Source: an uncultured Vicinamibacterales bacterium | Lineage (GTDB): Bacteria; Acidobacteriota; Vicinamibacteria; Vicinamibacterales; JAKQTR01 | Direction of reading: 5' to 3' | Assembly (NCBI GenBank): GCA_964491885.1 | Contig: CAZBIP010000001.1 | Span: 10,745 to 74,630, forward strand | Length of the DNA: 63,886 bases | Part shown: one piece after another, positions 1 through 63,886 of the stretch | How positions within the stretch are numbered: the first letter of the stretch is position 1 | How the letters are laid out: each line of letters begins with the position of its first letter | Made by a program: the position numbers and the translations under genes | Notes under the pieces: model-generated | Databases searched by the model: none | The model's input: only the letters and a program-made list of their open reading frames with translations | Told to the model about the DNA's origin: nothing

Positions 1-183
1 CCCAGCTCTGTCGCCCGCGCCTTCACCGACTGTGCGGTCAACATGTGGGCGGAAGCCAGAATTCAGAAGCCAGAAGCCAGAATCCAGAATGCGGAACGAA
101 GCACGCAGCACGCGAACCACGTCGATCGCGGCGTTTGGCCTTCAACGGGTTCTGACTCCTTGCAGACGGACGACGAATTCTGA
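1..183 (+). CDS. 3' end of an unidentified CDS (partial, frame 1); true stop uncertain
   Basis: Frame 1 is open from the window edge to TGA at 181-183. The first ~50 nt show the strong G/C third-position bias of real genes here. It is absent from the ORF track because no start lies in the window. The last ~40 codons run through a heptamer array. Confidence 0.25.
   Translation, partial: PSSVARAFTDCAVNMWAEARIQKPEARIQNAERSTQHANHVDRGVWPSTGSDSLQTDDEF
52..114. repeat. 7-nt tandem array, family A (GAAGCCA GAATTCA GAAGCCA GAAGCCA GAATCCA GAATGCG ..., degenerating 3')
   Basis: Read directly from the sequence: nine consecutive 7-nt units, the last three or four degenerate. Confidence 0.85.
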
Positions 184-197
184 ATTCTGAATTCTGA
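175..197. repeat. 7-nt tandem array, family A in inverse orientation (GAATTCT x3 + GA)
   Basis: Read directly from the sequence. It abuts the acnA stop codon (198-200, TAG on the minus strand) with zero gap and is complementary to units in 52-114. Confidence 0.9.
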
Positions 198-2891
<2,694 letters not shown>

Positions 2892-2993
2892 AGGATGTCC
2901 CTCTCCAGGATGACGAGGGCCCTATTATGCCGCGATTCCGGGTGCCTCCGCAGCGAGGCGCGCGGGGTGGCTCGATCGCGGAGCCGGAGGCGG

Positions 2994-4154
2994 CTACCCA
3001 GCGCTCGCGGCCGGCGGGCGGCGGTGTCCGCAGAGGGCCAGGATGCGCTCGGCCGCCCGGCGGCTGGCGCCCGGCTTGCCGAGCCGTTGGTGCACCTCGC
3101 CGAGCGCTTGCCTCGTCGCGGAGGCGTGGCCGGGGTCCTCGAAGTAGCGCGCCGTCTCGTCCGCCACGGCCTCGGGGGTGAAGCCGTCCTGGATGAGTTC
3201 GGGCACGATGCGGCGTCCCGCGATGAGGTTGGCCATCCCGAATGTGTCCACGCGGACGAAACGCCGTCCAATCCGGTAGGTCAGCGGCGCGACGCGGTAG
3301 ACGATCACCATCGGGCGTTCGTGGATGGCCGTCTGCACCGTCGCCGTGCCCGAGGCCGTCACCACGGCATCGGACGCCTCCAGCACGTCGTCGGTGCGGC
3401 CCGAGACGAACGCGATCCGCGGCCCCTCCACCCGGCGCAGCGGGTCGAAGAGCGCGGGGTCGAGATTCGGCGCGCCGGCGACGGCGAACTGCACGCCCGG
3501 CACCCTCTCCGCGATCATCGGCACCGCGGCGGCCATCGTCGGCAGCGTCGCGCGGACTTCGTTCGGACGGCTGCCCGGGAGCAACGCCACGACGGGATCG
3601 CCGGCCGACAGCCCCAGTGCTTCCGCCGCCGCGCGGCGGCCGGCCGCGGGCGGCACGAGGTCGAGCAGCGGGTGGCCCACGAACTCCACCGGGACGCCCG
3701 CGTCCCTGAAGATCGGCTCCTCGAACGGGAAGATCACCAGCGCCTGGTCCACCAGCCGCCGCAGGACGCGGAGCCGCCCGTGCCGCCACGCCCACACCTG
3801 CGGGCAGACGTAGTAGACGACGGGCACGCCCGCCCGGCGCAGCGACGCGGCCAGCCGGAAGTTGAAATCGGGAAAGTCGATGACGACGAGCGCGTCCGGG
3901 CGTTCCCGGGCCGCCCGATCGACGAGCGCCCGCTTCATCGCCCACGCGCGCGGCAGGACCGAGAGCGCCTCGACGAGCCCCGTGACGGCGAGGCCGTGGT
4001 AGTCGCCGACGAGGTCCGCGCCGGCCGCGCGCAGGTGCTCGCCGCCGAGTCCCGTGATGCGGACGGAGGGATCGATCCGGCGCAGTTCACGGGCGAGCGC
4101 CCCGGCGTACGCGTCGCCGGACGGCTCACCGCAGGAGATCATGACGGTGGGCAT
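2994..4154 (-). CDS. lpxB: lipid-A-disaccharide synthase
   Basis: 386 aa. The N-terminus MISCGEPSGDAYAGALAREL is typical of LpxB (GT19). Confidence 0.9.
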   Translation of the reverse strand: MPTVMISCGEPSGDAYAGALARELRRIDPSVRITGLGGEHLRAAGADLVGDYHGLAVTGLVEALSVLPRAWAMKRALVDRAARERPDALVVIDFPDFNFRLAASLRRAGVPVVYYVCPQVWAWRHGRLRVLRRLVDQALVIFPFEEPIFRDAGVPVEFVGHPLLDLVPPAAGRRAAAEALGLSAGDPVVALLPGSRPNEVRATLPTMAAAVPMIAERVPGVQFAVAGAPNLDPALFDPLRRVEGPRIAFVSGRTDDVLEASDAVVTASGTATVQTAIHERPMVIVYRVAPLTYRIGRRFVRVDTFGMANLIAGRRIVPELIQDGFTPEAVADETARYFEDPGHASATRQALGEVHQRLGKPGASRRAAERILALCGHRRPPAASAG

Positions 4155-4164
4155 CGGCAGCTCG

Positions 4165-6381
4165 CTACCAGCTCTTCTCGAAGTGCGAGGCCGGGAACGT
4201 CACGTTCAGCTGGATCTCCACGAGCGTGCGCTCCATCACGAGAACCCCGTCGCGGCGCACCACGGCCACGTACGGCATCTCGACGCCGCGCACGGGGCGG
4301 AAGTCGTCGAAGCTCTCCACGATCGTGACGCGCCCGGCGGGGCCGGGGACGTCGCGGGACACCCAGGCAAGCCGGCCGCTCCCCTCGTCGACGGCCAACC
4401 GCACCCGCGACAGCCCGTTGCCCCACAGTTCGACCACGGCGAGCGGCCGCCCCCCCCGCCCTTCTTCGTCCGGAAGCCTGCGGCCGAGGACGCGGTCGTC
4501 GGCCACGGCGAGATACAGCGCGATCCAGTCGCGGCGGATGCTCTGCTCGAACTCGTCCTTCATCGACGCCGGCGCGTCGTGGGGTCCGGTCGGGTCCCTG
4601 ATCCAGGCGTGGCCGTTGTCGTAGGCCTGCACGACTTCGCCGCGGGGCAGCACCACGTCCACGCGCACGCGCAGCGGGTACTCGATCGACGTGCGCGTCT
4701 CGGCGCGCACGGGCCCGTCCGGTGTCGAGATGGACGTCTCGGCGACCGCGCGGACCGTCCGGATGGCTCGCAGCGCGTCGAGGCCCCCGGCCGCCGCGAT
4801 GGCGCGCATGACGACCGCCTTCGCGCGATCCCACTCCTCCAGAGGCACGCCCGGCAGCGGCACCGCCATCGGCGCGCCCGTTACCCCGGCCTCAGCGGGC
4901 GCCGGCTGGCGAACACGGCGGAGGCCGGCCGCGGTGACGTCGAGTTCCGCGAGCGGGATGACGTCGGGCTTCGAGATGCCCAGGCGAGACAACTGGGGCA
5001 CGAACGCCCGGGCGTTGCCCACCAGCACGATGGAAAGCTGATCCGGCTTCACGTGCGCCCGCGCGGCCTGAGCCACCGCCTGAGAGGTCACAGCGGACAC
5101 GCGCGCGCCGAAGTCGTTCAGCTCCCCGGTTGGGCGCCCGTAGAAGAGCGCCATCAGGATCCGCGTCGCGATCGCGTCGGGCGTCTCGATCTCGAGCGGA
5201 AAGCTCCCGGCCAGGTACCCCTTGGCGGCCTCGAGTTCACGGCCGCCGGCCGCGTCCCGCTGGAGGCGCCGGAACTCGTCCACGACGACGCGGAGCGCAT
5301 CCACCGTCGCCTCGGTCCAGGTGTCGGTCTCGGCGACCAGGCGGCCCGCCAACCGGTACGCCTCGAGTTCGGCGGACGCCCCGTAGGTCAGCCCCTTCTT
5401 CGCCCGCAGCACCTGCTCCAACCGGTTCGCGCCCTCGCCCCCCAGCACGCGTGCGGCGAGATCCAGGGCCCGGTAGTCGCCGCTCGCTCTCGGCACCGCG
5501 AGGTGCCCGGCGCGGATCTCGGTCTGCGGGGACTCGCCGGTGTCCACGACGACGACCCGGCGCGCCGGGGCCGGCGGGTCCGGCACCGCGCCGGCCGGCA
5601 CGTCCCGCCGCTCCCACGACCCGAAGGCCCGCTCGGCGGCTGCCAGCGCCTCGACGGGATCGACATCCCCGACGATGGCGAGCAGGCAGTTGTTCGGCAC
5701 GTAATGCCGCGCGTGGAACGCGAGCAGATCGTCGCGCGTGATCCCGTCGATCGAAACGGGGGTGCCGGTGACGGGAAGCCCGTAGGGATGAGCGCCGTAG
5801 ACGATCCGGTTGTGGACGAGCGTCGCGAGGAAGTTCGGATCCCCGTACGTGACGCGGAGGGCCGATCGCAGTTGCCGCCGCTGACGCTCGATCTCGTCGG
5901 GGGCGAGCGCCGGGGCGCGCACGATGTCCGCCAGGATGCCGAGTCCCTCGTCGAAGCTGTCCTCGAGCACCGACGCGTAGGCGAAGGTGAGGTCCGTGCC
6001 GGCCGTCACGGTCACCGCGCCGCCGGCCGCGTCCATGGCGTCCACGATCTGCCGGGCGCTCCGCGTGGCGGTCCCCTGTCCGAGGAGGAGCGCGACCAGG
6101 TTCGCGGTGCCGGACTTCGCGGGCGCGTCCTGCGCCGATCCGGCGCCGACGAGCAGACGGATGCTGACGGCCGGCTGCTCGCGGTGCGCGGCGGCGACGA
6201 TCCGCAGGCCGTTCGCCAGGGTCCGGGTCTCGAAGGCGGGAAACGTCACGGGCTTGGCCGCGAGGGGACGCACCTGGGCCACGGACGGCAGTCCACGCAC
6301 CTGGCCGGACGCCTCGCCGGCCGCGCCGGCCAGCGAGACGGCACACAGCGCGCCCAGCACCGCGCCGGCCGCGCGCGTCAC
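4165..6381 (-). CDS. M16 (pitrilysin) family peptidase, non-catalytic-type subunit with ~230-aa C-terminal extra domain
   Basis: 738 aa with a signal peptide and M16-like N- and C-domains but no HxxEH motif. It overlaps the upstream M16 gene by 4 nt. Confidence 0.8.
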   Translation of the reverse strand: MTRAAGAVLGALCAVSLAGAAGEASGQVRGLPSVAQVRPLAAKPVTFPAFETRTLANGLRIVAAAHREQPAVSIRLLVGAGSAQDAPAKSGTANLVALLLGQGTATRSARQIVDAMDAAGGAVTVTAGTDLTFAYASVLEDSFDEGLGILADIVRAPALAPDEIERQRRQLRSALRVTYGDPNFLATLVHNRIVYGAHPYGLPVTGTPVSIDGITRDDLLAFHARHYVPNNCLLAIVGDVDPVEALAAAERAFGSWERRDVPAGAVPDPPAPARRVVVVDTGESPQTEIRAGHLAVPRASGDYRALDLAARVLGGEGANRLEQVLRAKKGLTYGASAELEAYRLAGRLVAETDTWTEATVDALRVVVDEFRRLQRDAAGGRELEAAKGYLAGSFPLEIETPDAIATRILMALFYGRPTGELNDFGARVSAVTSQAVAQAARAHVKPDQLSIVLVGNARAFVPQLSRLGISKPDVIPLAELDVTAAGLRRVRQPAPAEAGVTGAPMAVPLPGVPLEEWDRAKAVVMRAIAAAGGLDALRAIRTVRAVAETSISTPDGPVRAETRTSIEYPLRVRVDVVLPRGEVVQAYDNGHAWIRDPTGPHDAPASMKDEFEQSIRRDWIALYLAVADDRVLGRRLPDEEGRGGRPLAVVELWGNGLSRVRLAVDEGSGRLAWVSRDVPGPAGRVTIVESFDDFRPVRGVEMPYVAVVRRDGVLVMERTLVEIQLNVTFPASHFEKSW

Positions 6382-7775
6382 CTCGGCTCTCCCGCGGCCG
6401 CCTTCGGCACGACCGTCAGGATGATGCGGGTGTTCGGCGCGAAGCAGGCCTGGGCCACGCGCTGGACGTCCGCCGCTGTGACGGCCTGCAGACGGGCGAA
6501 ATCCGCGTCGGCCGACCCGGTGTCGCCGCGCAGCAGCGACGCGTGCGCCAGCGCGGCGGCCTTCTGCTGGATCGTCTCGCGGCCGAAGACGTAGTCCCGG
6601 GTGATCTGACGCTTCGCTCTCGCGAGATCGGCCTCGCTCACCGGGAACTGGCGGAGCCGATCGAGTTCGAAGCCCAGCGCCTCGCTCGCGTCGGACGCCG
6701 AGAAGCCGGGCTGCACGATCGCGAACGCGTAGAACAGGTTCGGGTGCTCCGTCAGGCTGGCCACGGCCCCGGCGGCCATCGCGCGGCCGGTGTCGTACAC
6801 GAGGCCGCGGTAGAGCCGTGAACTCCCCCCGTCCGACAGGATCTTCGCGGCGACCTGCAGCGCGTAGGCGTCCGGATGCCCGTCGCGCGGACCGTGGTGC
6901 GCGACGACGACGACCGGCAGCGGCCAGGCTTCCTCCACGGTCGAGCGCCGCACGCCTCTCGCGGGGGGCTCCGCGGGGATGTCGCGCGTCAGCGGGCGTT
7001 CCGGTTTCGGAATCCGCCCGAAGTGCGCCGCGGCCAGATCGAACGCCTGGCGGGCGTCGACGTCACCCGCGATCGCGAGCGTGGCGTTCGAGGGCACGAA
7101 GTACGTCCGGTAGAAGTCCCGCACGTCGCCGAGCGACACCGCGTCGAGATCGCCAAGGGCGCCGGCCCCCCGATAGGGATGCACCCTGAAGGCGCGGCCG
7201 TAGAGGATCTCGGTGATGCGCCCGTACGGCTGGCTCTCGACGCGCATGAGGCGCTCTTCAAGGAGCACGCGGCGCTCACGGGCGAGCGCGTCCCCGTTGA
7301 TGCGGAGCATCGCCATGCGATCGGCCTCGAGCCAGAGCGCCATGGGCAGGTGCTGCCCCGGGAGCGTTTCCCAGAACACGGTCGCGTCCTCGGTCGTGTA
7401 CGCGTTCGACTGGCCGCCGGCCGCGGCAATCACGGCCGCGTGCTGCCCGGGCTCCACGTTCTTCGACCCGGCGAACATGAGGTGCTCGAAGAGGTGCGCG
7501 AGGCCGGCGAGGCCCTCCCGCTCGTCCTTCCAGCCGACGTGGTACCACACCTGCACGTTCACGATCGGCGTGGAGTGATCCTCGTGCACGACGACGCGCA
7601 GGCCGTTCGGCAGCGTCGTCTCGGTGAAGGCGAGCGGCGGGACGGCGACGGCGGAAGGCGCCTGCGGCGCCCCTCCCACGCTCGAAACGGCGGCGACGAC
7701 GAGCGCGCCCGCAAGCCAGGAGCGGCCCGCCCCCCGGCCGTGCTGGCGGGCTGGACGCGCCATCGTGGGTCCCAT
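6378..7775 (-). CDS. M16 family zinc peptidase (catalytic-type subunit)
   Basis: 465 aa with a signal peptide and the HxxEH zinc motif (HLFEHLMFAGS). Confidence 0.9.
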   Translation of the reverse strand: MGPTMARPARQHGRGAGRSWLAGALVVAAVSSVGGAPQAPSAVAVPPLAFTETTLPNGLRVVVHEDHSTPIVNVQVWYHVGWKDEREGLAGLAHLFEHLMFAGSKNVEPGQHAAVIAAAGGQSNAYTTEDATVFWETLPGQHLPMALWLEADRMAMLRINGDALARERRVLLEERLMRVESQPYGRITEILYGRAFRVHPYRGAGALGDLDAVSLGDVRDFYRTYFVPSNATLAIAGDVDARQAFDLAAAHFGRIPKPERPLTRDIPAEPPARGVRRSTVEEAWPLPVVVVAHHGPRDGHPDAYALQVAAKILSDGGSSRLYRGLVYDTGRAMAAGAVASLTEHPNLFYAFAIVQPGFSASDASEALGFELDRLRQFPVSEADLARAKRQITRDYVFGRETIQQKAAALAHASLLRGDTGSADADFARLQAVTAADVQRVAQACFAPNTRIILTVVPKAAAGEPR

Positions 7776-7802
7776 CGCGTCGATTATGGCACGACCGGCG
7801 CG

Positions 7803-8495
7803 TCAGCGGCCCGCGAGCGACATCCGGCTCACGAAGGTGTCCAGGTGGCGGAGGCCCAGCCGCGCGGCGACGTCGCGGGCCAGCGCGGCCCGTTCCTCGC
7901 CCGACAGCGCGCCGAGACGGCGCAGCTCAGCGAGCGGCGCGTTCGGCACGAACCGCCACCGCACGTGATGCAGCCCCTGCCGCGCGCCGAGCCACGAGAG
8001 CAGATGTCCGATCGCCCGGAAGGAGAAATACAGGGACAGCACGTTCGGGCCGGGAATGGGCGTGAGCGGCACCGTCGCGAGGTACAGCAGCGCGTCCACG
8101 AACATCCACACGAAGTGGTAGCGCGCGTCGTGGTGGAGGATGCCGCGCACGGCGCGTTCCGCGTCCGCCGGCGCCGCGTCGTCCGGGAAGTGGACCGTCG
8201 CGTCCGTCCGGCTCCGGAGAATCCAGAGGAGCCGCTGTTCCGCAACGCGCTCCGCCACGAAGCCCATCAGGCGGTCCTTGACCCGCTGGGCGCGCGTCCG
8301 CTCGGGCGCCGCGGACGCCCGCGCCAGCCGCTTGCGCCGCTCGGCTTCGAGCGCCGCCAGCCCTTCGTGGAACCGGCGGCTCAGCCAGCGCCTCCACCCG
8401 GGTCGCTCTTCCGACGCGGCGGGCGGTTCCCTGTCGTCGAACTCGCAGTACAGTTCGTGTCGATCCCGGCGGATTGGAAGAAGGTAGGTCTCCAT
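7803..8495 (-). CDS. hypothetical membrane protein
   Basis: The track ORF 7803-8951 has an Arg-rich artefactual N-terminus. The plausible start is ATG at 8495 (METYLLPIRRDRHELY...). A hydrophobic segment (FVWMFVDALLYLATVPLTPIPGPNVLSLYFSF) is present. Gaps are 17 nt to the upstream gene and 27 nt to the downstream gene. Confidence 0.6.
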   Translation of the reverse strand: METYLLPIRRDRHELYCEFDDREPPAASEERPGWRRWLSRRFHEGLAALEAERRKRLARASAAPERTRAQRVKDRLMGFVAERVAEQRLLWILRSRTDATVHFPDDAAPADAERAVRGILHHDARYHFVWMFVDALLYLATVPLTPIPGPNVLSLYFSFRAIGHLLSWLGARQGLHHVRWRFVPNAPLAELRRLGALSGEERAALARDVAARLGLRHLDTFVSRMSLAGR

Positions 8496-8512
8496 CGCGA
8501 CGCCGCCGGACG

Positions 8513-9073
8513 CTACCGCCGGCCGGAGGCCGCGTCGTCGAAGACCTCCGCCTCGAAGAGCGAGACCCGCGCGCCGCGCTTCCAGGCGTCGGGCGGGAGC
8601 CCGGCTTTCCCGCAGGTGCGCGCGAGGAACGTGTCGCGGTCCCAGCGGTGCTCGACCGCGACCTGCGGGAGGAGCAGCCCCCGGCGCCAGCCTTCCTCGA
8701 CGACCAGTCCGTGGCGCCCGACGACGATGCCGGCCGTGTCGGTCACCGGAGAGATCGGCCCCAGCACGGAGATCTCGATGACGCATCCGTCGAGTTCCTC
8801 GGGCCGCACCGGATCGAAGCGCGGATCGTCGGTGGCCGCGGCCACCGCGCAGCGCGGAACGACCTCGCCGAGCGGCTGGCCGGCCTCGAGGTACCCGATG
8901 CAGCCGCGGAGGCCGCCGCCCGAGTGGAACGAAACGAACGCGCCGGCGCACTGGCCGAGCACGCCGTCCGTCCCCGCCTCGGCGGCAGGGCGTCCGGCGA
9001 GGGCGTCCGCCACGGCGCGCCGCGCCAACGCGAGGAGCGTCTGCCGATCCTCAGCCGAGAGCCGCAACGGCAT
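8513..9073 (-). CDS. AMMECR1-domain protein (AmmeMemoRadiSam system protein A type)
   Basis: This is the C-terminal 186 aa of track ORF 8513-10099, starting at ATG 9073 (MPLRLSAEDRQTLL...). It carries the AMMECR1 signature GAFVSFH...LRGCIG. Confidence 0.85.
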   Translation of the reverse strand: MPLRLSAEDRQTLLALARRAVADALAGRPAAEAGTDGVLGQCAGAFVSFHSGGGLRGCIGYLEAGQPLGEVVPRCAVAAATDDPRFDPVRPEELDGCVIEISVLGPISPVTDTAGIVVGRHGLVVEEGWRRGLLLPQVAVEHRWDRDTFLARTCGKAGLPPDAWKRGARVSLFEAEVFDDAASGRR

Positions 9074-9090
9074 GCCCTCCCCCTTCCTGC

Positions 9091-9951
9091 TCACGACGCC
9101 ACGACGAAGGTGCCGAAGACGGCCGCCATGTATCCGACGACCGCGCTCGTGTCGCCGGACACGGCGCCGGAGTCCGCGTAGCACAGCACCCGGGCGTCGC
9201 CGGCCCCGAGCGCGCGCGCGGCGCGCATGACGGAGACGATGGGCCCCCCGCCGCACGCGTGATCGGGGTACCGCGCAAGGGCCCGCTCGACCGCCTCCGG
9301 GTCGAAGCGCTCGACGGCGTGCACGATCACCTGGTCCAGCTGGGCGGCCCGCGCCGAGTCCTGGTAGTGCGAGAGGTCGCTGCTCGCCACGAGCAGCGGC
9401 CGCCGCTCCGCCAGCGCGGCGGCGAGCCCGTCGGCGAGCGCGGCCACGGTGGCGCGCGACTGGTGCCCCATCACGAGCGGCACGATCGGCACGCCGGGCA
9501 AGGCGCGCTGGATGAACGGCAGCTGCATCTCGAGGGAGTGCTCGCGCCGGTGCGCCGCCGGCAGGTCGTGGACGACGGGCGTGGCCGCCATGATCGCGTC
9601 GGCGTCGGCCTCCGAGATCGGCAGGTCGCCGAGCGGCGTCTCGAAGACGCCGCGGGGCGCGATCGACACGCCCTCGAAGCCGACATGGTGCGACGGCCCC
9701 ACGAGGACGACCACGTCGTAGGCGCGGCCCGGCAGCTGGCGGTAGGCGTGCGCCGCCACCGGCCCCGAATAGACCAGCCCGGCGTGCGGCGCCACGAGCC
9801 CGACGATGTCGCCCGCGACGGTCTCGGAGACGCGCGACGCGTACCGATCGAGTTCTGCCGCGAGGCGCGCCGGCTGCCCCGGGTACCAGGAACCGGCCAC
9901 CGCCGCGGCCCTGCGGATTGGTTGCGGCGTCATGATCGTGAATGTTAGCAT
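9091..9951 (-). CDS. MEMO1-family protein (AmmeMemoRadiSam system protein B type)
   Basis: 286 aa with AGSWYPG, APHAG and LVGPSHH motifs typical of Memo-like proteins. The start may instead be ATG 9933. Confidence 0.85.
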   Translation of the reverse strand: MLTFTIMTPQPIRRAAAVAGSWYPGQPARLAAELDRYASRVSETVAGDIVGLVAPHAGLVYSGPVAAHAYRQLPGRAYDVVVLVGPSHHVGFEGVSIAPRGVFETPLGDLPISEADADAIMAATPVVHDLPAAHRREHSLEMQLPFIQRALPGVPIVPLVMGHQSRATVAALADGLAAALAERRPLLVASSDLSHYQDSARAAQLDQVIVHAVERFDPEAVERALARYPDHACGGGPIVSVMRAARALGAGDARVLCYADSGAVSGDTSAVVGYMAAVFGTFVVAS

Positions 9952-9956
9952 CGGCC

Positions 9957-10256
9957 ATGGCCGGTGAACGCGACGACTTCGACCTCGGCCGCGTCGCGGC
10001 CCTGGCCCGCCTCAGGCTCACGGCCGACGACCTCTCGCGCTTCGAAACCCAGCTCGCCGGCATCCTCGGATACGTCAGGCAGCTCCGCGACGTCGACACC
10101 GAGGACGTCCCGCCTCACGCGCAGGACCTCCGTCCCTCGAACGGCGGCCGCCTGGACGAGGTCAACCCGTCGCTCGGGCCAGGCGACGCGCTGGCGAACG
10201 CGCCGGATGCCCTCGCGGACCCGCCGCTGGTGCGCGTGCCGAAGGTGAAGGGCTGA
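9957..10256 (+). CDS. gatC: Asp-tRNA(Asn)/Glu-tRNA(Gln) amidotransferase subunit C
   Basis: The sequence MAGERDDFDLGRVAALARLRLTADDLSRFETQL... is GatC-like. Its stop overlaps the gatA start (ATGA). Confidence 0.85.
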   Translation: MAGERDDFDLGRVAALARLRLTADDLSRFETQLAGILGYVRQLRDVDTEDVPPHAQDLRPSNGGRLDEVNPSLGPGDALANAPDALADPPLVRVPKVKG

Positions 10257-11713
10257 TGGGCGGCGGCCCGGCGACGGCCTCCGCCATCCGCGCAGCCTTC
10301 GTGGACGGCGAGGTCAGCGCGACCGCGATCTGCCGGCGCGCGATCGAGCGGATCGCGGCCGTCAACGGCGGCCTCGGGGCCGTGCTGCAGGTCGACGAGG
10401 CGCGCGCGCTCGAGCGCGCGGCGGCGCTCGACCGGCTGCCTCGCAGAATCGACGCCGGCCTCCTGGCTGCGGTGCCGGTCCTCGTCAAAGACAACCTGTG
10501 CGTCGGCGGGATGCGCGCGACCGCCGGGTCCCGCGTGCTGGAAGGCTTCGTGCCGCCCTACACCGCGACGGCCGCGTCGCGCCTCGAGGACGCCGGCGCC
10601 ATCATCGTCGGAAAGACCAACTGCGACGAGTTCGCGATGGGCTCGTCGAACGAGCACTCGGCGTTCGGCCCGGCGCGCAACCCCTGGGATCGGTCCCGGA
10701 CCCCCGGCGGATCGAGCGGCGGGTCGGCCGCGGCGGTGGCGGCGCGGATGGCGCCCGTCGCCCTCGGTTCCGACACGGGCGGGTCCGTGCGACAGCCCGC
10801 GGGCTTCTGCGGGTGCGTGGGCATCCGGCCCACCTACGGCCGCGTGTCCCGCTACGGATTGATCGCGTTCGCGTCGTCGCTGGATCAGATCGGCCCGCTG
10901 GCCCTGACCGTCGGCGACGCGGCGGCCGCGCTGCAGGTGATGGCCGGCGCGGATCCCCGCGATGCGACGTCGTCGGGCGAGCCCGTGCCCGACTGGCAGG
11001 CCGCGATGACCGGCGATCTGCGCGGGTGCCGCGTGGGCGTGCCAGCCGGCCTGCTGGACGGCGTCGATGCCGGCGTGCGCCAGGCGTTCGATGCGGCGTT
11101 GCCGGTCCTGCGGTCCCGCGGCGCGTCGGTCTTCGACATCACGCTGGCGCATGCCCGGCTCGCGATCCCGGTCTATTACCTTGTGGCGACGGCCGAAGCG
11201 AGCTCGAACCTCTCCAGGTTCGACGGCGTGCGGTACGGGCGGCGCGCGGCGGGCGCCGCGGATCTGCGCGAGATGTACGAACGCACGAGGAGCGAGGGTT
11301 TCGGGCCCGAGGTCAAGCGGCGGATCCTGCTCGGCACGTTCGTGCTCAGCGCCGGCTACTACGACGCGTACTACCTCAAGGCCCAGCGGGTGAGAACGCT
11401 CATCGCCAGAGACTATGCGTCCGCGTTCGCCGGCGTGGACGTCATCGCGCTGCCCACGAGCCCGACGGCCGCCTTCCCGCTCGGCGAGCGGCTGGACGAC
11501 CCGCTGGCGATGTACCTGGCCGACGTGTTCACCGTCGGAGCCTCCCTGGCGGGCCTGCCGGCGATCTCGGTGCCGTGCGGATTCACGCCGGACCGCCTCC
11601 CTGTCGGGCTTCAGCTGATGGGCCGCCCGTTCGACGAGGCGTCGATCCTCCGGGTGGCCGACGCCTACGAGCGGGACACGGCGTGGTGGCGCGCGGCGCC
11701 GTCAGGCGCCTGA
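10256..11713 (+). CDS. gatA: Glu-tRNA(Gln) amidotransferase subunit A
   Basis: 485 aa with the amidase signature GGSSGGSAAAVAA. Confidence 0.95.
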   Translation: MGGGPATASAIRAAFVDGEVSATAICRRAIERIAAVNGGLGAVLQVDEARALERAAALDRLPRRIDAGLLAAVPVLVKDNLCVGGMRATAGSRVLEGFVPPYTATAASRLEDAGAIIVGKTNCDEFAMGSSNEHSAFGPARNPWDRSRTPGGSSGGSAAAVAARMAPVALGSDTGGSVRQPAGFCGCVGIRPTYGRVSRYGLIAFASSLDQIGPLALTVGDAAAALQVMAGADPRDATSSGEPVPDWQAAMTGDLRGCRVGVPAGLLDGVDAGVRQAFDAALPVLRSRGASVFDITLAHARLAIPVYYLVATAEASSNLSRFDGVRYGRRAAGAADLREMYERTRSEGFGPEVKRRILLGTFVLSAGYYDAYYLKAQRVRTLIARDYASAFAGVDVIALPTSPTAAFPLGERLDDPLAMYLADVFTVGASLAGLPAISVPCGFTPDRLPVGLQLMGRPFDEASILRVADAYERDTAWWRAAPSGA

Positions 11714-12040
11714 CGCGACGGCCGGCCGCGAGACGAGCTTCACGATCGCCCACACGCCAAGCCCGAGCAGGATGATCGGCAGGAGCGGCAGCAGGAGGCC
11801 GAAGAGCGCGATCAGGCCGAACCCGAGCAGGCCGACCACGGCTGCCACGAGGACGACGGGCAGCAGCAGCAACCCGACGAGGAGCTTGAGGAACAAGCCC
11901 ACCAGGCGGAGCGGCAGGAGGAGCACCCAGAAGACCAGCTTCAGCAAGCCGCCAACCAGTCCGATGACGAGCAGCCCGAAGAGGGCCATCGTCCCGAGCG
12001 CCAGCGCTTCGATCATGGGGTCCTCGCTTCCCTGCCGCAC
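11702..12040 (-). CDS. small hydrophobic membrane protein (L/G/V-rich)
   Basis: 112 aa, almost entirely hydrophobic and low-complexity. Third-position GC bias is consistent with coding. No family recognised. Confidence 0.45.
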   Translation of the reverse strand: MRQGSEDPMIEALALGTMALFGLLVIGLVGGLLKLVFWVLLLPLRLVGLFLKLLVGLLLLPVVLVAAVVGLLGFGLIALFGLLLPLLPIILLGLGVWAIVKLVSRPAVASGA

Positions 12041-12161
12041 CTCGAGTGCGGAGCCGTCGCGCGTGCGCGCCGCCTTCGTTGCGTGCCGTCGCGTCCGTTA
12101 TTTGGATCTACGAGGATCGGGCGGGTGAAGGTTCCGGGCGCCGCCGGGCGGAAGGCGAGGT

Positions 12162-12413
12162 TCAGCCGGCGAGCCGGGAATTGCCGAGCTGGTCGGTCGT
12201 CCCGCGCGGCGTGTCGGCCGGCAGGTACGCGGCCGGCTCTCCGAGCGCCTCGTCGAGAGTCCGAATGGTCAGCGAGCGGCGGCCGCTGGCGCGCAGCTTG
12301 AACACGTCCAAGCCGAGCGACAGCCCAATCATGAGGACGAGGACCGTCACGGCGGCCACGCCGGCCGCCTGCAACGTCGCGCCGGCGAGCGCGCCGACCT
12401 CGGCCCAACTCAC
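12162..12413 (-). CDS. small hypothetical protein with one N-terminal TM segment
   Basis: 83 aa. The start overlaps the rpoZ stop by 4 nt, which suggests coupling. No family recognised. Confidence 0.4.
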   Translation of the reverse strand: MSWAEVGALAGATLQAAGVAAVTVLVLMIGLSLGLDVFKLRASGRRSLTIRTLDEALGEPAAYLPADTPRGTTDQLGNSRLAG

Positions 12414-12778
12414 AGGAGCGCCTCGATCTTCGGGTGGGAGGGCCCCTCCGCGACGTCGTACTGGATGAAGCCCTTCCGGACCTCCTCCATCGCCACGCGC
12501 TCGGGCTTGTGCGCGGGCGCCGGGGTCTCCGGGGCCGCCGCGGCAGAGTCGGCCTCGCCCCCGGGTTCGACCGGCCGCAAGCGGCTCAGCGCGCCTCGAC
12601 GGAGCTGCTTGGCCCGCTGCGCCGCGACCTCGACGAACAGGAAGCGCGCTTCAGTGGGGTTCAACGCGAAGCGCTCGTCCGCCCGGGGCGGCTCGGGAAC
12701 GACGGGTTCGGCGACAGGCTCGACGGCGGGTTCGACAACCGGTTCTTGATCCACAACCATTAACCGTACACCACGCAT
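12410..12778 (-). CDS. rpoZ: DNA-directed RNA polymerase subunit omega (with Pro/Val/Glu-rich N-terminal extension)
   Basis: The core ARFLFVEVAAQRAKQLRRGA matches the omega motif (NRF-x-L-V-x-x-AA-x-RA-x-QL), and MEEVRKGFI lies near the C-terminus. The start may instead be ATG 12760. Confidence 0.7.
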   Translation of the reverse strand: MRGVRLMVVDQEPVVEPAVEPVAEPVVPEPPRADERFALNPTEARFLFVEVAAQRAKQLRRGALSRLRPVEPGGEADSAAAAPETPAPAHKPERVAMEEVRKGFIQYDVAEGPSHPKIEALL

Positions 12779-12878
12779 GAATGGCGAAGCAAGCAGGATT
12801 CCCGAAAAGGAGCGGGGGCGCCGGACCGGCGCCCCCGGATGACGCCCGAAGGAAGCCGCCCCCCGGGGCGGCCCGCCG

Positions 12879-13328
12879 TCAGTCCTGCACCTGGACCTGA
12901 ATCTGCTTCGGCTTCGCTTCCTCGCGGAGCGGGAGCTTGATGGTCAGCACCCCGTTCCTGTAGTCGGCGCTGACCTTGGTCGTGTCCACGGTCGGCGGCA
13001 GCGAGAACGAACGGCTGAACGCGCCGTACGTGCGCTCGATCCGGTGGCAGCACTCGTCCTTGATGGAGCTGTCCATCTTCTTGTCGCCGCGCAGCGTGAG
13101 GCTGTTGTTCTCGACGGTGATCTCGATCTCGTCCTTGGACATATCCGGCAGTTCGGCCTTGATGACCAGTTCGTGGTTGCCGGAGTCGTAGATGTCCACC
13201 GGCGGCACCCACGCGCCACGGCGCATCACGTCTTCCTCACCCGGCCGGTAGATCTCGCCGAGCAGGCGGTTCATGCGGTCCTGAACGGCGCTCAACTCAC
13301 GGAACGGGTCGAATCGAACGAGTGTCAT
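12879..13328 (-). CDS. Hsp20/alpha-crystallin small heat-shock protein
   Basis: 149 aa with an alpha-crystallin domain (WVPPVDIYDSGNHELVIKAELPDM...NGVLTIKLP). Confidence 0.92.
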   Translation of the reverse strand: MTLVRFDPFRELSAVQDRMNRLLGEIYRPGEEDVMRRGAWVPPVDIYDSGNHELVIKAELPDMSKDEIEITVENNSLTLRGDKKMDSSIKDECCHRIERTYGAFSRSFSLPPTVDTTKVSADYRNGVLTIKLPLREEAKPKQIQVQVQD

Positions 13329-13411
13329 GGCTTCCCTCCTCTACGGGTTTATCCTCGCGGCGGAACCGTCCAGCCACCCGGCAGCCGTCCGCGTCGCTGA
13401 CTACAACAACG

Positions 13412-13439
13412 ATATTAGCACAAATATGATTTGTGTCAA
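13412..13439 (-). promoter_or_regulatory. sigma70-type promoter of hsp20 with palindromic operator in the spacer
   Basis: The minus strand reads TTGACA-16 nt-TAATAT (-35 = 13434-13439, -10 = 13412-13417). A perfect palindrome CACAAAT-N3-ATTTGTG at 13419-13435 overlaps the -35 and the spacer. This lies in the only AT-rich patch of the window. Confidence 0.6.
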
Positions 13440-13666
13440 ATAAAATAATCTGAGTGTTGCTGTGTCATGGATGCTAAATTACCAAACGCGACAACGGCCT
13501 GAGGGCTGCCCCCGCAGCGTCGTCCGGCTCCTCCCTGGGGTGGTTGATTCGATCGAGTCCTGCTATTCTATCGAGGCCCCACCGGGCCTGGGTTTGCGCC
13601 CGTGCCCGGCCATGCCGGGGCCCAGCCGGTTCATCAGTGCTCCCAGCCAGACGAGGATGGTGCCGT

Positions 13667-14785
13667 ATGCCGCGTTACAGGATTGCGTGGTTGCCGGGTG
13701 ACGGTGTGGGCGTCGACGTCATGGACGCCGCCAAAGTCGTGCTCGACCATCTGAAGCTCGACGCCGAGTACATCCACGGCGACATCGGGTGGGAATTCTG
13801 GTGCGCCGAGGGCGACGCGCTCCCGCCGAGGACCGTCGAACTGCTGCATCACGTGGACGCGGCGCTGTTCGGCGCCATCACGTCGAAGCCGGTGAAGGCG
13901 GCGGAAGCCGAGCTGGCGCCCGCGCTGCGGGGCACCGGGCTCGTCTACCGCTCGCCCATCGTCCGCATGCGCCAGACGTTCGATCTGTACACGTGCCTGC
14001 GGCCGATGAAGGCGTACCCGGGGAACGCGCTGAACCACAACGACCAGGTGAACCTGGTCATGTTCCGCGAGAACACCGAGGACCTCTACGCCGGTGTCGA
14101 GTTCAGCCCCGTCCCGGCGGCGCTCTCCGAGACGCTGGGCCGTCTCTCGCCGGCATTCAAGCCGTTCGCGGCCCTCGCGCCGGACCAGTTCGCGGTCTCC
14201 TGCAAGATCAACACGAAGCGGGGCTCGGAGCGGATCATCGACGCCGCCTTCGCCTTCGCACGCGCGCAGAAGCGCCGCAAGGTGACGGTCGTGCACAAGG
14301 CCAACGTCGTCCGGGCGAGCGACGGGCTGTTCCTCGAGGCGGCGCGGGACGTGGCGGCCCGTTACCCGGACGTCGCCTGGGACGAGGCCAACGTGGACGC
14401 CATCACGATGTGGCTCCTGAAGAACCCGCTGAACTACGACGTGCTCGTGGCGCCGAACCTGTACGGCGACATCGTGTCGGACCTGTGCGCGCAGATGGTG
14501 GGCGGCCTCGGGTTCGCGTGTTCCGGGAACATCGGAGACAAGCTGGCGGTGTTCGAGCCGACGCACGGCTCGGCGCCGAAGTACGCGGGCCAGTACAAGG
14601 TGAACCCGATCGCGACGATCCTCGCGGCCAGGATGATGCTCGACTGGCTCGGCGAGGCGGACCTCGCGGCGCGGGTCGAGAAGGCCACGGCCGCGGTGAT
14701 CCGCCAGGGGCAGGTCCGCACCTACGACATGGGCGGCTCGAACACGACGATGGAGATGGCGGAGGCCATCGCGCGGGAGCTGTAG
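13667..14785 (+). CDS. isocitrate/isopropylmalate dehydrogenase family protein (ICDH/homoisocitrate-DH-like)
   Basis: The track ORF 13544-14785 is trimmed to ATG 13667 (MPRYRIAWLPGDGVGVDV...), which has GAGGA upstream. The motifs FRENTEDLYAGVEF and THGSAPKYAGQYKVNPIATILAARMML resemble, from memory, bacterial NADP-ICDH more than LeuB. Confidence 0.85.
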   Translation: MPRYRIAWLPGDGVGVDVMDAAKVVLDHLKLDAEYIHGDIGWEFWCAEGDALPPRTVELLHHVDAALFGAITSKPVKAAEAELAPALRGTGLVYRSPIVRMRQTFDLYTCLRPMKAYPGNALNHNDQVNLVMFRENTEDLYAGVEFSPVPAALSETLGRLSPAFKPFAALAPDQFAVSCKINTKRGSERIIDAAFAFARAQKRRKVTVVHKANVVRASDGLFLEAARDVAARYPDVAWDEANVDAITMWLLKNPLNYDVLVAPNLYGDIVSDLCAQMVGGLGFACSGNIGDKLAVFEPTHGSAPKYAGQYKVNPIATILAARMMLDWLGEADLAARVEKATAAVIRQGQVRTYDMGGSNTTMEMAEAIAREL

Positions 14786-14786
14786 C

Positions 14787-15734
14787 ATGCCGGCGATCAC
14801 CATCCACGAGGTGGGGCTGCGCGACGGGCTGCAGATCGAGGAGCAGGTCGTCCCGACCGGACGGAAGCTCGACTGGATCGGGCGGCTCGCGCGCGCGGGC
14901 GTCCCGATGATCCAGGTGGGCTCCTTCGTGCACCCGACGAAGGTGCCGCAGATGGCGGACACGGACGAGTTGTTCCGCCGCCTGGCCGATGCGCCGCCGG
15001 AGCCCGGCGTCGTGTATTCCGGCCTGGTGCTCAACGAGCGCGGCCTGGAGCGGGGCCTCGCCTGCGGCGCCGGCTATTTCTGCATGGGCGTGTCGGCCAG
15101 CGACACCCACAGCCGGAAGAACACCGGGATGGGCACGGCCGAGGCGGCCGACCGGATCGTCGCGATGGGGCGCCAGGCGCTGGCCGCCGGTCACGGCGTG
15201 CAAGTGTCGGTGCAGTCGGCGTTCGGCTGCGGCTTCGAGGGCGCGGTGCCCGCCGAGCGGGTCCTCGGCCTCGTGCGCCGGTTCGCGGACGCCGGCCTGG
15301 TGACCGTCAGCCTCGCCGACACGGCCGGCCACGCCGTCCCTGCCCAGGTCGAGGCCCTCGTCGGCGCGGTGCGCGGGCTCGACGGCCGGCTCGCCCTCAC
15401 GTGCCACTTCCACGACACCTACGGCCTCGGCCTCGCGAACGCGTACGCCGCGTTCCGCGCCGGCGTCACGGTGTTCGAGTCGGCGATCGGCGGCCTCGGC
15501 GGCTGCCCGTTCACGGCCGTCGCGGCGGGCAACGTCTGCACCGAAGACCTCGTGCACATGTTCCAGCGGATGGGACTGTGCGGCGGCGTCAGCCTCGACG
15601 GCGTCGCCGGCGTCGCGAGGGACGCATCGGCCTTCTTCGGCCGTGCGCTCCCCGGCGTCATCCACCGGACGGGTCCGATTCCGCTTGCGGGGCCGGGCAC
15701 CGTGTCTCCCTCGGGCGCTGCCCATGCGACGTAG
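14787..15734 (+). CDS. HMG-CoA-lyase family (HMGL-like) protein
   Basis: 315 aa with EVGLRDGLQ and FVHPTKVPQMAD motifs of the HMG-CoA lyase subfamily. It starts 1 nt after the upstream stop. Confidence 0.85.
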   Translation: MPAITIHEVGLRDGLQIEEQVVPTGRKLDWIGRLARAGVPMIQVGSFVHPTKVPQMADTDELFRRLADAPPEPGVVYSGLVLNERGLERGLACGAGYFCMGVSASDTHSRKNTGMGTAEAADRIVAMGRQALAAGHGVQVSVQSAFGCGFEGAVPAERVLGLVRRFADAGLVTVSLADTAGHAVPAQVEALVGAVRGLDGRLALTCHFHDTYGLGLANAYAAFRAGVTVFESAIGGLGGCPFTAVAAGNVCTEDLVHMFQRMGLCGGVSLDGVAGVARDASAFFGRALPGVIHRTGPIPLAGPGTVSPSGAAHAT

Positions 15735-15770
15735 CGCCTGGTCCCCTTCTCCTGCGAGGTGACAGCGATC

Positions 15771-16964
15771 ATGAGACTGCTCGACGGGGTCCGCGTCCTC
15801 GACTTGACCAACGTGCTCGCCGGGCCCTTCGCCACGATGCACCTGGCGCTGGCCGGGGCGGACGTCATCAAGATCGAGAACCCGGACGGCGGCGATCTCG
15901 CCCGCAAGCTCGGCAACGTGCCCAGGCTCAACCAGGACCTGATGGGCACGAGCTTCCTCGCGCAGAACGCCAACAAGCGCTCGCTGACGCTCAACCTGAA
16001 GACCGCCGACGGGCGCGCGATCTTCCTCGCCCTCGCGGCGAAGGCCGATGTCGTCGTCGAGAACTTCAGGCCGGGCGTCATGACGCGGCTCGGCCTGGGG
16101 TACGAGGCGCTCTGCGCCGTGAACCCGCGGCTCGTCTACTGCGCCATCTCGGGCTTCGGGCAGACGGGGCCCGACGCCGACAAGCCGGCGTACGACCAGA
16201 TCATCCAGGGCCTGAGCGGCGTGATGGACGTCAACGGCGACGAGCGCCTGCACCCGCTCCGCTGCGGCTTCCCGGTGTGCGACACGGTCGGCGGCCTCAA
16301 CGCCGCCTTCGCGATCATGGGCGCGCTCTACCACCGGGAGCGGACGGGCGAGGGGCAGTTCATCGACATCGCGATGCTCGATTCGATCATGCCCCTCATG
16401 GGCTGGGTCGCGGCCAACCTGCTCATCGGCGGGGTGCCGCCGGTGCCGATGGGCAACGACAACTTCACCGCGGCCCCGTCCGGCGTCTTCGCGACCGCCG
16501 ACGGCTTCATCAACATCGCCGCGAACCAGCAGGCGCAGTGGGAGGCGGTCTGCGACGAACTCGGCGTGCCCGAGCTGAAGACCGACGAGCGGTTCCAGAA
16601 GCGCGACGTGCGGAAGGCCAACCGGAAGCTCCTGACGCCCCTGCTCGAAGCGAAGCTGAAGGAGCGGCCAACGGCGCACTGGGTGGAGGCGCTCAACCGG
16701 AAGGGCGTGCCCTCGGGCGAGATCCTCGACCTCGCGGCGGCGCTCTCGCAGCCCCAGCTGGCGCACCGCGGCACCATCCAGTCGGTCGGCGAGCCCGGCA
16801 TCGGCGATCTGAAGCTCTTCAACCTGACGGCGAAGTTCGAGAAGACCCCGGCGTCCATCGACGCGCCCCCGCCGCGCCTCTCGGCGCACACCGACGCGAT
16901 CCTCGGCGAGCTCGGCTACGCGGCGGACGCGATTGCCGATCTCCGGCAGAAGGGAGTCGTCTGA
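15771..16964 (+). CDS. family III CoA-transferase (CaiB/BaiF type)
   Basis: GVRVLDLTNVLAGPFATMHLALAGADVIKIE is a typical N-terminus for this family. ATG 15771 with GAGGTG upstream is preferred over the track GTG 15759. Confidence 0.88.
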   Translation: MRLLDGVRVLDLTNVLAGPFATMHLALAGADVIKIENPDGGDLARKLGNVPRLNQDLMGTSFLAQNANKRSLTLNLKTADGRAIFLALAAKADVVVENFRPGVMTRLGLGYEALCAVNPRLVYCAISGFGQTGPDADKPAYDQIIQGLSGVMDVNGDERLHPLRCGFPVCDTVGGLNAAFAIMGALYHRERTGEGQFIDIAMLDSIMPLMGWVAANLLIGGVPPVPMGNDNFTAAPSGVFATADGFINIAANQQAQWEAVCDELGVPELKTDERFQKRDVRKANRKLLTPLLEAKLKERPTAHWVEALNRKGVPSGEILDLAAALSQPQLAHRGTIQSVGEPGIGDLKLFNLTAKFEKTPASIDAPPPRLSAHTDAILGELGYAADAIADLRQKGVV

Positions 16965-16967
16965 CCC

Positions 16968-18257
16968 ATGGGCATGACCGTTGCGCAGAAGATCCTGGCC
17001 CGGGCGTCCGGCCTGGCGTCCGTGCACGTCGGCGACGTGGTGGAACCCGCGGTCGACCTCGCGATGTCGCACGAGAACACGGCGCTCGTCATCAACCAGT
17101 TCCTCGAGGTGTACGCGGGGACGCCGCTCGAGCCCCGGGTCTGGGACCCGTCGAAGATCGCGATCATCTTCGACCACCGCGTGCCCGCGGAGTCGTCCAA
17201 GACGGCCACGAACCAGCGGAAGGTGCGGGAGTTCGCCGCCGCCCAGGGCATCGCCAAGTTCCACGACGTGCGCGGCGACCAGGGCGGGATCTGCCACCAG
17301 GTGCTGGCCGAGGAGGGCTACGACCGGCCCGGGGCGCTCGTCGTGGGCGCCGACAGCCACACGACGAGCCACGGCGCGCTCGGCGCCCTGGCCTTCGGCA
17401 TCGGCGCCACCGAAATGGCGTCGGTGTGGGCGCTCGGCCGCGCGGTCAACGTGCAGGTGCCGGCGTCGATCAAGATCGTCCTGCGGGGGCAGTTCCGCCC
17501 GGCGGTCTCCCCCAAGGACGTCATCCTCCACCTGGTCGGCCTCCTCACGGCGGAAGGCGCGAACTTCAAGGTGATCGAGTTCCACGGCGAGGCGATCGCC
17601 GCCATGCCCACGTCCGGCCGCCTGGTGCTGTGCAACATGTCGGTGGAGGCCGGCGCGACGTCGGGCATCGTGCCCGCCGACGCCGAGACCGTCCGCTACC
17701 TGCGCGAGGAAGCCGGCGTGACCGACCCGCTCGACCTCGTGCAGCCCGACCCTGACGCCGAGTACGACCGCGTCATCGAGATCGACGTCTCGGCGCTCGA
17801 CCCGCAGATCGCCTGCCCGCACACCGTGGACCACGTGAAGCCCGTCGGCGCGGTGGCAGGCACGAAGGTCCACCAGATCGTCATCGGCTCGTGCACGAAC
17901 GGCCGCCTCGACGACCTGGAGACCGCGGCCGCCAGGCTGAAGGGCCGGAAGGTGGCGGCCGGCGTCCGCATGCTGGTCTTCCCGGCGTCGTGGAAGATCT
18001 ACCGCGAGGCGATGCGGCGCGGCTACCTGGCCGACCTCATCGACGCCGGGGCCGTCATCATGAACCCGGGATGCGGGTGCTGCCTGGGCGTCCACCAGGG
18101 CGCCCTCGGCGACGGCGAGGTGGCGCTCTCGACGACGAACCGGAACTTCAAGGGCCGGATGGGCAACGCCTCCGCCGAGGTCTACCTCTGCTCGCCGGCC
18201 GTCGCGGCGGCCAGCGCGCTCACGGGCGTCATCACGGACCCGCGGCAGGAGGGATGA
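16968..18257 (+). CDS. aconitase-family dehydratase large subunit (3-isopropylmalate/homoaconitate hydratase type)
   Basis: 429 aa with GADSHTTSHGALGA, IGSCTNGR and NPGCGCCLG (Fe-S cluster cysteines). Confidence 0.9.
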   Translation: MGMTVAQKILARASGLASVHVGDVVEPAVDLAMSHENTALVINQFLEVYAGTPLEPRVWDPSKIAIIFDHRVPAESSKTATNQRKVREFAAAQGIAKFHDVRGDQGGICHQVLAEEGYDRPGALVVGADSHTTSHGALGALAFGIGATEMASVWALGRAVNVQVPASIKIVLRGQFRPAVSPKDVILHLVGLLTAEGANFKVIEFHGEAIAAMPTSGRLVLCNMSVEAGATSGIVPADAETVRYLREEAGVTDPLDLVQPDPDAEYDRVIEIDVSALDPQIACPHTVDHVKPVGAVAGTKVHQIVIGSCTNGRLDDLETAAARLKGRKVAAGVRMLVFPASWKIYREAMRRGYLADLIDAGAVIMNPGCGCCLGVHQGALGDGEVALSTTNRNFKGRMGNASAEVYLCSPAVAAASALTGVITDPRQEG

Positions 18258-18760
18258 GCATCATGGCGACTGTGGTTTACGTGGTCGGGGACGACGTGTC
18301 GACCGACACGATCTACCCGGGCCGGTTCATGGCGACCGTCCTGCCGTCCGAGACGCCGCAGTTCTGCTTCGCCGACGACAAGGCCTTCAACGGCGCGCTG
18401 CAGAAGAAGGCCGTCCCGCCGGGCGGCGTGGTGGTCGCCGGCCAGAACTTCGGCTGCGGGTCGTCGCGCGAGCAGGCGGCCTCGACGCTGAAGGGCCACG
18501 ACCTCACCGTCGTGGCGAAGGGGTTCGCCCGGATCTTCCTCCAGAACTCGATCAACCTCGGGCTGCGGACCGTCATCTGCCCGACCATCGAGGCGGCGGC
18601 CGGCGACGACCTGGAGATCACGGCGGACGCGGTGCGGAACGTGACAAGCGGGAAGGACTTCCCGTCGGTGCCGCTCCCGGCGGCGCGCCAGGCCATCATC
18701 GACGCCGGCGGCCTGATCGCGTACACGCGGAAGCGGCTGCTGGGAGCCGCGGGCCGGTAG
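18254..18760 (+). CDS. aconitase-family dehydratase small subunit (LeuD/HacB type)
   Basis: This is the C-terminal part of track ORF 17891-18760. ATG 18254 overlaps the large-subunit stop (ATGA). Motifs YVVGDDVSTDTIYPGRF and GQNFGCGSSREQA are present. Confidence 0.88.
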   Translation: MSIMATVVYVVGDDVSTDTIYPGRFMATVLPSETPQFCFADDKAFNGALQKKAVPPGGVVVAGQNFGCGSSREQAASTLKGHDLTVVAKGFARIFLQNSINLGLRTVICPTIEAAAGDDLEITADAVRNVTSGKDFPSVPLPAARQAIIDAGGLIAYTRKRLLGAAGR

Positions 18761-18826
18761 GCCGTCCCCGCTCCCGCCGCCTCGCCGCCGTGTGGCGGGG
18801 CGCGGGGGTCTGTGCGATCATAGGCC

Positions 18827-19300
18827 ATGCGCCAGATCGACGCGATGCTGCCGCTCGCCGAGGTCCGTGACCTCGCGGGCGAGGTGCGCCGCCTGTTCGA
18901 CGACCTCGATCGGGCACGGCCCCTCGACCGGCGCCTGCTGCCCGGTGTCTTTTCGCCGACGCTCGACGCCCGCGAGACGGCGGATGCCGTCGAGGTCGTC
19001 CTCGACCTCCCCGGCGTCGCGATCGAGGACATCCGCATTCTCATCCGCGGCAGCGTGGTGATCGTCGCCGGAGCGAAAGCGCCGCCCAACCCCGCGGAGC
19101 GGGCCGAAGCCAGCTTCCACCTCGTCGAGCGCGACTTCGGGCGGTTCGCGCGGGCGGTGCGCCTGACCGGGGCGTTCCAGACGACGCTGGCAACGGCCAC
19201 CCTGGCGAACGGGGAACTTCGCGTCCGCATCCCCAAGCTCGACGAGCGGCGCGGTCACGACATCACCGTGCCGGTCCGGCGCGGCGAGGCGGGCGCCTAG
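18827..19300 (+). CDS. Hsp20 family protein (divergent)
   Basis: 157 aa with an alpha-crystallin-like core (AVEVVLDLPGVAIEDIRILIRGSVVIVAG...NGELRVRIPK). Confidence 0.8.
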   Translation: MRQIDAMLPLAEVRDLAGEVRRLFDDLDRARPLDRRLLPGVFSPTLDARETADAVEVVLDLPGVAIEDIRILIRGSVVIVAGAKAPPNPAERAEASFHLVERDFGRFARAVRLTGAFQTTLATATLANGELRVRIPKLDERRGHDITVPVRRGEAGA

Positions 19301-19332
19301 CCCGCCGGGCGCGGGCGCGCCACGCGTTCATC

Positions 19333-20151
19333 ATGCGGATCCTCTTCATCGGCGACGTGTTCGGGCGGCCGGGGCGGGACCTGGTGCGGCAGGCCGTGCC
19401 GATCTTCGAAACCCGCTACGCCGTCGACGCCATCGTCGCCAACGTCGAAAACGCCGCGGCCGGCGCAGGCATCACCCGCGAGCTCGGCGACGCGCTGCTC
19501 GGCTGCGGCGTCGACGTGATGACAACGGGCAACCACGTCTGGGACAAGCGCGAGGCGCTGACGTACATCGGCGCGGAGCCCAGGCTGCTGCGGCCGCTCA
19601 ACATGGCCGCGGCCGCCCCGGGGCGCGGCGTCTTCGTCTCGCGGGGGCGCAACGGCCGCCCCTTCGGCGTCCTCAACGTCATGGGCCGGATCTTCATGCC
19701 GCCCGTCGACAACCCGTTCGCGGCCGTCGACGCCGCCCTCGAGGGCCTCGCCGGCTCGTGCGGGCCGATCGTCGTGGACCTGCACGCCGAGGCCACGTCC
19801 GAGAAGATCGCGATGGGCTGGCACCTGGACGGGCGCGTCACGGCCGTCATCGGCACGCACACCCACGTGCAGACCGCCGACGAGCGGATCCTGCCGCGAG
19901 GCACGGCGTACATCACGGACGCCGGCATGACCGGCCCGCACGACTCGATCATCGGCATGGAGCGGGAGCCGCTGATCGAGCGGTTCGTGACCGGCCTGCC
20001 CGGGCGCATGGAGCCGGCCTCAGCGAACCCGCGGCTGCAGGCCGTGCTCATCGACGCCGATGACCGGACCGGCCGCGCCACGTCGATCGAGCGCATCGAC
20101 TGGCCGGCAGACGACGTCGTGAAGGCCCGCGAGGCGGGCGGCCGTGCCTGA
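19333..20151 (+). CDS. ymdB: YmdB-family metallophosphoesterase (TIGR00282 type)
   Basis: 272 aa. MRILFIGDVFGRPGR and TTGNHVWDK are typical of YmdB. Confidence 0.88.
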   Translation: MRILFIGDVFGRPGRDLVRQAVPIFETRYAVDAIVANVENAAAGAGITRELGDALLGCGVDVMTTGNHVWDKREALTYIGAEPRLLRPLNMAAAAPGRGVFVSRGRNGRPFGVLNVMGRIFMPPVDNPFAAVDAALEGLAGSCGPIVVDLHAEATSEKIAMGWHLDGRVTAVIGTHTHVQTADERILPRGTAYITDAGMTGPHDSIIGMEREPLIERFVTGLPGRMEPASANPRLQAVLIDADDRTGRATSIERIDWPADDVVKAREAGGRA

Positions 20152-21604
20152 CCTGTTCGACCTGCCGTTCGAGGACGACGACACCGCCGGCGGCGGCGGG
20201 GGCGGCGCGCCGCCCGAGGCGGGGCCGCGGATCTTCACCGTGAGCGAACTCACGGCGGAGGTCCGGCAGGTGGTCGAGGACGCGTGGTCGGACGTCTGGG
20301 TCGAGGGTGAACTCTCCAACTGCCGGCTCTGGAACACGGGACACCTGTACTTCTCCCTGAAGGACCCGTCGGCCCAGCTGCGCGGCGTCATGTTCAAGCG
20401 CGAAGCCCGCCTGCTGGCGTTCAAGCCGGAAGACGGGACGCACGTGCTCGTGCACGGCCGGCTCAACGTGTACGAGCCGAAGGGCGAGTACCAGATCGTC
20501 TGCAGCGAAATGGAGCCCAGGGGGCTGGGCGCGCGGCAGCTCGCGCTCGACCAGTTGAAGCGCCGCCTCCAGGCCGAAGGGCTCCTCGACCAGGCCCGCA
20601 AGCGCCCGCTCCCGGCGCTGCCCCGCAAGATCGGCGTCGTCACGTCCATCGACGGGGCGGCGCTGCGTGACATCCTCACGGTCCTCGGCCGCCGCTACCC
20701 CGACGCCCACGTGGTCATCGCGCCGGCGCGGGTGCAGGGCGACACGGCCGCCGCCGACATCGCGCGCGCCCTCGGCGAGATCGGGCGCGTCGAGGGCGTG
20801 GACGTCGTCATCGTGGGCCGTGGCGGCGGCGCGATCGAGGACCTGTGGGCCTTCAACGAGGAGCCGGTGGCGCGCGCCATCGTTCGTTGCCCGGTGCCGG
20901 TCATCTCGGCGGTGGGCCACGAAGTGGACGTGACGCTCGCCGACCTCGTGGCGGACCTGCGCGCGCCGACGCCATCGGCGGCGGCCGAACTGGTGGTCGC
21001 GGCGAAGAACGAGTTCGTGCGCCGCATCGACCACCTGGCGGACCGGCTGTCTGCGGCGGCGAACGCGAGCGTCCGGTCCGGCGCGCTCGCCCTGCAGAAG
21101 CTGGCGGCGCGCCCCGCGTTCGCCGGGTTCCCGGCGCGGCTCGCGCTGCGCGGGCGCCACGTGGCGGAACTGATGATGGATCTGCAGCGCGCGGGCCTGG
21201 ATCGTCTCGCCGTGCGCCAGCGGGCGTTCCAGTCGCTGCGGCTCCGCCTGGAGTCGCTCGACATCCGCCGCAGCCTCGGACGCCTCCAGGGGCGCCTGGC
21301 CCCGGCGGACGCCCGCCTCGACGCCGCGCTCGCGCGCCGCCGGCACGCCGCCGATTCGCACCTGGGCTCCCTGGCGGCCCGCCTCGACGCGCTGAGCCCG
21401 CTCGCCGTCCTCGGCCGCGGGTACGCGGTCTGCTGGGACGGCCCGCGCCGCGCCATCCTCCGCGACGCGTCGGCCGTGGCCGACGGCGCGGCCGTGCGCG
21501 TGACGCTCCACCGCGGCGAACTGAGCTGCATCGTCACGGGCCGGGACGTGCCGGCGCCGCCGGCGGCCGATGCCCCGAACACCCGCAGTCAAGGTGAACG
21601 CTGA
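20144..21604 (+). CDS. xseA: exodeoxyribonuclease VII large subunit
   Basis: 486 aa with an N-terminal OB fold (FTVSELTAEVRQVVEDAWSDVWVEGELSN). GTG start. Confidence 0.93.
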   Translation: MPDLFDLPFEDDDTAGGGGGGAPPEAGPRIFTVSELTAEVRQVVEDAWSDVWVEGELSNCRLWNTGHLYFSLKDPSAQLRGVMFKREARLLAFKPEDGTHVLVHGRLNVYEPKGEYQIVCSEMEPRGLGARQLALDQLKRRLQAEGLLDQARKRPLPALPRKIGVVTSIDGAALRDILTVLGRRYPDAHVVIAPARVQGDTAAADIARALGEIGRVEGVDVVIVGRGGGAIEDLWAFNEEPVARAIVRCPVPVISAVGHEVDVTLADLVADLRAPTPSAAAELVVAAKNEFVRRIDHLADRLSAAANASVRSGALALQKLAARPAFAGFPARLALRGRHVAELMMDLQRAGLDRLAVRQRAFQSLRLRLESLDIRRSLGRLQGRLAPADARLDAALARRRHAADSHLGSLAARLDALSPLAVLGRGYAVCWDGPRRAILRDASAVADGAAVRVTLHRGELSCIVTGRDVPAPPAADAPNTRSQGER

Positions 21605-21861
21605 TGGACGAACACATCAAGGACTTCGAAGCCGCCATCGCCGAGCTCGAGGCGATCGTCAAGAAGCTCGAGGACGGGGAGCTCACGCTGGAACAGTCGC
21701 TCGAGCTCTACGAGCGCGGCGTCCGGCTGTCGCGCTACTGCCATGGCCGGCTCGAAGAGGCGGAACGGCGCATCGAGGTGCTTGGCGAACGCGGCGAACT
21801 GCAACCGGCGCCGCCGTCGCTCGGCGCGGCCGCGCCGGACGAGAAGGGGCGCCGATCGTGA
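21604..21861 (+). CDS. xseB: exodeoxyribonuclease VII small subunit
   Basis: 85 aa (FEAAIAELEAIVKKLEDGELTLEQSLELYERGV). The start overlaps the xseA stop. Confidence 0.92.
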   Translation: MDEHIKDFEAAIAELEAIVKKLEDGELTLEQSLELYERGVRLSRYCHGRLEEAERRIEVLGERGELQPAPPSLGAAAPDEKGRRS

Positions 21862-22799
21862 CGGACCCTGCGGGCGATCCCTTCCGGGAGTATCTGCGCG
21901 CGCGGCGGGAGGCGGTGGACCGGGAACTCGACCGGATCCTCCCCCCGGTGACGGGCCGCCTGTCGGGCGTCCACGACGCCATGCGTTACAGCCTCTTCGC
22001 CGGAGGCAAGCGCTTCAGGCCGATTCTCGCCCTCGCCGCGGCCGACGCCGTCGCGCCCGGCGATCCGGATGCCGTCCGCCTCGCCATGCCCGCGGCCTGC
22101 GCGATCGAGATGATCCACACCTACTCGCTCGTCCACGACGACCTGCCCGCCATGGACAACGACACGATCAGACGCGGCAAGCCCACGCTGCACGTGGTGT
22201 GCGGCGAAGGCCTCGCGATCCTGGCGGGCGACGGGCTGCTGGCCGAAGCGTTCGTGCTGCTGGCCCGCGAGCCCGGGTGCGACGGGCGGCCGGAGATCGC
22301 CGCGCGCAAGCTCGCCGCCATCCGCCGCATCGCGGATGCCGCCGGCGCGGCCGGCATGGTCGGCGGCCAGGCGATGGACCTGCAGGCCGCCGGGCACGGG
22401 TGCGACGCCGACGGGCTGGATGCCGAAGGCGTCCGGGACATGCACGCCCGCAAGACCGGCGCGCTCATCCGCGCGGCCGCGGCCACCGGCGCCGTCATGG
22501 CCGGCGCCGGTCCCGCGCGCGTCGAGGCCGTGGACCGCTACGCGGCCTCTCTCGGCCTCGCCTTCCAGATCGTCGACGACGTGCTCGACGTCGAGGGCAC
22601 GGACGGGGCGCTCGGCAAGACCGCGGGCAAGGACGCGGCGGCGGGCAAGCCGACCTACCCGGCGCTCTTCGGCCTCGACGCGTCGAAGCGCCTCGCCCGC
22701 GAGGCGGCCGACGCCGCGCGTGCGGCCCTCGCCGCCGAAGGCCTCGGGGACACGCGGCTCGCCGAGATCGTCACGTGGGTTGTCTCGCGCAGCTCGTAG
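21858..22799 (+). CDS. ispA: polyprenyl (farnesyl/geranylgeranyl) diphosphate synthase
   Basis: GTG 21858 overlaps the xseB stop (GTGA). Both Asp-rich motifs are present: LVHDDLPAMDNDTIRRG and FQIVDDVLD. The track ORF 21570-22799 is N-terminally over-extended. Confidence 0.9.
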   Translation: MTDPAGDPFREYLRARREAVDRELDRILPPVTGRLSGVHDAMRYSLFAGGKRFRPILALAAADAVAPGDPDAVRLAMPAACAIEMIHTYSLVHDDLPAMDNDTIRRGKPTLHVVCGEGLAILAGDGLLAEAFVLLAREPGCDGRPEIAARKLAAIRRIADAAGAAGMVGGQAMDLQAAGHGCDADGLDAEGVRDMHARKTGALIRAAAATGAVMAGAGPARVEAVDRYAASLGLAFQIVDDVLDVEGTDGALGKTAGKDAAAGKPTYPALFGLDASKRLAREAADAARAALAAEGLGDTRLAEIVTWVVSRSS

Positions 22800-22810
22800 A
22801 GCCGCCCGCC

Positions 22811-23596
22811 ATGCCGCCGCGCCCCCGCACACGCCTCGATGCCGCGCTCGTCAGCCGGGGACTCGCGCCGTCGCGCGAGCGGGCGCGCGCGCTCGTGCTG
22901 GCCGGGCGCGTCCGCGTGGGCGAGGCCATCGTCACCAAGGCGGGGGCGGACGTCCCGGACGGCGCGCCGCTCACGGTCGTCGAACCGGACTTTCCCTGGG
23001 TCGGCCGCGGCGGCGTCAAGCTCGCGCACGCCCTCGACACCTTCGGGATCGACGTCACCGGCCGGGAGGCGCTCGACATCGGCGCCTCGACCGGGGGCTT
23101 CACCGACGTGCTGCTCCGGCGGGGCGCCGCGCGGGTCGTCGCGCTCGACGTGGGGCACGGTCAGCTCGACTGGCGATTGCGGGAAGACCCTCGCGTGGTC
23201 GTGCTCGAGCGTCACAACGCCAGGCAGTTGGCGCGCGGCTGGCTGCCGGCACCCGCGGGCATCGTCACGATCGACGTGTCGTTCATCTCGCTCCGGCTCG
23301 TCCTGCCCGCGCTGCCGCCGGTCCTCGCGGACGGGGCCGACGTGGTGGCGCTCGTGAAGCCGCAGTTCGAGGCGGGGCGCGCCCAAGTCGGGCGGGGCGG
23401 CCTGGTGAAGGACCCGGCCGTGCACGAGGCGGTGCTGGCGCGCGTGACGGACGCGGCGGACGCCTGCGGCCTGCGCCGCGTCGCGATGACGCCCTCGCCG
23501 ATCACCGGGGCGACGGGCAACGTGGAGTTCCTGATGCACCTGCGCGCCGCGGCCGCGGGGCCAGGCTGCGACTCGGCGTCGGCCTTCGACGCCTGA
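22811..23596 (+). CDS. tlyA: TlyA-family rRNA 2'-O-methyltransferase
   Basis: ATG 22811 lies inside track ORF 21743-23596. An S4 domain (RLDAALVSRGLAPSRERARALVLAGRVRV) and the SAM motif LDIGASTGGFTD are present. Confidence 0.9.
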   Translation: MPPRPRTRLDAALVSRGLAPSRERARALVLAGRVRVGEAIVTKAGADVPDGAPLTVVEPDFPWVGRGGVKLAHALDTFGIDVTGREALDIGASTGGFTDVLLRRGAARVVALDVGHGQLDWRLREDPRVVVLERHNARQLARGWLPAPAGIVTIDVSFISLRLVLPALPPVLADGADVVALVKPQFEAGRAQVGRGGLVKDPAVHEAVLARVTDAADACGLRRVAMTPSPITGATGNVEFLMHLRAAAAGPGCDSASAFDA

Positions 23597-23617
23597 CCGC
23601 ACCGCCGCCAGAACTCT

Positions 23618-26089
23618 TCACTGGAACGCCGGGTTCCCGATCGCCTGCCAGAGGGCTTCGCGGCTCGCCTCGGAGCCCCCGAACCTCGCGCTCGGGAACT
23701 TCCGGTGCACGAGCATGTTCTGGTAGATGTAGTCGCCCACGCGCAGGTTGACGCCCATCCCCGCCAGGTATTGCAGGCGCAGGTTGCGGTCGCGGTTGAT
23801 CGCCGCGTCGGCCATCCACGGCCGCAGATCCTGCTCCTCGCCCGCGTAGGTCGACAGCAGGCCGACGGCCGACGTGAACCCGACCTCCCGCAACGACGCG
23901 GCGATCGGGGCGCTCTCGGGCCTGGCGAGTCGGGCTTCGATCCGATCGATGTCGATGGGCGCCGGGTCGGCCTGCCCGAGCAGCACGAGGTCGTAGCCCG
24001 CGCCGTTGTAGGTGTTGCCGAACACGATGCCCTGGGGGAAGGCCTCGAAGAAGGTCGCGATCTCGCTCTTCACCGCGTCCTCGCTGCTCGAGTACAGCTG
24101 CACGAACAGCGTCACGACGCCACCCGGATTGAGCCGGCGGCGCACGAGCTGGAAGAACTCCCGCGAGTACAGCATCGCCGCGCCCTTGACCCACGGGTCG
24201 AGGGGATCCGAGGTGATCGCGTCGAAGGTCTCGTCCGTCGTGAGCAGGAAGTGCCGCCCGTCGTCGATGCGGAGCCGGACCTTGGGATTGTTGACGACGT
24301 CGAAGTTGTGCTGGCCGAAATACTTCGACACCGTCTTGATCACCAGGGGCTCGATCTCGGCGACGGTCACGCGCTCGACCGCGGGATCGATCGACACCGC
24401 CCCGGCGGTGACGCCCGCACCGAACCCGATCACGAACACCGACTTCGGCCGCTCCGGCACGAGCGTCGTCAGGTGCCCGAGCATGCGCTGGAGCCGCATG
24501 TCCTGGGGTTCGCTGGACGCCTGCACCTTGCCCGCGTTGTGGTAATTGAGCACGCCGCTCGAGAGCCGCGACACCGCGACCGACGCGTTCAGCCCCTCGC
24601 CCACGTAGATGAAGTCGGCCTGGTTGACCCACGTTGCCGCGAAGCGGCCGTATCCCACGAGCAAGCCCGGCACGGGGGGCACCATCCGCCCGGCCGCGAC
24701 GGCGCCGCCGCCCACGACGAGCACGAGCAGGGCCGCGGTCGCGCGGCTTCGCCAGGCGCCTCCCCCGTCGGCCGCGGCCGTGCCGAAGCCGGGCAGCAGC
24801 ACCAGCAGGGCCGACGCCGCGGCCACCGCGATCAGGAACTGCTGCACGTGCTGACTTCCGTACCAGGCCACCAGGACGCCCGCGCCGAGCGCGCCGAGGA
24901 TCGCGCCGAACGTGTTGGCCGCGTACATCGCGCCGACGACGCGCGCCTGGTCGCCGCCGAAGCGCGCGACGGCGGCGAGCGCCAGCGGGAAACTCGCGCC
25001 CCAGAGCAGCGATCCCGGCAGGACGGTCCAGAGGCACCGCGCGCTGTCGATCTGGAAGTTGAACAACGGGCTCGTCGAAATCGACGGATCGACGGGCCAG
25101 TACGGCAGCGAACCGGACAGCATGACGCCGGCCCAGGCGAGCGCGGCGCACAGCCCCGCCTGGCACCAGCCGAGCGCGGCGGCCGGGCGCGGGAGGCTGC
25201 GCGCGAGCGCGGAGCCCGCGCTGCTGCCGATCCCGAGGCCGAGCAGGATGCCGGCGAGAATCAGCGAGAACGTGTAGGTCGTGCCGCCGAAGACGAGCGA
25301 CAGGAGCCGCGTCCAGACGACCTCGGACGCCAGCGCCGTGAATCCGGACAGCCCGATCGCCACGTACACCGCGCGGCGCTCGAAGGCGCCCTCGCGCGCG
25401 GCCGCCGCGGGCGCCGGCTGCGGCGCGTCTCCGGAGGACAGCGGTCCGTCCGCCGCCTGGCGCGATGCCGCGAAGATCTTCGACAGCAGCAGCGCTACGA
25501 CCGCCACGCCGGCGTTGAGCGCGACGGCGACGAAGGTCGCCACGGTCACGTCGTGGACACGGAGCAGGTAGAAGCCCGCGAGGACGCTCCCGAGCACGGC
25601 GCCGGCCGTGTTGCCCGCGTAGAACAGCCCGAGCCAGGACACGCCGCGCGGCGTCATCCCGACCCACCTCGAGAGCGCGGGCAGCGTCGCGCCCATGAGG
25701 AGCGTCGGCGGCAGCATGCAGATGGCGGCCGCGACGGCCCTCAGCGCGACGCCCATGGTGCCGGGCCCCGCCCACGCGGCGTAGGCGCCGCCCACGAGCG
25801 GCATGATGGCGAGCACGAGCAGGCCGATGATGCCGATGCCCACCTCGAGCAGCGCGTACACGCGCAGCGGGTGGTGGCGGTCCGAGACGAACCGCCCGAA
25901 TGCGAGGCTGCCGAGGCACAGCCCGCCCATGTAGGTGCCGAGCAAGACGCCGAGCGAGAGCGACGAGGTTCCGATCACGAGTTCCAGCAACTGGAACCAG
26001 ACGACCTCGTAGATCAGGGCGGCGCAGCCGCTGCCGACGAAGAGCACGATCAGGGCAGGCCGTGAGCGTCGGGTATCCATGATGGGCAT
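23618..26089 (-). CDS. fused MFS-like membrane domain / spermidine-synthase-like methyltransferase-fold protein
   Basis: 823 aa. The first ~450 aa are polytopic membrane segments. A spermidine-synthase-like core follows (VFVIGFGAGVTAGA, DAITSDPLDPW). Confidence 0.85.
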   Translation of the reverse strand: MPIMDTRRSRPALIVLFVGSGCAALIYEVVWFQLLELVIGTSSLSLGVLLGTYMGGLCLGSLAFGRFVSDRHHPLRVYALLEVGIGIIGLLVLAIMPLVGGAYAAWAGPGTMGVALRAVAAAICMLPPTLLMGATLPALSRWVGMTPRGVSWLGLFYAGNTAGAVLGSVLAGFYLLRVHDVTVATFVAVALNAGVAVVALLLSKIFAASRQAADGPLSSGDAPQPAPAAAAREGAFERRAVYVAIGLSGFTALASEVVWTRLLSLVFGGTTYTFSLILAGILLGLGIGSSAGSALARSLPRPAAALGWCQAGLCAALAWAGVMLSGSLPYWPVDPSISTSPLFNFQIDSARCLWTVLPGSLLWGASFPLALAAVARFGGDQARVVGAMYAANTFGAILGALGAGVLVAWYGSQHVQQFLIAVAAASALLVLLPGFGTAAADGGGAWRSRATAALLVLVVGGGAVAAGRMVPPVPGLLVGYGRFAATWVNQADFIYVGEGLNASVAVSRLSSGVLNYHNAGKVQASSEPQDMRLQRMLGHLTTLVPERPKSVFVIGFGAGVTAGAVSIDPAVERVTVAEIEPLVIKTVSKYFGQHNFDVVNNPKVRLRIDDGRHFLLTTDETFDAITSDPLDPWVKGAAMLYSREFFQLVRRRLNPGGVVTLFVQLYSSSEDAVKSEIATFFEAFPQGIVFGNTYNGAGYDLVLLGQADPAPIDIDRIEARLARPESAPIAASLREVGFTSAVGLLSTYAGEEQDLRPWMADAAINRDRNLRLQYLAGMGVNLRVGDYIYQNMLVHRKFPSARFGGSEASREALWQAIGNPAFQ

Positions 26090-26251
26090 CCTGTGTCGAC
26101 CGAGCCGGAGCGGCCGCGACGAGCGGCCGGAAGTCCGCCAGTCTACGGGCTGCGCCGGGACGCGGCAAGCGCTACTTTCGAGCGCGCGCGGGCGGCGCTT
26201 CCGGGCCGTGGCGCGGGCGGTCTAGAATGACGCTGCACGGGCGGGGGGCTC

Positions 26252-27130
26252 ATGAACATCACTCGCGTGGGAATCGTCGCCAAGCCGGGCCTGGTCGCAC
26301 TCCGCGACGACCTGCCGCGCATCGTCGCGTGGCTCGGGGAGCGCGGCGTCGCCTCGTGGCTCGATCAGGAAACACAGCGACTGATGGGCGCCACCAGCCT
26401 GCCCGTCGCGTCGCGCGACGAGATGCCGGGCCTCGTGGATCTCGTCCTGCTCCTCGGCGGCGACGGCACGCTCCTCGGCATGGCCGACCGCATCGCCCAG
26501 GCCGGGCGGGACGTCCCGATCCTCGGCGTCAACTTCGGCGGCCTCGGGTTCCTCACCGAGATCAAGTACGACGAACTCTATCCGGCGCTCGAGTCCGTGC
26601 TGGCCGGCACGGCGCTCATCGAGCCGCGGCTGATGCTGCGCGGCGTCATCACGCGCGGCGGCCGCACCGTGAGGGACACCCACGTGCTGAACGAGGTCGC
26701 CATCACGGGCGGGTCGCTGTCGCGCGTCGTCGAGTTCGGGGTGCGGGTCGGCGGCCAGCCGGTCGCGACCTTCCACGCGGACGGCATCATCATCTCGACG
26801 CCGACCGGGTCCACGGCGTACAACCTCTCCGCCGGAGGCCCGATCGTCCACCCGGCCGTTCACGCCCTCGTGCTGAATCCCATCGCGCCGCACACGCTGA
26901 CGAACCGCCCGGTGGTCATCCCCGCGTCGGCCGACGTCGAGGTCAGGCCGGGACTGCGGGATCCCGCGGCCGAGGCCTTCGTGACGTTCGACGGGCAATT
27001 CGGCGACCGCCTCGAGGCGCACGACGTCGTCCTGGTGCGGGCCGCTTCGTCACCGGCCCGGCTCATCCGCGCCCCGGCCCGCAGCTACTACGACGTGCTG
27101 CGCACGAAACTGAGGTGGGCGGAAAGATAG
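26252..27130 (+). CDS. nadK: NAD(+) kinase
   Basis: 292 aa with the LLLGGDGTLLG motif and a TPTGSTAYNLSAGGP region. Confidence 0.93.
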   Translation: MNITRVGIVAKPGLVALRDDLPRIVAWLGERGVASWLDQETQRLMGATSLPVASRDEMPGLVDLVLLLGGDGTLLGMADRIAQAGRDVPILGVNFGGLGFLTEIKYDELYPALESVLAGTALIEPRLMLRGVITRGGRTVRDTHVLNEVAITGGSLSRVVEFGVRVGGQPVATFHADGIIISTPTGSTAYNLSAGGPIVHPAVHALVLNPIAPHTLTNRPVVIPASADVEVRPGLRDPAAEAFVTFDGQFGDRLEAHDVVLVRAASSPARLIRAPARSYYDVLRTKLRWAER

Positions 27131-27169
27131 AATTCAGAAGTCAGAATTCGGAATTCAGAAGCCGGAATG
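27128..27169. repeat. 7-nt tandem array, family A (TAGAATT CAGAAGT CAGAATT CGGAATT CAGAAGC CGGAATG)
   Basis: Read directly from the sequence. The first three bases are the nadK TAG stop codon. Confidence 0.9.
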
Positions 27170-27212
27170 AGAGCCGGACGTCCCGCTGGCGCGAAGCTGG
27201 TGCCACGCGCGC

Positions 27213-28250
27213 TCAGCGCGAGGACGCCCTGTCGCCCCGGCGGAAGAACTGCACCTGGAACTGCTGCACGTTGCGGTTGTGCTCCCGCAGCGTCGACGCG
27301 AACGCGTGGGAGCCGTCGTTCCGGCTGACGAAGTACAGGTAAGGCACCGCCGCGGGATGGGCGGCGGCGACGAGCGACGCCTCCCCGGGCGCGGCGATCG
27401 GCCCTGGCGGCAGCCCGGCGTACCGGTAGGTGTTGTACGGCGAGGCCAGCGCGAGGTCGGCACGCGTGAGGTTGCCGGTGTAGCGCCCCTGCAGTTCGAG
27501 CGCGTAAATCACCGTGGGATCGCACTGAAGCCCCATCCGCCGCTGCAGGCGGTTGTGGTACACGCCGGCGACCAGAGGCCGCTCGTCGGCGCGCGCCGTC
27601 TCCTTCTCGACGAGCGAAGCGAGCGTGACGAGCTGCCGCACGGTCAGCCCGCGCGCCTGCGCCGCGGCGCGCACGTCGCCGGTCAGGGCCTTCTCGAAGC
27701 GCGACACCATCATCCGGACGAGATCCTCGGCCGACGCGCGGCGCGGGAGCGCGTACGTGTCCGGGAACAGGTACCCCTCGAGGTCCCTGGCGAGCGGATC
27801 GAGATCGCGGACCAACCCGGCCTCCCGCGCGGCGCTGGCGAAGGCCGTCGCGGAACCCAGCCCGGCCGACTCGTACACGGCTGACATCTGGCGGATCGTG
27901 AGACCCTCGGGAAACGTGACCGTCCGCAGGTAGACGTCGCCGCGCGCGAGCCTGTCCACGACACCGGCCGGCGTCATCGGGTCCGTGAACCGGTACTCGC
28001 CGGCTTTCAGTGCCGTCGCGCGGCCGCTCTGCCAGACGGCCAGCCGCCAGGTCAGTTCGTCCCGCACGATCCCGTCCCGGACGAGCAGCCGTCCGATCGC
28101 CCGAGGCCCCAGTCCGCCAGGGATGTCGACGAACTGCTCGCCGGCCTCGTACCCCCGATAGGGCTGGGCCAGGCGCGCCTGCTGCTGGCGCGCGAACCAC
28201 GCGCCGGCGGCCAGCGCGGCGATGACGACGAGGAGCGCGAATCGCTTCAT
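27213..28250 (-). CDS. mltG: endolytic murein transglycosylase MltG (YceG family)
   Basis: 345 aa with an N-terminal TM segment. The YceG-like core includes FPEGLTIRQM and ASLVEKET. Confidence 0.9.
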   Translation of the reverse strand: MKRFALLVVIAALAAGAWFARQQQARLAQPYRGYEAGEQFVDIPGGLGPRAIGRLLVRDGIVRDELTWRLAVWQSGRATALKAGEYRFTDPMTPAGVVDRLARGDVYLRTVTFPEGLTIRQMSAVYESAGLGSATAFASAAREAGLVRDLDPLARDLEGYLFPDTYALPRRASAEDLVRMMVSRFEKALTGDVRAAAQARGLTVRQLVTLASLVEKETARADERPLVAGVYHNRLQRRMGLQCDPTVIYALELQGRYTGNLTRADLALASPYNTYRYAGLPPGPIAAPGEASLVAAAHPAAVPYLYFVSRNDGSHAFASTLREHNRNVQQFQVQFFRRGDRASSR

Positions 28251-28272
28251 GCGGCTATTGAGGCTCTCGTTC

Positions 28273-28335
28273 CATTCTGGATTCTGAATTCTGAATTCAG
28301 GATTCTGACTCCTGACTCCTGACTTCTGACTTCTG
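28273..28335. repeat. 7-nt tandem array, family A inverse orientation (9 units: CATTCTG GATTCTG AATTCTG AATTCAG GATTCTG ACTCCTG x2 ACTTCTG x2)
   Basis: Read directly from the sequence. It covers the ruvX-mltG spacer and the last 12 sense codons plus the stop of the ruvX ORF. Confidence 0.9.
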
Positions 28336-28770
28336 TCGGCGCTCCTTCTCCCGATCCAGATACTCCTGCAGAATGATCGCCGCCGCCGCCGCGTCCAGCC
28401 GTCGTTTGCGCACGCGCCAGTCGCGTTCGCGGAGCGCGAGCCGCTCCTCGGCCTCCCGGCTGGTGAGCCGCTCGTCCTGGAGGTCCACCGGGCGCCCCGT
28501 CAGCGACCTGAGCGCGTCCGCCAGCGCCCGGGCGTGGGCCGTCTGCTCGTTGGGCGAGCCGTCGAGCCGGCACGGCAGACCCACGACGATGGCGCCAATC
28601 GGCTCGTCGGCGCGCTCGAGCCTCGTGATCGCGGCGGCCACGGTCCTGGCGGCGCGGACGGCGTCGCGGTCGCCCGGCACGCTCTCGGCCGGCCTCGCGA
28701 GGGTCCCCGTGGGGTCGCTGACGGCGAGACCGATGCGCCGCAACCCGTCGTCCACGCCGAGCACACGCAT
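28297..28770 (-). CDS. ruvX: Holliday-junction-resolvase-like nuclease RuvX/YqgF (C-terminus extended into repeat array)
   Basis: ATG 28770 (MRVLGVDDGLRRIGLAVSD...) is the typical YqgF start. The conserved end ...ILQEYLD is followed by a tail (REKERRQKSEVRSQESES), and the array covers its last 12 codons (QKSEVRSQESES). Confidence 0.88.
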   Translation of the reverse strand: MRVLGVDDGLRRIGLAVSDPTGTLARPAESVPGDRDAVRAARTVAAAITRLERADEPIGAIVVGLPCRLDGSPNEQTAHARALADALRSLTGRPVDLQDERLTSREAEERLALRERDWRVRKRRLDAAAAAIILQEYLDREKERRQKSEVRSQESES

Positions 28771-28944
28771 CGATCGAGGGCCTCCTGTCCCGCCTCGCGC
28801 CCTCAAGTGTAGCCCGTCCTCGGCGGCGCCGGAACGGGCACGCAGCCCGCGGCTCGCGCAGCCTCGTCCCGCATAGGCCCGCTGCCGGGCCCCACGCTAT
28901 ACTGCTGCCATGCCTGACGCCGCCCTCGGGGAAAGGGAGCGCCC

Positions 28945-31011
28945 GTGAAGCCAAGCCGCGCCGCCGTCATCGCCGCCTCCTGCCTCGCGGCCCTGAGCGC
29001 CGTCTCGTGCCAGAAGGCCGGCCCGGCCGGGCGCTACGCGCAGAAGATGGTCATCCTCGGGTTCGACGGCATGGAGCCGACGCTGACCGAGCGGTGGATG
29101 TCCGAGGGCCGGCTGCCGAACATGGCGAAACTGGCGGCCGAGGGCGGCTATGCCCGCCTCGAGACGAGCCACTCGCCCGAATCACCCACCTCGTGGGCGT
29201 CGTTCGCCACCGGATCGAACGCGGGCAAGCACAACATCTTCGACTTCCTCGTCCGCGACACGAAGACGTACATGCCCGACCTCGGGATCGTGAAGAAGGC
29301 GATGCCCGAGTTTCTCTTCGACTTCGTGCCGGTCAAGATGCCCAGGATCACGTCGATCCGGGGAGGCACGTCGTTCTGGGTGACCGCCGGGCGGAGCGGG
29401 GTGCGATCGAGCATCCTGACGGTCCCGGTCACGTTCCCGCCCGAGGACGTCGAGCACGGCGAGATCCTGTCCGGGCTGCCGCTGCCGGACATCCGCGCCA
29501 CGATCGGGACGTTCTCCTACTTCGCGACCGACCTCTCGCGCTACGAGGAAGGCAACACCGAGATGGGCGGCATCCTCAAGCGCCTGGTCATGGACAAGGG
29601 CGTCGCCCGCACCGAACTCGTCGGCCCGCAGAACCCGATCGTCAAGGCGCGTCAGCGGAAGATCCTGGCGAAGGGCCCCGCGCTCTCGGATGGGGACAAG
29701 GCGGAGCTGGCCGAATTGACGGCGCGGGAGGACATCCGGCTGCCCATCACCGTGCACTGGCACCGGCCCGAGCGCCGGGCCACGATCGAGATCGGCGGCC
29801 ACAGCGTCGGGCTGGCCGAGGGCGAGTGGAGCAAGTGGATCACGCTCGAGTTCAAGGCGAACCTGCTCGTGCGCATGCACGGCATGGCCCAGCTGCACCT
29901 CGCGCGCGCCGACCAGGAGCTCCAGCTCTACATCTCGCCGGTGAACTGGCGTCCGGACAAGCCGCTGGTGCCGATCTCGTCGCCGGCGTCGTTCTCGTCC
30001 GACCTGGTCGAACGCCTCGGGCTCTACCGGACGCTCGGCTGGGCCGAGGCCACCTGGCCGTTCAACGAGGACCGGATCGACGACAAGGCGTTCATGGACG
30101 ACCTGCTGGTGGCCTTCGAGGATCGCGCCAACGTCCTGCTGCACCGCCTTGACGCGCGGAAGTGGGACGTCGTGGTGTGGGTCTCGGAGTCGACGGATCG
30201 CGTCCAGCACATGATGTGGCGCTTCCTCGACAAGACGCACCCGATGTACGACGAGGCCGAGGCCGCGAAGCACGGCGACGCGATCCTCCGGGTGTACCAG
30301 CGCGCGGACCAGCTCGTGGGCGAGGTGCTGGAGCGCGTGGAGCCGGGGACCCACGTGATCGTGATGTCCGACCACGGGTTCCATTCGTTCCGCCAGGCGG
30401 TGAACCTCAACACCTGGCTGGTGAACGAGGGCTATCTCGCCATCAAGGGGCAGCGCGCCGAGATGAAGGGCATGAACGAGATGTTCCTCGGCAGCGGCGA
30501 GTTCTGGGAGAAGGTCGACTGGCCGCGGACCAAGGCCTACGCGATGGGACTCGGGCAGGTGTTCATCAACCTGCAGGGCCGGGAAGGCCAGGGAGCCGTC
30601 GCGCCGTCGGACTATCAGGCCGTCGTCGACGAATTGGCGGCGAAGCTGCTGACCATCACCGACCCGAAGACCGGCGGGCGGATCATGAGCGGCGCCTACA
30701 AGCGCGCCGACATCTACTCGGGCCCGTACTTCGAGAACGCGCCCGACATCCAGACGGGGATGGCGGACGGCTACCGGGTGTCGTGGCAGACGACGCTGGG
30801 CGGATCGCCGCCCGGCGACATCCTGTACCCGAACATGCGCAAGTGGAGCGGAGACCACTGCGGGTTCGACTACAAGACCATTCCGGGAATCCTGATCTCG
30901 AACCGCGCGATCGCCGTCGCGGACCCGCGCGTGATCGACCTCGCTCCCTCGGTGCTGCGGTACTTCGGGGTGCCGGTCCCGGCGGAGATGGACGGCAAGC
31001 CGCTGTTCTGA
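28945..31011 (+). CDS. alkaline-phosphatase-superfamily lipoprotein (type I phosphodiesterase/nucleotide pyrophosphatase family)
   Basis: 688 aa. GTG start with AAGGGAG upstream. A lipoprotein-like signal (AALSAVSC) is present. Motifs ILGFDGM, MSDHGFHSF and SGDHCGFD are present. Confidence 0.85.
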   Translation: MKPSRAAVIAASCLAALSAVSCQKAGPAGRYAQKMVILGFDGMEPTLTERWMSEGRLPNMAKLAAEGGYARLETSHSPESPTSWASFATGSNAGKHNIFDFLVRDTKTYMPDLGIVKKAMPEFLFDFVPVKMPRITSIRGGTSFWVTAGRSGVRSSILTVPVTFPPEDVEHGEILSGLPLPDIRATIGTFSYFATDLSRYEEGNTEMGGILKRLVMDKGVARTELVGPQNPIVKARQRKILAKGPALSDGDKAELAELTAREDIRLPITVHWHRPERRATIEIGGHSVGLAEGEWSKWITLEFKANLLVRMHGMAQLHLARADQELQLYISPVNWRPDKPLVPISSPASFSSDLVERLGLYRTLGWAEATWPFNEDRIDDKAFMDDLLVAFEDRANVLLHRLDARKWDVVVWVSESTDRVQHMMWRFLDKTHPMYDEAEAAKHGDAILRVYQRADQLVGEVLERVEPGTHVIVMSDHGFHSFRQAVNLNTWLVNEGYLAIKGQRAEMKGMNEMFLGSGEFWEKVDWPRTKAYAMGLGQVFINLQGREGQGAVAPSDYQAVVDELAAKLLTITDPKTGGRIMSGAYKRADIYSGPYFENAPDIQTGMADGYRVSWQTTLGGSPPGDILYPNMRKWSGDHCGFDYKTIPGILISNRAIAVADPRVIDLAPSVLRYFGVPVPAEMDGKPLF

Positions 31012-32246
31012 TGGCGATGACACTGCCCATGCCAGCCGCCCGCGGTGAGGCCCGCGCCGCCCTGCGCCTGGCGGCCGGGACCGTCCTGGTTGCGCTGCTC
31101 GCCGCGCTGCCCGCGCTGGCGGCGCGCGGTGCGGCGACGCAGTCGCCCGGGAGTGACGGGACCGTCGCGCTCGACAGGCGCGCCGCCGCGCGCATCGCGG
31201 ACCTGAGGCGCGAGGCGGACAGCCTGGCCTCGCGCGAGCGGACGCTGGTCGAGGAGCTGCGCCGGCTCGAGGTCGGGCGCGATCTCCGCGCGGCCGAATT
31301 CGGCGAGCGCGCGCGGGACCTCGATCGCATCCAGGCCGACCTCGACACGACGGCAAGGCGCATCCTGGAACTCGAGCGCGCCTCGGCGTCGCAACTGCCC
31401 GACCTCTCGGCCCGGATGGTGGAACTCTACAAGATCGGCAACGGCGGCTACCTCCGCCTGCTCCTGAACGTCGACGACCTGCGCGAGATGGGGCGGGCCT
31501 ACCGCTTCGTGTCGGGGCTGCAGGGGTTCGACCGGCGGCGCGTGGCCGAGCACCGGAAGACCCTCGCGGAACTGCGGAAGGCCCAGTCCGCCATCGAGGC
31601 GCGGCGCGCCGAGGCCGGCCGGGCGCACGACGAGGTAGCCCGGGCCCGGGACGCCGCGGCGGCGGCCGTCGAGGCCCACGAGGACCTGATCCGGCAGATC
31701 GACGCCCGCCGCGATCTCGCCGCCCAGTTCGTGCGCGAACTGGAGGCCGCGCGCGAGTCGCTGCAGCAGGCGCTGGACGAGGCGGCCCGCGGCGCGGCAG
31801 GCGGCGCGCCCGGGCTGCCCGTGCTGCCGCTGCGCCCGTTCAGGGGCGACCTCGACTGGCCGGCCGCCGGCCCCCTCGTCGGGGGGTTCGGGCGCCAGGT
31901 CGACCGCCGGTTCCACACGTCGACCGTGTCGAACGGCGTGCGCATCCGCGCCGCGCTGTCGACGCCGGTCGAGGCGATCCACGAAGGCACCGTGGTGTTC
32001 GCGTCGTCGTTCGCCGGGTTCGGCAAGCTGGTCATCGTGGATCACGGGGCGGCGGCGTTCTCCCTGTACGGCTACCTCGCCGAGATCGACGTGACGTCCG
32101 GCGAGCGCGTCGCGCGCGGGCAAGTGCTCGGCAGCGCGGGCGCGGGGCCGAACGGCGAACCGGGGCTGTACTTCGAGCTCCGCATCGACGGCAAGCCCGT
32201 CGATCCACTACAATGGCTGAGACGGAAGACTCCCCCCATTCCATGA
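31011..32246 (+). CDS. envC: murein hydrolase activator EnvC-like (coiled coil + M23 peptidase domain)
   Basis: ATG 31011 overlaps the previous stop, and the track ORF 30162-32246 is over-extended. The protein has a signal peptide, a long coiled coil and a C-terminal M23-like domain (GFGKLVIVDHG...SLYGYL). Confidence 0.85.
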   Translation: MAMTLPMPAARGEARAALRLAAGTVLVALLAALPALAARGAATQSPGSDGTVALDRRAAARIADLRREADSLASRERTLVEELRRLEVGRDLRAAEFGERARDLDRIQADLDTTARRILELERASASQLPDLSARMVELYKIGNGGYLRLLLNVDDLREMGRAYRFVSGLQGFDRRRVAEHRKTLAELRKAQSAIEARRAEAGRAHDEVARARDAAAAAVEAHEDLIRQIDARRDLAAQFVRELEAARESLQQALDEAARGAAGGAPGLPVLPLRPFRGDLDWPAAGPLVGGFGRQVDRRFHTSTVSNGVRIRAALSTPVEAIHEGTVVFASSFAGFGKLVIVDHGAAAFSLYGYLAEIDVTSGERVARGQVLGSAGAGPNGEPGLYFELRIDGKPVDPLQWLRRKTPPIP

Positions 32247-33409
32247 CCACCCGCACGCGCGTCGCCATCATCCTCATCACCGCGCCCGTGCTGGTCTTCG
32301 CGCTCGTGGGCGGCCTGATGGGCAAGTCGCGGGCCGGCGGCGAGACCTACCCTCACCTGCGCGTCTTCGACGATGTCTTCAGCCTGACGACCGGCAACTA
32401 CGTCGAGGACGTGGACGCCGACCGGCTGATGCAGGGAGCGATGCGCGGCCTCGCGGAGTCGCTCGACGCCGACAGCACGTATCTGACGGCCGCCGAGGCG
32501 CGGGCGCTGGAGTCGGGCGCCGGGTCCGGGCCGGCCGAGGTCGGCCTCGACCTCACGCGGCAGTACTACCTCCGGGTCGTGGCGGCGCGCGACCAGTCCC
32601 CGGCGGCCCGCGCGGGGCTCCAGCCCGGCGATTTCATCCGCGCCATCGACGCCTCGCCGACGCGCGAGATGTCCGTGTGGGAAGGCATGAGACGGCTGCG
32701 CGGCGCGCCGGGCACGACAGTGTCGCTGCTGCTCATCCGCGGGAACGCCGCGGAACCGCACGAGGTGCATCTCACGAGAGAAGCCCCCGCCGCCCTGCCG
32801 CTGTCGGCGCGGACGCTCGACGGGGCGGTCGGCTACGTCAGGATTCCCGACATCGCGCCGGGGACGGCGGCGGCCCTCGCGCGGGAATGCCAGCGGCTCC
32901 ACGGCGCGGGTGCGCGCGCCGTCGTGCTCGATCTGCGCGGCACCGCGAGGGGACCGTACGAGGCGGGCATCGCGATGGCCAGGGTGTTCGTGGCGTCGGG
33001 CACGCTGGCGATCCAGGAGGGGCGCGGCGTCAGCCGGCAGGTCGTGACGGCCGGTTCCGGCGACGGAGCCGTGACGATGCCGGTGGCGCTGCTGACGGAC
33101 TTCGGCACGGCCGGCGCGGCGGAGATCTTCGCCGCGGCGCTCACCGCGAACAAGCGGGCCGAGTCGCTGGGAGAACGAACGGCGGGGCGGGCCGCCCGGC
33201 AGCGGCTGTTCACGCTCCCCGACGGCGCGGGCTTGTGGATGTCCCACGCGTGGTACGTGACGCCGGGCGGCGCGGCGATCCACGAGCGGGGGCTCCAGCC
33301 GGACGTTCCGGTCCCGCAACCCGACGTGGAGTTCGGCGCCGCCGCGCCCGCCGGCGACGCGACGCTCGACGAAGCCGTCAAGCGGCTGAAGGCACGGGTC
33401 TCGCCGTGA
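32243..33409 (+). CDS. ctpA: S41 family C-terminal processing peptidase
   Basis: ATG 32243 overlaps the envC stop (ATGA). The protein has an N-terminal TM segment, a PDZ-like region and an S41 core (LDLRGTARG). Confidence 0.85.
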   Translation: MTTRTRVAIILITAPVLVFALVGGLMGKSRAGGETYPHLRVFDDVFSLTTGNYVEDVDADRLMQGAMRGLAESLDADSTYLTAAEARALESGAGSGPAEVGLDLTRQYYLRVVAARDQSPAARAGLQPGDFIRAIDASPTREMSVWEGMRRLRGAPGTTVSLLLIRGNAAEPHEVHLTREAPAALPLSARTLDGAVGYVRIPDIAPGTAAALARECQRLHGAGARAVVLDLRGTARGPYEAGIAMARVFVASGTLAIQEGRGVSRQVVTAGSGDGAVTMPVALLTDFGTAGAAEIFAAALTANKRAESLGERTAGRAARQRLFTLPDGAGLWMSHAWYVTPGGAAIHERGLQPDVPVPQPDVEFGAAAPAGDATLDEAVKRLKARVSP

Positions 33410-33514
33410 CCACGTGAATCGGCTTGACACACCAGAACCCGTTGCGTATAAAACGCGGCGGGGCGAGTGCGGGCGCGTGCCCGCGAACCACACGCTCACA
33501 ACGGAGGAGACGGC

Positions 33515-33787
33515 ATGAACAAGCAGGAACTCATCGCGAAGATCGTCAAGGACACGGGGGCGTCGAAGGCGCTCGTCGGCAAGGTCCTCGACTCGGCAAT
33601 CGACGGCATCAAGAAGACGCTGAAGAAGGGCGACACGATCGCGTTCGTCGGCTTCGGCACGTTCAAGACCTCGGTGCGGAAGGCGCGCGTGGCCCGGAAC
33701 CCGCGGACGGGCGAGGCCATCAAGATCGCGAAGCGCCGCGTGCCGCGGTTCACGGCTGGCAAGGGTCTCAAGGACGCCGTCAAGTAG
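33515..33787 (+). CDS. hup: DNA-binding protein HU
   Basis: ATG 33515 has GGAGGAG upstream. MNKQELIAKIVKDTG...ARNPRTGEAIKIAKRRVPRFTAGK is typical HU. Confidence 0.95.
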   Translation: MNKQELIAKIVKDTGASKALVGKVLDSAIDGIKKTLKKGDTIAFVGFGTFKTSVRKARVARNPRTGEAIKIAKRRVPRFTAGKGLKDAVK

Positions 33788-33885
33788 GCGCGGAACGCGC
33801 ACAGGATGCCGGCCGACCGGCCCGGCGGCGCGTGGACGTGCCCGCGCGCGCCGCGGCCGGCCTCGGCAGGCTCCGGGTGTCTGCG

Positions 33886-33915
33886 TTGACGTTCGGCCGG
33901 GCCGGCTGCTATATT
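33886..33915 (+). promoter_or_regulatory. candidate sigma70 promoter for tRNA-Val (and possibly thrS operon)
   Basis: TTGACG (33886-33891), an 18-nt spacer, then TATATT (33910-33915), about 35 nt upstream of the tRNA 5' end. Confidence 0.45.
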
Positions 33916-33949
33916 AGATGGTCCGGTACGCCTTGTCTTGTCGCGACTT

Positions 33950-34026
33950 AGGCGCGTAGCTCAGATGGTTAGAGCGCCTGCTTGACACGCAGGAGGTCAG
34001 CGGTTCGAGTCCGCTCGTGCCTACCA
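33950..34026 (+). tRNA. tRNA-Val (anticodon GAC), CCA encoded
   Basis: Manual cloverleaf. The acceptor AGGCGCG pairs with CGTGCCT, the D-arm is GCTCAGATGGTTAGAGC, the anticodon stem-loop is CCTGC-TTGACAC-GCAGG, and the T-arm is CAGCGGTTCGAGTCCGCTC. Discriminator A and CCA follow. Confidence 0.92.
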
Positions 34027-34108
34027 CTTCCCCGATACCCGCAGGCAGGTCGGTTGGGGTGGGAATCCAGAGCCCGCCGGGGGCCCGCATCTGCCGTGCT
34101 GACGTAAC

Positions 34109-36037
34109 ATGAGCCAGATCGCCGTCACGCTGCCCGATGGTTCCGTCTCGCGCGTGGAGCCGGGAACGCGCGTTCGCGACATTGCGGCCTCGATTTCGCC
34201 GCGGCTGGCGAAGTCTGCGCTGGCGGCCGTTGTCGGCGACCGGATGGTCGATCTCTCCTACCCCCTCGAGGCCGATGCCTCGGTCAGGATTGTCACGCCC
34301 GAGAGCCCCGAGGCGCTGGACGTCTACCGGCACTCGGCCGCGCACCTCATGGCCGCCGCCGTCGTCGCGCTGTTTCCCGGGGCCCAGTGCGGCATCGGGC
34401 CCGCCACCGACGAGGGGTTCTTCTACGACTTCGTCGTGGACCGCCCGTTCGTCCCGGAGGACCTCGAGGCCATCGAGCGGAAGATGCGGGAGCTCGCCGC
34501 GCGCGATCTCCCGTTCGAGCGCCGGATGATCCCCAAGGACGAGGCGATGGCGCACTTCGCGTCGCGCGGGGAGCCGCTGAAGGTCCAGCTCATCGACGAA
34601 AAGGGCGGCGCGGTGGTGTCCTGCTACGCCATCGAGGACGCCTTCATCGACTTCTGCACGGGCCCGCACGTCCCGTCGACGGGCCGCCTGAAGGCGTTCA
34701 AGCTGCTCAGCACCTCGAACGCGTACTGGAAGGGCGACGCGAAGAACCAGCCGATGCAGCGGATCTACGGGACGGCTTTCTTCGGCGAGGCCGACCTGAA
34801 GGCCCACCTGCAGCGCATCGAAGAGGCGAAGAAGCGGGACCACCGGAAGCTCGGGCGCGACCTGGGCCTCTTCACGTTCCACCCGTGGGCGCCGGGGGCG
34901 GCGTTCTGGCTGGCCAAGGGCACGACGCTCTACAACCTGCTGGCGGACTACATGCGGGGCGTGCTTTTCCCGGCCGGCTACGTCGAGATCAAGACGCCGC
35001 TGATCTTCAACAAGGCGCTCTGGGAGACCTCCGGCCACTGGCAGCACTACCGGGAGAACATGTTCCTGGTGGAGGCCGAAGACGAGCAGATGGGCGTGAA
35101 GGCCATGAACTGCCCCGGCCACATGCTCGTGTTCGGCGCCGAGGGCCGCAGCTACCGGGACCTGCCCCTGCGCTACCACGAGCAGAGCCCGCTGCACCGG
35201 AACGAAGCCTCCGGCGTGCTGACGGGCCTCACGCGGGTCCGGCAGTTCGCGCAGGACGACGCGCACATCTTCGTGATGGAGTCGCAGATCCGCGACGAGG
35301 TGGAGCGCCTGATCCGCCTGGTCGAGCGCGTGTACGGCGACTTCGGCCTCCCGTTCTCGATGAAGTTCTCGACGCGCCCGGCCGACTTCGCCGGCGAAGC
35401 CTCGGCCTGGGATCACGCGGAGGCCGAACTGCGCCTGGCCATGGAGGCGGTGGGACGGCCCTACACCGTGGAGGAAGGCGGCGGCGCGTTCTACGGCCCC
35501 AAGATCGACTTCGACGTCACCGACGCCCTCGGCCGCCGCTGGCAGTGCGCGACGATCCAGCTCGACTACCAGATGCCGCAGAGCTTCGACCTGAAGTACG
35601 TCGGCGCCGACAACGCGGAGCACCGCCCCGTCGTGATCCACCGGGCGATCTTCGGGAGCTTCGAGCGGTTCATCGCCGTGCTGGTCGAGCACTACGCCGG
35701 GGCGTTCCCGCTGTGGATCGCGCCGGTGCAGGCCGTCGTGCTGCCGATCGCCGACCGCCACGCGGCGTACGCCGCGGGCGTGCGCGACCGCCTCGCGTCG
35801 GCGGGGCTGCGCGCGGAGCTCGACGACCGCCAGGAGAAGATCGGGTATAAGATCCGCGAGGCGCAGCTGCAAAAGGTGCCGTACATGCTGGTCGTCGGCG
35901 ACCGGGAGATGGCCGACGGCACGGTGTCGGTGCGGAGCCGTGCGGCCGGCGATCAGGGCCCGGCCGCCGTCGAGGCCTTCATCGAGGCCGCCCGTGCCGA
36001 GGTCCATCGGCTGGGGCGCGGCCCCCTGGAACAGTAG
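34109..36037 (+). CDS. thrS: threonine--tRNA ligase
   Basis: 642 aa with an N-terminal TGS domain and class II motifs (HRNEASGVLTGLTRVRQFAQDDAHIF). Confidence 0.95.
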   Translation: MSQIAVTLPDGSVSRVEPGTRVRDIAASISPRLAKSALAAVVGDRMVDLSYPLEADASVRIVTPESPEALDVYRHSAAHLMAAAVVALFPGAQCGIGPATDEGFFYDFVVDRPFVPEDLEAIERKMRELAARDLPFERRMIPKDEAMAHFASRGEPLKVQLIDEKGGAVVSCYAIEDAFIDFCTGPHVPSTGRLKAFKLLSTSNAYWKGDAKNQPMQRIYGTAFFGEADLKAHLQRIEEAKKRDHRKLGRDLGLFTFHPWAPGAAFWLAKGTTLYNLLADYMRGVLFPAGYVEIKTPLIFNKALWETSGHWQHYRENMFLVEAEDEQMGVKAMNCPGHMLVFGAEGRSYRDLPLRYHEQSPLHRNEASGVLTGLTRVRQFAQDDAHIFVMESQIRDEVERLIRLVERVYGDFGLPFSMKFSTRPADFAGEASAWDHAEAELRLAMEAVGRPYTVEEGGGAFYGPKIDFDVTDALGRRWQCATIQLDYQMPQSFDLKYVGADNAEHRPVVIHRAIFGSFERFIAVLVEHYAGAFPLWIAPVQAVVLPIADRHAAYAAGVRDRLASAGLRAELDDRQEKIGYKIREAQLQKVPYMLVVGDREMADGTVSVRSRAAGDQGPAAVEAFIEAARAEVHRLGRGPLEQ

Positions 36038-36046
36038 GAGGCTCCT

Positions 36047-36778
36047 ATCGCTTTCGATCGCTTCGGTCCACGCCGCGAAGAGCGCACACGCGTCAACGAG
36101 CGCATCCGGGTGCGCGAAGTCCGCGTGATCGACGACACCGGCCAGCAGCTGGGCATCATGCCGCCGCCGCAGGCCCTCGCCCTCGCCCGCAGCAAGGGCC
36201 TGGATCTCGTGGAGGTCGCGGCCGCGGCGAGCCCGCCCGTCTGCCGCATCATGGACTTCGGGAAGTACCAGTACCAGGAGCAGAAGCGGCAGCGGGAGGC
36301 ACGCAAGCACCAGAAGGTGACCGACGTCAAGGAGATCAAGTTCCGGCCGAAGGTCGACGAGCACGACTACCAGTTCAAGAAGAAGCACATCGTGCGCTTC
36401 CTGGCCGATGGCGACAAGGTGAAGGCGACGATCTTCTTCCGCGGCCGCGAGCAGGCGCATCCCGAGATCGGCCGGCGCATCCTGGAACGGCTCATGATGG
36501 AACTGGAGCACGCCGCGATCGCCGAGAACGTGCCGCGGAAGGAAGGCAACACGATGCACGTCATCCTGGCGCGCAAGCCTGGCTGGAAGCCGGCCCCGGC
36601 TCCGAAGCCGGCGCCCGTGCCCGCCGGGACGGCCCCGAAGGCAGCCGGGCCCGCCGGGGCGGCGCCGCCGGAACCGGACGACGACCTCGAACCGTTGGAG
36701 GAACTCGAGGTCTTGGACGAGACCGACGCGGCCGACGAGCCCGGGGACGACGATCCGTCCGCCGGATCCGAGGCGTGA
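36047..36778 (+). CDS. infC: translation initiation factor IF-3 (non-canonical ATC start; acidic/Pro-Ala-rich C-terminal tail)
   Basis: The track start GTG 36110 falls inside the conserved N-terminal RVNERIRVREVRV motif. The frame is open back to the thrS TAG at 36035. The only near-cognate start with a Shine-Dalgarno sequence is ATC 36047, 5 nt after AGGAGG. Confidence 0.8.
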   Translation: MAFDRFGPRREERTRVNERIRVREVRVIDDTGQQLGIMPPPQALALARSKGLDLVEVAAAASPPVCRIMDFGKYQYQEQKRQREARKHQKVTDVKEIKFRPKVDEHDYQFKKKHIVRFLADGDKVKATIFFRGREQAHPEIGRRILERLMMELEHAAIAENVPRKEGNTMHVILARKPGWKPAPAPKPAPVPAGTAPKAAGPAGAAPPEPDDDLEPLEELEVLDETDAADEPGDDDPSAGSEA

Positions 36779-36804
36779 GAGAGGGACAGGAGTAGCAGCA
36801 GGTC

Positions 36805-37002
36805 ATGCCCAAGTTGAAGACACATCGGGGGGCCGCCAAGCGGTTCAAGAAGACGGCAACCGGAAAGTTCGTCAGACATTCCGCGTTCAAGCGTCACCAG
36901 GCGGCCAGCAAGACCACCAAGCGGAAGCGGCACCTGGGCAAGTCCAGCGTCGCATCGCCGGCCGACGCGCCGACGCTGGCGCGGATGCTGCCCTACAAGT
37001 AG
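36805..37002 (+). CDS. rpmI: 50S ribosomal protein L35
   Basis: [22 protein letters not shown]..., 65 aa. Confidence 0.95.
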
Positions 37003-37089
37003 GGGCTAGGGGCTAGGGGCTAGGCGCTAGGCGCTAGGCGCTAGGGACAAGGGTTAGGGGCTAGGGGCTAGGCGCTAGGCGCTAGTCTG
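37000..37089. repeat. 7-nt tandem array, family B (TAGGGGC x3, TAGGCGC x3, TAGGGAC, AAGGGT, TAGGGGC x2, TAGGCGC x2, TAGTCTG)
   Basis: Read directly from the sequence. The first unit begins with the rpmI TAG stop. The array lies inside the rpmI-rplT intercistronic region. Confidence 0.92.
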
Positions 37090-37203
37090 ATGGGGCGCGG
37101 AGACCTGGGACCCGGGGAAGCCACCCCCCGGTGATCGGCTCAGGCGCCGGGGCGGGCGAGGCCCGCCGGACACGAGTCGTCGAGTGGCCGTGGAGAAACG
37201 AAC

Positions 37204-37572
37204 ATGCCGAGAGTCAAGCGTGGCACCGTGCGGAGAGCCAAGCGCAAGCGGCTCCTGTCCCGTGCCAAGGGTTACTTCCTCAACAAGAGCAAACTGTACC
37301 GGGCCGCGAAGGAAGCGGTCGACCGCGCGGGAAATTTCGCGTTCGTCGGCCGCCGTCGGAAGAAGCGGGATTTCCGGCAGCTCTGGATCGTGCGGATCAA
37401 CGCGGCGGCCCGCGAGAACGGCTCCACCTACCGGGAGCTGATGCAGGGGCTGAAGCTGGCGAGCGTCACGCTCGATCGCAAGCAACTGGCGGACCTGGCG
37501 GTCAACGACGCCGCGGCCTTCGCCAAGGTCGTGGGCCAGGCCAAGCAGGCGGTCGCCGCGGCCAAGGCGTAG
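37204..37572 (+). CDS. rplT: 50S ribosomal protein L20
   Basis: [18 protein letters not shown]..., 122 aa. Confidence 0.95.
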
Positions 37573-37597
37573 AACCGGACGGCGACGCGGAGCGGCT

Positions 37598-37873
37598 ATG
37601 TTGAAGACAGGACGGCCGGTCGACACCGAAGCCCTCGACCGGCTGGAAGAGAAGGTCAAGCTGCTGGTGGCCCTCATCGGCCGCCTTCGCAGCGAGCAGA
37701 CGCGGATGAGCGACGAGCTCCAGAGAGTCACCAAGGAGCTGGACGCGGCCCGGGCCGGCCTCAAGGAGGCCGACGGCGCGACGGCCGAGGCGGCGGCGCT
37801 GAAGGAAGAGCGCGACCTCATCCGCGCCCGCGTCAGCTCCCTGGTCGAGCAGCTCGAGGGACTCAACATCTAG
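37598..37873 (+). CDS. coiled-coil protein, ZapB-like (putative cell-division factor)
   Basis: 91 aa, predicted to be an all-helical coiled coil, immediately upstream of zapA. The family assignment is tentative. Confidence 0.5.
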   Translation: MLKTGRPVDTEALDRLEEKVKLLVALIGRLRSEQTRMSDELQRVTKELDAARAGLKEADGATAEAAALKEERDLIRARVSSLVEQLEGLNI

Positions 37874-37882
37874 GGCCCGACG

Positions 37883-38200
37883 ATGGCCGAAGGCCTGATC
37901 CCGGTCGAGATCTTCGGTCAGCGCTATCCGATCCGGAGCGCGCTCGATCCCCAGTACGTCCAGCAGCTGGCCAGCTACGTGGACGAGCGCATGCGGGCGG
38001 CGGCCGAGCAGTCGCCCGCCGGCGACTCGGTCCGGCTGGCCGTCCTGGCCGCCCTGAACATCGCCGACGAGGCGTACCGGGTGCTGGACGCCGAGGATGG
38101 CCGTCCGGCCACGCTCTCGGCGCGCCTCGCGGCGCTCGAGCGCCTGATCGACGCGGCGCTCGACGCCGGCTACCCGCCCGACGAGGCCGACCCGCTCTGA
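37883..38200 (+). CDS. zapA: cell division protein ZapA
   Basis: 105 aa. The VEIFGQRYPIRS... N-terminus and the length are typical of ZapA. Confidence 0.8.
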   Translation: MAEGLIPVEIFGQRYPIRSALDPQYVQQLASYVDERMRAAAEQSPAGDSVRLAVLAALNIADEAYRVLDAEDGRPATLSARLAALERLIDAALDAGYPPDEADPL

Positions 38201-38224
38201 GAGTCCCGGCCTCGGCCGGGACTC
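38201..38224 (+). terminator. hairpin directly after zapA stop
   Basis: GAGTCCCGGC-ctcg-GCCGGGACTC is a perfect 10-bp stem, followed by TGCTTG. The U-tract is weak. Confidence 0.5.
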
Positions 38225-38227
38225 TGC

Positions 38228-38256
38228 TTGACCGCCTTCCGCCCTCGTTCTAAGAT
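38228..38256 (+). promoter_or_regulatory. near-consensus sigma70 promoter for the candidate 6S RNA
   Basis: TTGACC (38228-38233), a 17-nt spacer, then TAAGAT (38251-38256). Confidence 0.6.
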
Positions 38257-38262
38257 CCACTC

Positions 38263-38460
38263 GAGACAACTCACGGGTTCCCTGCTTTGTGCGTGATGGT
38301 GTGGAGGCTCGTTTGAGCCAACGTTGAGTCCAAGGGACTGCGACGCCGTGCGGTGTGCATGCCTCCGAGTCGAGGAAGCCTGAAGCACGGCTCATCGAGC
38401 GGTCCCACCTGCTGATGGCAGGTTCATCGACCTCCCCACACGGCAGAGCGGGGCCTTTCT
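38263..38460 (+). ncRNA. ssrS: candidate 6S RNA
   Basis: A non-coding gap between zapA and rny; zapA-ssrS synteny is known from E. coli. Hand-folding gives a long imperfect closing helix (38280-38286/38447-38453, 38298-38311/38428-38441). It also gives an internal helix (38333-38337/38402-38406, 38344-38350/38385-38391), an apical hairpin (38362-38375) and a central bubble whose 3' side can form CCTGC-tgatg-GCAGG. The ends are approximate. Confidence 0.55.
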
Positions 38461-38547
38461 TCCCTCCTTCGGCTGCCCCGCCGACCGTCCGGCTCGAAGA
38501 ACGCTGCGGGGCTCCGACCGGATGCCAGAGCGTCGAAAGGACGCGGC

Positions 38548-40122
38548 ATGACTGACTACGTGGTCTACGTCGTGAACGCCCTCGTCACGGCGGCCGTCGG
38601 GGCTGCCGTCTACCTGTCGTGGGTGGCGAACCGAAAGCGAATCGCGGCCGAGACCATCGGCCGCGCCGAGGAGCAGGCGGCCCGCCTCGCCAAGGAGGCG
38701 GAGCGGGACGCCGAGACCCGCAAGAAGGAGGCGTTGCTCGAGGCGAAAGAACGCGCGCACGAGATGCTGGTCGAAGCCGAGCGTCAGGTCCGGGAGCGGC
38801 GGCAGCAACTCGGGGCCGTCGAGCAGACGCTGAACCGGCGTGACGAAAAGCTGACCGAGCGCCTGAGTGCGATCGAACACCGGGACAAGGACATCCGGGC
38901 CCAGGAGCAGGCGCTGGTGAAGCGTGAGAAGGCCACGGCGGAAGCCGCGGCCAAGTACGAGCGCCTCGTGACCGAACAGCAGCGCGAGCTGCAGCGCGTG
39001 GCCGGCCTGACGGCCGACGAGGCTCGCGAGACCCTCATCAAGCAGATGGAGGCCGACGCGCGCCGGGACGCCGCGAACATGGTGAAGCGCCTCGAGGCGG
39101 AGGCCCGCGAGACGGCCTCCCAGAAGGCCCGTCAGCTCATCACCGAGGCCATCCAGCGCAGCGCGGCCGAGCACACCACCGAGACGACGGTGTCGGTGGT
39201 GGACCTGCCGAGCGACGACCTGAAGGGCCGGATCATCGGCCGGGAAGGGCGCAACATCCGCGCGCTCGAGATCGCCACGGGCGTGGACCTCATCGTGGAC
39301 GACACGCCGGGCGCCATCATCCTGTCGGGCTTCGACCCCTACCGGCGCCAGATCGCCAAGCAGGCCATCGAGCGCCTGATCGCGGACGGCCGCATCCACC
39401 CCGCCCGGATCGAGGAAGTCGTCGAGAAGGTCAAGTCGGAGATGGACGAGGAAGTGCGGCGGGAGGGCGAGGCGGCGGCGTTCGAGCTCGGGATCCACGA
39501 CCTCCACCCGGACGTGCTGAAGCAGATGGGCCGGCTCAAGTTCCGCACGAGCTACGGCCAGAACGTGCTCAACCATTCCAAGGAAGTGGCGTTCCTGGCA
39601 GGGGTGATGGCCCGCGAACTCGGCCTGCAGTCCGCCGTGGCCGTCCGGGCGGCGTTCCTCCACGACATCGGGAAGGCCGTCGACCGGGAGATGCAGGGCA
39701 CCCACCTCGAGATCGGCCTCGACCTCCTTCGCCGGCACGGCGAGCAGCCGGCGGTGCTGGACGCGGTCGCGGCCCATCACATGGACATCGACTGGCCCTC
39801 GCTCGAGGCTATGATCGTGCAGGCGGCCGACGCGATTTCGGCCGCGCGGCCCGGCGCGCGCCGGGACATCCTCGAGTCCTACGTCAAGCGGCTCGAGAAG
39901 CTCGAGGCCATCGCGGACTCCTTCAAGGGGGTGTCGAAAGCCTTCGCCCTCCAGGCGGGCCGCGAGATCCGCATCATGGTCGAGAGCGAAAAGACCACCG
40001 ACGAGGAAGCGGTGTGGCTGTCGAAGGACATCGCCCGCCGCATCGAGAACGAACTCGAGTTCCCGGGCCAGATCAAGGTCACGGTAATCCGCGAAACCCG
40101 TGCCGTCGAGTACGCCAAGTAG
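38548..40122 (+). CDS. rny: ribonuclease Y
   Basis: 524 aa with an N-terminal TM segment, a coiled coil, a KH domain (GRIIGREGRNIRALE) and an HD domain (FLHDIGKA). Confidence 0.95.
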   Translation: MTDYVVYVVNALVTAAVGAAVYLSWVANRKRIAAETIGRAEEQAARLAKEAERDAETRKKEALLEAKERAHEMLVEAERQVRERRQQLGAVEQTLNRRDEKLTERLSAIEHRDKDIRAQEQALVKREKATAEAAAKYERLVTEQQRELQRVAGLTADEARETLIKQMEADARRDAANMVKRLEAEARETASQKARQLITEAIQRSAAEHTTETTVSVVDLPSDDLKGRIIGREGRNIRALEIATGVDLIVDDTPGAIILSGFDPYRRQIAKQAIERLIADGRIHPARIEEVVEKVKSEMDEEVRREGEAAAFELGIHDLHPDVLKQMGRLKFRTSYGQNVLNHSKEVAFLAGVMARELGLQSAVAVRAAFLHDIGKAVDREMQGTHLEIGLDLLRRHGEQPAVLDAVAAHHMDIDWPSLEAMIVQAADAISAARPGARRDILESYVKRLEKLEAIADSFKGVSKAFALQAGREIRIMVESEKTTDEEAVWLSKDIARRIENELEFPGQIKVTVIRETRAVEYAK

Positions 40123-41116
40123 CGTCGCCGACGCCGGCGAGCACGCCCTCATCGCGCTCGTGCGCGAACGGGTGCGCCCGGCCCCGGCCTGGGTGGTGGT
40201 GGGCCCCGGCGACGACGCCGCCGTGGTGGAGCCCGAGCGGAACGCCCTCGAGGTCCTGACGACGGACGCCCTCGTCGAAGGCGTGCACTTCGATCGGGCG
40301 TTCACGCCGCCCGAGGCGATCGGGCACCGGGCCCTCGCCGTCAATTTGAGCGACCTCGCGGCGATGGGCGCCTCGCCGCGCTCCGCGCTGTTGTCGCTTG
40401 TGCTGCCTCCCGCACTCCCCTTCGCCGACTTCACGGCCCTGCTGGACGGGTTCGACGCCCTCGCCCGGGCGCACGGCGTCGCGCTCGTCGGCGGCAACAT
40501 CACCCGCTCGCCGGGCCCGCTCGTCGTCGACGTGACGGCGATCGGATCGGTCCGGCGGCGCCGGGCGCTCACCAGGGCCGGCGCCAGGCCCGGCGACGAG
40601 TTGTGGGTGAGCGGCGAGATCGGCGCAGCCGCAGCGGGACTGCAGTGGCTCGCCGCGGGCGCGCCAGCCGGGCCCTCGGGGATGGCGGCATGCCGGTCGG
40701 CCTTTCTGATGCCCCGGCCCCGGGTGCGCCTGGGCCAGCTGCTCGGACGAAACCAGGCGGCCACTTCCTGCATCGATCTCAGTGACGGGCTGGCCGACGG
40801 GCTGCGCCAGCTGGCCGCGGCTTCGGGAGCCGGGATCGAGGTCGAGGGCGCCGCCGTCCCGATACCGGCGGCGGCGGCGGCGTGGTTCGAGTCCCGCGGG
40901 CAGGACGCCCTGACGGCGGCGGCAGCCGGCGGCGACGACTACGAGCTGCTGTTCACCGTCAGGCCCCGGCACCGAGGCCGGTTCGCGACGGCCAGGCGGC
41001 AGGCCGGCGACCTGCGGCTCACGAAGATCGGCGTGGTGACGGCTGGAGCGGGCGTGTCGATGGCGCGAGGCGGGGCTGCCGTTCCGGTCCCGGCCGGGTT
41101 CGAACATTTTCAGTGA
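40100..41116 (+). CDS. thiL: thiamine-monophosphate kinase
   Basis: 338 aa. GTG start overlapping the rny 3' end. GEHALIALVRERV, GDDAAVV and IDLSDGL motifs are present. Confidence 0.88.
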   Translation: MPSSTPSSVADAGEHALIALVRERVRPAPAWVVVGPGDDAAVVEPERNALEVLTTDALVEGVHFDRAFTPPEAIGHRALAVNLSDLAAMGASPRSALLSLVLPPALPFADFTALLDGFDALARAHGVALVGGNITRSPGPLVVDVTAIGSVRRRRALTRAGARPGDELWVSGEIGAAAAGLQWLAAGAPAGPSGMAACRSAFLMPRPRVRLGQLLGRNQAATSCIDLSDGLADGLRQLAAASGAGIEVEGAAVPIPAAAAAWFESRGQDALTAAAAGGDDYELLFTVRPRHRGRFATARRQAGDLRLTKIGVVTAGAGVSMARGGAAVPVPAGFEHFQ

Positions 41117-41634
41117 TGCGAAACAGGCGGCGCCTGATTCGGCAGTGGATGGAGTCGCTGCTCCACGTCCACGACTCTCCCCGGCGCACGGCCCTGGCCT
41201 ATGCCGTCGGGGTGTTCATCGGCTTTTCACCGGTTCTCGGGCTTCAGACCGTGCTGGCCCTGGCTGTCGCGTTCCTGTTCGGCCTCAACCGGCCGGCGGT
41301 CGTGCTCGGCGCGTATACGAACCTGCCGTGGTTCATCGGCCCGTACTATGCGCTCACGACGGCCGCGGCGGCCAGCGTCCTCGGCGTGCAGATGCCGCCG
41401 GACTTCGCGCGGCAGCTCGGCGCCCTCTTCGGCCGCTCGCCGTTCGGCGGTCAGTTCTGGGCGGAGCTCGGCTCGTTGCTGTCTCCGCTCGCCTGGCCCT
41501 ACGCCGCGGGCTCGCTCACCGGGGCGACGCTGCTCGGCCTGCTGGCGTTCCTCCTCGCGCGCCCCGCCATCGAGGCGGGACGCAGGCGCCTGGGCCTGTC
41601 CGTTCATCCTCGCGCGGTCCGCGAGGTGCTCTGA
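41116..41634 (+). CDS. DUF2062-type membrane protein
   Basis: ATG 41116 overlaps the thiL stop. SPRRTALAYAVGVFIGFSPVLGLQTVLALAVAFLF is typical of DUF2062. The track ORF 40882-41634 is over-extended. Confidence 0.7.
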   Translation: MRNRRRLIRQWMESLLHVHDSPRRTALAYAVGVFIGFSPVLGLQTVLALAVAFLFGLNRPAVVLGAYTNLPWFIGPYYALTTAAAASVLGVQMPPDFARQLGALFGRSPFGGQFWAELGSLLSPLAWPYAAGSLTGATLLGLLAFLLARPAIEAGRRRLGLSVHPRAVREVL

Positions 41635-42137
41635 TGCAGGTGAGCGCACGCTGGCACCACGTTCTCGCCACGGGGGTGCTCGCGGTGGCGATGGTGCTGC
41701 TGTACGAAGTCACGGCGGTGGACTCCCGCTATGCGGCGCGCCAGGCCGTGCTGCGCGAAGCGTCCGCCGTGCCGTCGCCTGGCGCGCGGCTCCGCTTCAG
41801 CGCCACGGCGTACTGCAAGGGCGACGTCACGGCGTCCGGGGTGAGGCCGCGGACGGGAGTGGCCGCTGCGGATCCGACGCTCCTCCCCGTCGGCTCGGTG
41901 ATCCAGGTGGTCGACCAGCCTCCCTACACCGGGATCTACACGATCATGGACACCGGCCCGCTCGTGCAGGGACGCCACATCGATCTCTACATGTGGAGCT
42001 GCTACGAGGCGCTCGCGTTCGGGCGGCGCGCGGTGGACGTGACGGTGCTCCGGCTCGGCTGGAACCCGAGGACGAGCACCTCCGGCCTCCTGCCGTCGAA
42101 ACGCCTCCCCGTCACGACGCTCGCCCTCCCCCGCTGA
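41634..42137 (+). CDS. 3D-domain (MltA/RlpA-like double-psi barrel) protein
   Basis: ATG 41634 overlaps the previous stop. The protein has an N-terminal TM segment and SATAYCKGDVTASGVRPRTGVAAADPTLLPVGSVI...DTGPLVQGRHIDLYM. Confidence 0.7.
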   Translation: MQVSARWHHVLATGVLAVAMVLLYEVTAVDSRYAARQAVLREASAVPSPGARLRFSATAYCKGDVTASGVRPRTGVAAADPTLLPVGSVIQVVDQPPYTGIYTIMDTGPLVQGRHIDLYMWSCYEALAFGRRAVDVTVLRLGWNPRTSTSGLLPSKRLPVTTLALPR

Positions 42138-42167
42138 CCCGGGCCCCGCCGACCCGCGCCCGCCCGC

Positions 42168-43706
42168 TCAGAGCACCATGACGTCGAACTGCTCGTGGTG
42201 GAGGTGCGGGTCCGACCGGATGGACACCTTCTTCCCGATGGAGGCCTGCAGTTCCTTCAGCACCGCGCCTTCCTCCTCGCGCAGCGCGCGGGCGATGTCG
42301 GGGTTGACGCGCAGCTGCACGCCGAGGCCGTCCACCTGGCCGCCGAGCTTGCCGACCTCGTCGAGGATCTCGTAGCAGATGGTCGCCGTCGATCGGATGA
42401 CGCCGGTGCCGGAGCAGTACGGGCACGGCTGGGTCATCACGCGCTCCAGGCTCTGCTTGACGCGCTTGCGCGTGATGATGATCAGGCCGAAGTCGGACAC
42501 CTGGACCGCCTTCGACGGCGAGCGGTCCCGCGCGAGCTCCTGATCGAGCGCCTGCGAGACCTTCTGGCGGTTCTTGCGCTCCTCCATGTCGATGAAGTCG
42601 AGCACGATGATGCCGCCCAGATCGCGCAGCCGGATCTGGCGGACGATCTCCTTGACCGCCTCGATGTTGGTCTTGACGATCGTGTCCTCGAGCCGATCGT
42701 TCCGCTTGCCGACGAACCGGCCGGTGTTGACGTCGATGGCGACCAGGGCCTCTGTCTGGTTGATGACGATGTAGCCGCCGGACTTCAGCCAGACCTTGCT
42801 GCGCAGGGCCTTGTCGATCTCCGACTGGACGCCGTACTCCTGGAAGATCGGGAACGGCTTCGTGTAGTGCTTCACCCGGGGCGTGAGGGGCGGCATGATG
42901 CGCTGCACCAGGTCCCGGACGCGGCGGAACTCGCCCTCGTCGTCGACGCGGATGGCCGAGTACTCGTCCGTGAGGAGGTCGCGGATCAGCTTGGCGACGA
43001 GGCCCTGCTCGCGGTACACGACGGCCGGGCACCGCGAGGCGTCAACGACCTGGCGGATCTCCTCCCAGACGCGCTTGAAATACGAGAGGTCGGCGACCAG
43101 GTCGGCCTCGGGCCGACCGGCCGTGGCGGTCCGGATGATGACGCCGCCGGTGAACCCCTCCGCGTCGCGGAACTGCCTGACGATGCCCCGCAGGCGCGCG
43201 CGCTCGTCTCGGGCCTCGATCTTGCGCGAGACGCCCACGTGATCCACGGTGGGCATGAACACGAGGAACCGCCCGGCCATCGTGACGTGGCACGTCAGGC
43301 GCGCGCCCTTCGTGCCGAGGGGCTCCTTGGCCACCTGCACGAGGATCTCCTGGCCGGCCTTGAGGAGGGACTCGATCTTCGGCACGTCGCCCTTGGCGCG
43401 GCCTCCCGCCTCCCCCGCCTCCCCGGCGGCCTCCTCGGCCTCCTCGTCTCCGCCCTCGAGACGGTCGAAGGCCTCCATCGTGTCGACGACGTCCGACACG
43501 TAGAGGAACCCGTCGCGCTCCAGGCCGATGTCGACGAACGCGCACTGCATCCCGGGCAGCACCTTCGACACCCGGCCCTTGTAGATGTTGCCGACCGCGC
43601 CGCGCTGCCGCTCGCGCTCGACCGACACCTCCACCACCTGGTCATCCTCGAGCACGGCCACCATCGTCTGGTGCCCGTTCGACGTGACGATCATTTCTTT
43701 GTTCAC
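42168..43706 (-). CDS. rng: ribonuclease G/E family endoribonuclease
   Basis: S1 domain GNIYKGRVSKVLPGMQCAFVDIG. GTG 43706 overlaps the rodA stop (TAGTG) and has GGAGG 11 nt upstream. An alternative start is ATG 43694. The track ORF is over-extended to 44087. Confidence 0.88.
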   Translation of the reverse strand: MNKEMIVTSNGHQTMVAVLEDDQVVEVSVERERQRGAVGNIYKGRVSKVLPGMQCAFVDIGLERDGFLYVSDVVDTMEAFDRLEGGDEEAEEAAGEAGEAGGRAKGDVPKIESLLKAGQEILVQVAKEPLGTKGARLTCHVTMAGRFLVFMPTVDHVGVSRKIEARDERARLRGIVRQFRDAEGFTGGVIIRTATAGRPEADLVADLSYFKRVWEEIRQVVDASRCPAVVYREQGLVAKLIRDLLTDEYSAIRVDDEGEFRRVRDLVQRIMPPLTPRVKHYTKPFPIFQEYGVQSEIDKALRSKVWLKSGGYIVINQTEALVAIDVNTGRFVGKRNDRLEDTIVKTNIEAVKEIVRQIRLRDLGGIIVLDFIDMEERKNRQKVSQALDQELARDRSPSKAVQVSDFGLIIITRKRVKQSLERVMTQPCPYCSGTGVIRSTATICYEILDEVGKLGGQVDGLGVQLRVNPDIARALREEEGAVLKELQASIGKKVSIRSDPHLHHEQFDVMVL

Positions 43707-44806
43707 TAATTGGTAAACCTCCGCATCCTCACGTTGAGGATCAGCCCGACGCCGGCGAGGGTCGCGATCACGGACGAGCCGCCGTAGCTCATGAGCGGCA
43801 GCGTCAGCCCTTTGACCGGAGCGAGCCCGGCGGACATCGAGACGTTGTACACCACCTGGAAGAGAAAGCTCGAAAGGACGCCGACGACCAGCAGGGCGCC
43901 GAGGCGGTCCCGCGCGCGCCTGGCGGTGTCGATGGCCCGGAGCACCACGAAGGCGTAGAGGCCGAGCACGACGAGCACGCCGACGAAGCCCTGCTCCTCC
44001 GCGAGCACCGAGAAGATGAAGTCGTTGTGGGCGACGGGCAGGAAGCTCAGCTGCCCCTGGGTCCCCTTGCGGAACCCCTTGCCCCACAGCCCGCCCGACC
44101 CGACGGTAATCCGGGCCTGGATCTGCTGGTAGCCGGCCCCGAGGGGGTCGCGCGCCGGATCGACGAACGTCAGGATGCGCCCCCGCTGGTAATCCTGGAG
44201 CGCGAACTTCCAGACCACGGGCGCCGAGAGCACCGCGATGGCGAGGAGGATGCCGGCCACCCGCAGCCGCATGCCGGCCAGGATCGCCACGCCGGCGAGC
44301 ACGGACGCGAGCGTCACCGCGGTCCCGAGGTCAGGCTGTCTGGCGACCAGCAGCACCGGCAGCGCGGTGAGCGCTCCCGCGATCGCGAGATCCCGCCCGG
44401 ACGGCGCCCTGCTGCGGCTGTCGCCGAAGTACCTGGCGAGCACGAGCGCGAGCCCGATCTTCATGAACTCGGACGGCTGCAGGTTGAACCACGGCAGCGG
44501 CACCCAGCGCCGCCCGCCGCCGCGCACGGCGCCGAACACGAGGACGTAGACGAGCAGCAGCACGAGGCCCAGGTAGATCAGCAGCCAGCGGTCGGCGAGC
44601 GTGCGGTAGTCGATGGCGGCGCAGACCAGCAGGGCCACCGTCCCCAGCAGGATCGCGTAGACCTGCGTGAGCGGCAGCGTGGACGCCGTCGCGCGCGACG
44701 GGTCCGCCGTCGCGCTGGAGATCATGACGACGCCGACGGCGCAGAGCAGATACACCGCGCCGAGCATGAGCCAGTCGACGTGCGCGAACAGCCGTCTGTC
44801 GAACAT
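43706..44806 (-). CDS. rodA: peptidoglycan glycosyltransferase RodA (SEDS family)
   Basis: 366 aa from ATG 44806 (MFDRRLFAHVDWLML...). A polytopic FtsW/RodA/SpoVE-family protein. Confidence 0.92.
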   Translation of the reverse strand: MFDRRLFAHVDWLMLGAVYLLCAVGVVMISSATADPSRATASTLPLTQVYAILLGTVALLVCAAIDYRTLADRWLLIYLGLVLLLVYVLVFGAVRGGGRRWVPLPWFNLQPSEFMKIGLALVLARYFGDSRSRAPSGRDLAIAGALTALPVLLVARQPDLGTAVTLASVLAGVAILAGMRLRVAGILLAIAVLSAPVVWKFALQDYQRGRILTFVDPARDPLGAGYQQIQARITVGSGGLWGKGFRKGTQGQLSFLPVAHNDFIFSVLAEEQGFVGVLVVLGLYAFVVLRAIDTARRARDRLGALLVVGVLSSFLFQVVYNVSMSAGLAPVKGLTLPLMSYGGSSVIATLAGVGLILNVRMRRFTN

Positions 44807-44820
44807 CGGTTCACCGGCGG

Positions 44821-46728
44821 CTACTGCCCTCGGCCCGGCGCCGCCCCGGCCTCGACGGAGGCGGGGGCGGCCGGCGCCGGGACGCCCGCCGGCGGTACGA
44901 ACACCGGCAGCGGCAGGCCGTCCCGCTTGGCGAAATACGTCTCCAGCACGTGGCGGGCAATGGGCGCCGCGCTCGCCCCGTGCTCCCCGTGCTCCGCGAA
45001 CACCACGCCGGCGATCTCGGGGCGGTCGCGCGGCGCGAAGAAGGCGAACCACCCGTGATCGCGCAGGTCCCGATCGGTGCGTCCCGCCGCCTGGCGCCCG
45101 CCCTGCAGCGAGATCACCTGCGCCGTGCCGGTCTTCCCCGACACGTCGCGCCCGGGGATGCGCGCCCGGCCGCCGGTGCCCGCGCCGTTCACGACCAGCC
45201 AGAACCCGTCGTGGAGCGCCGCGACGGTCTCGGGCTTCAGCGGCACGCCGGCGGGCGCCGCCAGGCCCTCGGGCGGCCGCCACCCGCCCCCCTCGTTGAT
45301 CGCCTTGAGCAGCCGCGGCGGGTGGTGCAGGCCGCCGTTGCCCACCGCGGCGTACAGCATGGCCAGCGAGAGCGGCGTGACCGACACCTGTCCCTGCCCG
45401 ATCGACACGGAGATCGTCTCGCCCGCGTACCACTTCTCCCCGGTGCGGGCCTGCTTCCAGGCCGTCGACGGCACCAGGCTCTCGGCCTCGTTCGGCAGGT
45501 CGATGCCGGTCTTGCCGGTGAGCCCGAGGGCCACCGCCCACTTGTGGAGGCGGTCGATGCCGACCATGTTCCCGACCGTGTAGAAGTAGGTGTTGCAGGA
45601 CTGCTCGATGGCGTGCCGCAGGTCCACGGTGCCGTGGCCGCCCCTCTTGTGGCACTGGAAGAACCGCCCGTAGAAGGTGGCGCCGCCGCGGCAGGTGACG
45701 GTGAAGTCCGGCGTGATCACGCCTTCTTCGAGCGCCGCCGCGGCCACCACCGCCTTGAACGTGGATCCCGGCGAGTACCGGCCCTGGATCGCGCGGTTCT
45801 GCAGGGGCCTCAGCCTGTCCGTGTTGAGGCGCGTCCACGTGTCCCGGTCGATCCCCGTGGCGAAGTCGTTCGGATCGTACGCCGGCAGGCTGACCAGGGC
45901 GAGGACCTCGCCTGAGCGCGGGTCGAGGAACGCCGCGGCTCCCTCGTACCCCAGCGCGTGAAACGCGCGCTCCGCCTCCCGCTGGAGGTCCAGGTCGATT
46001 GTCAGCTGCAGCCGCCGCCCTTCCGATGGGGCCACCTCCTCCAACGTGGTGACCTCGCGGCCGACGCTGTTCACCATCACGCGCCGCTCCCCGTCGGTGC
46101 CGAGGAGCTGCGCGTCGTACATCCGCTCCACGCCGGACTGGCCGACGATGGTGCCCGGCCGGAGTCCGCCCTCGGCCACCTGCGCCTCGCCAACCTCTCC
46201 GACGTATCCCAGCAGGTGCGCGCCCAGGCCGAGCGCCGGGTACCGGCGCGTCGGCACCCGTTCGACCACCACGTCGGGCAGCTCGAAGTCCAGGCGGCGC
46301 GCCAGGACGGCCGACACCTGCGCGAGCGTCGCGTCGTCGACGACGACCACGGGCCGGTAGCGCGGCTCGCCCCGATGGCTCGCCAGTTCCTCGCGGATCC
46401 GCTGCTCGTCCTCGCCGGTGGCCTCGGCGACCGCGCGGATGGTCCGGTCGAGATCCCCGCTGTGCTCGCGGAGGATCGAGATCGTGAAGGCGTCGCGGTT
46501 CTCGACGAGGGGGCGGAACTCGCGGTCGTAGAGGATGCCGCGCGGGGCGCGGAGCGTCAACCGGCGCTGGTGGTTGTTCTCGGCCAGCCGGAGATAGGTC
46601 GCGTTCATGGGCACCTGCAGGTACCAGAACGCGACGGCGAGGACGGCGAAGGTCACGACGACGCCGACGGACGCCGCCTGGAGCCGCGAGGCCACCTTGC
46701 GCCGATCGATCGCGGGAGGCGTCGTCAC
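44821..46728 (-). CDS. mrdA: penicillin-binding protein 2
   Basis: GTG 46728 overlaps the mreD stop (GTGA). SxxK (GSTFKA) and KTG (SGKTGTA) motifs are present. Confidence 0.92.
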   Translation of the reverse strand: MTTPPAIDRRKVASRLQAASVGVVVTFAVLAVAFWYLQVPMNATYLRLAENNHQRRLTLRAPRGILYDREFRPLVENRDAFTISILREHSGDLDRTIRAVAEATGEDEQRIREELASHRGEPRYRPVVVVDDATLAQVSAVLARRLDFELPDVVVERVPTRRYPALGLGAHLLGYVGEVGEAQVAEGGLRPGTIVGQSGVERMYDAQLLGTDGERRVMVNSVGREVTTLEEVAPSEGRRLQLTIDLDLQREAERAFHALGYEGAAAFLDPRSGEVLALVSLPAYDPNDFATGIDRDTWTRLNTDRLRPLQNRAIQGRYSPGSTFKAVVAAAALEEGVITPDFTVTCRGGATFYGRFFQCHKRGGHGTVDLRHAIEQSCNTYFYTVGNMVGIDRLHKWAVALGLTGKTGIDLPNEAESLVPSTAWKQARTGEKWYAGETISVSIGQGQVSVTPLSLAMLYAAVGNGGLHHPPRLLKAINEGGGWRPPEGLAAPAGVPLKPETVAALHDGFWLVVNGAGTGGRARIPGRDVSGKTGTAQVISLQGGRQAAGRTDRDLRDHGWFAFFAPRDRPEIAGVVFAEHGEHGASAAPIARHVLETYFAKRDGLPLPVFVPPAGVPAPAAPASVEAGAAPGRGQ

Positions 46729-47246
46729 TTGAAGGACCGCCTCTTCCGACGGCGCTCGAGGGCGGCCCGGGCCAGCCGCTGCGCCGCGGGCGCGGCTTCG
46801 ACCACCGCGAACAGCAGGACCCCCGCCGCCGCGTTCACGATGGCCTGGATGCCGATGTCGAGGAGCGGCTCGTCGTAGCGGCGGAGCCCGAGCAGCGCCG
46901 ACAGGCCCATGAAGGCGCCCGCGCCGAGGACCGTGCCGCCCGCGAACACCGCCGCGCGCGGGGCCGCGCCGGTCACGATGAACTGGGTGGCCGCCACACC
47001 GGCCAGGTACCCGGCCACGCTCTTGCCGAGGCCGCTGAGCCCGAGGATGCCGCCGCCCAGCGCGTCCTGCAGCAGGCCCGCGGCCGCGCCCGCCGCGAGG
47101 CCGGCGACGCGGCCGTGCCACAGCCCGACGGCGACGACGGCGACGAGGATCAGGTCGAAGGCGGTCCCGCCGGCGAACCCGGCCAGCGCGCTCTGGACGA
47201 GCGCCGCCGCCAGCAGGAGCCCCGTGACGGTGAGCACCGGCTTCAC
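46725..47246 (-). CDS. mreD: rod shape-determining protein MreD
   Basis: 173 aa, polytopic. The position between mreC and mrdA supports the call. Confidence 0.8.
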   Translation of the reverse strand: MKPVLTVTGLLLAAALVQSALAGFAGGTAFDLILVAVVAVGLWHGRVAGLAAGAAAGLLQDALGGGILGLSGLGKSVAGYLAGVAATQFIVTGAAPRAAVFAGGTVLGAGAFMGLSALLGLRRYDEPLLDIGIQAIVNAAAGVLLFAVVEAAPAAQRLARAALERRRKRRSFK

Positions 47247-48103
47247 TTCGCGCCCTCCCCGCCGGCGCGCGGCATCGGCACCGCCGCCTGCGCGGGCGAG
47301 ACGATCACGAGCACGTGCTCGAGGCGGGAGAAGTCGACGGCCGCGCGGACGGTCACGCGGGTGTAGATCGAGCCGGTGCGCTGGATGTCTCCGACGCGGC
47401 CGAGCAGCAGCCCCGGCGGGTAGATGCCGTCGAGGCCGGCCGTCACCACGGCGTCGTCCGGCTGGACGTCCGCCGTCGCGGAGAGGTACTCGAGCCGCAG
47501 CGTCGTGTCGCCGTTTCCCAGCGCGATGCCTTCGGAGCGCGTGCGCTCGACGCGGACGGCGACGGCCGCGCTGCGGTCGACGATGAACTGCACCGTGGAC
47601 GCGTGCGACGCCGCGATGGCCACGCGCCCGACGACGCCGTCGCGCGCCACCACGGGCATGTCGCGCCGGACGCCGTCTCCGAGGCCCTTGTCGATGGTGA
47701 CGGACCGGAAGTCGGGCGAGGTCGTGCCGGCGACGATGCGCGCGCCGGTCGTGGTCCAGGGGAGGAGCGGCCGCACCTCCAGCAGGTCGCGCAGGCTCTC
47801 CGCGCCCGACGCGCTCGCCCGGGCCTCCGCCAGTTCGGCGTGGAGCGCCTCGGCCTCCCGCGCGAGCCGCTCGTTCTCACTGCGCACGCTCCACAGCGCC
47901 ACGTAGCCGTCGAAGACCGACCGGACGCCGCCCGCGACGATCCAGCTGCCCTCCTGCAGCCGGGTGACGAGCGCCACGATGGTCGCGCGGAGGAGCGAGG
48001 GGCCGGCTGACGTGCCGACCTGGGCGGACACCAGCAGCACGTGGCCCACGATCACCGCGACGAGCAGGTAGCGGGCGCGGTTGCCGAGGTCCGGGCGCAC
48101 CAT
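47243..48103 (-). CDS. mreC: rod shape-determining protein MreC
   Basis: 286 aa with an N-terminal TM segment, a coiled coil and beta-rich domains. It lies 3 nt downstream of mreB. Confidence 0.88.
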   Translation of the reverse strand: MVRPDLGNRARYLLVAVIVGHVLLVSAQVGTSAGPSLLRATIVALVTRLQEGSWIVAGGVRSVFDGYVALWSVRSENERLAREAEALHAELAEARASASGAESLRDLLEVRPLLPWTTTGARIVAGTTSPDFRSVTIDKGLGDGVRRDMPVVARDGVVGRVAIAASHASTVQFIVDRSAAVAVRVERTRSEGIALGNGDTTLRLEYLSATADVQPDDAVVTAGLDGIYPPGLLLGRVGDIQRTGSIYTRVTVRAAVDFSRLEHVLVIVSPAQAAVPMPRAGGEGAK

Positions 48104-48106
48104 GCG

Positions 48107-49132
48107 TCAGTCGATCGAGATCTTGCGGAGCAGGTTGAAGTCGCCCAGCATCTTCCCGGCCCCGAGGACGACCGACGAGAGCGGGTCCTCCGCCATGGCG
48201 AGGGGAAGCCCGGTCTCCTCGCGGAGCCGCTTGTCGAGGTTGCGGAGGAGCGCGCCGCCGCCCGAGAGCACGATGCCGCGGTCGACGATGTCGGCGGAGA
48301 GTTCGGGCGGCGTGCGCTCGAGCGCGACCCGCACCGCGTCGACGATCACGTTGACGGTCTCGGACAGGGCGTCGCGGATCTCCTCGTCGGTGATGGTGAT
48401 GGTCTTCGGCACGCCCTCGACGAGATGGCGGCCCTTGATCTCCATGCTCAGCCGCTCGTCGAGGGGGAAGGCCGACCCGATCTCCATCTTGATCTGCTCG
48501 GCGGTCCGCTCGCCGATGAGCAGGTTGTGGTTGCGCTTGATGTACTGGATGATCGCCTCGTCCATCTCGTTGCCGGCCACGCGCACGGCCTTGGAGTAGA
48601 CGATGCCGGCGAGCGAGATCACGGCGATGTCCGTCGTCCCGCCGCCGATGTCCACGATCATGTTGCCGGTGGGCTCGGTGATGGGCATCCCCGCGCCGAT
48701 GGCGGAGGCCATCGCCTCCTCGACGAGGTAGACCTCGCTGGCCTTCGCCCGGTACGCGCTGTCCTTGACGGCGCGCTTCTCCACCTGGGTGATCTCGGAC
48801 GGCACGCCGATCACGATGCGGGGGCGCACCCACATGGCGCCGTTGTGCGCCTGCTTGATGAAGTGCGTCAGCATCTTCTCCGTGATCTCGAAGTCGGCGA
48901 TGACGCCGTCCTTCATCGGCTTGATCGCCACGATGTTGCCCGGCGTGCGCCCGAGCATGTCCTTGGCGGCGTTGCCGACGGCCTCGACCTTGCCGGTGAG
49001 CTTGTTGATGGCCACGATCGAGGGCTCGTTCACGACGATGCCGCGGCCGCGGGCGTAGACGCACGTGTTCGCGGTGCCCAGATCGATGGCCAGGTCGCTG
49101 GAGAACAACGAGAAGAGGGAACGGAAGGCCAA
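48107..49132 (-). CDS. mreB: rod shape-determining protein MreB
   Basis: 341 aa. DLGTANT and the actin-fold motifs are present. Confidence 0.96.
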
Positions 49133-49157
49133 CGGCGTGACTCCTTGCGGCCCGGCC

Positions 49158-50231
49158 TCAGCGCGGCGAGGCCAGGCAGAAATTGTTCTTGCCGCGCTCC
49201 TTGACGCGATACATCGCCTCGTCGGCGGCGCGCAGCAGATCCTCGGGCACGAGCGTCACGTCCGGCAGCGTCGCGATGCCCACCGACGCCGTCAGGCGCA
49301 CGTCCAGGTGCAGCGACTGCAGGAACGGGAACGCCGCCAGGCGGTCGCGCACGCGCCGCGCGACCACGACGGCGCCCTCGGCGGGCGTGTCGGGAAGCAC
49401 GACGACGAACTCGTCCCCGCCGTACCGCGCCGCGATGTCGCTCTCGCGCGCGCACGCGCGGATCAGGGTCGCCGCCTCCACGATGGCGCGGCTCCCGCAC
49501 AGGTGCCCGTGCGTGTCGTTCACGGTCTTGAATCCGTCCAGGTCGACGAAGAGCACCGACAGCGGCCGGCCGTACCGGATGGCCCGCTTGGCCTCGCGGT
49601 GCAGCGCGTCGCGCAGGAACCGCGAGTTGTGCAGCCCCGTCAGGTCGTCCGTCACCGAGAGCGCTTCCGCCTGCCGGAGCAACAGCGCGTGGTCCAGGGC
49701 GAGGGCCATCACGCCCAGGAGCGACTCCAGCAGCGGCTGCACGCCCGCGGCGAACCGCGGCGGGCGCGCGCTCGGCCGGCGGTCGAGCCCGACGAGCGCC
49801 GCGGCCCGGCTGCCCCGGCCCGCCAGCGGGAGCCCGATCACCGTCCCGTCGCTCTCCGGGAGGATCCGGCCGTCCTCCCGCAGGTTGGCCGACACGAACT
49901 CCGAGCCGTGCGTCATCACCCACGACGCGACGCCGCCGAGCGTCGGCTCGTCCGCGCTCGCGTGGTCCCTCGCGTGGAGGAGCGTCACCTGCCCGGTGCC
50001 GTCACCGATCAGCACAGCCCACGTATCGGCCTGAATCCATCCGGACACGCGATCCACGAGCATGCGGGCGATGCGGCCGGGGTCGGCGTCGGCGTAGGCC
50101 TCGCGCACGACCTCCTCGAGGATGTTGCGACGGCGCAGCGCCCGGCGCAGCTCGGGCTGGCCGCGCCTGAGCCGTTCGGCGAAGTCGAGCGCCCCGTGGC
50201 TTTCGACGCCTGGAATCTTTGTGGGGGACAC
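49158..50231 (-). CDS. GAF-domain diguanylate cyclase (GGDEF)
   Basis: 357 aa. GTG start. N-terminal GAF-like region and a C-terminal GGDEF domain ([13 protein letters not shown]). Confidence 0.9.
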
Positions 50232-50450
50232 CCCTGCTCGCTCCCGCTAAGTTCCTCAGTTCTCAGCAAATATAGCACAGCGGATCGGGGCCGGACGGGC
50301 GGAATGGCCGGCGAAGGGCCGGCGAAAACGCGGGCAACGATCGGGGCCTGATCCGGGCGTCCATCGGTGCGATACAATCGCCCAGCCCTCGTCTTCCCCG
50401 GCGCGGCGCCGCGCCGGGGCCGTTCACTTTCTTCGCGGGAGCCTTCGCCC

Positions 50451-51875
50451 ATGAGCGCTGCAGCAGGACCCAGGGCCACCATCGGCCTCATCGTCGGGAA
50501 CCGCGGATTCTTCCCGGACCACCTCGCACGGAGCGGGCGCGAGGAGATGCTGGCGGTGCTCGGCGCCGCCGGCGTGGACGCCGTCGTGCTCGGGCCGGAC
50601 GAGTCGAAGCACGGCGCCGTGGAGACGCCGGCGGAAGCCCGGCGCTGCGCGGACCTGTTCCGGTCGCGGCGGGACGCCATCGACGGCGTGATCATCACGC
50701 TGCCCAACTTCGGCGAGGAGCGCGCGCTCGTCGACACCCTGCGCCTCTCGGGCCTCGACGTGCCCGTGCTCGTGCAGGCCACGCCCGACGACACTGGGCG
50801 CATGACGATCCGCGACCGCCGCGACAGCTTCTGCGGCAAGATGTCGGCCTGCAACAACCTCACGCAGTACGGGATCCGCTACTCGCTCACCACGCGGCAC
50901 ACCGAGGCGCCCGGGTCGGCCGAGTTCGCCCGGGACCTGGAGTGGTTCCTCGGCGTCTGCCGCGTCGTGCGCGGCCTGCGCGGCCTGCGCGTCGGCGCCA
51001 TCGGCGCGCGCCCGGCCGCGTTCAACACGGTGCGCTACAGCGAGAAACTCCTCGAGGCGAGCGGCATCTCCGTCGAGCCCGTGGACCTCAGCGAGATCCT
51101 CGGGCGCGTCGGCCTGCTGAAGGAGGACGACCCGGCGGTGCAGCGGAAGCTCGCCGAGATCCGCGCTTACGTGCCGGTCGGCGAGACGCCCCCGGCCGCG
51201 CTGATGAAGATGGCCAGGCTCGGCACCGCGATCGACGCGTGGATGGCCGAGACGTACGTGGCCGTCACCGCGCTCCAGTGCTGGACCGCCCTCGAGACGT
51301 ACTTCGGCGTCGTGCCCTGCACGCTGATGAGCATGATGAGCCACGGCCTGGCGTCGAGCGGCTGCGAGGTGGACGTCTGCGGCGCGGTGGCGATGCACGC
51401 GCTCCGCCTGGCGTCGGGTACGCCGAGCGCCCTGCTCGACTGGAACAACAACTACGGCGACGATCCCGACAAGGCCGTGTGCTTCCACTGCAGCAATTTG
51501 CCGAAGCACTTCCTCACGGACGTGCAGATGGACTACCAGGCCATCATCGCCGGCAGCGTCGGCCGCGACAACACCTTCGGCACGTGCGTGGGACGCGTCA
51601 AGAGCGGGCCGATGACCTTCGCCCGCTTCTCCACCGACGATCGCGCCGGCCGGATCCGAGGCTACGTCGGCGAGGGGGCGTTCACCGACGACCCGCTGTC
51701 CACCTTCGGCGGCGCGGGCGTCGTGCACATCCCGCGCATGCAGGCCCTGCTGCGGTTCATCTGCGAGCACGGGTTCGAGCACCACGTGGCCGCCAACCTC
51801 TCTTCCGTGGGCGCCGTCGTCCACGAAGCGGTGACGAAGTATCTCGGGTGGGAGATGTACTGGCACGAGGAATAG
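50451..51875 (+). CDS. L-fucose/L-arabinose isomerase family protein
   Basis: ATG 50451 (MSAAAGPRATIGLIVGNRGFFPDHL...). About 474 aa. The family assignment rests on overall resemblance to FucI-related isomerases and on the araB/araD context. Confidence 0.75.
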   Translation: MSAAAGPRATIGLIVGNRGFFPDHLARSGREEMLAVLGAAGVDAVVLGPDESKHGAVETPAEARRCADLFRSRRDAIDGVIITLPNFGEERALVDTLRLSGLDVPVLVQATPDDTGRMTIRDRRDSFCGKMSACNNLTQYGIRYSLTTRHTEAPGSAEFARDLEWFLGVCRVVRGLRGLRVGAIGARPAAFNTVRYSEKLLEASGISVEPVDLSEILGRVGLLKEDDPAVQRKLAEIRAYVPVGETPPAALMKMARLGTAIDAWMAETYVAVTALQCWTALETYFGVVPCTLMSMMSHGLASSGCEVDVCGAVAMHALRLASGTPSALLDWNNNYGDDPDKAVCFHCSNLPKHFLTDVQMDYQAIIAGSVGRDNTFGTCVGRVKSGPMTFARFSTDDRAGRIRGYVGEGAFTDDPLSTFGGAGVVHIPRMQALLRFICEHGFEHHVAANLSSVGAVVHEAVTKYLGWEMYWHEE

Positions 51876-51893
51876 GGGCTAGGGGCTAGGGGA
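51873..51893. repeat. 7-nt tandem array, family B (TAGGGGC TAGGGGC TAGGGGA)
   Basis: Read directly from the sequence. The first three bases are the isomerase TAG stop. Confidence 0.85.
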
Positions 51894-51914
51894 GAGAGTA
51901 CCCGGGAGGCGGAC

Positions 51915-53498
51915 GTGACTGTCGTTGCGGGGGTGGATTTCGGAACGCTGAGCGTGCGGGTCTCGATCGTCGACGCGGAGCGCGGGCGCCTCGGCAGCGG
52001 CACGGCGGAGTACCCGCTGGCCCGCAGCAAGCAGGACCCCGACTTCGCCACCGAGCGCCACGCCGATCACATGAGCGCGCTGGCGCTCGCGACGCGCCGC
52101 GCCCTCGCCGACGCGGGCGTCGCCGGCGCCGACGTCCGGGCCCTCGCCATCGACACGACCGGGTCGAGCGTGGTGCCCGTCGGCGAGGGGCTCGAGCCGA
52201 TCGACGACTACTACCTGTGGTGCGATCACCGCGCGTGGCGCGAGGCGCGCGAGATCACCGCGAAGGCCCGCGAGGTGGCGCTGCCCGCCCTCGACTGGTG
52301 CGGCGGCGTCTACTCGGCGGAGTGGGGGTTCTCGAAGCTGCTCCACTGGCTGCGGCACAACCCGGGGAAGCGCAGCCGGTTCGTGACGGCCCTCGAGCAC
52401 TGCGACATGGCCGCCGCGACGCTCTGCGGGATCACCGATCCGGCCGAGGTGCCGCGGAGCGTCTGCGCGATGGGCCACAAGTGGATGTGGAACCCGGCGT
52501 GGGGCGGCCTGCCCGACGAGGCCTTCCTGCAGGCGGTGGACCCGCTCCTCGCCGGCGTGCGCGATCGCATCGCGGGTCGGTTCGCCACGTCGGACGCGAT
52601 CGCGGGACGCCTCTCGCCGGAGTGGGCGGACCGCCTGGGCCTGGAGCCGGGCATTCCCATCCCCGTCGGCGCGTTCGACGCGCACTGGGACGCCATCGGC
52701 GCCGGCATCCGCCTCGGCGACGTCGTCAACGTGATCGGGACCTCGACCTGCATCATGGCAATCAGCGACGCGCAGACGCTGGTCCCAGGGGTCTGCGGCG
52801 TGGTGCCGGGGTCGGTGCATCCCGGATTCACGGGCGTCGAGGCGGGCCTGTCGGCGACGGGCGACATCTTCGAGGCGATTGCCCGCCGCGCGGGGCGCGA
52901 CGTCGGCGGCCTGTCGGCGGCCGCGGCGGGCCGGCGCGCGGGTGAGACCGGGCTGTTGCGGCTGACGTGGGACAACGGCGACCGCACCGTGCTGGTGAAC
53001 CCGGAGCTCGGCGGCATCACGCTGGGCTGGAACCTGACGCACGCGGCCGAGGACGAGCTGTTCGCCGCCATCGAAGGCACGGCGATGCACACCCGGGTGA
53101 TCCTGGAGCGCATGGAGCAGCACGGCGTGCCCATCCGGCGGATCATCAACGCGGGAGGCATCCCGCGCAAGAACCCGCTGCTGAACCGCGTCTACGCGAG
53201 CGTCCTGGGGAAGCCGGTGCTCGTGCCCCGGGAGGAGTCGACGAGCCTCGGCTCGGCGATCTTCGCGTTCATGGCCGCGGGCGCGTTCCCGACGATCGAG
53301 GCGGCGCAGGACGCCCTCTGCCCCGAGTACGACACGGTCGAGCCGGACGCGGCGGACGCGGGCGTGTACGACGACCTCTTCGGGCTCTACCGCTCGCTCT
53401 ACTTCGGCTTCGGCGACCCCGCCTCGGCCCCGGTGGGCGTCGGCGGGGTACTGCCCGCGCTGCGTGAGACGGCCGCGCGCGTGCGGGGACGATCGTGA
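51915..53498 (+). CDS. araB: FGGY-family carbohydrate kinase (ribulokinase-like)
   Basis: 527 aa. GTG start. The N-terminus VAGVDFGTLSVRV is FGGY-type, and the length and context fit ribulokinase. Confidence 0.8.
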   Translation: MTVVAGVDFGTLSVRVSIVDAERGRLGSGTAEYPLARSKQDPDFATERHADHMSALALATRRALADAGVAGADVRALAIDTTGSSVVPVGEGLEPIDDYYLWCDHRAWREAREITAKAREVALPALDWCGGVYSAEWGFSKLLHWLRHNPGKRSRFVTALEHCDMAAATLCGITDPAEVPRSVCAMGHKWMWNPAWGGLPDEAFLQAVDPLLAGVRDRIAGRFATSDAIAGRLSPEWADRLGLEPGIPIPVGAFDAHWDAIGAGIRLGDVVNVIGTSTCIMAISDAQTLVPGVCGVVPGSVHPGFTGVEAGLSATGDIFEAIARRAGRDVGGLSAAAAGRRAGETGLLRLTWDNGDRTVLVNPELGGITLGWNLTHAAEDELFAAIEGTAMHTRVILERMEQHGVPIRRIINAGGIPRKNPLLNRVYASVLGKPVLVPREESTSLGSAIFAFMAAGAFPTIEAAQDALCPEYDTVEPDAADAGVYDDLFGLYRSLYFGFGDPASAPVGVGGVLPALRETAARVRGRS

Positions 53499-54199
53499 CG
53501 GCCCGGCGCCTTCGCGAAGCGGTCTGCGAGGCGAACCTGGACCTCGTCCGGCGCGGCCTGGTCGTCGAGTCGTTCGGCAACGCCAGCGGCGTCGACCGGG
53601 AGCGCGGCCTCGTTGTCATCAAGCCGAGCGGCGTGCCCTACAGCCAGCTGACGCCCTCCACGCTCGTCGTCACCGACCTCGCCGGCCGCCCCGTCGAAGG
53701 GACGCTCCGCCCGTCGTCGGACTTGCCGACGCACCTCGAGCTGTACCGGGCGTTCCCCGCGATCGGCGGCGTGGCCCATACGCACTCGCGGTTCGCGACG
53801 GCGTGGGCGCAGGCGGGGCGCGAAATCCCGTGCCTGGGCACCACGCACGCCGACTACTTCCCGGGGCCCGTCCCGATCACGCGCAGCATGACGCCAACCG
53901 AGATCCGCGGCGCGTACGAGACCAACACCGGACGGGTCATCGCGCGCCGGTTCGCGCGGCTCGATCACGCCGCGACCACGGCCGTGCTGGTGCACGGCCA
54001 CGGGCCGTTCGCGTGGGGCGCGTCGGCAGGCGACGCGGCCCGCACGGCGTTCGTCCTGGAGGAACTGGCGCAGCTCGCCTGGCTCACCGCGGCGATCGGC
54101 CCCGAGGCAGGCCCGATCGGCGCCGCGCTGCGCGACAGGCACTTCCGCCGGAAGCACGGGCCCGGGGCCTACTACGGCCAGCCGGCGCGGCCGCGGTGA
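53495..54199 (+). CDS. araD: L-ribulose-5-phosphate 4-epimerase (class II aldolase/adducin family)
   Basis: 234 aa with NASGVDRERGLVVIKPSGV and GGVAHTHS motifs. It overlaps the araB stop. Confidence 0.85.
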   Translation: MTARRLREAVCEANLDLVRRGLVVESFGNASGVDRERGLVVIKPSGVPYSQLTPSTLVVTDLAGRPVEGTLRPSSDLPTHLELYRAFPAIGGVAHTHSRFATAWAQAGREIPCLGTTHADYFPGPVPITRSMTPTEIRGAYETNTGRVIARRFARLDHAATTAVLVHGHGPFAWGASAGDAARTAFVLEELAQLAWLTAAIGPEAGPIGAALRDRHFRRKHGPGAYYGQPARPR

Positions 54200-54304
54200 C
54201 GGCCGCCGGAAGACGCCGGTGAGGGTCCCCGGCGGCCCGCGGTTGCGGTCCCCTCGCGCGAGACGCTAGACTATGGGTTTGGTCTGGATGGAGACACAGG
54301 CACC

Positions 54305-56236
54305 ATGACGATGCTCGACCGCATGCGGCGTCACAAGGGCTGGCTCAAGTGGAGCCTCGCCCTCGTGGTGATCGCATTCATCATCCTCTACATCCCGGAC
54401 TTCCTGCAGCGGCAGGACCCGGCCCAGGCGGGCGCGCTGCCGAGCGACCAGGTCGCGCAGGTGAACGGCCGGGGCATCAGCGTCCTCGAGTTCCGCACGG
54501 CCTACCAGCGCCAGATCTCGGCCTACCGCCAGGCGTACGGGTCGGGCATCAACGAGCAGATGCTGAAGCAGCTCGGGTTCGAGCAGCAGGTGCTCCAGCA
54601 GCTGATCAACGAGCAGGCCATCCTGGCCGAGGCAGGCCGCCTGGGCATGACGGTCACGGACGCCGAGGTGCGGCAGCGCATCCTCACGATGCCGGACTTC
54701 CAGGCGAACGGGCAGTTCGTGGGCGAAGCGCAGTACCAGGCCATGCTCTCCCGCTCGTCGCCGCCCATGACGCCCGCCGAGTTCGAGACGATGCTCCGCC
54801 GCAGCCTGCTCGTCGAGAAGCTCCAGGCCCTCGTGACGGACTGGGTGGCGGTGACCGACGCGGAAGCGGACGCCGAGTTCACGCGCCGGAACGAGAAGGT
54901 GAAGGTCCAGCTGGTGCACGTCGCCGCGTCGGGGTTCCTCGGCCAGGTGAGCGCCACCGACGCCGACGTCGCGGCGTATTACGAGGCGCACAAGCAGGAC
55001 TATGAGATTGGCGAGCGCCGGAAGATCCGCTACGTCCTCGTCGACACCGAGGCCCTTCGCAAGGGCATCGTCGTGCCGTCGCGCGAGCTGGAGCGGTACT
55101 ACAACGACAACATCGACCTGTTCTCGACGCCCGAGCAGGTGCGCGCCAGCCACATCCTCTTCGAGACCGAGGGCAAGACCGAAGCGGACGTGCGCGCGGC
55201 TGCCGAGAAAGTCCTGCTGGAAGCCAAGGCCGGGAAGGACTTCGCCGGGCTCGCAAAGCAGCACTCCGGCGACGAGGCGACCGCGACGCTCGGCGGGGAC
55301 CTCGACTACTTCGGCCGCGGCCGCATGACGCCCGCGTTCGAGGACGCCGCCTTCGGCGCCGAGCAGCCGGGCCTGCTGCCCGAGCTCGTCAGGACGCCGT
55401 TCGGGTTCCACATCATCAAGGTGGTCGACAAGAAGGCCGGCACGACCCGGGCCTTCGACGAGGTGAAGGCGCAGATCCAGGACCAGCTCACGGGCGAGCG
55501 CGCCCAGCGGCAGGCCGATCGCAAGGCGGACGAACTGGCGAAGGCCATCTCGGAACCGGCCGACATGGACAAGGCCGCCGCCGCGCGGGGGCTGAAGGTC
55601 GAGGAGACCGGCTTCTTCACGGTCGACGAGCCCATTTTGACCCTCGGCGCGTCGCAGCAGGTGTCGAGCGCGGTCTTCGCCCTCGCCGAAGGCGCCGTGA
55701 GCGCCCCGCTGGCCGTCGGCCGCGGGTTCGTCGTCGCGACCGTGTCCGGACGCCAGGCCGCGTCGATTCCGAAACTGGACGAGGTGAAGGACAAGGTCCG
55801 CAACGACGTCCTGCGGGAGAAGGCGGGCGCGCTGGCTGCGGAGAAGGCGCGGGCCGTGGCGGCGGCGCTGAAGGCGGCCCCCGACTTTGCGGCGGCCGCC
55901 AGGAAGGCCGGGCTCGAGGCCAAGAGCAGCGAACTCGTGGCGCGCGGCGCCGCGCTGCCCGACGTGGGCGTGGATGCCGCCGTCGAGCGCGCCGCGTTCG
56001 GCCTGGCCGTCGGCGCGACGAGCGACGCGGTCGCCAGCCGGGACGGCGCCACAATCCTGAAGGTCGTCGAGCGCAAGGACGTGACGCCGGCCGAGGCCGC
56101 CGCCTCGCGCGAGTCGACTCGGCAGCAGCTGGTCGACGAGCGTCGCAGCGAGTTCTTCACCGCCTACATGGTGAAGGCCCGGCAGCGGATGAAGATCGAT
56201 CTCAACCGGGAAGTGATCGACCAGATCATTGGCTAG
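54305..56236 (+). CDS. ppiD: periplasmic chaperone/peptidyl-prolyl isomerase PpiD-like
   Basis: 643 aa with an N-terminal TM anchor, SurA-N-like region and a parvulin domain (ASHILF...GGDLDYFGRG). Confidence 0.85.
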   Translation: MTMLDRMRRHKGWLKWSLALVVIAFIILYIPDFLQRQDPAQAGALPSDQVAQVNGRGISVLEFRTAYQRQISAYRQAYGSGINEQMLKQLGFEQQVLQQLINEQAILAEAGRLGMTVTDAEVRQRILTMPDFQANGQFVGEAQYQAMLSRSSPPMTPAEFETMLRRSLLVEKLQALVTDWVAVTDAEADAEFTRRNEKVKVQLVHVAASGFLGQVSATDADVAAYYEAHKQDYEIGERRKIRYVLVDTEALRKGIVVPSRELERYYNDNIDLFSTPEQVRASHILFETEGKTEADVRAAAEKVLLEAKAGKDFAGLAKQHSGDEATATLGGDLDYFGRGRMTPAFEDAAFGAEQPGLLPELVRTPFGFHIIKVVDKKAGTTRAFDEVKAQIQDQLTGERAQRQADRKADELAKAISEPADMDKAAAARGLKVEETGFFTVDEPILTLGASQQVSSAVFALAEGAVSAPLAVGRGFVVATVSGRQAASIPKLDEVKDKVRNDVLREKAGALAAEKARAVAAALKAAPDFAAAARKAGLEAKSSELVARGAALPDVGVDAAVERAAFGLAVGATSDAVASRDGATILKVVERKDVTPAEAAASRESTRQQLVDERRSEFFTAYMVKARQRMKIDLNREVIDQIIG

Positions 56237-56300
56237 GGGCTAGGGGCTAGGGGCTAGGAAGGATGGACTGACTAGCGCCCAGCGCCTAGTCCCTAGCGCC
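56234..56300. repeat. inverted pair of family-B 7-nt arrays (TAGGGGC x3 + TAGGAAG / loop / CTAGCGC CCAGCGC CTAGTCC CTAGCGC)
   Basis: Read directly from the sequence. The first TAG is the ppiD stop. The two arms can pair as a ~26-bp stem with 4 mismatches, between the convergent genes ppiD and sppA. Confidence 0.9.
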
Positions 56301-56315
56301 TGATCTCGCCTTCGC

Positions 56316-58076
56316 TCACCTGATGTACGTCCCCGGCATGAGGGCCAGCGGCTCGCCGCGGCGGAACAGCCGGAGCGGCGCCGTGAGGGCCCCGGCGGCC
56401 CGGCGGCCCTGCGGTCCGAGGAACGACCCGAGACCGACGCGCCCGTCAGCACCGGTGAGCGTGGACATCAGCAGGTCGTAGACGCTCCGCTTCGGGGGGT
56501 ACACGATCAGTTCGACCTGCTCCCCCGCCGGAATCTTCGCGCGCTCCTTCGCGATCGCCACGGCGCGGTCGAGGCCGCCGAGTACGTCGACGAGCCCCAG
56601 GTCTTTCGCCTGCCGGCCCGTCCAGACCCGGCCCTGGGCGATGGCGTCGACGGCTTCCGGCGTCATGTGCCGGGCCGCCGCCACTTTCTCGACGAACTGA
56701 TCGTAGAAGGCTCTCAGCTGCTCGTCGAGCTTCGCGCGCTCGGCCTCGCTGAAGGGCCGGACGGGCGAACCCATGTCCGCGAAGGCGCCGATGCTCAGCG
56801 TTTCGACGTTCATCCCGAGCTTCTCGTAGGTCCCCCCGGTCACGATCTTCCCGCCGTAGATGCCGATGGAACCGGTCAGCGTGCCGGGCTCAGCCACGAT
56901 GTCCGGCGCGGCGATGGCGATGTAGTACCCGCCCGAGGCGGCCAGGTCCGACATCGACGCCACGAGCGGTCTCGCCGAGGGCCCGGTCGTGAGCAGGCTC
57001 AGTTCGCGCCAGATCACGTCGGACGCGATCGTGGACCCGCCCGGGCTGTCGATGTGCAGCACGACGGCCTTGATCGACCGATCGCGCCGCGCCTTCCGGA
57101 TGTACTCCACGAGCGTGTCGGAGCCCAGCACGGAGCCGCTCAGGGGATCGATCCCGCTGTGGCCGGTGTTGATGACGCCGACGGCGTTGATGACCGCGAC
57201 GCGCGACCGCCCCTTCAGTCCGACCGAACTCGGGCTCACCTTCGCGTAAGCCTCGCCCTTCAGCCGCACGACGCGCGACGCACCTGGCCTCATCTTGGCG
57301 TCGAGCTGATCCTCGTACGCGACGTCGTCCACGAGGCCGAGCCGGACCGCGTCCTCGGCCAGGAACGGCCCCTCGTCTACCATCCCCTTGACGTCGGCGA
57401 CGCGCTTCTTCCGCCCCTCGGCGATGCCCTGCACGAGCTGCTCGAACAGGTCGCGGTTCAGCGATTCCGACATCTCGCGGTGCGCGGGCGTGAGAGTCTT
57501 CTCGGTGAGCTGATTCGGGGCCGTCTTGTAGTCGCCGATGTGCAGGTAGTCGGGATACGCGCCGATCTTGTCGAGGGTCCCGCGCAGGAAGAGCTCGTAC
57601 GACGCGAGACCGGTCAGGTCGAGCGGGCTCGCGGGCAGCAGGAACACGCGGCCGCAGCCCGTCGCGACGAAGTACTCGCGGTCGCCGCCGTACTCGAGGT
57701 GCGCGACGGCTGGCTTGCCCGACGCGCGGAAGTCGGCGATCGCGTCCCGCACTTCCTGCAGCTTCGCCCAGTAGGCCGACGAGAGGCCGCGCGGGTACAC
57801 CACCACCGCCGAGATGCGGCGGTCGGCCTTGGCCTTGCGCAGGTTCTCGACGATCGTGCGGACGCCTTGGCGCCGCTGGCTCATCAGGCTGTCGAGCACG
57901 TTCTCGGACGAGGCGTCGGCGAGATCGCCTTCGACGCGCACTTCGAGGACCGAGTCGGCGGCGACCGCCGGTTCGCGCCCCGCCACGAGCATCAGGACGG
58001 CCATCCCCGCGACGGACACGAGAACGGCGAGCAGGAGAAGCGTCAGCACCAACCCCAGGCCACGTCGCGTTGCCAC
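56316..58076 (-). CDS. sppA: signal peptide peptidase SppA (67K type, tandem S49 domains)
   Basis: The track ORF extends to 58211 and would overlap the divergent gene. GTG 58076 is preferred: it has GAAGGGGG 6 nt upstream and gives an N-terminus VATRRGLGLVLTLLLLAV (charged residues then a TM segment). TGcTATACT (58102-58110, minus strand) is a possible extended -10. Confidence 0.85.
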   Translation of the reverse strand: MATRRGLGLVLTLLLLAVLVSVAGMAVLMLVAGREPAVAADSVLEVRVEGDLADASSENVLDSLMSQRRQGVRTIVENLRKAKADRRISAVVVYPRGLSSAYWAKLQEVRDAIADFRASGKPAVAHLEYGGDREYFVATGCGRVFLLPASPLDLTGLASYELFLRGTLDKIGAYPDYLHIGDYKTAPNQLTEKTLTPAHREMSESLNRDLFEQLVQGIAEGRKKRVADVKGMVDEGPFLAEDAVRLGLVDDVAYEDQLDAKMRPGASRVVRLKGEAYAKVSPSSVGLKGRSRVAVINAVGVINTGHSGIDPLSGSVLGSDTLVEYIRKARRDRSIKAVVLHIDSPGGSTIASDVIWRELSLLTTGPSARPLVASMSDLAASGGYYIAIAAPDIVAEPGTLTGSIGIYGGKIVTGGTYEKLGMNVETLSIGAFADMGSPVRPFSEAERAKLDEQLRAFYDQFVEKVAAARHMTPEAVDAIAQGRVWTGRQAKDLGLVDVLGGLDRAVAIAKERAKIPAGEQVELIVYPPKRSVYDLLMSTLTGADGRVGLGSFLGPQGRRAAGALTAPLRLFRRGEPLALMPGTYIR

Positions 58077-58189
58077 CGGCAGCCCCCTTCGTTGTGGCGG
58101 GAGTATAGCACCCCGGCTCCGAACCCCCAGGCGGCGGCCTCCGTCCAACCTCATGAAGGGCGCGGGCATCCGCGCGACAGGCGATTGAC

Positions 58190-59323
58190 ATGACCAGCAG
58201 CAGCCGCCCATCCCCTGCCTCGGACAAGCCGATCTGGGAGACCCTGAGGCAGGATTGGCGTTACGTCCGGGACGACGTCAGCCCGACCTGGAAAGCGACG
58301 CTCCGCATGACGATGGCGGAGCTGGAGGAGTTCTACCTGACCCCCGAGCACCGCAAGCGGCTCAAGGCGATGGGCCCCGTCAAGCGCTGGGCGTCGTTGA
58401 GCTGGTGGCTGCTGAAGAGCCTGTTCCTGAAGCTCTCGCCAGCCCGGCGCGTGCTGCTGCTCCTGGCGCTCATTCTGCTCCTGGGATCGACGCGCGTCGG
58501 GTCGAGCGGCGGCGCCAGCGTGAGCTTCGACGGGTCCCTGTTCGGGTCGCTGCTCATTCTCGGCATCCTGCTGCTCGAGCTCAGGGACAAGCTGCTCGCC
58601 CGCCACGAGCTCGAAGCGGGCCGGGCCGTCCAGAGGGCCCTCATGCCCGAGCGCTGTCCGGCGCTGGAGGGGTGGGAGGTCTGGAGCTACACCCGCCCCG
58701 CCAACGACGTCGGCGGCGACCTCGTGGACTGCCTCGAGATCGCGCCGGGCCGGGTGGCGTTCGCCCTGGCGGACGTCGCCGGGAAGGCCCTGCCGGCAGC
58801 GCTGCTGATGGCGAAGGTGCAGTCCACGCTGCGGGCGCTCGCCACCGACGTGCCGTCGCTGAGCGACCTCGCCGGGAAGACGAACGCCATCCTGTGCCGG
58901 GACGGCCTGCCCAACCGCTTCGCCACGCTCGTGTACATGGAGGTGCGCGACGGCGACGGCAGCGTGCGCCTCGTCAACGCCGGGCACATGCCGCCGGTGC
59001 GGATCGCGGACGGCTCGTACCACGAACTGCCCCACGGCGACATGGCGCTGGGCATGATGCCCGGTTCGACGTACTCCGAGCAACAGGTGGAGCTGCAGCC
59101 GGGCGAGTTGCTCGTGATCTACTCCGACGGCGTCACGGAAGCCCTGAACGAGGGCGGCGAGTTCTACGGCGACGACCGCCTCCGCGCGGTGTTCGCCGGG
59201 CTCGGCGGTCTGACGGCCAGCGAGGCCGGCACGCGCCTGCTGGCCTCCGTCGATGCCTTCATCGGCCCCACCCGCCCCTACGACGACCTGTCCCTCATCG
59301 TCCTCAGAAGGGGTCGGGACTAA
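58190..59323 (+). CDS. membrane-anchored PP2C-family (SpoIIE/RsbU-like) serine phosphatase
   Basis: 377 aa with hydrophobic N-terminal segments and PP2C motifs (NDVGGDLVD, YSDGVTEA). Confidence 0.85.
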   Translation: MTSSSRPSPASDKPIWETLRQDWRYVRDDVSPTWKATLRMTMAELEEFYLTPEHRKRLKAMGPVKRWASLSWWLLKSLFLKLSPARRVLLLLALILLLGSTRVGSSGGASVSFDGSLFGSLLILGILLLELRDKLLARHELEAGRAVQRALMPERCPALEGWEVWSYTRPANDVGGDLVDCLEIAPGRVAFALADVAGKALPAALLMAKVQSTLRALATDVPSLSDLAGKTNAILCRDGLPNRFATLVYMEVRDGDGSVRLVNAGHMPPVRIADGSYHELPHGDMALGMMPGSTYSEQQVELQPGELLVIYSDGVTEALNEGGEFYGDDRLRAVFAGLGGLTASEAGTRLLASVDAFIGPTRPYDDLSLIVLRRGRD

Positions 59324-59426
59324 TTACGGGTCGGCCTCGCCAGTCACGACAAAACCGTATTCAGGCCCTGGCCGCGACAGAATCGTCATCTGCGAAGGCT
59401 CTTCTGCGTAATTAGTCCCGACCCCT
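59309..59426. repeat. 20-bp perfect inverted repeat pair flanking a 78-nt spacer
   Basis: The sequence at 59309-59328 (AGGGGTCGGGACTAATTACG) is the exact reverse complement of 59407-59426. The left arm contains the PP2C stop codon. The right arm ends 5 nt before the convergent SBP gene's stop codon. Confidence 0.9.
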
Positions 59427-59431
59427 CGCGG

Positions 59432-60337
59432 TCAACGGGTAACTTTCTCCGTCTGCAGGACCACCCGGCGGGGGACGGACTCGCCCTTCAGGATGCGCGA
59501 CGCGATCTCGACCGCCTCGCGCCCGCCCGTCGGATAGACGAACGTCGCGTCGAGCCGGCCGTCGGCGACCGCCTGCCGGCCCCCGTCCAGGCCGGGCAGC
59601 GCGTCGATGCCGACGAAGATCATGTCCTTCTCGCGGCCCTTGGCCTTGGCCGCCAGGTAGGCCCCGATCGCCATCGGGTCGTTGTGCGCGTAGACGACGT
59701 CGATCGCCGGGTGGGCCGCCAGCGCCATCTCCATCTGCGACATGGCTTCTTCGCGCAGCCAGTTCGCGACCGGTGAATGGATGATCTGCAGGCCCGGGTG
59801 CCCGGCGATCGCGTCGTGCATCCCCCGGCTCCGGTCGTTCGCCGGGGGCGAACCCGGCAGACCGCGGATTTCCACGATCCGCGCCTGCCCCCCGGTGATC
59901 CCGGCGATGTGCCCGCCGGCTTCGCGTCCGATCTGGTAGTTGTCGGCGCCGACGAACGTCGTGTAGCTCTCCCCTTCGATCCCGCGGTCGATGATGACGA
60001 CCGGGATGCCGGCCTTGAAGACCCGCTCGACGATCGGCGTTAACGGCCTGGCCTCGTTCGGGGAGATCATCAGCAGGTCGATGCCCTGCCGGAGGAAGTT
60101 CTCGACGTCGGCCACCTGCTTGGCGTTGTCCTGCTGGGCGTCGGCGTAGACGATCTCGAGGTCCGGGAAGTCCTTCGCGCGGCTGGCCACCTCGGCGTTC
60201 ATGGCCACGCGCCAGGGCTCGCCGAGATTGCACTGCGAGAACCCGACGAGGCGGCGGGCCGGCTGCTGCGGCCCGCAACCGGCGGCCGCGGCGGCGAGCG
60301 CCGCGCCGAGAACGGCAGCCGCGATCCGCACGGCCAC
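59432..60337 (-). CDS. sugar ABC transporter substrate-binding lipoprotein (RbsB/periplasmic-binding-protein type I)
   Basis: GTG 60337 lies 7 nt after the permease stop and gives VAVRIAAAVLGAALAAAAAGCG, a lipoprotein signal. The track start 60424 would overlap the permease by 80 nt. Confidence 0.85.
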   Translation of the reverse strand: MAVRIAAAVLGAALAAAAAGCGPQQPARRLVGFSQCNLGEPWRVAMNAEVASRAKDFPDLEIVYADAQQDNAKQVADVENFLRQGIDLLMISPNEARPLTPIVERVFKAGIPVVIIDRGIEGESYTTFVGADNYQIGREAGGHIAGITGGQARIVEIRGLPGSPPANDRSRGMHDAIAGHPGLQIIHSPVANWLREEAMSQMEMALAAHPAIDVVYAHNDPMAIGAYLAAKAKGREKDMIFVGIDALPGLDGGRQAVADGRLDATFVYPTGGREAVEIASRILKGESVPRRVVLQTEKVTR

Positions 60338-60344
60338 CGGCGTG

Positions 60345-61316
60345 TTACGCCGGCGCCCGTCTGGACTGCAGCCAGACCGCGGCCAGGATGATCGCGCCCT
60401 TGAGGATGAGCTGGAGGTTCGCATCGACGTTGTTGAGCCCCATGCTGTTGTTGATGATGCCGATGATGAGCGTGCCGACCAGCGTGCCGCTCACGGTGCC
60501 GACGCCGCCCGACAGGCTGGTGCCCCCGATGACGACGGCGGCGATGGCGTCGAGCTCGTAGCCGACGCCGTCGTTGGGGTTGCCCTGCTCGAGCTGCGCG
60601 CAGTGGATCAGGCCGGCCAGCGCCGCCAGCCCGGCGCCGACGACGTAGACCGCGGTCTTGTGGAGGCGGACGCGCACGCCCGCCAGGCGGGCCGTCGCCT
60701 CGTTGTCGCCGATCGCGTAGACGTAGCGCCCGGCCCGCGTCCACGCCAGGAAGACGCCGATGGCGCCGACCGAGAGCAGGAAGAGGACGGCCGGCATCGG
60801 CACGTACGGCACGATCGGGGCCGCGAGCGACCTGAACGCCGGCGGCGCCCCGCCCTCGCCGAAGCCGAGGGGGATGGCGGCCCCGCCGCTCAGGGAGCGG
60901 GCGACGCCGCGCGCCGCGCTCATCGTGGCGAGCGTCGCGATGAACGGCTGGATGCGCCACCGCGCGACGACGAAGCCGTTCACGAGACCGCACAGGCACC
61001 CGGCGGCGAGCACGATCACGACCGTCGGCCCGAGACCCAGGTGCGCGTGCATCAGCAGCGCGCCCGCGAGCGTCGCGCTCAGCGCGAGCACCGAGCCCAC
61101 GGACAGGTCGATGCCGCCCGAAATGATGATCGGCGTCATCCCGGCGGCCAGGATGCCCTTCTCGGACACCTGGCGCAGGATGTCGGTGAGGTTGCCGACG
61201 TCGAGGAACACCGGCCGCCCGCCGCGCACCGGCGAAAAGACGATGGCGAGAGCGAGCACGGCGGCGAGCCCGATCGCGCCCGTCAGGCGCGGCGGGACCC
61301 GCATCCGCAGCGTCAC
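60345..61316 (-). CDS. sugar ABC transporter permease (RbsC/CUT2 type)
   Basis: 323 aa, polytopic. The GTG start overlaps the upstream stop (GTGA). Confidence 0.88.
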   Translation of the reverse strand: MTLRMRVPPRLTGAIGLAAVLALAIVFSPVRGGRPVFLDVGNLTDILRQVSEKGILAAGMTPIIISGGIDLSVGSVLALSATLAGALLMHAHLGLGPTVVIVLAAGCLCGLVNGFVVARWRIQPFIATLATMSAARGVARSLSGGAAIPLGFGEGGAPPAFRSLAAPIVPYVPMPAVLFLLSVGAIGVFLAWTRAGRYVYAIGDNEATARLAGVRVRLHKTAVYVVGAGLAALAGLIHCAQLEQGNPNDGVGYELDAIAAVVIGGTSLSGGVGTVSGTLVGTLIIGIINNSMGLNNVDANLQLILKGAIILAAVWLQSRRAPA

Positions 61317-62962
61317 ACTCTGAACTCCTCGGCCTGGTGCCTCCCGATCTCGTCGTCCGCGTCGCCACAGAGGTTCACGCGGAGGCCGAGGGCGCCGGCC
61401 ATGCCGGCTTTCGCCGCCAGGAGCCGCCGCGCCGCCTGCGCGTCAGGCGCGTAGACCACCTGGATGTGGTTCGCCTGGTGCTTCGCCATGAACTGGTCGC
61501 GCGTCACGCCGTAGAGCACCGCGTGCATCATCGGCCACTGGGACGTCGTCGCCGACCACCGGCGCGCCGATTCGTCCTCCGGAAGGCGGAGCGCGGCGCC
61601 CCGGCCGATGTCCATGTGCAGCGCGTCCCCTTCCACGTAGATGCGGCTCCACACGATCTCGCCCGGCTTGCTGACGCCCTTGATCGTGGCGCCGCCCTTC
61701 GGGAAGTACATCGGCGGCTGCCGTTCGCCGATGGCCCCCTTGTAGCCGCCGATCAGGTGGCTCGGAGGCACCGCGCCGGAAATCTCGAACAGCCACACGA
61801 ACTCCTTGACCCCGTGGCCGTCGAAGTCGGCGCCCCACCGCACGTCGTGCAGCGTCGTCGAGGGGTCGAGGCCCGCGTCTGTCCAGACGCGGTTCGTCAG
61901 GATCGCGTCGAGGCCCGCGCACTCGTCCACCTCGTTGAAGTGCGGGACGGGCGCGCCGTCGAAGAGGATCGAGCCGTCGCCGCCGAGGACCGGCGGCCGG
62001 TCGGGGCAGTTGAGCAGGCCTTCCGTGAGATCGGACGCGACGCAGACGTCTTTCAGGCCCTGCTGATACTGGATCCCGATGGCCGAGCAGCCGAAGGCGG
62101 CGGCGATGCGCACGGCCGCGTCGTACATCTTCAGCCCTTCGAGGACCTGGTCCCGGGTGAGATCCGTGGCCGGGTCCGGTCCGTACGCGAAGGTCATGCC
62201 CCGCTGTTCGAGCCACGCGAGATGGCGGGAGGCGACCTCGTCGCTCACCTCCCGCATGGCCGCGTACAGGGCCGACTGGCTCAGCCGCTCTTTGAAGATG
62301 CCCGTCGCGTGCAGCAGGTGGTCGGGGATGATGGCGTTGAACATCCCCATGCACCCTTCGTCGAAGATGCCCATGACCGCCTGGCGCGCGCGCAACTGGC
62401 GGCCGAGTCCGGCCCCGTGCGCGGCCGCGCGCTTCACGTCGTCCCCGAGCGACGCCGCGTCGAACGGACGCGCGTGGCTCGTGTCGTGATCGATGCGGCC
62501 CTCGTTCAGCCACTGCTCCAGGCCGCGGAGGGCGAACTCGTCCTCGAACGCCTCGCTCCAGATCGTGCTGTAGCGCACGCCGGCCTTGGTCAGCGAGCCG
62601 TTGAGGTTCAGCATGCCCACCAGCCCCGGCCATTCGCCGCTCCAGTTGGCGACGGTCAGGATCGGGCCTCGATGCTTCGTGAGGCCCGGCAGCACGTGGC
62701 TGGTGTACTGCCACACCGCCTCGGCCACGACGATCGGCATGTCCGGGTCGATCTGGCGGAACGCCTCGATGCCGTGAATCTGGCTGTCGAGGAACCCGTG
62801 GCGGGCCACCGGATCGTACGGATGGCCGCGGACGATGGCGCAGTCGAAGCGGGCGAAGGCGCGTTCGAGGGCGGACTCGAGGGCGGCTTGCGCGGGCCAG
62901 CAGACCTGATTGGCGGACAACCTCAAGTCGCCGCTGGCAACGAGACACACCTGGCGTGGCAT
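61313..62962 (-). CDS. L-fucose-isomerase-like protein (distant family member)
   Basis: ATG 62962 has AAGGA upstream (MPRQVCLVASGDLRLSANQ...). The C-terminal region (HDVRWGADFDG...YFPKGGATIKG...WPMMHAVLYGVTRDQFMAKHQANHIQVVY) parallels the FucI C-terminal domain as I remember it. The track ORF is over-extended to 63376. Confidence 0.65.
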   Translation of the reverse strand: MPRQVCLVASGDLRLSANQVCWPAQAALESALERAFARFDCAIVRGHPYDPVARHGFLDSQIHGIEAFRQIDPDMPIVVAEAVWQYTSHVLPGLTKHRGPILTVANWSGEWPGLVGMLNLNGSLTKAGVRYSTIWSEAFEDEFALRGLEQWLNEGRIDHDTSHARPFDAASLGDDVKRAAAHGAGLGRQLRARQAVMGIFDEGCMGMFNAIIPDHLLHATGIFKERLSQSALYAAMREVSDEVASRHLAWLEQRGMTFAYGPDPATDLTRDQVLEGLKMYDAAVRIAAAFGCSAIGIQYQQGLKDVCVASDLTEGLLNCPDRPPVLGGDGSILFDGAPVPHFNEVDECAGLDAILTNRVWTDAGLDPSTTLHDVRWGADFDGHGVKEFVWLFEISGAVPPSHLIGGYKGAIGERQPPMYFPKGGATIKGVSKPGEIVWSRIYVEGDALHMDIGRGAALRLPEDESARRWSATTSQWPMMHAVLYGVTRDQFMAKHQANHIQVVYAPDAQAARRLLAAKAGMAGALGLRVNLCGDADDEIGRHQAEEFRV

Positions 62963-63110
62963 GGCTGATCCTTTCCGGCAGCGCGGCCGATGCCGCGGGT
63001 TCACGCCGATCGCGGGGACGCGGGGGACGCTCGCAGGCCTTATCTTTGGCCCCGGGCCCGCGCCTGTCAAGCCGCGCCGCGTGGTATGCTCCGCCCCGCA
63101 GGAGGCGACT

Positions 63111-63886
63111 ATGAAGCGGTCTGGCATCTGGCTCGGCATCGCCCTCGCGGCGTGCCTCGCATCCGCCCCGGCGCTGGCGCAGCAACCCGCGTCCGGAGTC
63201 CTCGGCGGCGACCTGGGCGATCTCGCGCGGCTCTCGCGCGCGAAGACGCGATCGATCAGCCCGGAGAACTTCACCGGCGAAAAGGGCAAGGCCGGCATGG
63301 CGACGACCGGCACCGGCGAACGGGCCGCCCGCGGCCTCGGCCAGGGGTGGAAAGTGTCGCCGTCCGTGCGCATCAAGGCGGGCGAAACGTTCGTGCTCGG
63401 CGAGATCGCCGGGCCCGGTTCGATTCAGCACATCTGGATGACGCCGACAGGCAACTGGCGCTACTCGATCCTCCGTATGTACTGGGACGGCGAGACCCAG
63501 CCCTCCGTCGAGGTGCCGGTCGGGGACTTCTTCGCCACCGGGTGGGGCACGTACGCGCCGCTCTCGTCGCTGGCCGTGTGCGTCAATCCCGGCAGCGCGT
63601 TCAACAGCTACTGGGAGATGCCGTTCCGCAAGTCGGCGAAGCTGACGATGACGAACATCGATGCCGCCGACATGACGCTCTACTACCAGATCGACTATGC
63701 GCTCGGGGACGTGCCGGCCGACACCGGGTACTTCCACGCGCAATTCCGGCGGGTCAATCCCCTGCCCTACAAGGACGTCTACACGATCCTCGACGGCGTG
63801 AAGGGCTGGGGACACTACGTCGGGACCTACCTGGCGTGGGGCGTCAACAACTCCGGCTGGTGGGGAGAAGGCGAGATTAAATTCTT
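63111..63886 (+). CDS. DUF2961/GH172-type secreted glycoside hydrolase (partial, 3' end outside window)
   Basis: Not in the ORF track because no stop lies in the window. ATG 63111 follows GGAGG by 5 nt. My translation gives MKRSGIWLGIALAACLASAPALAQQ... (signal peptide), SISPENFTGEKGKAGMA, IQHIWMT and NNSGWWGEGEIKF, which are typical of DUF2961. This replaces the overlapping track ORF 62990-63880. Confidence 0.75.
   Translation, partial: MKRSGIWLGIALAACLASAPALAQQPASGVLGGDLGDLARLSRAKTRSISPENFTGEKGKAGMATTGTGERAARGLGQGWKVSPSVRIKAGETFVLGEIAGPGSIQHIWMTPTGNWRYSILRMYWDGETQPSVEVPVGDFFATGWGTYAPLSSLAVCVNPGSAFNSYWEMPFRKSAKLTMTNIDAADMTLYYQIDYALGDVPADTGYFHAQFRRVNPLPYKDVYTILDGVKGWGHYVGTYLAWGVNNSGWWGEGEIKF

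Follow-up and report, generated by a model that had tools for sequence, protein, structure and literature searches.

A five-gene operon conserved across bacterial phyla and its possible role as a reversible homocitrate module

The operon and its distribution

The window analyzed here is a stretch of 63,886 nucleotides from an uncultured Vicinamibacterales bacterium. Its plus strand holds, at 13667-18760, a run of five genes in the order dehydrogenase (DH), lyase, CoA-transferase, hydro-lyase large subunit (LSU), and hydro-lyase small subunit (SSU) (Table 1; coordinates checked against the window). Successive genes are spaced by 1 nt, 36 nt, and 3 nt, and the last two overlap by 4 nt, exactly as given in the first-pass annotation. 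With the alternative GTG start of the transferase at 15759, the second gap would be 24 nt. A terminator scan found no terminator-like site within the cluster. Upstream of the DH gene, about 225 nt of the intergenic region read as a putative untranslated leader, and a sigma-70-like site (TTGACA-16-TAATAT, 13439-13412) is present on the minus strand. No Rfam family matches positions 13250-13750 at E ≤ 5.

Table 1. Features of the five-gene run and its upstream region
Feature	Position	Strand	Characteristics
Divergent intergenic region	13329..13666	+	Common to upstream hsp20 gene; AT-rich putative promoter patch
Beta-decarboxylating dehydrogenase (DH), IDH/HICDH type	13667-14785	+	372 aa; PF00180, 286 bits
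HMG-CoA-lyase-family (DRE-TIM) lyase	14787-15734	+	315 aa; PF00682; NCBIfam PRK05692 265.6 bits (cut-off 246)
Family III (CaiB/BaiF) CoA-transferase	15771-16964	+	397 aa; PF02515, 413 bits
Aconitase-family large subunit (LSU), archaeal LeuC/HacA type	16968-18257	+	429 aa; PF00330
Aconitase-family small subunit (SSU), LeuD/HacB type	18254-18760	+	168 aa; PF00694; TIGR02087 113.9 bits (cut-off 108.95)

Eighty loci were fetched with the lyase as query and then searched by tblastn with the five proteins. About 60 of the 80 carry the complete set, nearly always in the order seen here, and identities across related loci are 54%-92%. The carriers belong to at least 10 phyla, including Acidobacteriota, Ignavibacteriota, Bacteroidota, Gemmatimonadota, Myxococcota, and Elusimicrobiota. 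Five genes with gaps of 1-36 nt or overlaps, in near-constant order in so many phyla, point to one pathway and not to a chance cluster; they form a genuine operon and one self-contained metabolic module. No further conserved neighbor was found, any other flanking gene recurring in at most seven of the surveyed loci. On several loci the lyase-transferase pair occurs alone (e.g., L025, L030, L033, L034, L049, L062, L073). Across phyla, the pair accompanies the other three genes and is not the chance insertion that had been envisaged in the first-pass annotation. A literature search gave no published description of the five-gene arrangement or of its pathway, in line with the same annotation.

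The encoded enzymes

For the DH, the NCBIfam equivalogs all score under their cut-offs (in bits, AksF2 330/540, IDH 293/510, leuB 187/353), and no HICDH equivalog cut-off is reached. The two motifs FRENTEDLYAGVEF and HGSAPKYAGQYKVNP, which had been taken beforehand as closer to ICDH or HICDH than to LeuB, are both found in the DH; they resemble E. coli IDH and not LeuB, and the DH as a whole is of the ICDH/HICDH kind. The DH has the architecture of E. coli IDH with its clasp insertion, and the equivalents of K344, Y345, V351, and Y391 are retained (APKYAGQYKVNP, RTYD). Use of NADP(H) is predicted, and the retention of these NADP-binding residues fits a reductive role.

The specificity helix of the DH, YRSPIVRMRQ, is invariant in 63 orthologues save for one Arg to Leu change (Elusimicrobiota locus L021). 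It aligns with YSSPIVALRR of fungal HICDH and with IRSLNVALRQ of E. coli IDH. The Y, the S-P-I-V stretch, and the catalytic Arg are common to the DH and to fungal homoisocitrate dehydrogenase (P0121 matches the probe sequence at 100% identity, and homoisocitrate dehydrogenase or LYS12 is the name given to its relatives). Asn115 of E. coli IDH, which contacts the γ-carboxylate of isocitrate, is replaced by an invariant Ile, as in T. thermophilus HICDH (AIRYLR), and among solved structures the closest helix is found in N115L, the crippled mutant of E. coli IDH. On the other hand, Arg85 of T. thermophilus HICDH is missing. In a sparse tree, the DH groups with E. coli IDH and not with fungal HICDH, so that the SPIV helix is a resemblance, possibly a convergent one. 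The role proposed for the DH is that of a homoisocitrate dehydrogenase run as a 2-oxoadipate reductive carboxylase.

The LSU scores above the cut-offs of both TIGR01343 hacA_fam (504 bits vs. 386) and TIGR02086 IPMI_arch (508 bits vs. 410). Its best PDB matches are the large subunits of M. jannaschii isopropylmalate isomerase (IPMI, 388 bits) and homoaconitase (HACN, 368 bits). The segment GCGCCLGVHQG...LSTTNRNFKGRMG has the form of the M. jannaschii HACN and not of its IPMI, and we propose a homoaconitase large subunit. In the SSU, the specificity loop YPGR(F/Y)MATVLP is kept in 61-62 of 63 orthologues. It is unlike those of M. jannaschii IPMI (RYLVY), M. jannaschii HACN (PYLRT), and P. horikoshii (RYNLT): in R-(F/Y)-M-A-T, an Ala replaces the Arg with which methanogen homoaconitase binds the distal carboxylate, a position that corresponds to aconitase Arg580.

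The clasp insertion, the NADP residues, and the tree placement of the DH would also suit a citrate-type module. This would be a second link, conserving CoA, by which oxaloacetate and acetyl-CoA are connected with 2-oxoglutarate through citryl-CoA, citrate, and isocitrate, much like the part of the reductive TCA cycle in which citrate is cleaved. Chemistry speaks for such a link in that HMG-CoA has its closest structural analogue in citryl-CoA, and in some lineages the operon adjoins genes for 2-oxoacid:ferredoxin oxidoreductases and for a GltD-like NADPH oxidoreductase. But the Asn115 needed for isocitrate is always Ile, with the N115L mutant as nearest solved helix, and the SSU loop is without Arg where homoaconitase holds the distal carboxylate. 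Further, the genome already encodes citrate synthase, AcnA, and a monomeric IDH elsewhere; on these grounds a role in the TCA cycle was rejected, and we consider the citrate-type module the least probable of the readings weighed here.

The lyase is without the synthase-type C-terminal domain and conserves the motifs RDG, HFHDTYG, and GGLGGCPF; among solved structures it is best matched by HMG-CoA lyases (1ydo, 6nds, 2cw6), and it is the sole PF00682 gene of the genome. For the transferase, all NCBIfam equivalogs are under cut-off, with succinate-glutarate CoA-transferase the best (310/750), and human SUGCT (9br7, E 2e-80) ranks first among solved relatives. The substrates of SUGCT are C5-C6 dicarboxylates, and its products include HMG-CoA and glutaryl-CoA. 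As had been noticed from the gene order, the pair occupies the place expected for a LeuA/CimA/homocitrate synthase. To our knowledge, an HMGL-family lyase and a family III transferase have been biochemically described as a pair only in Chloroflexus, with R-citramalyl-CoA lyase and succinyl-CoA:D-citramalate CoA-transferase. In the window, the proposed functions are a succinyl-CoA:homocitrate CoA-transferase and a homocitryl-CoA lyase yielding acetyl-CoA and 2-oxoglutarate.

Two unrelated functions could also be traveling together: a true HMG-CoA lyase, paired with a CoA-transferase for HMG, glutarate, or acetoacetate in leucine or ketone-body metabolism, and a separate LeuBCD-like trio. The lyase indeed clears the HMG-CoA lyase threshold with all catalytic motifs kept, SUGCT is the enzyme most like the transferase, and the pair alone exists on several loci. 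However, the tight spacing and order of all five genes hold in at least 10 phyla, liu-type genes are adjacent to the operon at no surveyed locus, and no methylcrotonyl-CoA carboxylase is evident among the three biotin carboxylases of the genome (AccC, one whose partner is an mmdA/PccB-type carboxyltransferase, and a fused enzyme of 1,896 aa). Such a composite is very unlikely.

Genome background and neighboring genes

The operon DH is the sole PF00180 gene of the genome, and no other leuB or leuCD was found in it. Such a lack was among the signs against a separate pathway given in the first-pass annotation, but leuA and ilvC were not found in the genome either, and the objection fails. Of 29 carrier genomes, 24 are without the LeuA_dimer domain found in LeuA/CimA-type synthases and 20 are without IlvC, whereas both are present in 14 of 14 controls. 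Leucine and isoleucine biosynthesis were rejected on these counts, and the IlvC count also makes the earlier example of an elongation, pyruvate plus acetyl-CoA to 2-oxobutyrate for isoleucine, unlikely.

A module of the isopropylmalate type would interconvert 2-oxoisovalerate plus acetyl-CoA and 2-oxoisocaproate, either as a LeuA-free leucine branch or in leucine breakdown by reversed biosynthesis. The only LeuB-like and LeuCD-like genes of the genome do sit in the operon, five carriers (G003, G004, G009, G015, G027) have IlvC without a LeuA_dimer domain, and the lack of an evident methylcrotonyl-CoA carboxylase would agree. The M. jannaschii isopropylmalate/citramalate isomerase is the best solved match of LSU and SSU alike, and Ile-Val of the DH stands at the Leu-Leu position of IPMDH. 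Yet de novo 2-oxoisovalerate is impossible for most carriers, and the equivalogs leuB, LEU2, and leud all score far under cut-off. The DH retains Ser where IDH has Ser113, and an Arg that never varies lies two positions ahead of its catalytic Arg; its pocket is of the NADP type, unlike that of IPMDH. The SSU loop also differs from the hydrophobic YLVY form. We regard an isopropylmalate substrate as quite unlikely.

Somewhat less improbable, but still doubtful, is a citramalate-type module running from 2-oxobutyrate, CO2, and NADPH to 3-methylmalate, citraconate, (R)-citramalate, (R)-citramalyl-CoA, and finally pyruvate and acetyl-CoA; reversed, it would lead to 2-oxobutyrate at a saving of energy. 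The Chloroflexus pair is a precedent, and the SSU loop is without Arg. In L007, L045, and L054 (probably also L068), a methionine-γ-lyase-like PLP enzyme, which would release 2-oxobutyrate, lies upstream on the same strand, accompanied by a VorB-type 2-oxoacid:ferredoxin oxidoreductase. However, 340-700 nt part the PLP and VorB genes from the operon, the extended synteny is that of one Bacteroidota/Ignavibacteriota lineage, and the PLP enzyme, at 325 bits, stays under its cut-off of 550. A methyl substituent leaves the Ala/Thr of the SSU loop and the invariant Ser96 and Arg100 of the DH helix unexplained, isoleucine synthesis is excluded for the carriers without IlvC, and operons with identical motifs are joined to lysine genes in Elusimicrobiota.

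The operon is present in five of 201 sampled Elusimicrobiota genomes. In three of the five, it forms a contiguous same-strand run with genes for lysine breakdown by the saccharopine route: a homologue of the lysine-forming saccharopine dehydrogenase (LKR-like) and a glutamate-forming saccharopine dehydrogenase (SDH), joined in two of the three by L-piperidine-6-carboxylate dehydrogenase (P6CDH; 739 bits, cut-off 730). Between operon and lysine genes lie about 24-33 nt in two of these genomes and about 165-255 nt in the remaining one. Sacchrp_dh_C exceeds 279 bits only in these three of the 201 genomes (Fisher exact, about 7.5e-6). The exact motifs of the window (YPGRFMATVLP, YRSPIVRMRQ, GSAPKYAG) recur in two of the three lysine-linked operons and in both aminotransferase-linked ones. 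P6CDH is an aldehyde-oxidizing enzyme, which indicates the catabolic direction in the Elusimicrobiota operons.

Elusimicrobiota is the one phylum in which the operon is fused to lysine genes. In other phyla, P6CDH is over cut-off in 12 of 29 carriers vs. 1 of 14 controls (17 of the 29 are without it), and SDH orthologues occur in seven of 30 carriers. Neither P6CDH, LKR, nor SDH was found in the present genome or its closest relatives (G001-G004, G007, G025), and nothing visible in this genome would supply 2-aminoadipate or 2-oxoadipate. Among metagenomic LKR-SDH loci, none of 80 has the operon within the fetched flanks. LysA exceeds its cut-off in the present genome and in 22 of 33 carriers, the five Elusimicrobiota carriers all among them; its presence in this genome was the ground for rejecting lysine biosynthesis.

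The proposed homocitrate module

We infer the substrate, the CoA donor, and the physiological direction as follows. The reading that we favor, tentatively, is a reversible homocitrate module run catabolically, from 2-oxoadipate to 2-oxoglutarate and acetyl-CoA. The DH would convert 2-oxoadipate, CO2, and NADPH into homoisocitrate, and the LeuCD-like hydro-lyase would carry this through cis-homoaconitate to homocitrate. The family III transferase would then form homocitryl-CoA, with succinyl-CoA as the probable acyl-CoA donor, and the HMG-CoA-lyase-type enzyme would cleave it into acetyl-CoA and 2-oxoglutarate. The DH helix, the HACN-like segments of the LSU, the C5-C6 dicarboxylates used by SUGCT, and the lysine-linked operons of Elusimicrobiota speak for this reading; the missing feeder genes of the present genome, the SSU loop without the homoaconitase Arg, the missing Arg85 and the tree placement of the DH, the HMG-CoA lyase threshold cleared by the lyase, and the lineage with the methionine-γ-lyase-like neighbor speak against it. 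Each step is near equilibrium, so the elongating direction is also possible. Between the two directions envisaged earlier, the catabolic one is favored over biosynthetic elongation; as for the citramalate, isopropylmalate, HMG, or citrate-analogue substrates then suggested, the evidence points instead to the homocitrate/homoisocitrate type.

Lysine breakdown is the probable source of 2-oxoadipate, and this particular genome may use the module for lysine-derived carbon. In several lineages, 2-oxoacid:ferredoxin oxidoreductases of three different types lie just upstream, and these neighbors would be compatible with a conversion of 2-oxoglutarate into succinyl-CoA, regenerating the CoA donor. Whatever the side chain, the module most likely links a 2-oxoacid to its one-carbon-shorter homologue and acetyl-CoA, via a 2-substituted malate and its CoA ester, with the CoA-transferase and the lyase standing in for the textbook thioester-hydrolyzing synthase. 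It is conserved in more than 10 bacterial phyla, yet it has never been characterized.

Layout and conservation of the operon

The gene content, strand, coordinates and spacings that the first-pass annotation gave for a five-gene operon are borne out in full, and Pfam and NCBIfam confirm all five families (see the table). Successive genes are separated by 1, 36 and 3 nt, the last two overlap by 4 nt, and a terminator scan finds no terminator-like site within the cluster. A leader of ~225 nt precedes the operon, in a window of ~70–75% G+C, and no riboswitch or leader RNA is matched in Rfam at E ≤ 5 within 13250–13750. For the CoA-transferase ORF there are two start options, GTG 15759 or ATG 15771; the latter gives the 36-nt gap and begins at the conserved N-terminus MRLLDGVRVLD.

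Genes of the operon and of its immediate flanks in the window
Feature	Position	Strand	Remarks
hsp20 (HSP20/alpha-crystallin)	12879–13328	−	upstream flank
Dehydrogenase (DH)	13667–14785	+	Pfam and NCBIfam
HMGL-like lyase	14787–15734	+	Pfam and NCBIfam; 315 aa
Family III CoA-transferase	15771–16964	+	Pfam and NCBIfam
Aconitase-family large subunit (LSU)	16968–18257	+	Pfam and NCBIfam
Aconitase-family small subunit (SSU)	18254–18760	+	Pfam and NCBIfam
hsp20 (HSP20/alpha-crystallin)	18827–19300	+	downstream flank; followed by ymdB and xseA

The sole AT-rich patch of the window (13400–13470, in ~72% G+C) holds a minus-strand TTGACA-16-TAATAT promoter-like site for hsp20. The frame hsp20 … hsp20-ymdB-xseA is also present in related Acidobacteriota loci (L001–L004 and L006). 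In locus L030, only the lyase–transferase pair stands between the two hsp20 genes, with neither dehydrogenase nor LeuCD.

With the lyase as query against one genome per prokaryotic species, 465 relatives were retrieved, and the loci of the best 80 (54–82% identical) were examined. The nearest protein relatives carry the labels Vicinamibacterales/Acidobacteria and the annotation "hydroxymethylglutaryl-CoA lyase". The 80 loci come from Acidobacteriota, Ignavibacteriota, Bacteroidota, Gemmatimonadota, Myxococcota, Eisenbacteria, Elusimicrobiota, Latescibacterota, Fibrobacterota and others. All five genes occur on about 60 of them (58–92% identity, tblastn with the five window proteins), and in nearly all of these complete loci the order is DH–lyase–transferase–LSU–SSU. 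Loci without the full set are mostly on contigs that end early, and a few of the best 80 hold the lyase–transferase pair alone. All-against-all clustering of the flanking ORFs gives no extra gene common to more than seven of the 80 loci; the most recurrent neighbours (LysR, oxidoreductases, histidine kinase, HemN) occur in seven at most, and no transporter, regulator or feeder gene is universally conserved near the operon. The five genes, conserved together and with no flanking gene shared so widely, thus form a single self-contained module that is horizontally mobile and under strong purifying selection.

Family assignments and specificity residues

The dehydrogenase belongs to PF00180 (286 bits), and the catalytic set (equivalents of R119, R129, R153, Y160, K230, D307 and D311) aligns. 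It reaches no NCBIfam equivalog: isocitrate dehydrogenase (IDH) gives 293 bits (cut-off 510), leuB (TIGR00169) 186.6 (353.2) and, for the homoisocitrate dehydrogenase (HICDH) types, AksF2 gives 330 (540), AksF 277 (500) and iso_homocit_dh 190 (680). The architecture is like that of E. coli IDH, clasp insertion included. The NADP 2′-phosphate pocket (Lys344, Tyr345, Val351, Tyr391) is retained, with APKYAGQYKVNP and RTYD aligned to APKYAGQDKVNP and VTYD of E. coli Icd, and the cofactor is probably NADP(H).

The specificity helix, YRSPIVRMRQ, is invariant in 63 orthologues, with the sole exception of an Arg-to-Leu change in the Elusimicrobiota locus L021. In E. coli IDH (helix IRSLNVALRQ), Ser113 and Asn115 bind the γ-carboxylate of isocitrate; in the operon enzymes the equivalent of Ser113 is kept and Asn115 is replaced by Ile (63/63 orthologues). 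The nearest solved helix is that of the N115L mutant of E. coli IDH (1grp), and a 20-aa probe of the specificity helix finds no match in the PDB. The HICDH of T. thermophilus (AIRYLRR) also has Ile at the Asn115 position, and its Arg85 has no match in the operon enzyme. Where the latter has RSPIV, E. coli LeuB has RGALL (RGALLPLRK); the Glu87/Leu90/Leu91-type helix of LeuB is thus lacking. Fungal HICDHs were reached with a sequence of S. cerevisiae LYS12 as probe (a database protein at 100% identity, with relatives named homoisocitrate dehydrogenase); in the alignment, they carry YSSPIVALR(R/K), with Y, S-P-I-V and the catalytic Arg in common with the operon helix. In a sparse tree with few references and long branches, the operon dehydrogenases form their own clade beside E. 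coli IDH and not fungal HICDH, so that the likeness of the helices would be functional and may have arisen by convergence; it does not prove orthology.

In the hydro-lyase, the large subunit is over both subfamily cut-offs (hacA_fam 504 bits, cut-off 386; IPMI_arch 508 bits, cut-off 410). The motifs DSHT, CNMSVE, GSCTNGR, GCGCC and NRNFKGR align, and the three Cys ligands of the aconitase family are present. The segments GCGCCLGVHQG and LSTTNRNFKGRMG match M. jannaschii homoaconitase (GCGPCLGAHQG, LSTTNRNFKGRMG), unlike those of M. jannaschii isopropylmalate isomerase (IPMI; SCSACMGSLYG, VSTSNRNFRGRQG). The specificity loop of the small subunit, YPGR(F/Y)MATVLP, is nearly invariant among orthologues, and its (F/Y)MAT matches neither YLRT of homoaconitase nor YLVY of IPMI; the subunit stays below the equivalog cut-offs of HacB (106 bits, cut-off 230) and leud (113 bits, cut-off 246). 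The lack of the homoaconitase Arg counts against citrate or isocitrate as substrate and, less strongly, against homocitrate.

The lyase matches PF00682 (125 bits) and, with 265.6 bits for PRK05692, is over the NCBI cut-off for HMG-CoA lyase (246). It retains the Arg–Asp pair, the His-x-His metal ligands and the GGCP loop with the catalytic Cys of the DRE-TIM/HMGL fold; RDG, HFHDTYG and GGLGGCPF align with 1ydo, 2cw6 and 2ftp. The family has substitutions of its own at positions that are conserved elsewhere (LQNE to LQIE, GCPYEG to GCGFEG, LxPN to LVLN). The protein has no LeuA_dimer domain, and the synthase equivalogs give 23–58 bits against cut-offs of 413–950. The CoA-transferase covers all of PF02515 (413 bits, positions 1–366 of 366) and is under every named equivalog cut-off (succinate–glutarate 310/750, mesaconate 266/700, formyl-CoA 251/442, carnitine 162/413). 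Its nearest solved relative is human SUGCT, an enzyme of C5–C6 dicarboxylates.

Host metabolism and neighbouring genes

The assembly to which the window belongs is 91.5% complete. Its sole PF00682 gene and its sole PF00180 gene are those of the operon, and AcnA, also encoded in the window, is the only aconitase-family protein besides the operon's own subunits. Queries with LeuA and IlvC of E. coli match nothing in the assembly. The LeuA_dimer domain (PF08502), with no match anywhere in this assembly, is absent in 24 of 29 genomes carrying the operon and present in 14/14 controls; the IlvC C-terminal domain is absent in 20/29 carriers and, again, present in all 14 controls. The operon thus persists in organisms that are probably unable to make branched-chain amino acids, and this rules out an ordinary role in leucine or isoleucine biosynthesis. 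The first-pass annotation had raised the question of canonical leu genes elsewhere in the genome: there are none (leuA and ilvC are missing, PF00180 is found in the operon only), and a role in leucine biosynthesis is not borne out. Its example of pyruvate and acetyl-CoA giving 2-oxobutyrate falls as a general function, since most carriers are without IlvC and LeuA_dimer. The assembly (contigs C661, C597 and C18) looks like that of a branched-chain auxotroph, with ilvI- and ilvD-like fragments only, on contigs of 1.7–2 kb, and a good ilvE.

Citrate synthase, AcnA and a monomeric IDH (1,254 bits) are encoded outside the operon; the front end of the TCA cycle is therefore complete without it and, with Asn115 lost as well, a role as TCA isocitrate dehydrogenase and aconitase is rejected. 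LysA and DapA are both present (LysA is over cut-off in 22/33 carriers), and the diaminopimelate route supplies lysine. Its synthesis through aminoadipate is rejected on these grounds and because the L-piperidine-6-carboxylate (P6C) dehydrogenase linked to some operons is an oxidising aldehyde dehydrogenase. There are three biotin carboxylases (AccC, one with an mmdA/PccB-type carboxyltransferase, and one fused enzyme of 1,896 aa); no methylcrotonyl-CoA carboxylase is evident in the assembly, and so no canonical source of HMG-CoA. None of the 80 loci has a liu-type neighbour. The 1,896-aa ORF (contig C56, 9083–14773, minus strand, outside the window) carries a biotin-carboxylase domain at its N-terminus and, to judge by the translation, resembles a multi-domain fusion carboxylase; it adjoins a KorAB-type 2-oxoacid:ferredoxin oxidoreductase.

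In Elusimicrobiota, the operon is found beside genes of lysine degradation. Upstream of it in L021, three genes on the same strand correspond to the saccharopine route from lysine to 2-aminoadipate: a P6C (aminoadipate-semialdehyde) dehydrogenase (P6CDH; 739 bits, cut-off 730), an AlaDH/PNT-type protein, read as a homologue of the lysine-forming saccharopine dehydrogenase (LKR-like), and a protein with Sacchrp_dh_NADP and Sacchrp_dh_C domains, the glutamate-forming saccharopine dehydrogenase (SDH). Because the hydro-lyase of L021 is divergent, 201 Elusimicrobiota genomes were sampled, and the operon occurs in five. In locus L092 the order is DH–lyase–transferase–LSU–SSU–LKR–SDH; in L094, SSU is followed by LKR–SDH–P6CDH with gaps of ~24–33 nt; and in L091 and L093 (and in L065), by a class III aminotransferase. 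The hydro-lyase subunits of L091–L094 are 64–74% identical to those of the window, and the exact window motifs YPGRFMATVLP, YRSPIVRMRQ and GSAPKYAG recur. Such identical motifs suggest a common substrate for all these operons. The aminotransferase beside three Elusimicrobiota operons is GABA-transaminase-like, under every cut-off, and unlike the LAT or ornithine transaminase types beside other LKR–SDH pairs, so that it points to no particular substrate.

A Sacchrp_dh_C match above 279 bits occurs in three of the 201 genomes, all three operon carriers (3/5 vs. 0/196; Fisher exact ~7.5e-6). At least one match of any score is present in 115/201, mostly at ~95–170 bits outside those three; the lower-scoring proteins are distinct from the true saccharopine dehydrogenases of the three and are probably polyamine enzymes of the carboxynorspermidine-dehydrogenase type. 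Aldehyde dehydrogenases act in the oxidising direction and the genomes have LysA; for these reasons the Elusimicrobiota clusters are catabolic. The natural reading of them is a single route from lysine through saccharopine, aminoadipate semialdehyde, 2-aminoadipate and 2-oxoadipate and, by the operon, to 2-oxoglutarate and acetyl-CoA.

Across the wider set, P6CDH is over its cut-off in 12/29 carriers vs. 1/14 controls; SDH orthologues are present in 7/30 carriers, in three beside P6CDH, and proximity to the operon was not seen. P6CDH, LKR and SDH are all absent from seven genomes, that of the window and those of its close relatives, and none of 80 metagenomic LKR–SDH loci has the operon within the fetched flanks. 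The physical tie to lysine genes is therefore limited to one phylum, and the window's organism has no visible source of 2-oxoadipate. The adjacent LKR-like and SDH pair is itself very widespread in the metagenome loci (L095–L174), followed sometimes by P6C dehydrogenase, L-lysine 6-transaminase or ornithine aminotransferase, which suggests that bacterial lysine catabolism of the saccharopine type is commoner than usually assumed.

Other neighbours include oxidoreductases. Two-subunit KorAB-type 2-oxoacid:ferredoxin oxidoreductases lie upstream of the operon in Holophagaceae and Gemmatimonas. In one Bacteroidota/Ignavibacteriota lineage (L007, L045, L054 and L068), a three-subunit VorB-type enzyme (alpha, beta, gamma) is upstream with gaps of 340–700 nt, within an extended synteny of a Cys/Met-metabolism PLP enzyme (methionine-gamma-lyase-like, with an N-terminal extension), the VorB-type oxidoreductase, the operon and hemN. 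GltD-like NADPH oxidoreductases adjoin the operon in three loci, and divergent LysR regulators occur in seven. The position of the oxidoreductases fits, and does not prove, a conversion of 2-oxoglutarate into succinyl-CoA, which would regenerate the CoA donor.

Proposed route and known pathways

From the family identities, conservation, motifs and contexts observed, we infer a sequence of four steps. The dehydrogenase would carboxylate 2-oxoadipate (with CO2 and NADPH) to homoisocitrate; the hydro-lyase would convert this, via cis-homoaconitate, into homocitrate; the transferase would form homocitryl-CoA and succinate from homocitrate and succinyl-CoA; and the lyase would cleave homocitryl-CoA into acetyl-CoA and 2-oxoglutarate. 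The general scheme, in which a 2-substituted malate and its CoA ester link two homologous 2-oxoacids without a synthase, is likely. A homocitrate-series substrate together with the catabolic direction is held tentatively, at just short of an even chance. The evidence is against citrate and, more weakly, against citramalate as the substrate. By analogy with citrate synthase, aconitase and IDH, and on established thermodynamics, the sequence would be near equilibrium once thioester hydrolysis is removed, so that the module would be reversible, with its direction set by the supply and removal of metabolites.

The upper α-aminoadipate pathway of fungi, Thermus and archaea (homocitrate synthase, homoaconitase and HICDH) performs the same three transformations between 2-oxoglutarate plus acetyl-CoA and 2-oxoadipate; the operon hydro-lyase is in the hacA family and the dehydrogenase helix resembles that of fungal LYS12. 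The operon, however, replaces the synthase by a CoA-transferase and an HMGL-type lyase, so the thioester would be conserved and the sequence reversible. It also differs in that its dehydrogenase is NADP-type with an IDH-like architecture, its small subunit lacks the homoaconitase Arg, its carriers make lysine via diaminopimelate, and its proposed direction is catabolic. In Chloroflexus aurantiacus, R-citramalyl-CoA lyase (Ccl), of the HMG-CoA lyase family, and succinyl-CoA:D-citramalate CoA-transferase (Sct), a family III enzyme encoded beside it, reportedly activate a 2-substituted malate and then cleave it to acetyl-CoA and a 2-oxoacid. What the operon has in common with them is the adjacency of the two families alone; its own pair is tied to both a LeuCD-like hydro-lyase and a β-decarboxylating dehydrogenase, and the substrate is probably longer and tricarboxylic.

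The citrate-cleaving segment of the reductive TCA cycle (NADP-IDH, aconitase, and citryl-CoA synthetase/lyase or ATP-citrate lyase) follows the same logic as the proposed route: reductive carboxylation, isomerisation, CoA activation and retro-Claisen cleavage to acetyl-CoA and a shorter 2-oxoacid. In contrast to that segment, activation in the operon is by CoA transfer and not by ATP, the lyase has the DRE-TIM/HMGL fold and not that of citrate synthase or CitE, and the residues binding isocitrate and citrate are missing. Among solved proteins, the lyase and transferase stand nearest to canonical HMG-CoA lyase, of leucine and ketone-body metabolism, and to SUGCT, of lysine and glutarate metabolism, with catalytic motifs conserved, but the operon partners differ, the lyase substitutions are family-specific and no leucine-catabolic carboxylase is evident in the window's assembly.

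All five enzyme families are known; their combination is new and the pathway probably so. The full-text literature searched, with subscription journals outside its coverage, does not describe homocitryl-CoA or isopropylmalyl-CoA, nor a homocitrate route run in reverse, nor this arrangement of genes; it likewise describes no pathway with citramalyl-CoA lyase and isopropylmalate, and no lysine degradation via homocitrate or reductive carboxylation of 2-oxoadipate. Current pipelines name the genes HMG-CoA lyase, CoA-transferase, isopropylmalate dehydratase and isocitrate/isopropylmalate dehydrogenase, which scatters one pathway over the leucine, ketone-body and TCA maps and lets probable branched-chain auxotrophs pass for partial leucine producers. 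The five enzymes are soluble family members, and for engineering they would give a reversible, energy-neutral C2-transfer module for 2-oxoacid pathways, e.g., adipate or glutarate production.

Somewhat more doubtful than the substrate and direction, yet a real possibility, is that the operon supplies the lower half, hitherto missing, of an aminoadipate pathway run entirely in reverse, taking lysine-derived 2-oxoadipate to acetyl-CoA and 2-oxoglutarate in heterotrophs of more than 10 phyla. If so, an NADPH-driven CO2-fixing step would lie inside a catabolic route, and lysine carbon would enter the TCA cycle anaplerotically, whereas via glutaryl-CoA it is lost as two CO2. A 2-oxoglutarate:ferredoxin oxidoreductase alongside would regenerate the succinyl-CoA donor and make the cleavage self-priming and ATP-free. 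If the chemistry is right, the operon would be a new way to shorten or lengthen 2-oxoacid chains, and probably a new catabolic route for lysine and 2-aminoadipate, in which a lyase and a CoA-transferase stand in place of an irreversible synthase and conserve the thioester; it would be widely distributed among abundant lineages of soil, sediment and wastewater, most of them uncultured (Acidobacteriota, Ignavibacteriota, Gemmatimonadota and others).

Follow-up and report, generated by a model that had tools for sequence, protein, structure and literature searches.

What kind of element are the heptanucleotide arrays that lie against gene ends in this stretch of DNA, and what could have generated and placed them? 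In the window, by which we mean the whole analysed stretch of 63,886 nucleotides, six intergenic loci carry head-to-tail 7-nt repeats of two families, with the units CAGAAKY (family A) and TAGGSGC (family B). These loci had been pointed out by a sequence-only reading, and each was recovered at the position given there, in numbers far above those of shuffled sequence. Tandem Repeats Finder reported period-7 repeats at 52-89, 175-197, 27129-27160 and 28274-28335, as well as at 37000-37085 (12.4 copies, score 109), 51873-51892 and 56231-56258. The two-unit pattern TAGGSGCTAGGSGC, allowing at most one mismatch, had 15 matches compared with 0.09 expected from dinucleotide shuffles of the window, and CAGAAKYCAGAAKY had 18 compared with 0.05 expected, so that both families reach approximately 170 to 360 times the shuffled expectation, with all matches of both patterns falling within the six loci.

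Each family occupies three loci in these 64 kb, all in spacers, and the only open reading frames in the window that overlap an array are the tail of ruvX and an ORF at the left edge. Based on Pfam, the genes flanking family A encode aconitase, NAD kinase, YceG and RuvX, while those flanking family B encode ribosomal proteins L35 and L20, a Fucose_iso_C protein, an FGGY kinase, an S49 peptidase and a PpiD-like protein with SurA_N and rotamase domains. Synteny links the window to a Vicinamibacterales MAG, with nucleotide identity of about 70%. An assembly artefact is ruled out, since the 3' part of the array downstream of rpmI recurs in an independent contig (L001, 98.9% identical) and the unit of this array is also present in database records whose titles describe a complete or nearly complete genome. 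Contig L001 begins inside an array. At the gathering score, Rfam 15 returned only a 6S RNA and a tRNA in the window and no family for the arrays; a literature search with the unit strings gave nothing relevant, and population variants could not be traced through the exact L35 protein, which is not on record.

Among the family A loci, the most elaborate lies downstream of acnA, where three TCAGAAT units on the minus strand (175-200) directly follow the acnA TAG stop at 198-200 with zero gap, as had been described. A second array at 52-114 on the plus strand, clean from 57 to 90 and degenerate to about 114, was detected both by Tandem Repeats Finder and by the pattern count, and is predicted to pair with 175-197 in the minus-strand RNA as the distal complementary arm of an acnA 3' hairpin (−58.8 kcal/mol, z −3.6). 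The ORF that enters at the left edge of the window stays open through 52-114 and stops at a TGA at 181-183. At nadK, the array at 27128-27169 (plus strand) opens with a TAGAATT unit that holds the nadK TAG stop at 27128, also as described, and continues with CAGAAGT CAGAATT CGGAATT CAGAAGC CGGAATG; its predicted fold is not significant (z −0.5). The third locus, 28273-28335 on the minus strand, lies between ruvX and yceG and consists of CAGAAGT, CAGGAGT and CAGAATY units, likewise with a fold that is not significant (z −0.9). The ruvX ORF does read into this array, ending inside it at 28297-28299, and the last 12 RuvX residues, QKSEVRSQESES, are encoded by the array and missing in the ortholog on L027.

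The family B arrays each open with the TAG stop of the gene upstream, which bears out the sequence-only reading for rpmI (37000), the isomerase (51873) and ppiD (56234). At rpmI, 37000-37089 (plus strand, upstream of the rplT start at 37204) holds TAGGGGC and TAGGCGC units; the array had been counted as 13 units, a number that did not hold, since it is made up of two sub-arrays, with about 12 units in all, that meet at an irregular TAGGGAC-AAGGGT junction. This array is predicted to fold on itself (−47.9 kcal/mol, z −4.3, with none of 200 shuffles as stable). The array at 51873-51893 (plus strand), TAGGGGC TAGGGGC TAGGGGA, opens with the stop of the fucose-isomerase-like gene, is followed by the FGGY kinase start 21 nt after the array, and has no predicted structure (z +2.0). 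At ppiD, the repeats previously taken as one array at 56234-56300 are present, but they form a direct array of 3.5 TAGGGGC units at 56234-56258 (plus strand) and an inverted one of family B type, GGCGCTA GGGACTA GGCGCTG GGCGCTA, at 56270-56300 (minus strand), which serve as the 5' and 3' arms of a predicted hairpin (−46.0 kcal/mol, z −2.8). The inverted arm is the G-rich array of the convergent S49 peptidase gene, whose stop (56316-56318) it follows at a distance of 17 nt.

In the window, the purine-rich strand is the sense strand and the stop is 0-17 nt away for all of the eight arrays except the distal arm at 52-114. It had been claimed that every array touches a stop; the anchoring stands beyond chance, but not at 52-114, where no stop is visible. 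The anchoring holds in a comparison sample of more than 200 loci from many phyla, in which genes were called by crude composition rules with some errors (e.g., at L027). For family B, the 5' end of the purine strand has a stop no more than 15 nt away at 48 of 59 arrays, compared with 5 of 60 on the pyrimidine side (p = 7e-17). The bias is shared by the remaining GGG-containing units (13/21 at the 5' end of the purine strand, 2/16 on the other side) and by units lacking GGG (15/24 and 3/31, respectively; p = 4e-5). Whereas the 5' end of the purine strand is flush with an ORF, its 3' end has a median gap of about 95 nt. Inverted partner arrays were found downstream in 76 cases and upstream in three, and called genes contain only 8 of the 247 arrays. 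Stop-codon anchoring is real and far beyond chance. The arrays also adjoin start codons on the opposite strand, and they consist of anything from 3 to over 20 units.

Dispersed heptanucleotide repeats have been known since about 1990, and the STRR1-3 repeats, defined in heterocystous cyanobacteria, have the units CCCCAGT, TTGGTCA and CAACAGT. The arrays of the window resemble STRR in being dispersed tandem heptanucleotides at many loci per genome, although the unit sequences differ, and a strict assignment to STRR1-3 fails on the units TAGGSGC and CAGAAKY. In the wider sense of STRR-type repeats or long simple-sequence repeats (Mrazek, 2007), they agree in having at least three head-to-tail units, in occurring at multiple non-coding loci and in varying in unit number among orthologs. 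The closest precedents are the G-rich heptamers GGGAATC in Xanthomonas and GGGGA(C/T)T in Nostoc, for which the nearest neighbouring ORF is on the 5' side, repeats up to 50 bp after a stop have their purine-rich strand on the coding strand, convergent inverted pairs occur, and unit number at one locus differs between related species (Rehm et al., 2015; PMC4692102). The present arrays share with them the dispersed intergenic 7-nt units, the stop-proximal purine sense strand and the convergent pairs, and the same placement is seen in the window as well as in the cross-phylum counts given above (48/59 compared with 5/60, and 76 partners compared with 3). They differ in their units, in the TAG of family B that makes the array supply the stop, in the lack of G-tracts in family A and TAGGCGC, which makes a quadruplex impossible there, and in their host, an Acidobacteriota relative. 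A second precedent, TAACTGA, is likewise a stop-bearing heptamer that places stops in all three frames and, in some sets, overlaps upstream stop codons; it has been reported from Beggiatoaceae, cyanobacteria and Bacteroidetes, including ribosomal-protein operons, with a patchy distribution across phyla (MacGregor, 2015; PMC4679880). However, TAACTGA sets are mostly forward, of 2-6 copies and located a few nucleotides upstream of starts, whereas the arrays of the window have other units and begin at stops, 21-114 nt before the next start, and therefore do not belong with TAACTGA.

Two further classes resemble the arrays in part. REP/BIME elements are alike in being extragenic, species-specific, multi-locus and often within 15 nt of a stop (PMC12306157), but REPs are single conserved palindromes of 20-40 nt linked to RAYT transposases, whereas the stems of the window are periodic, the number of 7-nt units in them varying; a palindrome is absent from half of the loci, and three loci lack a significant fold. 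MITEs with a TA target, such as Correia and Nezha, also have inverted arms, intergenic positions and TA at some outer ends; however, the arrays have no fixed length, conserved core or clear target duplication, and single-arm loci are common. Overlap with stop codons, a bias to the sense strand, inverted pairs at convergent genes and stops in three frames are all already on record (PMC4692102, PMC4679880), so the stop-anchored arrangement, which the sequence-only reading had not recognised as a described element, is not undescribed. The arrays are very probably dispersed heptanucleotide simple-sequence repeats of the STRR/GGGNATC kind.

If so, what generates them? No accepted origin or function for dispersed heptanucleotide repeats was found in the literature searched. 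Comparison of orthologs bears on the origin, and the variation in unit number that was to be looked for is indeed seen. At the rpmI stop, L121 carries 5 units compared with about 12.4 in the window, and the array opens with the same TAG in both. Apparently orthologous arrays in Thiobacillus have 7 units (L070) and 5 units (L088), and those upstream of folB-like starts have 11 (L003) and 5 (L058). On L027, an array is present at a site without an array in the window and replaces the C-terminal tail of the protein there. Among 62 rpmI-rplT spacers of relatives, the autocorrelation peaks at lag 7 (0.376, compared with 0.25-0.30 elsewhere), and 36 fold stably, the fold starting no more than 8 nt from the stop in 29 of these. 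Units at this site are lineage-specific, with family A occupying the spacer in L125.

We consider it somewhat better than even, at a probability of about 0.55, that the arrays are slippage-generated repeats that are tolerated in untranslated spacers and sometimes become REP-like hairpins at a stop. On this model, arrays would gain and lose 7-nt steps, most likely through replication slippage, and would persist only in untranslated spacers, oriented so that the mRNA carries the purine-rich sequence and beginning at, or a few bases from, the upstream stop. Since the family B unit includes a TAG and 7 nt do not make up whole codons, an array that is flush with an ORF, or that replaces its last codons, could vary in length and leave the protein unchanged. 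The flush position is made possible by this property, which is not shown to be its purpose. A long stem-loop beginning at the stop codon would form where an inverted second array follows downstream, or where an array is partly self-complementary, as at rpmI. REP stem-loops are said, from work of Higgins in 1988, to stabilise upstream mRNA. Ribosomes stall at REPs that lie no more than 15 nt from a stop (PMC12306157), and by analogy such a stem-loop would protect the mRNA of the upstream cistron or stall the terminating ribosome. Long hairpins starting from the stop codon are predicted at three loci (acnA, rpmI and ppiD). Significant structure is absent at the other three of the six (nadK, ruvX-yceG and isomerase-kinase), and therefore a hairpin function cannot cover all arrays; a REP-like function of the hairpins that do form is possible but doubtful. 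The idea that G-U pairs reflect selection for the mRNA fold was considered and rejected, since the sense RNA has no systematic advantage in stability among hairpins that abut one stop (it is the more stable in 8 cases, the antisense in 13).

Slippage adds units within an array, but it does not explain why the purine 5' end is flush while the 3' end is gapped, why the flush neighbour may be a start codon on the opposite strand, or why one genome reuses one unit at several loci. A more tentative reading is that heptamer arrays of any unit, in many phyla, follow one polarity rule whose generator or filter is coupled to expression and is undescribed. The purine-rich strand would point away from the flush ORF, be it from a same-strand stop or from an opposite-strand start, and inverted partners would always come purine arm first, independently of quadruplex potential, built-in stops and unit sequence. 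Several other explanations were tried and rejected. Replication direction does not set the orientation, as at convergent gene pairs the arrays point opposite ways over a span of about 50 nt. At ppiD/S49 and at several other loci the inverted arm belongs to the convergent gene as its own array; as a general account this fails for hairpins between the co-directional rpmI and rplT. Polar growth with old units decaying at one end is not seen, as degenerate units are equally frequent on both flanks. Nor do internal palindromes (CTAG, GAATTC) appear to drive hairpin-mediated expansion, as they show no excess over expectation: units with a palindrome of at least 4 nt number 35 of 89 compared with 31.5 expected, and those with one of 6 nt number 7 compared with 7.7 expected.

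One alternative is that the arrays are fail-safe terminators of translation, three units placing a stop in every frame to catch read-through or frameshifted ribosomes. Chance stops are rare in a genome of 72% GC, and the window does contain spurious stop-free ORFs of more than 1000 codons. Family B carries TAG on both strands, and of 32 ORFs entering TAGGSGC arrays, 20 end at the first TAG, 6 at the second and 6 at the third (binomial p = 7e-4). A TlyA-like ortholog on L027 ends at the second TAG of an array. The three-frame stops noted previously are present in family B, but not on the sense strand of CAGAAKY units, which has no stop triplets, and therefore the three-frame property of family A lies on the strand that the genes do not use. 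It is because of this stopless sense strand that RuvX gains 12 residues and the left-edge ORF about 45. As a function, three-frame stopping does not fit the wider sample: in 84 other purine-skewed heptamer arrays, purine-strand stop triplets number 43 compared with 41.0 expected from letter permutation. The arrays are also far longer than the three units needed, they adjoin start codons too, and the class is abundant in low-GC cyanobacteria. We therefore regard fail-safe termination as unlikely.

The main published proposal is that G-quadruplexes, in DNA or RNA, next to ORFs regulate transcription or translation. TAGGGGC does have a G4 tract every 7 nt, and related units form quadruplexes in vitro and have the same positional bias (Rehm et al., 2015; PMC4692102). 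However, family A and TAGGCGC have no G-tracts and are placed in the same way in the window. The arrays at 51873 and 56234 hold only three GGGG tracts, so that, taking a G-tract of at least 3 in each of at least four units as the requirement for a quadruplex, only the rpmI array reaches four, and the arrays as a class do not qualify. As units without GGG obey the same rule across phyla (15/24 compared with 3/31), quadruplexes are rejected as a general cause, and we think it quite improbable that they account for the present arrays.

The arrays might instead be a periodic platform, with UAG (or YAG) every 7 nt binding an oligomeric protein of the HutP or TRAP type, or S1, Csp or CsrA. HutP recognises UAG triplets with four-base spacing. 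YAG followed by purines is common to both families, many further units in these genomes start with TAG, and a single genome reuses one unit at several loci; S1, Csp or CsrA have been suggested as binders of TAACTGA repeats (MacGregor, 2015; PMC4679880). A dedicated binder is difficult to reconcile, however, with unrelated units in related lineages at the conserved rpmI stop, with a unit number that varies from 3 upwards, or with the fact that arbitrary control heptamers make arrays too. In counts of three-unit arrays, composition-matched controls gave 40 stretches for GAGTGGC and 2 for TAGGGCG, and TAGGGGC itself gave 8. We give the platform little weight. The same controls led us to reject TAGGGGC as a special, horizontally spread unit.

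A mobile or copied element, in which the arrays would be arms of MITE-like or REP-like palindromes, perhaps inserting at TA or TAG, would be in keeping with the recurrence of the same unit at several loci per genome and with the recurring architecture of purine arm, loop and pyrimidine arm. Moreover, GAGTGGC arrays often have an outermost TAGTGGC with GCCACTA at the far end, and several of their loops have a GAATTCGATTC-like core. Against this, the window arrays have no fixed length, conserved core or target-site duplication, three loci consist of a single array only, and in relatives, arrays flush after TGA stops have a junction without TA (L134, L138 and L149). No transposase was present among the ten flanking proteins scanned, and orthologous arrays differ by whole units. 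Mobility is hence a poor candidate. Transcription terminators, intrinsic or of the Rho-dependent rut type, are the least probable: hairpins do lie between convergent genes at acnA and ppiD/S49, and a pyrimidine-rich 3' arm would make a weak RNA-DNA hybrid, but scans for a hairpin plus U-tract around all six loci gave zero terminator-like sites, and the rpmI-rplT, isomerase-kinase and ruvX-yceG pairs are co-directional and probably co-transcribed. Cyanobacteria are not known to have Rho and are nonetheless array-rich, and Rho loading sites were rejected on this ground.

Taken together, what the window adds is not a new kind of element but new units, TAGGSGC and CAGAAKY, and a new host, a relative of the Vicinamibacterales. 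It provides an Acidobacteriota-type example with two families, one of them quadruplex-incapable, and this speaks against quadruplexes, the leading hypothesis in print, as an explanation for all such arrays. For sequence analysis, arrays of this kind break short-read assemblies, the contig that starts inside one being a case in point, and they supply or replace stops and C-terminal tails, as in RuvX and the TlyA-like ortholog on L027, which matters when genes are called in high-GC metagenomes. The cross-phylum counts turn the placement into a testable rule: a purine sense strand, flush with the stop, and an inverted partner always downstream. If the polarity rule is true, growth might, for example, be driven by R-loops or template switching limited to untranslated RNA, or by a dedicated copying activity, and such a generator would build hairpins at ORF boundaries and would account for STRR-type repeats.

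Heptamer arrays are present at all six spacer loci, as confirmed by Tandem Repeats Finder, by direct reading and by pattern counts above chance. The program reported period-7 arrays at 52-89, 175-197, 27129-27160, 28274-28335, 37000-37085 (12.4 copies), 51873-51892 and 56231-56258, and the window sequence itself bore these out. The same unit is reused at several loci of one genome. In this DNA of about 72% G+C, paired TAGGSGC units of family B (up to one mismatch) occur 15 times against 0.09 expected and paired CAGAAKY units of family A 18 times against 0.05, with every match inside the six loci. Pfam agrees with the gene names of the sequence-only reading for aconitase, NAD kinase, YceG, RuvX, L35, L20, the fucose-isomerase-like protein, the FGGY kinase, the PpiD-like protein and the S49 peptidase. 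Two of its array descriptions need amendment. The rpmI array exists but comprises about 12 units in two sub-arrays rather than 13, and 56234-56300, taken for a single array, does hold family B repeats, but 56270-56300 is an inverted arm, which on the minus strand reads as a G-rich array 17 nt past the stop codon of the convergent S49 peptidase gene. An Rfam search of the window matched only 6S RNA and tRNA.

The arrays adjoin or contain the stop codons of their neighbors. The TAG stops of rpmI (37000), the isomerase gene (51873) and ppiD (56234) are the first TAG of their respective arrays, the nadK TAG (27128) opens a TAGAATT unit, and the acnA TAG (array arm 175-200) is followed without a gap by three TCAGAAT units, all as read from the sequence. 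RuvX does run into its array (28273-28335), which encodes the 12 C-terminal residues of the protein (QKSEVRSQESES), while the ortholog in L027, a Vicinamibacterales MAG contig, ends shortly past the conserved ILQEYLD motif. The statement that every array touches a stop is sound as to anchoring, but not for 52-114, through which a left-edge ORF passes. This ORF (window 1-183, plus strand, frame 1) has high GC3 at its start, meets no stop in either the family A array or the spacer, and ends within the inverted arm, at a TGA (181-183); the C-terminus of its protein may have been lengthened by the array. Of the 49 genes called in the window, about 19 end in TAG. This share seems high at 72% GC; TGA usually prevails in such genomes.

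It had been noted that three consecutive units place stops in all three frames. Each gene abutting family A reads it as CAGAAKY, which contains no stop triplet, so that the three-frame property lies on the strand that those genes leave unused, and a three-frame-stop function is unsupported. The arrays of the window follow a polarity rule: where an array touches the stop of a gene, its purine-rich strand is that gene's sense strand, the distal arm at 52-114 apart.

The same polarity is seen at the comparison loci, where genes were called by composition (GC3 and GC1>GC2), with overlaps settled by score. Among the listed matches of family B, a stop lies within 15 nt of the purine-strand 5' end (the start of the array read on its purine-rich strand) in 48/59 arrays versus 5/60 on the pyrimidine side (Fisher p = 7e-17), and stop-codon anchoring is real; each denominator counts the arrays for which a gene end was called no more than 400 nt away on the side concerned, and the calls are partly wrong (e.g., in L027), the internal control being the contrast between the two sides of the array, which is large. 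Among the listed loci, the corresponding figures are 13/21 and 2/16 for other units with GGG (p = 0.003), and 15/24 and 3/31 for units without GGG (p = 4e-5). ORFs entering a family B array stop at its first, second or third TAG in 20, 6 and 6 of the listed matches, respectively (p = 7e-4), and only 8 of the 247 arrays at the loci listed lie within called genes. The purine 5' end is flush with an ORF, whereas the 3' end is not, its median gap to the next ORF being about 95 nt. Among the loci listed, a complementary partner array is found downstream 76 times, the purine arm coming first, and upstream 3 times.

At 41 arrays among the loci listed, the flush neighbor is a gene on the opposite strand, and for 19 of them the nearest candidate start in frame (the first ATG, GTG or TTG) falls within 23 nt of the array and lacks a Shine-Dalgarno sequence. 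For example, (GCCCCTA)n directly precedes folB-like starts in two gammaproteobacterial loci (L003, MDKIFIEGLE; L058, MDLVFIEDLR), and at a third locus (L095) the ATG of an arsC-like gene shares one base with such an array, again with no Shine-Dalgarno sequence.

Heptamer arrays are a general phenomenon, with units specific to lineages. A scan for (TAGGSGC)x3, using one genome per species, returned at least 119 stretches; the matches listed include cyanobacteria, Gamma- and Betaproteobacteria, Acidobacteriota, Gemmatimonadota, Planctomycetota, Chloroflexota, Frankia and other groups, some in records titled complete or nearly complete genomes, and dozens of other heptamer units occur at the comparison loci. 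TAGGGGC was rejected as a special unit, since in a viral contig collection it gave 8 stretches versus 2 for TAGGGCG and 40 for GAGTGGC, both composition-matched permutations. GAGTGGC, picked only as a control, yielded many arrays (L211-L250, e.g., L211, L223, L236 and L249), including many on one 40.7-kb viral contig. Their outermost unit is often TAGTGGC, and the inverted arm correspondingly finishes in GCCACTA; several loops have a common GAATTCGATTC-like core, and some arrays adjoin an opposite-strand ATG (GCCACTATG). Separately, an independent short-read Logan contig (L001; SRR27710296), 98.9% identical to the window, starts within the rpmI-rplT array (L001 1-22), and short-read assembly appears to break at heptamer repeats.

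Array turnover is visible at the rpmI-rplT spacer, for which searching metagenomes with L20 yielded 80 loci (59-85% identity, best segment). In the closest relative, L121, the orthologous rpmI array opens with the same TAG, and the suggested variation in unit number is found there, with 5 units versus about 12.4 in the window; downstream of the array comes a leader of about 110 nt, which is conserved. Lineages farther removed have different heptamer units at the rpmI stop or just past it, often as inverted pairs. At locus L125, the stop carries family A of the window (TAG-AATC CAGAAGC CAGAAGT ... and, after a short loop, ATTCTGG repeats). Autocorrelation over the first 50 nt of 62 spacers peaks at lag 7 (0.376 versus 0.25-0.30 elsewhere). 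Stable folds (z <= -2) are predicted in 36 of the 62, and 29 of these begin within 8 nt of the stop, which makes a stop-flush hairpin a recurrent trait of this spacer, one whose sequence turns over and is often made of 7-nt units.

In 43 of the 80 loci, all Acidobacteriota-like (L126-L198, e.g., L133:992-1082; alignment A2), the stretch some 65-125 nt before rplT holds a conserved motif, GCGnGTGAAGAGGY ... variable insert ... RCCTCCAGCCGC. Its helix is backed by compensatory changes (pair 16-59 is U-A in 20 and C-G in 12 sequences), Rfam gave no match on five loci bearing it, and it is a candidate L20 autoregulatory leader. The window lineage lacks this motif and has a different leader (37090-37203, about 110 nt; conserved with L121 60-185), for which a second hairpin is predicted. 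Farther downstream, window 37598-38458 holds ZapB-like and ZapA genes and then a 6S RNA gene (38276-38458, 87.7 bits), and L121 shows the same 6S match past its rplT; the zapA-ssrS order is also that of E. coli.

L027, one of the matches of the TAGGSGC scan, shares synteny with the window over 21.4-29.6 kb (nucleotide identity about 70%), which puts the window close to the Vicinamibacterales, and the two differ by array gain and loss between genera. A TAGGGGC array (L027 2331-2391) ends the ortholog of window gene 22336-23596, the ORF end ...HLRARG* using its second TAG; the window counterpart (23540-23596) has a longer unrelated protein tail and no array. The orientation of yceG/mltG relative to nadK and ruvX is inverted between the window (27213-28250) and L027 (3331-4362). 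Oppositely oriented family A arrays (27128-27169 and 28273-28335) flank the gene in the window, and L027 has none around it. On this comparison with one relative, it is possible that the arrays mediated the inversion.

Folded as sense RNA of the upstream gene, three loci are predicted to form long hairpins: acnA (52-114 and 175-200; -58.8 kcal/mol, z -3.6) and ppiD (-46.0 kcal/mol, z -2.8) from the stop codon, and rpmI (-47.9 kcal/mol, z -4.3) by pairing of its two sub-arrays via CUAG palindromes. Folds of nadK (z -0.5) and ruvX-yceG (z -0.9) were not significant, and isomerase-kinase (z +2.0) gave no structure. A terminator role is unlikely because three arrays sit between co-directional genes; a hairpin with a U-tract was found at none of the six loci.

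REPs stabilize upstream mRNA. The predicted stop-codon hairpins might exert a REP-like effect; REPs within 15 nt of a stop cause ribosome stalling and then mRNA cleavage (PMC12306157). The arrays themselves would grow by replication slippage and probably be tolerated in untranslated spacers only. Owing to its TAG, a family B array can directly adjoin an ORF, or replace the ORF's tail, with no read-through; this is regarded as a permissive property.

The arrangement had been thought undescribed, but the same kind of element and its stop anchoring are already on record. The GGGAATC repeats of Xanthomonas and GGGGA(C/T)T repeats of Nostoc are intergenic, nearest to a 5' neighboring ORF and 0-50 bp from its stop on the coding strand, stop overlap included; each Xanthomonas genome has 70-75 convergent inverted pairs, lengths at conserved loci vary between species, and no function was found (Rehm et al., 2015, PMC4692102). 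TAACTGA repeats supply a stop in each of the three frames, and they overlap the stop codons of the genes that precede them (MacGregor, 2015, PMC4679880). Text searches of the literature for the TAGGSGC and CAGAAKY unit strings found nothing relevant; therefore, the units and the host are new, but neither the type of element nor its anchoring is. Taken together, the arrays add new members to a known, functionally unexplained repeat class, and they extend its published positional rule across phyla and units, independently of quadruplex potential.
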